Source: a virus (lineage: Duplodnaviria; Caudoviricetes). From it: a stretch of DNA of 29,077 nt. The notes beneath the pieces were generated by a model, which made no database searches, was not told where the DNA came from, and worked only from the letters and a program-made list of their open reading frames with translations. Below are positions 1 through 29,077 of this stretch, piece after piece. A program made the translations under genes and the position numbers. Each line of letters starts with the position of its first letter. The stretch's first letter is position 1. Location of the stretch: positions 1 through 29,077 of the IMG/VR virus record IMGVR_UViG_3300010244_000002; one strand, written 5' to 3'.

Positions 1-3000
1 CAGAAGCATAAGGGCTTGCATCGAAAGCTCCGATACCATAGAAGTTACCCTTCTCTTGTGCAATCTGGGAAGAACCCCAACCTGTTTCGTGAGCTGCATG
101 TCCAACTAAATATCTTGGGTCTAATCCCGATTGTCTTCCAGCTTCCATAAAGGCTTCACCTTGATTATACATGGTAGAACCCTCGGATGCATTACTATTA
201 ATCCAATCATTTAATTGAGAAGCTGTTAGAGTATCAGTTGTTTTTCCAAGGTCGTGTTTGGTTAAGTCAGAACTTGTCCAGAACTCTCCTTCTCCAACAT
301 TACCTAGTTCTCCACCTACTCCTGATCCACTTGATGAAGTTCCTCCTCCACCATTTAAACCACTTGTATCTCCTACGATTCCATTCTGTTCTTTTGCTTG
401 ATTTAATAAGTTTTGGATTCGTCCAATAAGTTTTTCTAAGAAGTTTAGGTTTTCTGTTTCTTTCGCTAAGTTTTCTTGGGTAAGAGTAGCAATTTCTTTT
501 CTAGAACTTGCAATGGATTGTTCCTCATTCGTTTTCTCGTCAGATGATTCTGTTTGGGAATTGTATTTCTCTGTCTGTTGTTGAGTAGACTTAGCATCTG
601 AGGTAGCTTTATTTAGAGCTTGTTCATGAGACATTCCTTGGTCAATATATTGATTATACAGTTGGTTTCTTTCTTGAGTATTGAAATCTCCACTCTCTGA
701 AAGTGCTGGGTTTTCTTGACTCGCACCCTCAACTTTTACTTGAGCGCCTTCAGGCATTTGAGAAACCATATCTGCTTGTTGGTTCTCACCAGTAGCTTCT
801 TCCTGGGTTCCAAACAAGAAGTTACCTATTCCACCTAATACTTTTTGTCCAAGACCGCTACCAGCTATGTAGCCACCAATTCCACCAATCGCTGAACCAA
901 TAGGTCCTAAACCGAGTCCGATTTTGGCGCCTAGAGCACTTCCTGCCCAGCCACCACCGACTCGTCCAGCTTCTTCGGTACCTGCTTGTAGTTTGTTTTC
1001 GGAGGTGAAAGTATTATAAATGCCCGATACAACATCTAATCCTAAACCTAGTTTACCTACTCCTTTACCTACTCCTTTACCTACTCCTTTACCTACTCCT
1101 TTACCTACTCCTGTTCCACCAGATGTAGTAGGAGGAGGTGTAGTTGAAGTGGTAGCTGACCCAGTCCCAGAGTTTCCACCAAGTCCAAACCATCCACCGA
1201 CAGTTTGTCCAGCGTTTTTAAGACCACCTAGAGCTTTTCCACCTAATGATTTAGCTCCTTGCCAAAGTTCTCCTCCAGCGTTTTTAAGACCACCTAGAGC
1301 TTTTCCACCTAATGATTTAACTCCTTGCCAAAGTCCTCCTCCAGCAATTGTTTGACCTAATCCTTTTAGACCACCAGTAGCTCCTTTACCTCCGAATATT
1401 TTAGGAAGTATAGAACCTAGTCCTTTTCCTCCAGTAAGTCCTTTTATTCCGCCTGAAAGAGCTAGCCAAGGAATATTTGAAATAAGTCCTCCAACAGCCG
1501 TACCTAATCCAGCAGCTCCAGCAACCATAGCAGCTTGACCAGCTCCACCAGAACCGAATTGGTTAACATTATCCATGAATTTATTTAATGTATCAATTAA
1601 GACGTTATCATTAAGCAAACGGTTCATTTCTTCCGCATGGGCTTCTCTAGATAAAGCATTCTTATCCGCAGAGTCTTGATATTGTTCCTCGTTTTCACCC
1701 ATCTGAGCTTCACCTTGTTGTTGTGTTTCGGCAAAAACCTCATCTAGGGCTTCATCAGATAGTTCACCTTGTTGATGTAGCTGTAAGGCTTCGTTTATAC
1801 CTTCAATATCTGTTCCTTGTAAATCAAATTGATTATAAAGGGTAGCAGCTGCACTTTCCGTAGACGGTGACATAGATAAAACACTGTCTGCAATGGAACC
1901 AAAGTTTTCTGGCGTTAATCCTTCTTGCGTTTGGTTAATATAATTATACATTCCATTTGGTCCCATGAAATCTGGGTTTTGTCCAGCCCCTAGCATAAAT
2001 CCTTGGTCTGAATACATGCTAGAACCAGAAATAGAAGAAGAAAAACTTGTCATGAATTGTTCTAAGTTTTCTCCTTGTAAAGAACGTCTTCCTGTGCCTG
2101 ATAAGACTGTAGCCATAGACATTTGGTCTTGGAGTTGGTCTGTTGTAACATCAAGTCCTTTTGACATTCCTTCTTGGATTCCAGTTAGGGCTCTTATTTG
2201 TTCTTGTTCACGACCTTGCATTCCTGAAGCTTTAATTCCACCGACAAAGCCTTCTTGTATAGCTTTCGCTTCATCTGCATTAGAAACAGTTCCTATTTGC
2301 ATAGATGAGTTCATAAATGAACTCAAGGCTTCTGCATCGACACCTGAGTAACGTTCCCCTTCAGCTAAGGTTCGAGACATCTCTTGTGTGTTCTCTGACC
2401 CTGTATAACCTAGATTACTCATAACATCTTCTGCGTAACCCATCATATCCATTCCGTTATACCCTAAGTCTGCCCCTAAGGCACCATAATCAGAACGGAT
2501 ACCACGGAAGTCATAGTCTCCTGTACGCATACCGAAAGATAAACTTTCATATCTCATTGCTTGATTTGTTTTTTTCCCTTGTCCATATCTATCAGCCATC
2601 TGATATCCAATAGCTCCTGTAATCGCTAGAGCAATTGAATTGGAACGCTCGTATAAGGTACCTTCTATAGTATCTCGGTCGGGTTTTTGAGAAATGTTTC
2701 CTTGAGCAGTTTCTCTATTTAAGTCTTCTACAAGAGGTGCTAATCGCTCAATTGCTTCATCAAGAGTATTAATGACATCGCTATGTTTATCCAAAATTTG
2801 TTGTTGTTGTCGCATTTCTTCGGCATAATCATCAAGTAATCGTCGTTGCTCCGCAGAAGCACCTGAGTCTCCGATTTCTGATTGGACATTTTGCATGTTT
2901 TCTTGGATTCGTTCGATTTCTTCACTAGCATCTGCCATTCCTTGGATGGCATCAGCACGAACTGACCCTTCTTCAGGTTGCCAATCACCTTCAAGAACAC

Positions 3001-3628
3001 CTTCCATTTGGTCTTCTCCAGCTCCTTGATACTCGGAAAAGAAGTTTTCGATGGAGGATGTCATATTTCTTGATTGTCCTGCGTTAATATACCCTGAGTT
3101 CATAGTTTGCTCAATTGTTCGAATTGTTTGATTTAACTCAGAGTTCAGGTTACTATTGACTCTTTTTGTTTCAGAATATCGTCTTTCTGAATCAGTAGGT
3201 CCAGTACGATAGTTACGAGACGGTTGCTCATTCATTTGGGTTCTTCCAGTATCTCGTGTACGTCTACCTATATTCTCTGTAAACTTTTCTTGTCTTTGTT
3301 GTTGGAACTGGTCTGTTTGTTGTCGACTTTGAGCATATTGTTCCTGAGCTCGTCGTCTTGTTTCAGGGTCTTGCGCTCCTCGATTCGCTTGACGGAACTC
3401 TTTCTTTAAGTCTACTTGTAGCTGGTTAATACTCTTAGTAAATTCATTCATTGTATTTATGTATTCATTAATACTTGCTGTGTCAATTTGAGAAAAATCA
3501 TTCATTTGACCCATTTCCATCTCAGCATCTTCAAGTTCTTGAGCTTGGCTTTTTAGGTCTTCAATTGTATTTCTGGCTTCTTGGGAATTCGCTTTTATAT
3601 TAAAAACAAAATCATTGTTCTCAACCAT
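1..3628 (-). CDS. Tape measure protein / tail lysin with GH73 glucosaminidase-like domain (3' part runs off the window)
   Basis: Not in the ORF track, probably because the stop lies outside the window. ATG at 3628 follows a GGAGGTGG RBS and reads MVENNDFVFNIKANSQEARN. The same frame at the left edge reads LDPRYLVGHAAHETGWGSSQIAQEKGNFYGIGAFD, a glucosaminidase motif. It has a Gly-rich, Trp-periodic middle and sits directly after the chaperones. Frame was spot-checked, not read codon by codon. Confidence 0.88.
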   Translation of the reverse strand, partial: MVENNDFVFNIKANSQEARNTIEDLKSQAQELEDAEMEMGQMNDFSQIDTASINEYINTMNEFTKSINQLQVDLKKEFRQANRGAQDPETRRRAQEQYAQSRQQTDQFQQQRQEKFTENIGRRTRDTGRTQMNEQPSRNYRTGPTDSERRYSETKRVNSNLNSELNQTIRTIEQTMNSGYINAGQSRNMTSSIENFFSEYQGAGEDQMEGVLEGDWQPEEGSVRADAIQGMADASEEIERIQENMQNVQSEIGDSGASAEQRRLLDDYAEEMRQQQQILDKHSDVINTLDEAIERLAPLVEDLNRETAQGNISQKPDRDTIEGTLYERSNSIALAITGAIGYQMADRYGQGKKTNQAMRYESLSFGMRTGDYDFRGIRSDYGALGADLGYNGMDMMGYAEDVMSNLGYTGSENTQEMSRTLAEGERYSGVDAEALSSFMNSSMQIGTVSNADEAKAIQEGFVGGIKASGMQGREQEQIRALTGIQEGMSKGLDVTTDQLQDQMSMATVLSGTGRRSLQGENLEQFMTSFSSSISGSSMYSDQGFMLGAGQNPDFMGPNGMYNYINQTQEGLTPENFGSIADSVLSMSPSTESAAATLYNQFDLQGTDIEGINEALQLHQQGELSDEALDEVFAETQQQGEAQMGENEEQYQDSADKNALSREAHAEEMNRLLNDNVLIDTLNKFMDNVNQFGSGGAGQAAMVAGAAGLGTAVGGLISNIPWLALSGGIKGLTGGKGLGSILPKIFGGKGATGGLKGLGQTIAGGGLWQGVKSLGGKALGGLKNAGGELWQGAKSLGGKALGGLKNAGQTVGGWFGLGGNSGTGSATTSTTPPPTTSGGTGVGKGVGKGVGKGVGKGVGKLGLGLDVVSGIYNTFTSENKLQAGTEEAGRVGGGWAGSALGAKIGLGLGPIGSAIGGIGGYIAGSGLGQKVLGGIGNFLFGTQEEATGENQQADMVSQMPEGAQVKVEGASQENPALSESGDFNTQERNQLYNQYIDQGMSHEQALNKATSDAKSTQQQTEKYNSQTESSDEKTNEEQSIASSRKEIATLTQENLAKETENLNFLEKLIGRIQNLLNQAKEQNGIVGDTSGLNGGGGTSSSGSGVGGELGNVGEGEFWTSSDLTKHDLGKTTDTLTASQLNDWINSNASEGSTMYNQGEAFMEAGRQSGLDPRYLVGHAAHETGWGSSQIAQEKGNFYGIGAFDASPYAS
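1052..1111. repeat. 5 x 12-bp tandem repeat (TTTACCTACTCC) encoding (GVGK)5 in the tape measure protein
   Basis: Five perfect consecutive copies read directly, in frame with the minus-strand CDS. Confidence 0.95.
1209..1345. repeat. 66-bp tandem duplication (22-aa unit AGGxLWQGxKSLGGKALGGLKN) in the tape measure protein
   Basis: CCAGCGTTTTTAAGACCACCTAGAGCTTTTCCACCTAATGATTTA starts at 1209 and again at 1275. Confidence 0.92.
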
Positions 3629-3671
3629 TTAGTTATCCACCTCCTTACTTCTTAGTTTTCGATTCCTTTTT

Positions 3672-4340
3672 TTATATGAAATCGTCATCATCATCTTCCC
3701 CAGTATCTGAGTCTTCATTAAATAATTTAATTGCTTCGTCTAATGATTCATCGTCTACTTCACGGAAGTCCCCTTCTTTGGCTTTTTCTATTTTTTCCAC
3801 GTCTTCAGGTTTCTTCCCTGTTTCAGCTATTTTTCTCGCTTCCTCAAAAACATTATCAATGTTTTCTTGAAGTCGTTTCTCTTGGTGGACTTTCTTCGCA
3901 TCTTCACCACCTTCTTCAAGATACTTGTTCCAATCATCAATTGATTTCATCTTGCCTTTGATTTTATCTAAGTCTTCTTCCTTGGTTAATGCATCTACTT
4001 GACGTGCAATATCTTCTTCATCATGCCCCTCACGAAGTACTTCGAAATCTTTATCTGTGTACCAAGAATCGTCATTATCTTCATAATGAGACCCTGAACC
4101 AGAACTATACCCTTTACGAGCTCGTTTAATTTTATTCGCATCATCTTCCATATTGTACATAATAAATCCAAGTTGCTCATTAGTAAGATTTTGGAATCGT
4201 TCATCCGTCGGTAGAACATTAAACTCTTTCATGATATACCATAAGTTTTTACCTAATGGTTTTTTCGATATATGTTTAAGACCGCCGACTTCTTTCAATT
4301 TAGTATTGAAATCGATTCCTCCATTCCATATAGTCATCAT
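3672..4340 (-). CDS. Tail assembly chaperone, second ORF (probably made as a +1 frameshift fusion with the upstream ORF)
   Basis: Lies directly before the tape measure gene, contains the GGLxxxxxxxxxxNLWxIMKxFNVLPTD motif recalled from this phage group, overlaps the upstream ORF and has no well-spaced RBS. Confidence 0.72.
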   Translation of the reverse strand: MMTIWNGGIDFNTKLKEVGGLKHISKKPLGKNLWYIMKEFNVLPTDERFQNLTNEQLGFIMYNMEDDANKIKRARKGYSSGSGSHYEDNDDSWYTDKDFEVLREGHDEEDIARQVDALTKEEDLDKIKGKMKSIDDWNKYLEEGGEDAKKVHQEKRLQENIDNVFEEARKIAETGKKPEDVEKIEKAKEGDFREVDDESLDEAIKLFNEDSDTGEDDDDDFI

Positions 4341-4782
4341 AAATAGTGGCTAAAATGAACGGATTGTATACCTCCTCAGTGTTTCTAAACAATTTCGGAA
4401 TATAAACTTCTTCAGTGTCTACGCCATATTTATTAATTTGATGCTCAATGGTTGCAAGCATATAATACGCTTTATAAGCATTAGACTGTGGATTCATTAG
4501 TGTAGCAAACCCACCAAACATCTGTTCCATAACCGCTTTAACTCGTGCTTGGTCGGTTAATGAAGGGAACTTCAGTTTAATTGTAAACTCAATCTCAATT
4601 TCGTCGAATTTATAATCCTCTTTGAATACATCATTATGCCCTGCAATAACTCGGAAAATTTCTTTTTTTTCTTCTTGTTCCTGTTCTTTACGTAGTTGTT
4701 CAGTGTTATCTTTGATATCATTGTCATTTGTCGTATCTTTTTTCGTTGGTTCTGGTGAATTGTCCTTGATTTCTTCAGACAT
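4300..4782 (-). CDS. Tail assembly chaperone, first ORF
   Basis: GGAGGAG RBS, a late-type motif upstream, position between tube and tape measure, and a C-terminus ending WRNRFQY. Confidence 0.75.
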   Translation of the reverse strand: MSEEIKDNSPEPTKKDTTNDNDIKDNTEQLRKEQEQEEKKEIFRVIAGHNDVFKEDYKFDEIEIEFTIKLKFPSLTDQARVKAVMEQMFGGFATLMNPQSNAYKAYYMLATIEHQINKYGVDTEEVYIPKLFRNTEEVYNPFILATIYDDYMEWRNRFQY

Positions 4783-4829
4783 TTTTCAATCTCCTCCAAT
4801 AGTTTAATGTGTTTTTGTCCTACAATTAG

Positions 4830-4844
4830 TAATATAATACAACT
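4830..4844 (-). promoter_or_regulatory. Putative phage late promoter (AGTTGTATTATATTA)
   Basis: Copy of the recurrent TTATATTA motif in the gap upstream of the chaperone gene. Confidence 0.6.
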
Positions 4845-4860
4845 AACCGTTCTTTCTCCA

Positions 4861-5964
4861 TTATACCATACTTTGAAGGCTTTCCTCTGCCTCATCAACA
4901 TTACTTTCTTCTTCAATCCAGTTGTTTATAGATACTGGTTTTTCAGATTCATCATTGTCATACGTATCTTCGAAGTCCTTTTGGTCTGCAAAGTTTTCAA
5001 ATATATTCTTTAATGTCATGAACAAGTAGTTGTTTACATTCTTAACTTTCCCTTTCTTCTCTCCAATGATTACTCGGTTAAACCCTTTGTATAGCTCACT
5101 ATGTAACCCTTCGTTTTCAATAGTTAAATAAGTTTTTCCTCGTTCTTTTTCAACAGATCTATGAGAATGGATGAGTTTATCTGTAAATAACTCAAACTGA
5201 CTAAAGTCACTAAAGCTATATGTTTTCATTAGTGTGATGATTTGTTCACCAAACAAATCGTTTAACGCATAACTTTCAGTGTACATGTCTATTAACTCAT
5301 CTTCGGTATCTTGGGTTTGGTTGTTTTGGAAAGACTGTTTCAATTGATTATTTTGAAGCTCGTACTCTGATTCTTTATTTTCTTTAAAATCTTTAGGTAT
5401 TGTTAAGTTCTTATTACTAGGGTAAACATTTTTAATATCAGTAGACAAATTAGTTAACTCTGTCAATGATTCATGGTCTTCGTAGGGGTTATTTTCGTCA
5501 AAGGTATTAACATGTTTAACAGGTTCTTCATTTGATTCTTCTACATTTTCAGAAATATAATGAGACTGTTCTTCTGTCATTAATTCATCTTCGTATGTAA
5601 TGATATATTTTTCTTCTTCCTCATCTATTGCTTCAGGGACTTGTAAATAAAGTTTATTTGCTCTACCTGTTCTTACTTCTTTTAAAAGACCCACTCTAGA
5701 TAAATTCTTTTTAATTTTTATAACTGTAGGCTTAGAAACGTTAAGTATCTCTGCTAAGGAATTATTAGAATAAATGAAGTAAATATCTCCATTTTCGTCA
5801 AACCATTCATTTTTAATACTTACACTTAAACGGTCATTCAAAACAACATAAGCTTGGCGGTCATTTGCTGTTAATGTATTTTTATATTTTTCTCCTTTAA
5901 GTAATAACTTAGGGAATTGATAGAACTCTTGCTCTGCTTTGTTTTTAATGTTTTTATTTTTCAA
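4861..5964 (-). CDS. repA: RepA_N-family plasmid-type replication initiator protein
   Basis: The N-terminus FYQFPKLLL..KYK..L...AYVVLNDRLSVSIKNEWFDENGDIYFIYSNNSLAEILNVSKPTVIKIKKNL...GLLKEVRTG..NKLYL is the RepA_N winged-helix signature. It is followed by an acidic linker and a C-terminal KVKNVNNYLFMTLKN motif. TTG start with AGAGG RBS. Confidence 0.9.
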   Translation of the reverse strand: MKNKNIKNKAEQEFYQFPKLLLKGEKYKNTLTANDRQAYVVLNDRLSVSIKNEWFDENGDIYFIYSNNSLAEILNVSKPTVIKIKKNLSRVGLLKEVRTGRANKLYLQVPEAIDEEEEKYIITYEDELMTEEQSHYISENVEESNEEPVKHVNTFDENNPYEDHESLTELTNLSTDIKNVYPSNKNLTIPKDFKENKESEYELQNNQLKQSFQNNQTQDTEDELIDMYTESYALNDLFGEQIITLMKTYSFSDFSQFELFTDKLIHSHRSVEKERGKTYLTIENEGLHSELYKGFNRVIIGEKKGKVKNVNNYLFMTLKNIFENFADQKDFEDTYDNDESEKPVSINNWIEEESNVDEAEESLQSMV

Positions 5965-6030
5965 GTATAAACGTCCTCTTTTATAAATTTACGATTCAAT
6001 ACTTCTATGTATTAACGTATGTATATTTAA

Positions 6031-6067
6031 ACACTACATTAAGAACATTTAATTGTCAAGAACATTT
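6031..6067 (-). promoter_or_regulatory. Sigma-A-type promoter of repA (TTGACA-17-TAGTGT) overlapped by two AAATGTTCTT direct repeats
   Basis: -35 at 6054-6059, -10 at 6031-6036, 17-bp spacer. The repeats are at 6041-6050 and 6058-6067. Confidence 0.7.
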
Positions 6068-6088
6068 TACCTACTCCGTTATACATAT

Positions 6089-6117
6089 AAAAAAAAGAGA
6101 CCTTCTATGAGGTCTCT
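6089..6117 (-). terminator. Intrinsic terminator after the tail tube gene
   Basis: AGAGACCT/AGGTCTCT stem followed by a T-tract on the minus strand. Confidence 0.88.
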
Positions 6118-6140
6118 CCATTATGTTATGTATTTGATTA

Positions 6141-6566
6141 TTAAGCAGATACGTTAGCGGCTTGCAAGAATTGCCAAGTTGAGTTCTCACTCATGATTTC
6201 GTTTGCAGTTACTTCAATATTCAAATCCTGAGCTGAACAACCACGGTAAGAAACAACGACTTGTTTTGTTAAGTTATCCATAACTACAATATCTATAACG
6301 TCTTTTTGTAGTATGTCTTCACCTAAAGCGGTAAGCCCTAATTGGTCTAGAGATTCACGCTTCATACGGAATCTTTCTAATGTTAATGAGCCTTCATATT
6401 GTAAGTAAACATGTTCTTGAGGCATGATAGAACCAATCTCGTATACACCAGTAGTTCCATAAGAAATCTCTGCTGAAACTGACTGTGCACGTCCAATTGT
6501 TTTACCATTAACCATCAAGTATACCGTATTACCTGTATGAACGGCTTGCTGAGTTACACTTGCCAT
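6141..6566 (-). CDS. Tail tube protein
   Basis: MASVTQQAVHTGNTVYLMV...IGRAQS...YGTTGVYEIGSIMPQEHVYL is typical of Herelleviridae tail tubes; it follows the sheath gene. Confidence 0.92.
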   Translation of the reverse strand: MASVTQQAVHTGNTVYLMVNGKTIGRAQSVSAEISYGTTGVYEIGSIMPQEHVYLQYEGSLTLERFRMKRESLDQLGLTALGEDILQKDVIDIVVMDNLTKQVVVSYRGCSAQDLNIEVTANEIMSENSTWQFLQAANVSA

Positions 6567-6600
6567 TTATATATTCACTCCTATTCATAATTTAGATAAG

Positions 6601-6621
6601 AAGGAGGGGAACCCCCTCCTT
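6601..6621. other. GC-rich hairpin between the sheath and tube genes
   Basis: AAGGAGGGG-AAC-CCCCTCCTT forms a perfect 9-bp stem with no strong U-tract, so it may be a stability or attenuation element. Confidence 0.6.
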
Positions 6622-6627
6622 GATTAT

Positions 6628-8439
6628 TTACGATTCTAGTATTTCTTGTTTATATACAAGAGATACGTTGATTCGTTTGATATTTCTGATTGGTTCGATT
6701 ACCATTGATATATTTGCAACTTCACCATTAATAATAACCTGAACATCTTCTGGGTTATAATCAAGAATTTCGTTGTCACGTTTCTTCTGGTCAAGGAACG
6801 ATTCTACTGAGTTCTTGATAAGTGAAGCAGATACATCTATTACTCGGTTTCCGATATAATTTTCATCTAACTCAATCTTCAATTCAGATACTAAGAAGTC
6901 ATGAGCTTCTCCGACACCTAGTTGGTTATTTACTGGGTCATTTTGGTCATTATAAGTCGTAACATCGTCGACAACACGGAATTTAGTACTAGTACGGTTA
7001 CGGACAAATTCTGCCATAATTACACCACCTGCATTTAGGGCATCCATTTGTACAGAATCATGAATTGTGGATAAATTACTTATTGATAACTGTTTGAATG
7101 TTACAGCTTCACCGACTGGTAATCCTGAAGCTAACCCAGCAATCTGAGCTGCAAATAGATAAGCAGGGGTTTCTTTTACTCGACCATCTACAGAAGTTCG
7201 TGTTCCTGAGATTCCTGTTAAAGCAACTCGTGAATTGCGTAAAGTTGTTGCTCTTCCTAATAATCGTTCAGGGGTCTCATCGTAGCTTCCTCCAACAATT
7301 GCTCTCATTGGGTCTCCGTTTGCCGTACGGTCATTAACAAAAGCTGAAGCTTCAGCATGGACAGATTCTTTATCTGTAAGAGGTACTAAGTAGTAGCCAC
7401 CTTCGTTAGCAAACAATTTAATTTTTTCTCCCCATGATTCTGGGACAACTCCTGTTTCTCCATCTTCTAGAGTTACTGGACCAAAGTCTTGGATTTCTAC
7501 TCCACCGTCAACAACAAGATTGTTAGAACTAGATAGTTCTTGTACGATAAGGTTGTCAGGTATATTAAGTTCAATATAAGGGTCATATTCTAGTTGTTGA
7601 ACTAAGTCAGCAAGTAAACCAGTTACTCGAACTTCGTTATCTGCGGTAACTTCTGTTTCTGGTATAGGGTCTAAACCAGCTGTGTTGATGTTTTTGTTAC
7701 CAGTAGTTGGCATAGTTGCTACAATTCCGTCAATTGTATTTAATTCGTTAACTAATCGAGATGCATAAGCATAAGGACCAGAACCTAGAGTAAACTCTAC
7801 GGATTGAGTACCAGTTGATCCACCTTCTACTACTGTTCCGTCTGTGGTAGAGTCATCGGTTGTTGAACCTGTTTCTCCACTTCCGTCTCCGATATGTACA
7901 ATGAATTTATCGTCTGCGATTTCCACACCTACATAACCAACATTGGAATCTTCTTCTTTATTTACAGAAATAATATGCCCAATATTACGATAAACTTGTC
8001 GGTGGTTATCTTGTGGGAAATTAACAGTTAAGTTTCGGTTATTATTGTTATTATATGTACTTGTTCTTAATTCCAATTCAATGTCATTAGCATCTTGCCC
8101 GTAAATTTTGGATTGGAAAGTAACGCCACCTTGCTCAACGCTTGCTGGTTTTGCATCTTCTACACGCATAGCGAATACGTCGCCTGCACCTGGAGATTCG
8201 TTTGAAGGGTTCCAAGCCATTTCTAAGGCATCAAGGAGTTCTCCTCCTCTAAAGATATTTTGAGCATCATATAAGTTACGTACACGATAAACCGTATCTG
8301 GTTGTCCACCTTGAGCTGAACCAATAAGCATTAATGGTTTTTCGGAATCACTAGCAGACCCAGTTAAAGCTGTCGTATCCGTTTGAATTTGTGTACTAGG
8401 ACGATCAACGGGTCTTCTTGGGAAATTTTCTATTGCCAT
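6628..8439 (-). CDS. Tail sheath protein
   Basis: 603 aa with GSAQGGQP...IFRGGELLDALEMAWNP, YYLVPLTDKESVHAE, FRVVDDVTTYN and GEAHDFLVSELK motifs recalled from Twort/SPO1-like sheaths. Confidence 0.93.
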   Translation of the reverse strand: MAIENFPRRPVDRPSTQIQTDTTALTGSASDSEKPLMLIGSAQGGQPDTVYRVRNLYDAQNIFRGGELLDALEMAWNPSNESPGAGDVFAMRVEDAKPASVEQGGVTFQSKIYGQDANDIELELRTSTYNNNNNRNLTVNFPQDNHRQVYRNIGHIISVNKEEDSNVGYVGVEIADDKFIVHIGDGSGETGSTTDDSTTDGTVVEGGSTGTQSVEFTLGSGPYAYASRLVNELNTIDGIVATMPTTGNKNINTAGLDPIPETEVTADNEVRVTGLLADLVQQLEYDPYIELNIPDNLIVQELSSSNNLVVDGGVEIQDFGPVTLEDGETGVVPESWGEKIKLFANEGGYYLVPLTDKESVHAEASAFVNDRTANGDPMRAIVGGSYDETPERLLGRATTLRNSRVALTGISGTRTSVDGRVKETPAYLFAAQIAGLASGLPVGEAVTFKQLSISNLSTIHDSVQMDALNAGGVIMAEFVRNRTSTKFRVVDDVTTYNDQNDPVNNQLGVGEAHDFLVSELKIELDENYIGNRVIDVSASLIKNSVESFLDQKKRDNEILDYNPEDVQVIINGEVANISMVIEPIRNIKRINVSLVYKQEILES

Positions 8440-8467
8440 GTAATTTTTTCTTCCTTTCTATTTTTTA

Positions 8468-8680
8468 TTATTTATCTAAACCTAAGTAATGTTTTAGATA
8501 AGGATCAAAAGCTTCTAATGAACTTAAATATTTCTTTTTATTCATATATGCTTTAAATCCACTAACTTGTAAATCACTTAGTCCATACACATGTCCTGCC
8601 TCCGCAATGAATTCGTCAATATGAACAAGACGTTTCTTAGGTTTAGACTGTTTCTTTTTGTTTTTTTTATCGGTTGCCAA
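8468..8680 (-). CDS. Small conserved protein upstream of the sheath
   Basis: HIDEF...GFKAYM motif and conserved syntenic position. Confidence 0.7.
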   Translation of the reverse strand: MATDKKNKKKQSKPKKRLVHIDEFIAEAGHVYGLSDLQVSGFKAYMNKKKYLSSLEAFDPYLKHYLGLDK

Positions 8681-9545
8681 TGTCTGTAGACCTCCTTAGT
8701 ACAATATCTTTCACTCGGTTCGCAAAATCGAAGTCCATATTTGTTGAAACTGTGTAGTTCAATGTTAAGGGTCTTCCAAATACAACTCTGTCCATTTCGA
8801 GAGGTTGTTCTAATAGTTGGTCAAACGAGTGAGATTGTAATTGATATTGGTTTTTCTCTTCAGGACTTTCACCCATTATAATCATAACCACTTTTAGTAA
8901 AGCATCTAAACACCGTATCGTATCTAAATTAGTACTTACGGGTGTAACGTCTACGGTATCATTAGAAGTATATCCTTTACGGACACCGAATGGATTTTCT
9001 CCATTTTTCATGCCTTCTTTCGAAACATAGTGGATAGTAACTGTAATAGGCTCTTTGTCCTCTCCACCATCGAGTAACCCTTGGTTATTATGAATATCAA
9101 ATAGTATTTTGTTATCCTCTATCCGTACATTATCTTGTTCAGAGAAACTAATCTGTTCAATAGTTGTTAATTCACCAATAGGATGACTCAACGGAAAAGC
9201 TAAAGTGTAGTCATCATATTGTTCGACTGTTGAACTTTCAATTCTTGAACCTTCTTCCCTTTCTGTATAGGTGCTTTCTACGTTCCCTATAGAAGTGGAT
9301 GTTTGTTTACTGGGTCCTAAACTGACAACAATCCGAGCCTTGAATCTTTCTTTTTGACTAGGGAAGCTGTAGGAAAATTCGATGACATCTTTTGGGTTTT
9401 CACCACAATAAGAGTCTATGAAATTTTTTCTAGCATCCTTATCTACTTCCTCTAAAGATTCATGAACAATATCTTCATGCTTTAATAACTCTCTTAGTTT
9501 TGTTCTCAACGAATGATAAACGTATGTATCTAAACTTGGTATCAA
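8667..9545 (-). CDS. Probable tail terminator / neck protein
   Basis: MIPSLDTY start (TTG, GAGGAGG RBS), NLDTIRCLDALLK motif and position before the sheath. Confidence 0.65.
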   Translation of the reverse strand: MIPSLDTYVYHSLRTKLRELLKHEDIVHESLEEVDKDARKNFIDSYCGENPKDVIEFSYSFPSQKERFKARIVVSLGPSKQTSTSIGNVESTYTEREEGSRIESSTVEQYDDYTLAFPLSHPIGELTTIEQISFSEQDNVRIEDNKILFDIHNNQGLLDGGEDKEPITVTIHYVSKEGMKNGENPFGVRKGYTSNDTVDVTPVSTNLDTIRCLDALLKVVMIIMGESPEEKNQYQLQSHSFDQLLEQPLEMDRVVFGRPLTLNYTVSTNMDFDFANRVKDIVLRRSTDIGNR

Positions 9546-9600
9546 GTTTGTTAAACCCTCCTCACGTTTAAGCTATTAAGGGCTTTTCGTTTCTGTTCTT

Positions 9601-9615
9601 TAATATAACAGAACT
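9601..9615 (-). promoter_or_regulatory. Putative phage late promoter (AGTTCTGTTATATTA)
   Basis: The identical 15-mer also occurs at 14096-14110, and a near-identical copy at 15873. Confidence 0.72.
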
Positions 9616-9638
9616 ACCCTTATCTTTAATTTCTTTTT

Positions 9639-10310
9639 CTAACGAACAAGTCCTCTATTTGCTTTTCGATTATATTTTTTAACTGCATCCATAATTCGTT
9701 TAGTTTCATCATCTTGGTCAAAAGGATTAGATTTCTGTCTATTTACAATCCAGCTGGATGGATGAGATTTATCACTAACTGTACGAAAGGCAACATATTT
9801 GTTTCCTCGTCCTGTCATGGAGTTGTTTTTCATCTTAGTGATATTATTGCTTCGTGGTGTATACTGCAATTCTTTTGTAGCAGATGTATTTCCTTTTCGG
9901 TTGTCATATAAATAATCAGAAACAATATTTCTGCTGTTTTGTCCTTCCTCCATAGCTCTAGAGTTCAGGTCTTTATATAAACGACTAGACATGCCTGAGG
10001 ATTCTCTATGACGACTTCTAGATGTATATAACCGTATAGGGACAACAAGATACCATCCACCATCTTTAGACCTTTTTCTCTTTGGACTTCGTTTAAATTG
10101 TTCTTTTAAGTCAATGACTTGGTCTCCAGATTCTTGTTGTTCTTGTTGGCTTCGTAGTCGTACGTTTCCACCTTTTTGATTCACACTATACTCATTAGAT
10201 TGAGCAAATACTTGGGCTAGTGAATTAGCTCGGTTACTTGCCATTCCTCTACCCATACTAGAAACTCGTTTATTTAACTCGTCAAATATGTCATCGTTTG
10301 TTTGTGCCAT
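9639..10310 (-). CDS. Neck-region / tail completion protein
   Basis: GGWYLVVPIR and YVAFRTVSDKSHPSSWIVNR motifs, located within the head-tail joining cluster. Confidence 0.6.
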   Translation of the reverse strand: MAQTNDDIFDELNKRVSSMGRGMASNRANSLAQVFAQSNEYSVNQKGGNVRLRSQQEQQESGDQVIDLKEQFKRSPKRKRSKDGGWYLVVPIRLYTSRSRHRESSGMSSRLYKDLNSRAMEEGQNSRNIVSDYLYDNRKGNTSATKELQYTPRSNNITKMKNNSMTGRGNKYVAFRTVSDKSHPSSWIVNRQKSNPFDQDDETKRIMDAVKKYNRKANRGLVR

Positions 10311-11176
10311 TACATCATCCCTCCAAAGAATCCACCTTCATTAGTATTTGTATTCATATCTCGTTTAGGGTCTAACCATTGAGTATTTTCTTCTGGTTGT
10401 GGTTCCTCTTCATCATTAGTAAATGGTATTGGATTAACCCAAGCATCTTCTCTTTTAAGAAGAACTTTACGAGGAAGGTTCGTAAATGTTTCGTTAAAGT
10501 TTCCTCGATTGGTATACTGGTATCGACTCTCTTTAAGTAGATCAATAACAATATATCTAAGAATTGTTGTGATATTTAAAGTCACATTCTTATGAAGTAA
10601 ATGGTCTTCTGGTTTAAACAAGTTTCTCTCGTAATCAATTGTAAAGTCCTTACCTTCTTGAATTGTTTCTGCATCATCTGTTAATGCTAAGGTAATTTCT
10701 TTTACATCATAAGGTAGAAAATGTCCATGCTCTAGTCGGTATTGATTTATATCAAATAACATAGATTGAGATATTTTTACCTCAGGAAGTGTAATCCTAT
10801 CTCGAAACGTAACAATAGACTCAGGTTCTGTTGTAGCTATAGCTGTTCCTGACTCAACTAATCCTAAGTCTTTACTAGAAACATCTCTGTCTTGGTTTTG
10901 AATAATAAGTGTTTCTTCTTGAGCTGGTATATATCCAATACCTCGACCATGACAAATAGGACAACTTGGGTCGGGGGATTTTGTCATTCTCGTCCGACAT
11001 GGACATAAGAATGATTTTTCCCATAACGTTTTAAGTCCTCTGTCTGATATAAGATTATTAATTTGAGTTACATCAAACTCTAAACGAGGGGTTGTTCGAT
11101 AACTTGGTTGATTATCAGGAGGTGCTGGATTAGAATCAGGTTGTGATTCACCAAATCGTGTTGGTTTTTCTGCCAT
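10310..11176 (-). CDS. Neck (stopper-like) protein with Cys cluster
   Basis: WEKSFLCPC...CPICHGRG motif; second gene of the neck cluster. Confidence 0.65.
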   Translation of the reverse strand: MAEKPTRFGESQPDSNPAPPDNQPSYRTTPRLEFDVTQINNLISDRGLKTLWEKSFLCPCRTRMTKSPDPSCPICHGRGIGYIPAQEETLIIQNQDRDVSSKDLGLVESGTAIATTEPESIVTFRDRITLPEVKISQSMLFDINQYRLEHGHFLPYDVKEITLALTDDAETIQEGKDFTIDYERNLFKPEDHLLHKNVTLNITTILRYIVIDLLKESRYQYTNRGNFNETFTNLPRKVLLKREDAWVNPIPFTNDEEEPQPEENTQWLDPKRDMNTNTNEGGFFGGMM

Positions 11177-11189
11177 GTATTTTCCCTCC

Positions 11190-12113
11190 TTATACGGTAA
11201 TCAATGGGTTGTCCCCAAAGTAGGATTTCAATCGTTCTCGCAAATCATCTATGTCTGATGTAATTTGTCCTAACTCTGCACTCATTGCTGAATATTGAGC
11301 AGACTGGGTTGTACCCATAGACTGAGATACTCCATCAATATTAATACTCGTACTTGCTAGTCCTGGTTGAATAAGAAGTCTACCCCATTGTTGGAATACT
11401 TCTTTTAATGCTAATTTAGCTATGTACTGGTCTAATGTTGCTGGGACTTCCCATGGTTTGTTATATCCTCTGTTTTTTCTTGGTAGCATTCCTGCTATAT
11501 AATCCAGATGAACCATTTTTGGAGCAAAGGTTTTTCCTCTTGTATGAACTCCCATGTTATAAAATCCATACAGTGGGTTTGCGTGAGCAGCTCCTCTGTA
11601 GTTATCTAATGATCCAGTTAAAGGAGAAGGTGATACTTCTACATGTCCGAACAAATGATAAGTTTTAATCCAATCACTTGGGTAGCTATACATTGTTCTT
11701 CCGTTGTACTCTATTTTTAGGTCTTGTACCTGTAATATTGGTCTTCTATAAGCATGTGTATGCATGTAAGAATTAAATTCTTGTGAACGGTAGTCATGAT
11801 GCTCTTGTAAAGCTCTGGGAATAATCGCTATATCTAAGTCTTGTTCTGCTTGGTTAATCGCTGTTTCTAAGAAGTGTTCATAAAAGTCGTCTCCCATTTC
11901 TTTTCCTGTTGCTGGGTCTTCTATTTTCAATCCAAACATATACCCTTTTAAGAAGTTTGATGTATACCCATAGTCAGCTAGGGTGATATCATCTATATTA
12001 TCTACATCAATCATTTCAGGGTTGTTATGAGAATATGAATGGCTATAGTCTTCTCTGCTAAAGTTTGGGTCTCTCTCTGGTTCTTGTCCTTGCCTGTCTA
12101 CATAGTATGGCAC
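11190..12113 (-). CDS. Head-tail adaptor (neck) protein
   Basis: LDIAIIPR, QWGRLLIQPGLAS..IDGVSQS..TTQSA motifs; follows the capsid cluster. Confidence 0.68.
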   Translation of the reverse strand: MPYYVDRQGQEPERDPNFSREDYSHSYSHNNPEMIDVDNIDDITLADYGYTSNFLKGYMFGLKIEDPATGKEMGDDFYEHFLETAINQAEQDLDIAIIPRALQEHHDYRSQEFNSYMHTHAYRRPILQVQDLKIEYNGRTMYSYPSDWIKTYHLFGHVEVSPSPLTGSLDNYRGAAHANPLYGFYNMGVHTRGKTFAPKMVHLDYIAGMLPRKNRGYNKPWEVPATLDQYIAKLALKEVFQQWGRLLIQPGLASTSINIDGVSQSMGTTQSAQYSAMSAELGQITSDIDDLRERLKSYFGDNPLITV

Positions 12114-12155
12114 TTTATCTTACTCCTTTCTGTGTATAATTGAGGAGTTTTCAAA

Positions 12156-12458
12156 TTATTTATCTTCTTTCTTGTTGGATGGTTTTTCTTCAGCTTGTGA
12201 TTCAACTTCTTTATCTTGTTTCTCTTTAATTGCTTTTTCCTTTTTCTGTTCCTTCTTCTTCGAGGATTCAGCTTTATCTTCTGAATCTTCTTCAATTTCT
12301 TTCTGTTCTGCTTTTGTTCGATAAGTGAATCCTTGTACGTTACCTAGATTCTTTTGTTGAGTAGCACTTAAATCATCAGAAAATCCGTTTTCATCAAATG
12401 TTACCTCACCAAAAGCTGTTGCGGTTTTTATGTTGCGTAATGTATCATGAATTAACAT
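12156..12458 (-). CDS. Hypothetical protein downstream of the capsid gene (Lys/Glu-rich tail)
   Basis: Start moved to the ATG at 12458 (AAAGGAGAG RBS) because the longer track ORF begins inside the terminator. Confidence 0.75.
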   Translation of the reverse strand: MLIHDTLRNIKTATAFGEVTFDENGFSDDLSATQQKNLGNVQGFTYRTKAEQKEIEEDSEDKAESSKKKEQKKEKAIKEKQDKEVESQAEEKPSNKKEDK

Positions 12459-12486
12459 AAAATAATTTCTCTCCTTTAGATGTAAT

Positions 12487-12521
12487 AAAAAAAGAGGTGA
12501 GAGGCTCATCCCCCCCACCTC
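12487..12521 (-). terminator. Intrinsic terminator after the major capsid gene
   Basis: GAGGTGGGGGG...CCTCTCACCTC stem (with G-U pairs) followed by T7. Confidence 0.85.
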
Positions 12522-12554
12522 AAATAGGTTTCTTTCTAATCTATGTATTTAATT

Positions 12555-13976
12555 TTAGAAAAAGTTGTGTACGTCTTGTACTGGAATTGACTCAACGTTT
12601 TTAATTCGAGCAAATCGACGAGGTGCTCTTAGTGCTAAAGCTCCATACCAAAGAATTGAGAATGTTACTGAAGCATTTAATTGAGCTAATGGTAAACGCA
12701 TAATTGGAAGTAATTCGAACAAGTGTACAACTTGTGGGCTCATTTCCCCAACAAACACGTCTGCTGTTTCTGGAATGTTACCATTTTTATCTTCGAATAC
12801 GATGTTACCAGTTTCATCTTGTTCAGATGCTGGAATGCGTTCGATTAGGTAATACATGTCTGTTTCAGTTCCTTGACGGTAAACGTTAATGTATTGAGGA
12901 CGTTGTTGGTGCATACCGTTTACTTGGATGTTTAATGATACTGCATCTGTACGGTTAGCAACTGTTGCTGAAACAACATCAGAAGGTGCTGATTGTCCGC
13001 CTTCAGTATTTACAACAACTTTATAATTTTGTGCTTTTTGATGTTTTTCTTGGAAGTTTCCACCTGCATTTGTACTTACTTCTGCTGTAACTACTGGTTT
13101 AGCTGGAGCAGTTGGTTCTGGAATGTATGTATCGTCTAAAATGTTTTCTATATCCATTACTGTAGAACCATGTAGTCGGATAAATCCACGAGCAGAGTAG
13201 AACCCTTGAACTCTAAAGCCTAAGTTAACGTTATCAGAGTTGTCTCTTGTTAACTGAGTTTGTTTTTGTAAGTGGTTATTGATAAATTCTGCTTGGACAC
13301 CAATCGGCATAAATGCATCTGTTGGTGTACCGAAACCTTTAGCGATTGTTACGGCTGCATAGTTTAATGCTTGTTCAGATAATGGTTGACCTTCTAAGTC
13401 AATAACGTTATCTTTATCAATCAATTTAGCTAAACCATCAAATTGTAATCCTGAACCACGGTCTGGGTCGTCTGATAAGTCAGAGTCACCATAGAATGAA
13501 GCCCATTCAATTGATTTAGCAATGTTAGCAATACCATCTGATGTTTGTATTTGCATAGGGTCAGAGATATTGTTAACTAACTGAGTTGCAAGTGATACGT
13601 TTTTGGTATCAGATAAGTACTTCATGTCGACCTTTTTCTTACGTAAAGTTGGTTGAGATTCTGGTGCTACACCAATCTCACGAACGAAACGAGAAGGTCC
13701 TACTTCACCGTGACGACTAAATACTGTGTACTGAGCTACAGTAGATTCAGAAGGTCTACGTGCTACGTTATGGAAGAATGTTAAATCATTCTCAGTCCAT
13801 GTAAGCATTGTGATTTCGTCATCCAGGAACTCTGGGCGTAACGCCTCTGCATCTTGTTGTTCAAAGGGGTTAATTTCGTGCCCCGTAGTCATTCCTTTTT
13901 GGGTAGCTTCAGTATGTGCCCCAATGACTTGTTTCTGGGCATCATTAAGGTTTTGTTCAGTTATTTGTTTTCCCAT
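12555..13976 (-). CDS. Major capsid protein precursor
   Basis: 473 aa with KGMTTGHEINP..Q..AEALRPEFLDDEITMLTW, IAKSIEWASFYGD, GLQFDGLAKLI and LWYGALALRAP motifs matching the Herelleviridae capsid. Confidence 0.95.
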   Translation of the reverse strand: MGKQITEQNLNDAQKQVIGAHTEATQKGMTTGHEINPFEQQDAEALRPEFLDDEITMLTWTENDLTFFHNVARRPSESTVAQYTVFSRHGEVGPSRFVREIGVAPESQPTLRKKKVDMKYLSDTKNVSLATQLVNNISDPMQIQTSDGIANIAKSIEWASFYGDSDLSDDPDRGSGLQFDGLAKLIDKDNVIDLEGQPLSEQALNYAAVTIAKGFGTPTDAFMPIGVQAEFINNHLQKQTQLTRDNSDNVNLGFRVQGFYSARGFIRLHGSTVMDIENILDDTYIPEPTAPAKPVVTAEVSTNAGGNFQEKHQKAQNYKVVVNTEGGQSAPSDVVSATVANRTDAVSLNIQVNGMHQQRPQYINVYRQGTETDMYYLIERIPASEQDETGNIVFEDKNGNIPETADVFVGEMSPQVVHLFELLPIMRLPLAQLNASVTFSILWYGALALRAPRRFARIKNVESIPVQDVHNFF

Positions 13977-14036
13977 TGATATACTCCTTTAATTAATAGT
14001 TTTATTTTTTAGTATTCTTTGATAATATGTATGAGT

Positions 14037-14088
14037 AAAAACCAAGAGCAGACATTAGGAGGGAATAGTGGTTCGGTCTGCCCTTGTT
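14037..14088 (-). promoter_or_regulatory. Stem-loop in the capsid mRNA leader
   Basis: CAAGGGCAGAC/GTCTGCTCTTG 11-bp stem (one G-U), loop containing CCCTCCT, followed by GTTTTT. It lies between the promoter and the start codon. Confidence 0.6.
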
Positions 14089-14095
14089 ATTCTCT

Positions 14096-14110
14096 TAATA
14101 TAACAGAACT
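14096..14110 (-). promoter_or_regulatory. Putative phage late promoter of the capsid gene (AGTTCTGTTATATTA)
   Basis: Exact copy of the motif at 9601-9615. Confidence 0.75.
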
Positions 14111-14134
14111 TATTAGTTCGTTATTTCCCCTCTA

Positions 14135-15031
14135 TTATTTGTCGTCTCCAACAAATTTTACAATTCGGTCAATGTCTTGTGGAGAACCTTTACCACTTTT
14201 CGCATTGCGATAACTTTCTTGTAAATGGAATATTTCTGTACGGTCTAAGTCGGGAGCTGATTTCTTGAATTGTTCCAAGAATGGCTCTTTGTACTCGTTA
14301 AAACTAAACCCTTTTTCTGCTTCTTCTTCGTTTTCTTCTTCTTGTTCTTCAGAACCTTCTTCAGTTCCGATGTTTTTCTCAGCATAAGAAACAGATTTTG
14401 ATTCGGAGTTAGAGTTAGAGTTAGAATTAGATTCAGGTTCTTTTTCAACTGTTTTTTCAGCAGTTTCTACAGATTTTTCAGAAGCGATTTCTTCAGTCTC
14501 TTTTTCTAAATCTCCAATGGACTTCGTGATTTCAGAAACTTCTTCTTGTTGTTCAGAAACTTTAGAAGCTAAATTATCAATAGACTTACGTAAGTTATCT
14601 AACTCTTTCGAGTTATTTTGATAAGATTTAAGAACTGTTTCCAAAGCACCTACGAATGATTTATTTAACTCATCAATTTTATCTGAGTTATCAATAACTT
14701 CTTTCTCTGCTTTTTCGTCCCCGTCCTCATCATCTTCGGAATCCGAATCCGCATCCACATCCTCTTTTTCTTCAGATTCTTCGGAGTCTTCATCCTTTTT
14801 CTTCTTATCTTTTTTCTTTTTACTCTCGTCGGTATCTTCATCAGAGTTCTCGTCTGATTCTTTGTCCTCATCTTTATATGTATCTTTGTCGTCTTCGCTA
14901 TTCGCTTTTTCTGCTTCTTCTTTCTTCTGTTTCTCTTCTTCTTTTTCGACAGACTTTTGAGCTTCATCAAGTTGTTCTTCTCTTGAATCCACTTCTTGAC
15001 TATACTCATCTAACATGTTTTCTAGTTTCAA
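14135..15031 (-). CDS. Probable capsid scaffold protein
   Basis: Highly acidic, coiled-coil-like protein between the protease and capsid genes, with several KS/KG sites. Confidence 0.65.
   Translation of the reverse strand: MKLENMLDEYSQEVDSREEQLDEAQKSVEKEEEKQKKEEAEKANSEDDKDTYKDEDKESDENSDEDTDESKKKKDKKKKDEDSEESEEKEDVDADSDSEDDEDGDEKAEKEVIDNSDKIDELNKSFVGALETVLKSYQNNSKELDNLRKSIDNLASKVSEQQEEVSEITKSIGDLEKETEEIASEKSVETAEKTVEKEPESNSNSNSNSESKSVSYAEKNIGTEEGSEEQEEENEEEAEKGFSFNEYKEPFLEQFKKSAPDLDRTEIFHLQESYRNAKSGKGSPQDIDRIVKFVGDDK
14406..14429. repeat. Hexamer repeat (GAGTTA)3-GAATTA encoding an SN run in the scaffold
   Basis: Read directly from the sequence. Confidence 0.85.
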
Positions 15032-15050
15032 TTACTTATACCCCTTTCAA

Positions 15051-15845
15051 TTATTTTGAGTGTTTATCTATAAACTCTTCAGCTTCTTTACGAGTAATGC
15101 CTTCTGATAGTTGTAAAAGGACTGTTCCACTTTCTCTATCGTTACGTTCAGAATAGTCCAGTTTCTCAGCAACCTCTTTCCAAAGAGTTTTTAATTCTTC
15201 GGGTTTTGTTTCGTTATAAACCCATGTCAATTTGGTTACTGCATCAGAAAGATATTCTCTCCGTATAGCTGCACCGTCTGTTTGTTCTGCTGGATTCGTT
15301 TCGTGTCCAGTTGTTAAACCTTTCATGAATGTTTCCCATGTGGCTTCAGTATTTGCTGGGTTCTTGGTTATAGCTACGTTTGTAATCATAACGTCTTCAA
15401 CAATATGGCTTTCAACGTCATTCCGTTTTCGGATTGCTCCTTCAATAGAGAATCCTAAATTACGGTTAATTCCATTTTTGCTAATTTGATTTGCTAAGTC
15501 CCACATTTGTTTAGCATACTTATTTTCTTTGAATAATACTGCTTCAACAAATAATCCTTTACTAAAATCTACATATGTATTTTCGGTTGGCGCACCAATT
15601 ACATATTCAGCATCTTGTTTATGTTCGTAATTAATCCACCCTGATTTAACAAAGTAATCAATATTAATACCATTTGGCTCAACAATTTCACCTTGTGCAT
15701 CTAAATCAGGTGTTGAAGCATAACCTTGTATATACCATTTTTTTTCAACATTATCGGATTGGTTTGTTTTATAAACAGAAGAACTGACATCTATCGGAAC
15801 AAAGATGTCAAACTTTACATCATCCGTCAAATTATTCTCACCCAC
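15051..15845 (-). CDS. Prohead protease
   Basis: GYASTPDLDAQGEIVEP.G, GWINYEH, LGFSIEG and NVAITKNPAN motifs; lies between portal and scaffold. Confidence 0.9.
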   Translation of the reverse strand: MGENNLTDDVKFDIFVPIDVSSSVYKTNQSDNVEKKWYIQGYASTPDLDAQGEIVEPNGINIDYFVKSGWINYEHKQDAEYVIGAPTENTYVDFSKGLFVEAVLFKENKYAKQMWDLANQISKNGINRNLGFSIEGAIRKRNDVESHIVEDVMITNVAITKNPANTEATWETFMKGLTTGHETNPAEQTDGAAIRREYLSDAVTKLTWVYNETKPEELKTLWKEVAEKLDYSERNDRESGTVLLQLSEGITRKEAEEFIDKHSK

Positions 15846-15872
15846 TTTCAGTTTCGTTTTATCCTACCCTTT

Positions 15873-15887
15873 TAATATAACAGAACA
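15873..15887 (-). promoter_or_regulatory. Putative phage late promoter (TGTTCTGTTATATTA)
   Basis: Motif copy in the portal-protease gap. Confidence 0.68.
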
Positions 15888-15905
15888 ACTTCGTGTCTAT
15901 TTTAT

Positions 15906-17615
15906 CTAAGAGTTATCCTTATCTTCATTTTGGTTCATAGAGTTTGCGTTGTCTTGTTCTTTACTCTGACCATCCCTTCCTACAACTCCTCTAGTGTCTT
16001 TGCCATCCACATTTGATGAGTTTCCAGCAAGCCCTTGTTGAATATCTTGGAAGGATAATCCTGTTGATGAACCGTCAGCTAAGGTTGTTGTTGTGGTTTG
16101 TTGAATCATTTGATTTAATCGGTCTTGTTGTTTTTGATACTCGAAGTTTTCCTTCTGTACTTCTTGTCCAATACGTTGTACAATAGTACCATTCAATGGA
16201 ATGTCTCCTCCTGGGACATCGCCAGGTAAACCAAGTTCTTCTCGGACTTCATTAACGGTCATAGCAATTTTACCTTTTTCAGCTAATACTTTAATTTTCT
16301 GTAACTCAGTTGAAACGTCTCCTCCAACAAATTGGAAATAATATTTATCTCCAAATTCTGAGACAATATGTTTATTAATAACACCCTCAATAAAGTTCAC
16401 TAACGGAAGGAGTCCTTTATTTTGTGAGGCTTGCATTTTCTCTCCAGCATTTCCTTCATTCAGTGTTGGTCCGCTAGAACCTGTTGCTCCACCTCTGTTC
16501 GGGAAATTAATTTCTGCTGGGTCTATACCATAAGTCGAAGATATAACGTTAATTAAAAAGTTTAACCAAGACTCAAATTCCATGTCTCTCGCAGTTGGGG
16601 TCATGTTTACGAACTTAACGTCCTCTGCATTGACAACAGGTATTTGCCAAGCTCCATTAATACCACTCAAGGTATTCTTCCATTCTCTCTTGAACATATC
16701 TAAAGCTGCTTGAGATTGATTTGTAGAAGATTTTAATTGAAGAACTCCTCTAGTAGTACCGCCATGTGAGAAGAAACGATCATTAAATCGTACAGTATTC
16801 TCATAGGCATTCAGTTCAAACATTGTTGTTTCTAGCTCAGATTTTCCATAGCCTTTTGAATATACATCTGAACGAGGGTTTCTTATTTCAAAAGCCATTT
16901 CTCTAGGAGAGAAACTTTGAACAACTCTTCCATTAAGGACCTGGACGTATCTTGGTCCTTCTTTTGGTTTATTCCCTTCTTCATCTGTAGCAAAGTACAT
17001 CGTTGCTGGGTCTACTATTTTAAACCACTGGAAGTTTCCATTTGAATCAAATATTTTTTCAAAGTTTACTTGGTCATATATGAGTGTATCTCTTACAATT
17101 TTCTTAACAAATTCAGAAAGTCCATCTCTCGTTGTGTCTTTTTCTTTCCCGCCTTCAAGAATAAATTGTTCGATTTTTCTCATTTCATCAATTTCTTTAT
17201 CTGTAGGTTCTGTGTTAATATCTTTTAATCGGATTTGAAATCCGACACCTTTTTCGGAGTATCTAGATGGTGTACAAAACAAAGAGACCTGATTTGTACG
17301 TGTATTAATAATTGCATTAAGGATTGTATTGTTCGTATATCGTCTAAGCAAACTATGTAAATCATAATGTCCAGTTGCGGAAGGTCGTCCTTGATACTCA
17401 GGGTTCATACTCATCGAACCAAGTAATGGTTTAGAATAAGCGGTTTCATTTCCATTAAAACCTTTTGCCATTTGTTTATCCTGAATTTGCTTAATCGCTG
17501 TATCGTATTCCATATCTTCTACAGGGAGATCATAAACTTGTTTTTCTTGATTTGCTTCTTGGTCTTTGTCAACCCCAAGCATTTTCATTCGCATGTTTTC
17601 GAATAATCCTGCCAC
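15906..17615 (-). CDS. Portal protein
   Basis: 569 aa with ILNAIINTRTNQVS.F, RDTLIYDQVNFE, FNDRFFSHGGTTRG, GINGAWQIPV, DMEFESWLNFLIN and IDPAEINFPNRGG motifs. Confidence 0.93.
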   Translation of the reverse strand: MAGLFENMRMKMLGVDKDQEANQEKQVYDLPVEDMEYDTAIKQIQDKQMAKGFNGNETAYSKPLLGSMSMNPEYQGRPSATGHYDLHSLLRRYTNNTILNAIINTRTNQVSLFCTPSRYSEKGVGFQIRLKDINTEPTDKEIDEMRKIEQFILEGGKEKDTTRDGLSEFVKKIVRDTLIYDQVNFEKIFDSNGNFQWFKIVDPATMYFATDEEGNKPKEGPRYVQVLNGRVVQSFSPREMAFEIRNPRSDVYSKGYGKSELETTMFELNAYENTVRFNDRFFSHGGTTRGVLQLKSSTNQSQAALDMFKREWKNTLSGINGAWQIPVVNAEDVKFVNMTPTARDMEFESWLNFLINVISSTYGIDPAEINFPNRGGATGSSGPTLNEGNAGEKMQASQNKGLLPLVNFIEGVINKHIVSEFGDKYYFQFVGGDVSTELQKIKVLAEKGKIAMTVNEVREELGLPGDVPGGDIPLNGTIVQRIGQEVQKENFEYQKQQDRLNQMIQQTTTTTLADGSSTGLSFQDIQQGLAGNSSNVDGKDTRGVVGRDGQSKEQDNANSMNQNEDKDNS

Positions 17616-17645
17616 GCTAATAAAACCTCCTTCCTATCGTTTGTT

Positions 17646-18029
17646 CTATTCGTATATTTTTACTTCGTTCTCTTCGTCTATTTTGTTGTCGTTAGGTAGG
17701 GTAATTACTTTTTCTATTGGGTTATCGTTAAAGAAGAAACTTTTTTTACTTTGGTTTACCTCAGTGTAGTCATAAACTTGGAGTTCTTTTTCTCGGTTTA
17801 TAACAAGAACATCTCCACTATCTAAAACATCAATAACTCGTTTTTGATCCTCGTCTAAAATAGAGAACAATTGGACTTTGTTTCCTCCTAGTTCACTATA
17901 ATAACTAATGATTTCTACCCAGTTATTTTGAAAGCCTGTCATTTTAGCTATATGTTTAGCTTGGCTCCATTCTGTATCTTCTGAAAACATTACACCCTCC
18001 AATCCACTCATATTACTATTGTACCACAA
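17646..18029 (-). CDS. Conserved hypothetical protein upstream of the portal
   Basis: 127-aa ORF abutting the portal RBS and preceded by a late-type motif. Confidence 0.7.
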   Translation of the reverse strand: MWYNSNMSGLEGVMFSEDTEWSQAKHIAKMTGFQNNWVEIISYYSELGGNKVQLFSILDEDQKRVIDVLDSGDVLVINREKELQVYDYTEVNQSKKSFFFNDNPIEKVITLPNDNKIDEENEVKIYE

Positions 18030-18071
18030 ATACTAAAGTTACTTATCCTCTATGGAACCCTCTACCCTTTA

Positions 18072-18086
18072 TAATATAAGACAACT
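18072..18086 (-). promoter_or_regulatory. Putative phage late promoter (AGTTGTCTTATATTA)
   Basis: Motif copy immediately downstream of a terminator and upstream of the portal operon. Confidence 0.62.
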
Positions 18087-18094
18087 TTGTAGCT

Positions 18095-18127
18095 AAAAAA
18101 AAATACACCCTCAATAAGAAGGTGTAT
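18095..18127 (-). terminator. Intrinsic terminator of the putative ncRNA
   Basis: ATACACCTTC/GAGGGTGTAT 10-bp stem (one G-U) followed by a long T-tract. Confidence 0.88.
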
Positions 18128-18372
18128 CTGTGTAGGTCGGACTTTATTCAGTCTTGGAAGGAAGGGATGAACTACACACCGAATAAATTCGGTGGTTTCT
18201 AGGAACGGTATTGCGTAAGGCACTTATCCGTCCTTTACAGGTGGGTAACCTACCAGTACGTCTTACGTACCTATTTACTAAGGCTCGTCCCGAGCCAATT
18301 GTTTTGTAGGATTAACCCACTAATAGAGAGAGAATTTAATGATTGATTAAAAATAAGCATTTCCGACCTGTT
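18095..18372 (-). ncRNA. Putative structured non-coding RNA (about 280 nt), family not recognised
   Basis: No ORF of 60 aa or more in the interval. The closing helix AGGUCGGA/UCCGACCU encloses at least six further helices. An extended -10 lies upstream and a terminator downstream. Confidence 0.72.
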
Positions 18373-18378
18373 AATTAT

Positions 18379-18389
18379 ATTATACCACA
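18379..18389 (-). promoter_or_regulatory. Extended -10 promoter (TGTGGTATAAT) for the putative ncRNA
   Basis: Perfect TGnTATAAT about 10 nt upstream of the first paired base; no good -35. Confidence 0.62.
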
Positions 18390-18426
18390 AAGGGTGTTAA
18401 CTACTTACTTTGACAGAACTATTATT

Positions 18427-19251
18427 TTAGATAATTTCTACTTTAAGTCCACTTTGTCTCCCGAACTGCAACCCTTCTTCAGGGCTATTAACTAGGATAT
18501 CAATAGTATTCCCTTGTATCATCCCTCCTACATCTCTAGCTGTAGCTACAAAAGAGTTTCCATTTGGTAATGTTACTCGGACAACAGAACCTGTAGGAAT
18601 AACACTTGGGTCTGTGGCAATAATTCGGTTACCATCAGGTCCATAGATAGAGTTAGAAATATCTGTTCCATCAGCAGTTACTGTTCCTGGTACTGCCCAA
18701 GATCCAACTGCATAAGCTGTTGCTTCAAAATTACCTAGAGACTGAGAAGGTTCCACTTGTTCAGTATCTTTGGTAGGTTGTGGTTTCTGTACAGGTTGTT
18801 CAGTTGATTCTTTTTTTGTATTAACACCTTTAACTTCGTTCTTAGGTTCTTCCTTTTTAGGTGTTTGTACTGGTTCAGATTTTTCTTCCTGAACTTCATA
18901 ACTTTTTACTTCTTTTGTTTGTTCATTTTCCACAGAAACTGCTTCTGCATTTCCATTATCTACTGTAGTAATTTTATTTCCAGGAATAATGAGATTGACA
19001 TCGTCTATATTATATCTATCTGCAATCGTACTAACTTGTATACCTATAGCTTCTGAAATATTATGTAAGGTATCTCCATATGTAATTGTGTATGATTTAT
19101 TTCCGTTTTCATCGACTTGAATATCTTGTTTGATTTCTTCTTCTGAACGTTCAGTCCAAGTACTTGCTTCTGCCTCTACGTTACCTGTTCCAATTGCTGT
19201 TGATAATAATACTGCTCCTGCAAGTCCTAAAAATTTATTTCTTAATTTCAC
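18427..19251 (-). CDS. Secreted LysM + 3D-domain cell-wall protein (YocH-like)
   Basis: Signal peptide (MKLRNK-hydrophobic-AEA), LysM (YTITYGDTL..I...IDDVNLIIPGNKI) and 3D domain (FEATAY..TADG..IATDPSVIPTGS..ARDVGGMIQGNTIDIL). Confidence 0.9.
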   Translation of the reverse strand: MKLRNKFLGLAGAVLLSTAIGTGNVEAEASTWTERSEEEIKQDIQVDENGNKSYTITYGDTLHNISEAIGIQVSTIADRYNIDDVNLIIPGNKITTVDNGNAEAVSVENEQTKEVKSYEVQEEKSEPVQTPKKEEPKNEVKGVNTKKESTEQPVQKPQPTKDTEQVEPSQSLGNFEATAYAVGSWAVPGTVTADGTDISNSIYGPDGNRIIATDPSVIPTGSVVRVTLPNGNSFVATARDVGGMIQGNTIDILVNSPEEGLQFGRQSGLKVEII

Positions 19252-19297
19252 TTTATAAAAGTCCTCTCTTTTGTATCTGTTATTTTTCGTGCCTCCT

Positions 19298-19342
19298 TAA
19301 TATAACATACATTATTAGCTATTTGATTACAGTGGGATTACA
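19298..19342 (-). promoter_or_regulatory. WalR-type box (TGTAAT-CCCAC-TGTAAT) plus a downstream TGTTATATTA -10/late element
   Basis: The direct repeat at 19326-19342 matches TGTWAH-N5-TGTWAH and lies 21 nt upstream of TATATT (19299-19304). Confidence 0.72.
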
Positions 19343-19373
19343 GTATTATTAAGGTCTGATTTCATGGGTAAAC

Positions 19374-19406
19374 AAAAAAATACCCCTAACCAAAACGGTT
19401 AAGGGT
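19374..19406 (-). terminator. Intrinsic terminator after the amidase lysin
   Basis: TACCCTTAACC/GGTTAGGGGTA stem followed by T7. Confidence 0.85.
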
Positions 19407-19439
19407 AAATTGAATGACTTTGTTCATGCTAGTTGGTGA

Positions 19440-21125
19440 TTACTTTAATTTTGTTACCTGATATTTCTTACCATCTAGAATGAACTGTCCTTCTTCTAAT
19501 TTATAAGTTTTAGGTTCATTCGGTTCTTCTTTCTTAGCTTCTTCAACAGATTTTTCTTCCACTACCTTAGCTTCTCCGCTTTCAACAGCTTCTCTTTTAT
19601 TCTTCATCTCTTGAATTTCGCCTTTATGTTGTCTTTTATCAGCTTCAACAATATCTTGTTCTAGAACCCATCCAATAACTTCTCCATTATTTAGAAGTTT
19701 ATAAGCATATTTCGAATTGCTTTGGTTCACTTCCTTCTTACTATCTACTTTAAGAGGTGTACCTTTAATCCAGTCAGAGATATTTTCTCCTGTTTGGTAC
19801 TGTTTAGCCCAGATTCCGATAGTAGCTGTATCTCCTTTACTTAAGGATCTAAATGAAGATTCCTTTTTTTCTTTACTTGGTTTCACAATCTTCAGTTTTT
19901 GTCCAACAGAAAGTAAGTCTGGGTTGTCTATGTTATTAGCTTCCTTAATTACTTGGGTTGTTGTTCCGTGATCCTCAGCGATACCGTAAAGGGTGTCACC
20001 TTTTTGGACTGTGTAAGTATCTCCTGATTTAGCAGGTTCTACGTTACTTGATTCGTCTAATTGAAGTACTTGTCCAATTTTTAAAGCCTTAGCATCTGAA
20101 ATGTTGTTGATGTCAGATAATTTGTCGGCTGTTGTACCATTTTCTTGTGCAATGCTATAAAGAGTATCTCCTTTTTGAACTGTATGTGTTCCACTTTGTT
20201 TTAGGTAGTCTGGTTTCGGTTTAGTTGGTTCACCAAAGTCTCCCCAATCATTTCCACCAATTTCATTATAAGGTAGGTATACACGTTGTTCTTTAAAGAA
20301 GTAACTAATCCAGTTGTATCCATTTCCTGTATAAACCGAATCATAGTTAATTGTGTCTCCTTTAGCTCCAGTAAACACAAGTTCTGCTGATGTTGAAGGA
20401 GCACTACGTACTTTAATATCATAACCTAATGTGAAGCTTCTCCAAGTATCTTTTACTTTTTCAACTTTTGATGTTGCTGAACTACTTGCTGAGCTGACTG
20501 AGTCTGAGCTCCCGTCAGAAACACTTCCTCCTTTATAACTAACACCAAAGTAGTTACAAACAGCACGTGCATCTGCATCTGCCATATCTTCTACATAGTT
20601 TGCTTGGTTTGAACCAAAGATATTTTGGAAATCTCCAGAGTTAGTCATAAAGCCATGTTCTACTAAAACAGCTGGCATATTTGTTTCACGAGTAATGTGG
20701 AGGTTTGTCCAGCTTCCAACTACACCTGCATGTAGTCCATTACCATGTGTGCTGTATCCTTTAGATTGTACTTGGTTAACAACATTTTGTGCAAGGCTTT
20801 TACCGTTACCTGATGTATTCCAATAGAAAGCACAGATACCATTTGCACTTGCTCCACCAGCATTCGCATGGATAGAAATGACGATGTCTACACCATTACG
20901 GTTGTACCAGTTAGTTCGTGTAGTTAAGCCTACGTCTAGGGAATTTGGCTTTTGCGGTCCATATACAACGTTTATTCCACTTGCTTCTAATTTTGCTTTT
21001 AAGTTTTTCGCTACCTTTGAGTTAAAGTCATGTTCTGCATAACCTTTTCCACCACGGTGTACACCTTTCCCGTTTTCTGGGAAGGTATCCGAACCATGTC
21101 CAATATCAATTGCTACTTTTACCAT
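19440..21125 (-). CDS. Endolysin: Amidase_3 + SH3-like + 2 LysM + C-terminal domain
   Basis: IDIGHG..AE, ISIHANA and PAVLVEHGFMTN amidase motifs; IKVRSAPS...YDSV...GYNWISY SH3b-like domain; two [HY]TVQKGDTLY LysM domains. Confidence 0.92.
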   Translation of the reverse strand: MVKVAIDIGHGSDTFPENGKGVHRGGKGYAEHDFNSKVAKNLKAKLEASGINVVYGPQKPNSLDVGLTTRTNWYNRNGVDIVISIHANAGGASANGICAFYWNTSGNGKSLAQNVVNQVQSKGYSTHGNGLHAGVVGSWTNLHITRETNMPAVLVEHGFMTNSGDFQNIFGSNQANYVEDMADADARAVCNYFGVSYKGGSVSDGSSDSVSSASSSATSKVEKVKDTWRSFTLGYDIKVRSAPSTSAELVFTGAKGDTINYDSVYTGNGYNWISYFFKEQRVYLPYNEIGGNDWGDFGEPTKPKPDYLKQSGTHTVQKGDTLYSIAQENGTTADKLSDINNISDAKALKIGQVLQLDESSNVEPAKSGDTYTVQKGDTLYGIAEDHGTTTQVIKEANNIDNPDLLSVGQKLKIVKPSKEKKESSFRSLSKGDTATIGIWAKQYQTGENISDWIKGTPLKVDSKKEVNQSNSKYAYKLLNNGEVIGWVLEQDIVEADKRQHKGEIQEMKNKREAVESGEAKVVEEKSVEEAKKEEPNEPKTYKLEEGQFILDGKKYQVTKLK

Positions 21126-21127
21126 AA

Positions 21128-21721
21128 TTATTTGTCCTCCTTAATTTCTTCTACTTTGAATTTATCTCCATCAAGAGTAAATTCGCCTTCTTTAGCTTCT
21201 GTACTTTGTTCTTCTTCAGAAGATTTCTTCGCATGTCCTGTCTGAATAAGGGCTTCTTTATCCCATTCGACTAAATTGTTGTCTTCAATGATACTGATTA
21301 ATTTACTTGGATAGTCAGGATCAGTAGCATACCCAGCATCTTTTAGAGCTTGTGCTGCCTTTTTATAGTCTGTTTCTCCAATTACATCTTGGTAGTTGTC
21401 TTTACGCCAGTCTGTAGATGTGAAGAACTCACCATGGTCAATTACTGAAGTAGCAATATCTGGGTAGTGTCTAAACCATTCTGTAGAATTAAATTTGTTT
21501 CCATTCTCATCTACTTCCCATGTGTCATGTAAGTAACCATAACGGTTGTAGTCTCCTTTTATACCAAATACGTTATTGCTTGCTTCAGCTAAAACAGATG
21601 TTCCATTAGCACTTTCTAAAGCTCCTTGAGCCCCTGTTATACTTGGTAGTATTTGATAGTCAATCCATCCTTGAATAGCACCTTCTTTAATACTATTTAA
21701 AAATTCTTTTCTATCTGCCAT
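21128..21721 (-). CDS. GH73 glucosaminidase/muramidase lysin (no recognisable cell-wall binding domain)
   Basis: LPSITGAQGALES, NNVFGIKG and GYATDPDYPSKL motifs. Start reassigned to the ATG at 21721 (GAGGAG RBS). Confidence 0.9.
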   Translation of the reverse strand: MADRKEFLNSIKEGAIQGWIDYQILPSITGAQGALESANGTSVLAEASNNVFGIKGDYNRYGYLHDTWEVDENGNKFNSTEWFRHYPDIATSVIDHGEFFTSTDWRKDNYQDVIGETDYKKAAQALKDAGYATDPDYPSKLISIIEDNNLVEWDKEALIQTGHAKKSSEEEQSTEAKEGEFTLDGDKFKVEEIKEDK

Positions 21722-21740
21722 GTACTTTCTCCTCTCGATA

Positions 21741-21780
21741 AAAGATACCCTCACAAGCATATTGTCATAAGGGTATCTTT
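21741..21780 (-). terminator. Hairpin / weak terminator between holin and lysins
   Basis: AAAGATACCCT/AGGGTATCTTT perfect 11-bp inverted repeat with a short T-run. Confidence 0.55.
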
Positions 21781-21810
21781 GTCATTAGTCTATTTACTTA
21801 CTGTTGTTGT

Positions 21811-22218
21811 TTAACCTTTTACAGAGTTTGATTCTTCTACAGGTTTTACAGGGTCAGGTTCTGGTACTTTTTCAACGTCCTTGACTTCAATTTCTGCACC
21901 TTTTTTAAACCCTTTTTTAAGATTTGTTACACTTGATTCAATTAAGTTATCAAGCTCGACTTCTGTAATACTAATTCCGTTATCGTTTGCTATTCTAACA
22001 GCTTGGTCTTTTGCGTAATCAAATTTCTCAGAACCTTCAGCTGCTGTGAATATTTGTTCTGCTGCATTAACTGCGATTTGAACAATTTCCTCTTTCTCTT
22101 TTAAGAAAGCTCGGAAGTTACTGTCTTTGTACCAGTCACCAAATTTCTTTCCTAAGTAACCGAACACACCTACAGCGATTATTCCTAAAGCTAAAATAGC
22201 TGCTTCATAAAGTGCCAT
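21811..22218 (-). CDS. Holin (LL-H-like, single N-terminal TM helix)
   Basis: N-terminal hydrophobic helix, AVNAAEQ...G.EKF..A...LIESSV motif, and position directly upstream of the lysins. Confidence 0.8.
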   Translation of the reverse strand: MALYEAAILALGIIAVGVFGYLGKKFGDWYKDSNFRAFLKEKEEIVQIAVNAAEQIFTAAEGSEKFDYAKDQAVRIANDNGISITEVELDNLIESSVTNLKKGFKKGAEIEVKDVEKVPEPDPVKPVEESNSVKG

Positions 22219-22240
22219 ACAGTCATCTCCTTTCTACTTA

Positions 22241-22255
22241 TAATATAACACAAGG
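22241..22255 (-). promoter_or_regulatory. Putative phage late promoter of the lysis cassette (CCTTGTGTTATATTA)
   Basis: TGTTATATTA just upstream of the holin RBS. Confidence 0.68.
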
Positions 22256-22286
22256 CTACATACAATTTAGAGTTTATTGTTAAGAA

Positions 22287-22661
22287 TTAAGAATTTAAGA
22301 ATTTCTCAACCTCATCAATTTTAACATCTTGTCGGTAGGTAGCTACAACAAGAATTAAACTCAACGTATCTCCGTTTGTTAACTTTTCTTGTTTGCTATC
22401 AATTTTAATTGGGAGATTATATGTATTGTCTCTCGAAATTTTACCAACTTTTTTTAAGAACTTTCTTATATCCTTATGGTCTTTCACTAACTGAGAAGGA
22501 ATAGGCATAACAATTTCCTGTTTGAATCCTGTTTCTCCTATTTCTTCTTTTTCTTTAAGTAAACGGATAAAGTTTTGGTTTATTGTTTCTTTTCCATGGT
22601 CTTTATTCTCGATTTGGGTAACTTTATTTAGCTCTTTCTGTGTTTCTTTATCTACTTCCAT
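22287..22661 (-). CDS. Hypothetical protein
   Basis: 124-aa ORF with GGGAGG RBS, packed within the operon. Confidence 0.75.
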   Translation of the reverse strand: MEVDKETQKELNKVTQIENKDHGKETINQNFIRLLKEKEEIGETGFKQEIVMPIPSQLVKDHKDIRKFLKKVGKISRDNTYNLPIKIDSKQEKLTNGDTLSLILVVATYRQDVKIDEVEKFLNS

Positions 22662-22676
22662 ATAAACCGTCCCTCC

Positions 22677-23534
22677 CTAGTTTAAGTTATTATACTGCTC
22701 TTTGGTTTTTTCTAAGAGTTCTTTGAGTTCTGGGTTATCTTCAATCATTTGATTTGTTGCTTTATTTAACGCTTGAGTTGATTGAGTTAGGGATTGATAA
22801 GCTTCTTCTCTTTTCTCTTGGATTTTAGCTTGTTTCTGTTTATGTTCTTCTTGTTTTCGTTTCTGTTCCTCGAGAGCTTCTTCTCTTTCCTCACGATACT
22901 CTTCTGTTGTGAAGGAGATAAATATCTTCATATCGTCTCCTTGAAGAATAGAAGTCATTCCTGTTCCTGACCCATCAATCTCAATACCTTCTCCTAATTC
23001 AATAACTTCTCCGTTACGTACTTTTTCTTTAAAAGTATTGTTTACTTCTTTGTCTTTTAATCCTTTAGCAATAGCAAACTGGAAAAGTCCTTCAAAGAAG
23101 TCTAGGTCTTCAGCTGCAAATATCTCATATGTAACGGCATAGCCTGACATTTTATCGTCTTCATTAGGTAAGTGTAATTGGAATTTAAAATCCTTATGTA
23201 AATCCTGTACCCGTTCGATTACTTGGTTAACAAAATACTCATAGTCTTCCTGTGTAGGTTCTGTTGTCAGTAACTCTTTTAAACTCTTTGTGTTTTCCAT
23301 TGTGTTCAATTCCTCCAATAGTTTATTGTTGTTGCTATATTCTATTTCCTTGTCTAAAGATTCTAACAGTTTTAAGGACTCAGAAATCATACGAGAGACT
23401 CGTTGCTTCTCTTTTTCTAAGTCCTTTTTTCTTATTTGTTTGTATACATTCATTATAACATAAATAAATAAAGTGAAAGCTGTAATGGAAATGAGTACTC
23501 CACCTAAAGGATTAGCTCGTATCCATTCAATCAT
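22677..23534 (-). CDS. Hypothetical membrane-anchored coiled-coil protein
   Basis: One N-terminal TM helix and a charged helical C-terminus; translationally coupled to the upstream gene. Confidence 0.75.
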   Translation of the reverse strand: MIEWIRANPLGGVLISITAFTLFIYVIMNVYKQIRKKDLEKEKQRVSRMISESLKLLESLDKEIEYSNNNKLLEELNTMENTKSLKELLTTEPTQEDYEYFVNQVIERVQDLHKDFKFQLHLPNEDDKMSGYAVTYEIFAAEDLDFFEGLFQFAIAKGLKDKEVNNTFKEKVRNGEVIELGEGIEIDGSGTGMTSILQGDDMKIFISFTTEEYREEREEALEEQKRKQEEHKQKQAKIQEKREEAYQSLTQSTQALNKATNQMIEDNPELKELLEKTKEQYNNLN

Positions 23535-23535
23535 A

Positions 23536-24414
23536 TTAAATCAACTCGCCAAATAACTCATATAATTCTTGTGGGTCTGCTTCATAATTAAGGTCTGTTT
23601 CGTTTAATTCTGAGGCATGAGCGAGTTCTTCTATATCCTCGAAACCTTCTTCTTTAGCTACACGTACACCTTTGTTAATATTCAGTGCTACTTTAACCAA
23701 TTCATAGAAAGCTCTTATTTCTAACCCACTAACGTCTATATCTTTTGATAAATGTTTAATGGTTAAATATTGGTTGACAATTTTAAGTCCGATAACTGCT
23801 CTAGGAATATAGTTAGAATCAACAAGTAATTTTAGTCGGTCGCAATCTGCTTGTTTTCCTTTAAGAATCCTAAAGCCAGCTGACAAATTATTGAGAGCTT
23901 GTAATTCTTCTGTTGGTATCGGGTCCTCAAAGTTTCCTACAGCAACAATCTGAAATGTATTTGCTTGGTTTTCTTCAGAATCATCTGTATTCGCTTTTGC
24001 TTTCTCTTTATTATCTGACCCTGCTCTTGGTTTCTCATAAAATGTCATTTCTACTTCTTTACCATTTCGAGTAACTTTCCTTTTGACCCTATTTAGACTA
24101 TCATAGTCCTTATTACTTTTTAATACAGCTTCGTTATCGTATACCTCGTCCGCTTTAGCATATAAATACAAGTCATAGAATGATTTAAATCCATAAGCAG
24201 CAACGATATGTTTATATGCATCTGTATAGATTTCGTTATTATCAATCACAAATTGTTCATCGTTTAAATCTGTTTGAGTTATCTTTTCCAGAAAAGGTAG
24301 CTCAATGTACCCGACATATTCTATAGGTTCTTGGGCGTTAGATTCGCCAATTCGTTTGATAACATCATCAAATTCTTGTTCCTTTTCTTTGTTTGTTTTA
24401 TCTATTAAATCCAT
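23536..24414 (-). CDS. Conserved (probably virion) protein downstream of terminase
   Basis: KRKVTRNGKEVEMTFY motif recalled from this phage group. Start set at ATG 24414, 6 nt after AGGAGG. Confidence 0.7.
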   Translation of the reverse strand: MDLIDKTNKEKEQEFDDVIKRIGESNAQEPIEYVGYIELPFLEKITQTDLNDEQFVIDNNEIYTDAYKHIVAAYGFKSFYDLYLYAKADEVYDNEAVLKSNKDYDSLNRVKRKVTRNGKEVEMTFYEKPRAGSDNKEKAKANTDDSEENQANTFQIVAVGNFEDPIPTEELQALNNLSAGFRILKGKQADCDRLKLLVDSNYIPRAVIGLKIVNQYLTIKHLSKDIDVSGLEIRAFYELVKVALNINKGVRVAKEEGFEDIEELAHASELNETDLNYEADPQELYELFGELI

Positions 24415-24484
24415 ATCCAACCTCCTTTTATATTAGGACATCCTATATTTACTTTCCAAATAAGAAAGTTTTATTCTTCTTTTA

Positions 24485-26101
24485 TTACCCGAATATATTT
24501 TGTATATCTGTTTGTGTTGGTTCTTGACTCAAGCTAATGAAATCAGCGTTAAATTCATATCCATCGTCTCCGTAGAATATTTCGATAAGTCTTTCCCAAC
24601 CAAGCATTGCATAAACAGAACTCTGGGAGAAGTGGTCAGGTCCTTTACGTGATATAACTTGGTAAAACTCTCCAGTTCGTTCGTCTTCTTCGTCACGAAT
24701 AGTTACGTTCTTCCAGTGGTCTACATACATTTGTAAATGTTTTTCATCTTGGTTTCTGTAATGATGAATATCTCCTTCTTTTAACATAGAGATAAATCGT
24801 TTGTTCTGCATTAACTTATCTACCTTTACAGTATTGTTGTGTTCTGACCAAGAAGCATTCAATTTCCCAGTAGAACGAGGAGATGAATTATATTGACATC
24901 CAAATACTTTGTTTTCTCCATAGATTTGCATGAGTTTTGCAATTTTGTCTCCTGAGTCTCCAATATCAGCTACGATAATATCTGGGTCATAAGGTCTTAA
25001 AGCTACCTGAATTTGCTTAATATCTGCACCTACATTGGTTGAGTCTGTAGCACTCGGTTTCTGAATCGGTATTAAATTAAGTAAATCTATTCGTCCGTTT
25101 TCAACCATACCATATATAGAAATGTAATGGGTATTACCCCAGTCTATTCCTACAGATATAAACTTATAATCTCCTCGGTCTTGGATAGGTTGGACACTTT
25201 CATGAACATGGCTATATATATCTTCGTCTTGAACCATAAGCTTTTGGTCTAAGAACGGAATCCCTAGCACATAGTTGTAAAAACTTTGTTTCGAGCGTGA
25301 TGATATTTCTTGTCTTTTTAAATCATCAGCAGATTTCCAAACAGCATTTAAACTTGTAATGGAAAATCCTTTGGTTCCTTGTCCATTTTTAACTCGTTCT
25401 GGGTATTTTGGTACCCACATTCCGTTATTCCATCTATCAAGTGGTTTCCCACACTTTTGACAAACAAATTGGAAAGACCCATCGACAACAGTCTTCGATA
25501 ATAAATCGACTCCTTCTGGGTTTACTGTAAGAATATTTCCACCAGCTTCAATACTGTCTGAGTTATATTCTTCATAGTTCATCTGATTCCAATGGTTACA
25601 TCGTTCACATTTATGTAAATAATGATTCTGGTCTGATTGTTTAAATAATCTATTTACTCCTACATCTGGGAGAGTCGGTGTAGACCAACGATTGATTATT
25701 TTGTACTTCGAAGACTCTATCGAGTTTAATGCCGACTCCTCACTCAATGGTGGCACTCGATCATACTCGTCCAAACTTAGTAAGTCGATGTCCACCCCTT
25801 CCATCTGTGAGGGTTTAGAACTTGACCTAAAATAGATAAATGAATCTCTTATTTTCTTCCGTTTCATCGAATCGACTTCTGGGTCTAGGATTGATTGATA
25901 ATAATCGCTAGAAAGGACTGTATCTAATCTAGTCTTCACAAAGTCGTCCATCTGATCATTGGTCGGAAATGCAAATAATGCCTTCACTGCATCATATGAA
26001 TGAGTGTCTGCGAAATGTAATAGCTTAATGACACCTAGTTCAGATAGTCCTAACTGTCTACTCTTCTGTACAACGAAATTTGGGTGTTCTGAGTTCAATA
26101 G
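24485..26101 (-). CDS. terL: Terminase large subunit, exon 2
   Basis: KSRQLGLSE Walker A, LSLDEYD Walker B, WSTPT coupling motif, VGIDWG nuclease motif and a final DHF. Confidence 0.93.
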   Translation of the reverse strand, partial: LLNSEHPNFVVQKSRQLGLSELGVIKLLHFADTHSYDAVKALFAFPTNDQMDDFVKTRLDTVLSSDYYQSILDPEVDSMKRKKIRDSFIYFRSSSKPSQMEGVDIDLLSLDEYDRVPPLSEESALNSIESSKYKIINRWSTPTLPDVGVNRLFKQSDQNHYLHKCERCNHWNQMNYEEYNSDSIEAGGNILTVNPEGVDLLSKTVVDGSFQFVCQKCGKPLDRWNNGMWVPKYPERVKNGQGTKGFSITSLNAVWKSADDLKRQEISSRSKQSFYNYVLGIPFLDQKLMVQDEDIYSHVHESVQPIQDRGDYKFISVGIDWGNTHYISIYGMVENGRIDLLNLIPIQKPSATDSTNVGADIKQIQVALRPYDPDIIVADIGDSGDKIAKLMQIYGENKVFGCQYNSSPRSTGKLNASWSEHNNTVKVDKLMQNKRFISMLKEGDIHHYRNQDEKHLQMYVDHWKNVTIRDEEDERTGEFYQVISRKGPDHFSQSSVYAMLGWERLIEIFYGDDGYEFNADFISLSQEPTQTDIQNIFG

Positions 26102-27385
26102 CAATAATACCCTCGGTTTCCCGATATTTATTAGGGGTTTAGACTAGATATTGATTGAGATATTTGGCTCTCAATCCCTCACGTTACTTCTTAATTTTAC
26201 TCAAAATTATATCTTCTATCTCTTCCTTTTTCTGCTTGTAATTTACTCGTAGTAACGGTATATTGTTATCTTTACAGTATTTGTTTTTCTTTTCATCGTT
26301 CTTTTGGGTTCTAACAAATTTATCTACCCCTCCGAAATGGTTAATGGGTTCAAAATGTTGTACACCATCATACTCAATCAAGAGTAGTACGTTGTCTTTA
26401 GTGTCCATAACTGCAAAGTCAAATGGAAGTCTTTTTGTATTCTTTAAATCTGGGTATGTATATTGGGATTTATACGCTATTTTGTTCTTTTTAAGTAACT
26501 TAGCAATAAAAGTTTCCCCTTTTGACAATTTACATTCTGGACAGGCACTATATCTGAGTATATGTGCTGCTCGAACGTCCCATTCATGGTTACATCCTTT
26601 TTTATTATGTATTATAGTAACCTTTTCATTTGCACTAGTATATTCACAACCATCCTTTAGAATGTACTCATTTCCATGCTTATCATACAAATCTTGTTCA
26701 AACTGCTCTGTGGTTTTCCTACTAAATGGTTTATTATGTCTACACTTAATACAACTTCCAGAGTGGAGTATCGTTGCAGGTCTCACATAAAATTCTGTAC
26801 CACAATCCTCGTGCACTACTTTTATAGGTGTTATATTATTTACATATTTTTCTCCCTCAACAACTGTGAAATTTCCTACTTCTTTAACTTTTCTTCTAAA
26901 CGTTTCTATATCATTAGTTATAGAGTCCTTGTAACAGATAGGACATGTTCTTGTGTAGTTCAAAACCCCTGAAGGTTTTGCTTCCCACTCATGTTTACAA
27001 ACTTTATTTTTAAACCTAACCTTAGTTCTTGAGTTTATATATGGGGTAAGTATTTCGATTTCTCCGTTACTACTTTCTTTTAATTTAGCTTTATAATCTT
27101 CCTCTGTAAGCTTTTTAATATTAGTCACCTCCCTTATTTTATTTTTTTTAGTAAATTAAGTTTTCTTATCTAGTTCTCCTTAACACCATTTTGTTAAGTT
27201 CCTAGAATTTTAGTCGTTAGAGATTTCCTTGACTATATTTAGATTAACAATCTATTTGTCAAGGCTTCCTACGGGATTCCCTCTGCCCTTATACACTAGG
27301 AATTAGGGTTTCTTACCAGTATGTTGTTTTTGTGTATACTACTTTACTTTGCCCGTTTAGTGAGGTTTATAGTCAACTAAATTTA
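26102..27385 (-). mobile_element. Group I intron (IA-like) in terL
   Basis: P1 GUCGAU/GUUGAC with a U-G pair at the splice site; P3 CCUCAC/GUGAGG; P7 GACUA/UAGUC; P8 GAUUGAGA/UCUCAAUC; P9 with GAAA loop; terminal G. Splicing gives in-frame HRPWQVD-LLNSEHP (607 aa in total). Confidence 0.88.
26184..27128 (-). CDS. Intron-encoded homing endonuclease (Zn-ribbon repeats + Vsr/EDxHD-like nuclease domain)
   Basis: Three C..H.W/F...CxxC repeats, then SKGE...LPFDF...IEYDGVQH...D..KN.YC....IPLLRV. Confidence 0.85.
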   Translation of the reverse strand: MTNIKKLTEEDYKAKLKESSNGEIEILTPYINSRTKVRFKNKVCKHEWEAKPSGVLNYTRTCPICYKDSITNDIETFRRKVKEVGNFTVVEGEKYVNNITPIKVVHEDCGTEFYVRPATILHSGSCIKCRHNKPFSRKTTEQFEQDLYDKHGNEYILKDGCEYTSANEKVTIIHNKKGCNHEWDVRAAHILRYSACPECKLSKGETFIAKLLKKNKIAYKSQYTYPDLKNTKRLPFDFAVMDTKDNVLLLIEYDGVQHFEPINHFGGVDKFVRTQKNDEKKNKYCKDNNIPLLRVNYKQKKEEIEDIILSKIKK

Positions 27386-27592
27386 ATCGACTTGCCAAGG
27401 TCTATGTTGTAACGCCCTATCTCTTTGGTCGCTAGGTATCGAAAATGTCATCGGTCCATTTTTAGTCGTGTGATTCCGTAGTGCATAAGTCGAAGGTTTT
27501 AACATATCTATGATATAAGCTAACTGTTCAGAAGTAATATCCCTTGTACCAAACATGTTTTCTGCCATCTTAATAATTTGTTTTCCGTTCAT
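27386..27592 (-). CDS. terL: Terminase large subunit, exon 1
   Basis: PSTYALRNH...HRPWQ Q-motif; the ORF stops at the first intron bases (TAA). Confidence 0.88.
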
Positions 27593-27593
27593 T

Positions 27594-28016
27594 TTATCCT
27601 TCCTCTACATTCTGATTATTCATTTGTTTTTCTCTTTTCTTGGACATCTCTTCAACTTCCTCTTCATCCATTGAAGCTAACATATCTAAGTCTACATATT
27701 CAGTTGTTTCTCCTTCTTCATCTTCCTCCTCATGAGTATCAACAAGCTCCCTCATATCATCTCGTTGAGTACTGGTCATCGCAGGTAATGCTCCTGTTCC
27801 TTCTTCACCATTCCCTAAGTCATTGACTTGCATATAAATTTGGAATAATCGCATCATGTCTGCTGTGTCATCCATTTGAATTGTTCCGTTATCCATGTCT
27901 TTCATAAAATTTCTTAGGGACTTAGAAGCAACCTTATTAAACTCTTCTGCTAGTTCTTCTTTCGGGGTTTTCTCTTTTTGTTCCATTCGGTCTTTTAACT
28001 CATCTGAGAATTTCAT
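27594..28016 (-). CDS. Probable terminase small subunit
   Basis: Directly upstream of and coupled to terL, with a GTGALP motif and acidic tail. Start reassigned to the ATG at 28016 (AAGGAG RBS). Confidence 0.6.
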   Translation of the reverse strand: MKFSDELKDRMEQKEKTPKEELAEEFNKVASKSLRNFMKDMDNGTIQMDDTADMMRLFQIYMQVNDLGNGEEGTGALPAMTSTQRDDMRELVDTHEEEDEEGETTEYVDLDMLASMDEEEVEEMSKKREKQMNNQNVEEG

Positions 28017-28317
28017 CCAATGTATCTCCTTCCCGTAGTCGTTTGTGCACATAACGACATCTTTTTGAGTTATGACAGATATTAATTGTTAGTAAATCAG
28101 AAAAGTGACAGCTGAAATGATTTCGAACTGCCACAGTCTTTTGATTAGATAATAGGACAACCGATAAAGGAGTCTGACAAACAGCACAGAAACGACTTCC
28201 GTGAACCCGTTTATCCCCTTTTTTAATCACGGTCTTCTTATTACATTCTTCCAATATCTCCTTTCTTTGGCTAATGATTTCCTCTCTGGTTAAAATAGTC
28301 ATCGTCATTTTCTTCAT
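28000..28317 (-). CDS. Small Cys/His-rich (putative Zn-binding) protein
   Basis: CAVC...H..CH...CH...C pattern; overlaps both neighbours. The true start may be a few codons downstream. Confidence 0.65.
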   Translation of the reverse strand: MKKMTMTILTREEIISQRKEILEECNKKTVIKKGDKRVHGSRFCAVCQTPLSVVLLSNQKTVAVRNHFSCHFSDLLTINICHNSKRCRYVHKRLREGDTLDEILR

Positions 28318-28681
28318 CCGTTTCTACGATTTCTTGATCTTGTTGTCTGTTTTCAATCGTTTTTTCTTCACTAACTTCTTTAAACGACTTCTCATAAATA
28401 CTTTCAATGATTTCTTTAATATCTCGGATGTCATGTTTCATTGCTTCAATGTCTTCTTTATTTCTTTGTGTATTCTCTCTTATAGTTCTAGTCTCTTTAG
28501 AAATGAAGATATCATAAAGAGTTGTAAGAATATATACCAGAGCCACACCTGACGTAAAGTATAACAAATAAAGTTGAGGTGAAGTCTCTACAGTAATAAA
28601 GTTGGTCACTGTAAAAACAATGATAAGGGGAGCAACAACAAAGGCAATGATTAGCTTCGCAATTCGATGTTTCGTTATCAT
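28271..28681 (-). CDS. Two-TM membrane protein with coiled-coil tail
   Basis: Two hydrophobic segments and an AAAGGAG RBS; first gene of the terminase operon. Confidence 0.75.
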   Translation of the reverse strand: MITKHRIAKLIIAFVVAPLIIVFTVTNFITVETSPQLYLLYFTSGVALVYILTTLYDIFISKETRTIRENTQRNKEDIEAMKHDIRDIKEIIESIYEKSFKEVSEEKTIENRQQDQEIVETDEENDDDYFNQRGNH

Positions 28682-28724
28682 TAAAATTTCAGCTCCTTTC
28701 AGTTTAATTTTAGTCCTTATACTA

Positions 28725-28780
28725 TAATATAATGTAACTCTGTGTATTGCCTTGATTCCAGTGTATGTTTCGTTATATTA
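28725..28780. promoter_or_regulatory. Divergent pair of putative late promoters
   Basis: AGTTACATTATATTA on the minus strand (28725-28739) and TTTCGTTATATTA on the plus strand (28768-28780), each upstream of a gene. Confidence 0.58.
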
Positions 28781-28802
28781 AGAATTATGAGAGGTGATAC
28801 CT

Positions 28803-29069
28803 ATGATGATTTTCTTTTTAACAATTTTATTTATCTTTTTTCAGCTTCTCCTTTATTATACCACACTCATCGGAGTCAAAGCGTTCTCGTATCATAGAAC
28901 CATCAATACTTCCTCTTTCTATACGTTTGTTCTTGTGATGCTGACTTTGAACGTTTTTTCTATCTTATTCATTTGTTTATTTGAAGGGATACTTTTGTGG
29001 TTTTTCTTTATTTTTATCATAGTATCAGTCATAAATGTCTTGTTTTCCAATCAAAAAGGTGGTGATTAA
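28803..29069 (+). CDS. Small multi-TM membrane protein
   Basis: Very hydrophobic, with GAGGTG RBS before ATG 28803. An AGGTGG RBS and ATG at 29071 for the next gene follow. Confidence 0.65.
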   Translation: MMIFFLTILFIFFQLLLYYTTLIGVKAFSYHRTINTSSFYTFVLVMLTLNVFSILFICLFEGILLWFFFIFIIVSVINVLFSNQKGGD

Positions 29070-29077
29070 CATGACAG

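What the first reader, a model, noticed from the sequence alone, without database searches (positions are those of the whole stretch)
4861..5964. Plasmid-type RepA_N initiator inside the tail operon of a Herelleviridae-like phage
Seen: an intact 367-aa gene with a clear RepA_N signature lies between the tail tube and the chaperones. It is insulated by an upstream terminator, has its own sigma-A promoter, and a late promoter restarts transcription behind it. Established: RepA_N proteins initiate theta plasmids (pSK41/pAD1 type) and occur in ICEs and some temperate phages, whereas Herelleviridae are considered strictly lytic and typically encode their own replisome. Inference: this could be a phage-plasmid or carrier-state replicon in a lineage where none is expected. 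Alternatively it is a captured moron that interferes with resident plasmids or primes early replication using host proteins.
Basis: partly seen in the sequence, partly recalled or inferred. Interest (0 to 1): 0.88.

Follow-up and report, generated by a model that had tools for sequence, protein, structure and literature searches.

The report
Origin-less plasmid initiators captured by herelleviruses
A large tailed phage carries an intact gene for a plasmid replication-starter protein that lacks the repeated origin sequences normally found inside such genes, two other phages of the same family show the same pattern, and the protein likely acts on resident plasmids during infection rather than letting the phage live as a plasmid.

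Summary
An intact 367-aa RepA_N gene (minus strand, 4861-5964) lies between the tail tube and chaperone genes of a Herelleviridae-like contig. Contigs from other runs bridge its junctions.

The phage-plasmid reading is not supported:
- RepA_N replicons keep their origin as repeats inside the gene. 51 of 53 non-herellevirus homolog clusters show such repeats; this gene shows none (p 0.49 direct, 0.94 inverted).
- The terminator and late promoter around it are family-wide features of an insertion hotspot.
- No ParA was found, but only about 19% of the genome is present.

New here: two further herellevirus fragments (2 of 47 records; 0 of 31 near-complete) carry stand-alone RepA_N genes at other late-region sites. 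Both have the same terminator / sigma-A-like promoter / late-promoter layout and no linker repeats. The three do not form one clade (AU p 0.002), so capture was repeated.

Best reading (0.4): a plasmid-derived initiator kept for a trans function, likely occupying the origins of resident RepA_N plasmids. Host-primase interference, a remote phage origin, a passenger and a plasmid state remain rivals. No function was tested.

The parts
4861..5964 (-). repA gene, 367 aa, RepA_N-family initiator; 30.3% GC, lowest of 21 window genes measured
5701..5928 (-). RepA_N winged-helix DNA-binding domain (residues 13-88)
   Evidence: Pfam PF06970 E 9.7e-24; 45-47% identity to staphylococcal RepA N-domain structures
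5389..5610 (-). central linker, where relatives carry their origin; acidic, low pLDDT, no significant direct or inverted repeats
5419..5439 (-). possible single remnant Rep box at the place of the last box of the Alkalibacterium homolog; a weaker look-alike at 5507-5519; not above chance
   Evidence: read from the linker sequences printed (best pair 14 of 18, p 0.37)
4990..5241 (-). RepA C-terminal helical domain (residues 242-325), primase-binding in pSK41 RepA
   Evidence: Pfam PF18008 E 7.8e-6; five-helix model; role from PMC5703833 passages
6031..6059 (-). sigma-A-type (early) promoter candidate TTGACA-17-TAGTGT
   Evidence: not listed
6041..6067 (.). two exact 10-nt direct repeats 17 nt apart overlapping the promoter; possible autoregulatory operator, untested
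   Evidence: (D12)
5975..5980 (-). ribosome-binding site ahead of the TTG start
   Evidence: sequence
6086..6119 (-). intrinsic terminator after the tube gene; family-wide feature
4830..4839 (-). Herelleviridae late-promoter motif ahead of the chaperone genes; family-wide feature
   Evidence: consensus from PMC7698491
4860..4868 (-). extended -10-like motif overlapping the repA stop codon, like the motif many relatives have upstream of the chaperone; the repA tail appears to run into older phage DNA (inferred)
6141..6566 (-). tail tube gene (upstream neighbour)
3672..4782 (-). tail assembly chaperone genes (downstream neighbours)

Best explanation
This is an intact plasmid-type RepA_N initiator gene without detectable origin repeats, sitting as a stand-alone insert in a tail-region hotspot of a Herelleviridae-like phage, and its protein likely acts in trans on resident plasmids rather than replicating the phage. 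Shown: the gene, its domains, its descent from Carnobacteriaceae-type plasmid RepA, the missing repeats, and two parallel cases. Inferred steps: (1) host RNA polymerase reads it early from the sigma-A-type promoter, apart from the late tail genes, because it sits between a terminator and the next late promoter. (2) The winged-helix domain binds the Rep boxes of related plasmids or plasmid-like elements in the host. (3) With the primase-binding C-domain still attached and outside the plasmid's copy control, it jams or misfires those origins. (4) The phage lost its own boxes, so it is not a target. The gain would be less competition for replication and packaging from elements that also carry defence genes.
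For: Origin loss: 51 of 53 homolog clusters have linker repeats at p <= 0.02; the phage gene has p 0.49/0.94. In a second test on aligned linkers, 7 of 7 close homologs pass and the phage has p 0.37/0.99. The other two herellevirus genes have p 0.88/0.95 and 0.50/1.0. 0 of 3 against 51 of 53 gives Fisher p 3.6e-4. Protein kept: identity to the nearest homolog P0003 is 70/112 in the N-domain, 95/164 in the C-domain, 18/63 in the linker. In simulation the ORF stayed open in 1 of 2000 runs at 10% random divergence, the level at which the L197 repeats fade in only 49 of 150 runs. Repeated capture: the three phage genes are rejected as one clade (AU p 0.002, quick tree). Plasmid ancestry: the N-domain groups with P0003 and Alkalibacterium gilvum L197, whose contig has ParA, relaxase and MobC genes. 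Targets plausibly co-occur: run X2 holds the P0003-type gene on a separate 16,201-nt contig. Relatives' neighbourhoods carry defence genes: AbiEi and a type III methyltransferase at L197, a type III methyltransferase at L091, a type I specificity subunit at L094. Precedent: pSK41 Rep with the linker deleted works in trans (PMC5703833, passages); ICP1 Odn uses a captured RepA_N domain against a satellite origin (PMC8263062, passages).
Against: No expression, binding or phenotype was shown. Blocking plasmid replication within one lytic cycle would not remove defence proteins already made (reasoning). Keeping the C-domain fits a host-primase role or a working initiator as well as a decoy; Odn replaced that domain with a nuclease. 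RepA_N iterons are not always discernible (PMC7145576, passage). The closest contexted homolog L197 missed the threshold (p 0.079/0.04), passing only, and the phage linker keeps a possible remnant box. DNA of the nearest homologs P0003 and P0007 was not available, so the repeats may have been lost before capture. Linker windows for the three phage genes were set by hand. About 81% of the genome is unseen. The two parallel cases are single metagenomic contigs not checked with reads.
Confidence: 0.4

Rival explanations
1. Host-takeover factor: the protein works mainly through its C-domain, binding host DnaG primase or primosome parts to slow chromosome replication or divert them to phage DNA.
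For: The C-domain is as conserved as the N-domain. All three phage proteins end in a P-x-x-x-[ND]-W-like motif shared with several relatives. pSK41 Rep C-domain binds DnaG and resembles DnaD (PMC5703833). Herelleviridae already use a host-replication inhibitor, sci (PMC10383478, passage).
Against: The DNA-binding domain is fully kept, which a pure primase decoy would not need. The three captures each come from different plasmid lineages with different C-domains.
Confidence: 0.2
2. Lytic-cycle initiator: RepA fires an origin elsewhere in the phage genome to start early replication with host enzymes.
For: Complete two-domain initiator with an early-type promoter. An initiator-like HTH_36 family (phrog_1835) is strong in 7 of 47 herellevirus records and sits in the replication module of phage Anthos, annotated 'RepA-like replication initiator'. 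About 81% of the genome is unseen.
Against: A captured replicon brings its origin inside the gene, and its absence in three captures is hard to explain if the job is initiation. No non-coding repeat array was found in the 29 kb. 0 of 31 near-complete relatives have RepA_N.
Confidence: 0.17
3. Neutral passenger: a plasmid gene that landed in a permissive hotspot and has no role.
For: The slot varies from about 80 to 7,000 nt and holds unrelated cargo: homing endonucleases, 3D-domain, Rok-like and beta-helix genes. repA GC (30.3%) still equals the plasmid homolog's (30.1%).
Against: Intact frame despite repeat loss (valid only if the ancestor had repeats). Three independent cases share layout and repeat loss. 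The gene is intact in the other assemblies seen.
Confidence: 0.15
4. Phage-plasmid or carrier state: RepA maintains the phage as an extrachromosomal replicon.
For: Full-length plasmid-type initiator with a host-type promoter. The CheckV estimate leaves about 81% of the genome unseen. A degenerate origin cannot be excluded.
Against: No origin repeats. No ParA in any of the three fragments, whereas the control genome has four. Plasmid relatives often have parA next to repA. The capsid was not found in 0 of 51 genomes of the likely host family (weak, one genome per species). TsarBomba has an initiator-like gene in the same slot.
Confidence: 0.08

Closest known systems
RepA_N plasmid initiators (pSK41/pTZ2162 RepA, PDB 4PQL, 4PT7, 5KBJ; Carnobacteriaceae and Aerococcaceae plasmid RepA such as Alkalibacterium gilvum L197, Aerococcus NZ_CP116591)
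   Same: Winged-helix N-domain, linker, helical C-domain; 33-43% identity over most of the length to these plasmid-type proteins.
   Different: No Rep-box repeats in the linker; no adjacent parA or relaxase; sits alone in a phage late region.
Odn (Gp88) of Vibrio phage ICP1 (PMC8263062)
   Same: A lytic phage holds a captured RepA_N DNA-binding domain; the proposed target is the origin of a co-resident element.
   Different: Odn is fused to a nuclease and is proven; here the native C-domain is kept, no nuclease domain is present, and the target is untested.
RepA_N initiators of Streptococcus siphoviruses (phage 7201 orf4 and kin)
   Same: Share the N-domain (45-50% over about 100 aa).
   Different: They sit in the replication module next to a DnaC homolog, keep linker repeats (L239), branch apart, and no phage record matches the C-domain.
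phrog_1835 HTH_36 initiator-like genes of Bastillevirinae (TsarBomba gp89, Anthos gp105)
   Same: Initiator-like winged-helix gene in cultured Herelleviridae; in TsarBomba it occupies the same tube-chaperone slot.
   Different: A different family, with only weak N-domain likeness (hhalign probability 55%); no Pfam RepA_N hit; function unknown.

Membership tests
RepA_N protein family | N-terminal RepA_N winged-helix domain above the curated cut-off | tested here: met
   83.5 bits against 30; PDB matches
RepA_N protein family | Three-part build: N-domain, linker, helical host-specific C-domain | tested here: met
   PF18008 26.7 bits against 25; model with two folded parts and a low-confidence linker, mean pLDDT 58
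RepA_N plasmid replicon | Origin (Rep boxes) inside the rep gene | tested here: not met
   p 0.49/0.94 against 51 of 53 homolog clusters positive; p 0.37/0.99; a degenerate remnant is not excluded
RepA_N plasmid replicon | Supports autonomous replication | not testable with these tools
   needs a mini-replicon assay
RepA_N plasmid replicon | Copy-number control (antisense RNA in staphylococcal members) | not tested
   Rfam found nothing in the window; the review says such control is not seen outside staphylococci
Phage-plasmid | Partition, addiction or repressor genes | tested here: inconclusive
   none among 31 window ORFs by Pfam; no ParA in three fragments that are 19-31% complete
Phage-plasmid | Present as a replicon in host genomes | tested here: inconclusive
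   capsid found in 0 of 51 genomes of the likely host family, one per species
Herelleviridae | Family-type morphogenesis genes in conserved order | tested here: met
   PHROG map; capsid about 61% to Enterococcus phages, 776 records hit; tube 70% to Listeria phage proteins
Herelleviridae | Late promoter of the TGTTATATTA type | tested here: met
   7 minus-strand sites, all upstream of genes; consensus in PMC7698491
Herelleviridae | Whole-genome placement, genome size, own replisome | not testable with these tools
   contig is 29 kb, estimated 19% complete
Odn-type origin-directed nuclease | Nuclease domain fused to the RepA_N domain | tested here: not met
   only RepA_N and Bac_RepA_C found
Moron | Stand-alone insert with own promoter, absent from relatives, distinct composition | tested here: met
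   0 of 80 tube loci have repA in the slot or flanks; promoter candidate and lowest GC of 21 genes; no terminator of its own downstream

The most novel reading that the evidence does not exclude
Herelleviruses have repeatedly domesticated the replication initiators of their hosts' plasmids, shed the built-in origin, and use the full protein as an early anti-plasmid or anti-satellite weapon: a phage-encoded incompatibility factor that needs no nuclease.
Probability: 0.35. Interest if true: 0.8.

Novelty: new variant of a known kind. Interest (0 to 1): 0.58.

Why it matters
RepA on a phage contig is commonly read as a sign of a phage-plasmid; this case shows a simple sequence check (repeats in the linker) that can argue against that call. 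If the trans-acting reading is right, lytic phages of a family used in therapy have a recurring way to attack resident plasmids, which in these hosts carry defence and resistance genes. An origin-less RepA would then be a lead for plasmid curing. The three natural variants make the question testable with ordinary cloning.

Tried and rejected
- Complex prediction of the RepA C-domain with DnaG from a stand-in host (G001): no answer, score 0.00; not used either way.
- The profile search of the 1.84-billion-protein library never ran, so distant full-length relatives were not surveyed that way.
- No RNA holder was listed for the stretch.
- Viral scans with the single RepA protein, alignment A1 and the chaperone found nothing.
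- Host search by short DNA matches in 51 family genomes gave no clear CRISPR spacer (only 5 candidates scored per genome).
- The 10-nt repeat at 4855-4864 and 6115-6124 as a target-site duplication: not accepted. It is one of 12 short repeat families in 2 kb, and it would place the family-wide terminator inside the insert.
- DnaA boxes near repA: none; 3 in the window against 4.3 expected.
- The joint 4688-6394 in run X2 as a repA-less allele: not accepted; side 24 nt, letters between unknown, probably another herellevirus.
- Contig depth in X2 (phage pieces about 5,000-7,000; P0003-type contig 219) is not a copy number and was not used as evidence.
- No contig length was shared between the RepA relatives and 104 tube relatives; a weak hint only.
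- A home-built N-domain profile over 149 herellevirus loci (2.16 Mb) found only the L293 case again.
- Literature: searches listed no paper on RepA_N genes in Herelleviridae. I saw listings and abstract starts only, except the six papers searched for passages; PMC13230107 has no whole-word RepA. Subscription papers are mostly missing from the library, and no supplements were read.

Full report
Observation. It scores above the Pfam cut-offs for RepA_N and Bac_RepA_C. By sequence and by predicted fold its best solved relatives are staphylococcal plasmid RepA N-domains. The model has two folded parts and a low-confidence linker, with mean pLDDT 58 from an alignment of 6. The 29-kb contig is a Herelleviridae-type morphogenesis region from terminase to tape measure, estimated 19% complete. 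It has no close cultured relative: capsid about 61% to Enterococcus phages, tube at most 76% to other clusters. The junctions are bridged by contigs of three runs from two studies. A second JGI contig of 38,246 nt is listed for the RepA, tube and capsid clusters alike.

The site. The terminator, the promoter candidate and the late motif (consensus from passages of PMC7698491) are present. Of 80 tube loci fetched, 76 had enough downstream DNA and 57 of these have the terminator; 52 reached the first chaperone and 48 of these have the late motif, including loci with an empty slot. The slot ranges from about 80 to 7,000 nt. It holds homing endonucleases, 3D-domain, Rok-like and beta-helix genes among 74 ORFs scanned. 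None of the 80 loci has repA. So the site is a ready-made landing pad, and only the promoter belongs to the insert. In TsarBomba the same slot holds an HTH_36 initiator-like gene, preceded by inverted DnaA-box-like motifs (the box consensus is recalled). A homolog in phage Anthos is annotated as a RepA-like initiator.

Origin of the gene. No phage record matches 80% of the protein (132 hits) or its C-domain, while 19 plasmid records match nearly all of it. The N-domain groups with unnamed P0003 (100/94) and, one node deeper, with Alkalibacterium gilvum L197 (100/96). This tree has few columns and an unsettled bootstrap. The C-domain groups with P0003-P0006 in a quick tree. L197 lies among ParA, MobC and relaxase genes. 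repA has the lowest GC of 21 window genes, 30.3%, equal to L197. The host is probably a Carnobacteriaceae member; this is inferred from RepA and from an IS605-type end shared with that family, not from spacers.

The key test. RepA_N replicons carry their origin as Rep boxes in the linker-coding part of the gene (PMC5703833, passages). From loci L081-L239, 151 had an N-terminal hit, 117 gave complete genes, 108 were distinct, and these formed 53 clusters at 85%. 51 of 53 have direct or inverted linker repeats at p <= 0.02 against codon shuffles; the misses are L172 and L197. The phage gene has p 0.49 and 0.94 and the most acidic linker. With aligned linkers, 7 of 7 close homologs, L197 included, pass and the phage does not. 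At most one remnant box is visible by eye. No non-coding repeat array lies elsewhere in the contig. Both protein domains remain well conserved against P0003. Random divergence large enough to blur L197-type repeats almost never leaves the frame open, which points to selection on the protein if the ancestor had such repeats.

Recurrence. A Pfam RepA_N search of 47 herellevirus records (50 loci given, 3 not held) found none in 31 near-complete genomes but two in fragments, G067 and G061. Both are herellevirus late regions, collinear with the window. The genes (312 and 274 aa) stand alone at other sites: after the endolysin, and after a virion-gene block. Each has an upstream terminator, a TTGnnn-17-TAnnnT promoter candidate and a downstream late-type motif, read by eye, and neither has linker repeats. 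The three proteins are rejected as one clade (AU p 0.002; quick tree, one long branch). 0 of 3 against 51 of 53 gives p 3.6e-4. A viral scan with an alignment of these proteins returned only the same two contigs. None of the three fragments has ParA.

Mechanism. A complete initiator, read early, without its own binding sites, most simply acts on something else. pSK41 Rep lacking its linker still starts replication in trans. ICP1 uses a captured RepA_N domain to attack a satellite origin (PMC8263062, passages). The nearest homolog occurs on a separate contig in the same run, and related elements carry defence genes. I therefore favour interference with resident RepA_N plasmids (0.4), ahead of host-primase takeover (0.2), a remote lytic origin (0.17), a passenger (0.15) and a plasmid state (0.08). 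Every functional step is inferred; none was measured.

Novelty. The protein family is known, and capture of its DNA-binding domain by a lytic phage is known. Full-length, origin-less RepA inserts recurring in Herelleviridae did not appear in six literature searches or in this scan's earlier notes by sequence or place. Earlier notes found by words describe RepA-like cassettes in other lytic phages, but those keep repeats beside the gene (unchecked). Verdict: new variant of a known kind, interest 0.58.

Noticed in passing
window 18090-18400 (minus strand), between the LysM/3D gene and the 127-aa gene before the portal: An orphan IS605/TnpB right end: 158 nt, 78-94% identical to the region just downstream of tnpB in several Carnobacteriaceae-family genomes, with no tnpB in the window. 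It has a -10-like motif upstream and about 20 nt plus a terminator-like hairpin downstream, so it could be a stand-alone omega-RNA with a guide. The putative guide matched 1 of 51 family genomes with one mismatch, no more than the control.
   Followed up: partly
L240:4434-4501 (TsarBomba) and L011:11703-11724: Inverted DnaA-box-like motifs directly upstream of the HTH_36 initiator-like gene (phrog_1835) in the tube-chaperone slot; the family is strong in 7 of 47 herellevirus records.
   Followed up: partly
L011, L019, L020, L026, L029-L031, L035, L042, L044, L045, L048, L049, L054, L058, L062, L075 (tube-chaperone slot): Genes with a Rok winged-helix domain (PF23159) recur in this slot; a possible phage mimic of a host silencer.
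   Followed up: no
G054, G055, G056, G057, G058, G060, G073-G077, G079, G081, G082: A 548-586 aa open frame in many herelleviruses gives a weak hit to the initiator-like phrog_1835 N-part; perhaps the family's own initiator.
   Followed up: no
window 24485-27592: The terminase large subunit is split around a homing endonuclease gene (26184-27128), probably an intron; Rfam gave no hit at gathering scores.
   Followed up: no
L297:10000-10947 (G061): A TnpB/Cas12f-like gene interrupts the portal gene of the second RepA-bearing herellevirus.
   Followed up: no
window 5334-5337 and 6078-6089: Strain variation in runs X1/X2: two adjacent residues in the RepA C-region and the length of the terminator's T tract differ.
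   Followed up: no
window 1052-1345: Coding tandem repeats (12 nt x 5, 66 nt x 2) in the tape-measure gene.
   Followed up: no

Follow-up and report, generated by a model that had tools for sequence, protein, structure and literature searches.

A candidate stand-alone TnpB guide RNA, lacking the transposon left end, upstream of the portal operon of a Herelleviridae-type phage

In the excerpts available of the reports cited here, TnpB processes its RNA by trimming the 5' end and relies on a guide of about 12 bases (PMC10278001, PMC10097598), and it cuts the empty site, after which recombination restores the element (10.1101/2023.03.14.532601). The last of these sources also describes a TTTAT-type TnpB for which single changes in the TAM abolished cleavage, as well as PATE-like IS200/IS605 elements, which are gene-less, carry the right end and the omega-RNA, keep both ends, and are expected to use TnpB in trans (10.1101/2023.03.14.532601). 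Stand-alone OMEGA omega-RNAs consist of a complete scaffold and guide with no effector or transposase gene, have effector-bearing copies nearby with which use in trans is expected, and have been shown to work in trans in earlier work cited in the excerpted text (PMC10691335). The omega-RNA of ISDra2 has four stems, a pseudoknot between the loop of stem 1 and the 3' terminus, a UUUA loop on the last stem, and a guide that follows the right end (excerpts of PMC10097598). The locus described here shares all of these ISDra2 features, except that stem 3 is longer and bears an apical GNRA hairpin, a further hairpin on the 5' side spans the tnpB stop, and the end motif is TTCAT (with TTTAT as the family TAM). 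Like the PATEs it is gene-less and carries the right end and the omega-RNA, and like the stand-alone omega-RNAs it has a complete scaffold and a predicted guide with no effector or transposase gene, has effector-bearing copies nearby, and would be expected to be used in trans; however, no left-end hairpin of the kind kept by PATEs is recognisable, and in contrast to the stand-alone omega-RNAs the core lacks a left end, lies within a self-pairing leader and trailer, and is carried by a Herelleviridae-type phage. Stand-alone omega-RNAs being already known, this core would be another example, although its nesting is possibly unusual; the literature search returned nothing on this element or on omega-RNAs in Herelleviridae.

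The window (the whole stretch of DNA that was analysed, 29,077 nucleotides) is a fragment, 19% complete, of a Herelleviridae-type phage with minus-strand genes for the terminase, endolysins, portal, major head, and tail sheath, and its portal is ~58% identical to the portals of Listeria phages of the A511 group. A structured stretch fills the 397-bp gap between a LysM/3D gene (stop at 18427) and the portal operon, where the initial annotation had proposed one novel phage RNA of ~280 nt with a three-way junction, possibly associated with packaging. The matching gap in five related phages (A511, EFDG1, MDA2, L002, L003) measures only ~100-140 bp and holds only terminator and promoter motifs. The syntenic intergenic regions from which homologues were to be collected thus lack the element in all five, and a packaging role is without support because the position beside the portal operon is not conserved. 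Covariance model R1 likewise gave no match on five related records, among which there was no positive control. The description of a non-coding structured unit was borne out, since no open reading frame in the phage gene set covers the stretch and the minus strand from 18389 to 18095 folds at -83.2 kcal/mol (z -4.20), a stability that none of 200 dinucleotide shuffles reached; among 192 minus-strand windows of 295 nt, just 5 were more stable, all within the first gene (positions below 2600). ARAGORN reports no tRNA or tmRNA, as had been stated. SRP RNA, 6S RNA, retron, and pRNA were considered and dropped, as there was no Rfam match, no reverse transcriptase, and no syntenic conservation. Searching with the small pre-portal protein retrieved no loci, and blastn of the whole region against phages gave one chance match only. 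Elsewhere in the window, an intron-like insert that carries a 314-aa endonuclease open reading frame interrupts the terminase large subunit (26104-27383, minus strand); group I-like motifs are apparent in it by eye but missed by Rfam at gathering thresholds, and a RepA_N plasmid-type initiator gene (4861-5964, minus strand) sits in a low-GC stretch between a gene in the tail tube position and a tail assembly chaperone gene. The features of the structured stretch are as follows.

18379..18389, minus strand: extended -10 motif TGTGGTATAAT, promoter-like and matching in type the one that precedes the portal operon at 18028
18323..18372, minus strand: leader, not transposon-derived, containing the 5' arm of the closing helix (18369-18362) and ending in a pyrimidine tract
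18327-18323, minus strand: TCTAT, a possible insertion motif at the end of the leader
18312..18324, minus strand: tnpB 3'-end remnant (L-V-G-stop, 18323-18312), aligning with the ends of the parent TnpBs
18306..18320, minus strand: 5' hairpin around the tnpB stop codon, a local pairing with 96% of cells paired
18282..18296, minus strand: omega-RNA stem 1, whose loop (18290-18288) is the 5' strand of the pseudoknot; compensatory natural variants
18199..18281, minus strand: omega-RNA stems 2 and 3 (18281-18278 with 18202-18199; 18271-18255 with 18224-18207)
18247-18225, minus strand: apical hairpin of stem 3, capped by a GNRA loop
18167..18198, minus strand: IS200/IS605 right end, consisting of a hairpin (18194-18177) with a UUUA loop, then TTCAT (18171-18167)
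18151..18166, minus strand: predicted guide, the first 12-16 nt after the right end, with a C/U-rich seed, by analogy with ISDra2 (excerpts of PMC10097598)
18134..18154, minus strand: trailer, pairing with the leader and containing the 3' arm of the closing helix (18141-18134)
18095..18129, minus strand: intrinsic-terminator-like hairpin and U run (hairpin 18129-18101 listed by the terminator scan)

Judged by sequence, the core of this stretch (18322-18167, minus strand) comes from an IS200/IS605 TnpB element, of which it comprises the right end and the omega-RNA scaffold, so ~156 nt of the roughly 280 are transposon-derived and the notion of a single novel phage RNA does not hold. A weak blastn match (E 6) in Lactobacillus phage CL1 lay within a tnpA-tnpB element, 14 nt beyond its tnpB, and a later motif scan revealed many such tnpB-adjacent ends (42+8 matches, many of them chance or duplicate; 40 sources entered the model search, from which the duplicates and chance matches L007-L090 were left out). 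A covariance model built from 15 tnpB-adjacent ends, with the window excluded, matched the window over the full model length at 18314-18167 (72.2 bits, E 3.7e-15; next best match 12.3 bits). Within a Lactobacillales sample of 401 genomes, any match to the scaffold occurred in 9 genomes, and 3 genomes held four near-full matches (81-84% identity over 148-155 of 158 nt), each directly following a 377-aa TnpB with tnpA upstream (broken in one). Both of the parent TnpBs that were scanned exceed the cut-off of the NCBIfam family guided_TnpB; by eye, the parent proteins have all three RuvC acidic residues, and they end in ...NILNKALxQVG-stop at the place aligned with the remnant in the window. The left end is preceded by TTTAT in all four parent elements, and the right end is sharp, with flanks changing at 18167 both in Logan contigs and in the four parents. 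The window itself contains no tnpB or tnpA detectable by tblastn with 12 TnpBs and one TnpA (best E values 0.08 and 4.8), and the leader shows neither a recognisable left end with a hairpin next to a TAM nor a TTTAT. Rfam gave no match to the structured stretch at gathering thresholds or at E<=5, which together with homologues was to indicate a new family; yet the scaffold is of a known kind missing from Rfam, which also overlooks it beside tnpB in 3/3 control loci, and its silence is uninformative because the family is absent from the database. Other searches were negative as well: exact or near-exact core patterns had 0 matches, the L097 TnpB used as a query did not lead to the parent element, a pattern for the long helix of the initial annotation returned 84 viral stretches of which none was homologous by nhmmer, and a search for a TAM-adjacent target of the predicted guide found none.

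Every helix proposed in the initial annotation is present where it was placed, and the three-way junction is the minimum-energy fold of the single sequence, lying ~9-10 kcal/mol below the omega-RNA fold when the pseudoknot is not counted; however, it is not the conserved fold. The long helix (18306-18320 with 18241-18253) and the hairpins at 18271-18255 and 18233-18202 are not kept as a set by homologues. When the window was aligned with the four closest ends without fitting to the covariance model (five related sequences, which are few), pairs specific to the three-way junction were 75.5% paired with 3 double changes, a level of covariation not above that of shuffles (160/500), whereas pairs specific to the omega-RNA fold were 90.0% paired with 13 double changes (0/500 shuffles). 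Across the 34 distinct rows of an alignment fitted to the covariance model, the omega-RNA fold has 95.9% of 1119 cells paired and 225 double changes (0/500 shuffles). The 5' hairpin at 18306..18320 has both sides changed in 2 of its 5 pairs among five sequences, and the base of the 18233-18202 hairpin stays fully paired through wobble changes. The pseudoknot, in which TTCAT (18171-18167) supplies the 3' strand opposite the stem-1 loop, comprises 3 pairs that are 100% paired in 33 rows (middle pair AU in 18, GC in 8, GU in 7) and 93% paired in the unfitted five-sequence set. At 20 variant positions in public contigs, the phase of which was judged from equal depths only, the omega-RNA fold accommodates five co-varying pairs and is broken by 2 variants, while only the two pairs within the shared stem 1 suit the three-way fold, which 4 variants disrupt. 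These sequence comparisons support an omega-RNA with a pseudoknot, rather than a three-way junction, as the conserved fold. Because the three-way fold has the lower predicted energy for the window sequence, the free RNA may misfold until it is bound or trimmed; for another TnpB, an excerpt of PMC10278001 reports cis inhibition by upstream pairing. Base 18230 forms a private mismatch in the window where other copies pair.

The core also occurs on public contigs, at raised depth and with foreign flanks on both sides. Run X1 contains two other right flanks (beginning at 18167/18166) and two other left flanks (18322/18324), one of the other left flanks is seen again in each of X2 and X4, and runs X5-X8 contain only 18164-18324, with changing flanks and with the leader uncovered. 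By eye, each of the 5 loose ends shown at 18321-18324 is recognisable as the C-terminus of a TnpB. X1 and X2 also contain a second copy whose upstream end is not tnpB-like; it begins at base 18322, as the window copy does, but its left flank differs. In X1 and X4, window-flank sequence and a tnpB-linked copy (with one listed difference from the window core) are both present, although no contig links them, and in X2 a second core allele is about three times deeper. A cognate TnpB is therefore likely to be encoded on the same phage or in the same community.

The sequences surrounding the core (the leader and, after the core, 18166-18134) are not transposon-derived. The extended -10 and the terminator that had been claimed are both present as motifs, but the -10 has no -35 match and TGTGGTATAAT is consequently left unlisted by the promoter scan. 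The pattern TGTG[GA]TA[CT]AAT occurs three times on the minus strand of the window and never on the plus strand, and the same -10 motif is found at the orthologous portal promoter in L002/L003. The terminator-like hairpin may also serve the upstream LysM/3D gene; in relatives, a terminator directly follows that gene. Leader and trailer pair with an energy of -16.8 kcal/mol (7/2000 and 1/500 shuffles), and comparison of the leader with the four parent elements gave nothing significant (in 8 tests, at best 9/200 shuffles). Each junction lies in a pyrimidine tract (11/12 and 11/11), a pattern noticed after the fact, and such words occur 53 and 13 times in ~29,000 positions. The left junction, uncertain by 2 nt as bases 18324-18323 match the parent too, ends in TCTAT, a 5-mer that the CL1 element also has at its left end. 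When the flanks are joined in silico, the modelled empty site of 86 nt has a terminal stem and a 31-nt pyrimidine-rich loop and is only modestly stable (z -2.2, 15/500 shuffles). Because the flanks pair and both junctions are pyrimidine tracts, these observations suggest that the element landed in a small pre-existing RNA, to which the closing helix, lying outside the transposon part, may belong. This nesting is unproven because the empty allele was not found in runs, viral sequences, or relatives: a leader-to-guide joint skipping the core is absent from 8 public runs, flank blastn gave only matches with E>=0.05, the 16 guide bases had 5 matches among viral sequences (none with TTTAT/TCTAT or the window flanks), and the closing-helix pattern occurs in 0/5 related records. 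Among the loci fetched, there were 16 further scaffolds without an adjacent tnpB end; their flanks pair at <=28/500 shuffles in 3/16 and at >=92/500 in 13/16, and the closing helix was accordingly dropped as a general trait of stand-alone copies.

The explanation favoured here, with modest confidence, is that the core is likely a transcribed stand-alone guide that would employ TnpB in trans and would likely direct it to cut uninvaded copies of this site, favouring its own inheritance. A full element would have inserted at TCTAT in the loop of a small stem-loop RNA and then been cut down, shedding its left end, tnpA, and all of tnpB but the last codons. Transcription from ~18372 to the terminator would yield a ~275-nt precursor trimmed at its 5' end by TnpB, with the first 12 nt after TTCAT acting as the guide and the closing helix holding the distal part. 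A break in the empty allele of a co-infecting sister phage would then be repaired from the window allele (homing). The core is predicted not to be movable by TnpA, because the left end is absent. A point against this role is that the junction in the window reads TCTAT, as opposed to the TTTAT of 4/4 parent left ends; as single TAM changes abolished cleavage elsewhere, TnpB might fail to cut an empty allele that has TCTAT.

The main rival, which is close behind the stand-alone guide, is that the core is an inert relic: a deletion would have left the transposon end behind, and its presence within a 3' UTR or a small-RNA loop would be tolerated, possibly with transcription but without use as a guide. 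This reading, a serious possibility though a less probable one, would account for the preference for the alternative fold, the private mismatch at 18230, TCTAT rather than TTTAT at the junction, the absence of a left end, and the failure of the guide target search. However, nothing is missing from the scaffold, which is nearly identical to the tnpB-linked copy that those runs contain, and the second copy that also starts at 18322, just before the conserved 5' hairpin, fits retention of the whole unit; on the other hand, recent origin alone could explain the intactness of the scaffold. A domesticated cassette, with which the phage would aim TnpB at host or competitor DNA, is improbable. It gains from its own promoter-like motif and terminator, but the module is missing from the five related phages. 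Equally improbable is the version in which the promoter-driven omega-RNA of a lytic phage, with its closing helix leaving the 12-nt seed free, would aim TnpB at host gene starts as a takeover weapon. Read in reverse complement, TTTAT followed by the C/U-rich seed gives a Shine-Dalgarno sequence and spacer, so many host gene starts would be partial targets. With 1 mismatch allowed, TTTAT and the 10 guide bases next to it have 4 sites in 3/5 genomes, compared with 0 for a reversed control; by eye, 3/4 of these sites immediately precede an ATG on the opposite strand. Nevertheless, agreement at these sites extends to only 10-12 of 16 guide bases and nowhere to the full 12-nt seed, and as ribosome-binding sites are common, such matches are expected.

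Two other readings concern an RNA of the phage itself. Pyrimidine-rich loops are a feature of animal Y RNAs, and in the modelled empty site such a loop sits on a terminal stem, so the flanks could represent a Y-RNA-like RNA interrupted by the element. In the excerpts available, bacterial and phage Y RNAs also have a terminal 5'-3' stem (PMC4201824, PMC12135203), and a predicted Ro60-like protein is reported in a related Listeria phage (PMC12282133). Compared with the bacterial Y RNAs, however, the GNCGAAN0-1G motif near the 5' end (as given in PMC4201824) and a tRNA-like domain are absent, as is a Ro60 gene within 4 kb (no family match among 30 window proteins), and the closing helix is missing in 5 related records. 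This reading is still less probable than a domesticated cassette. A single new multi-junction phage RNA (sponge, anti-defence, or packaging) would agree with the stable fold, the closing helix, and the lack of an Rfam match; it is by now barely credible, being already refuted for the core, which is a transposon end, and facing further the non-conservation of the three-way junction, the separate travel of flanks and core, and the failure of Rfam to recognise the scaffold even beside tnpB.

Identification of the omega-RNA scaffold removes a wrongly proposed new phage RNA family and illustrates that TnpB omega-RNAs absent from Rfam can pass as novel structured RNAs. The family can be tested directly, since its fold is clear and backed by covariation, its left-end motif is TTTAT, and its 377-aa TnpBs look intact. 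Should the nesting hold, the locus would represent a guide without a left end that lives as a parasite of a small phage RNA gene and relies on homing alone to spread; an 86-nt phage RNA not yet described would then be implied.

Other stand-alone scaffolds were observed among the loci collected. The Limosilactobacillus mucosae plasmid pLM1 (L091) carries three tnpB-less scaffolds within 5 kb (139-254, 2312-2437, and 2484-2602), two of which follow a single promoter-like motif in tandem and resemble a minimal guide array. Three large phage contigs of 118-140 kb (loci L111, L113, L117, L118, L135, L128, L130, and L121) each contain full tnpB copies and, next to them, several gene-less elements that combine a promoter-like motif with a scaffold; in some of these elements a left end follows TTTAT. 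At L117 (2522 and below, minus strand), the flank after a stand-alone scaffold resembles by eye the zinc-finger region of another tnpB, and its guide may point at a rival element. At L130 (2709-2780), a stand-alone scaffold runs straight into tRNA-like sequence, which would be its guide. A 151-kb viral contig (L093, 2200-2750) has a helicase-like open reading frame in which an intein-like insert is apparent by eye.
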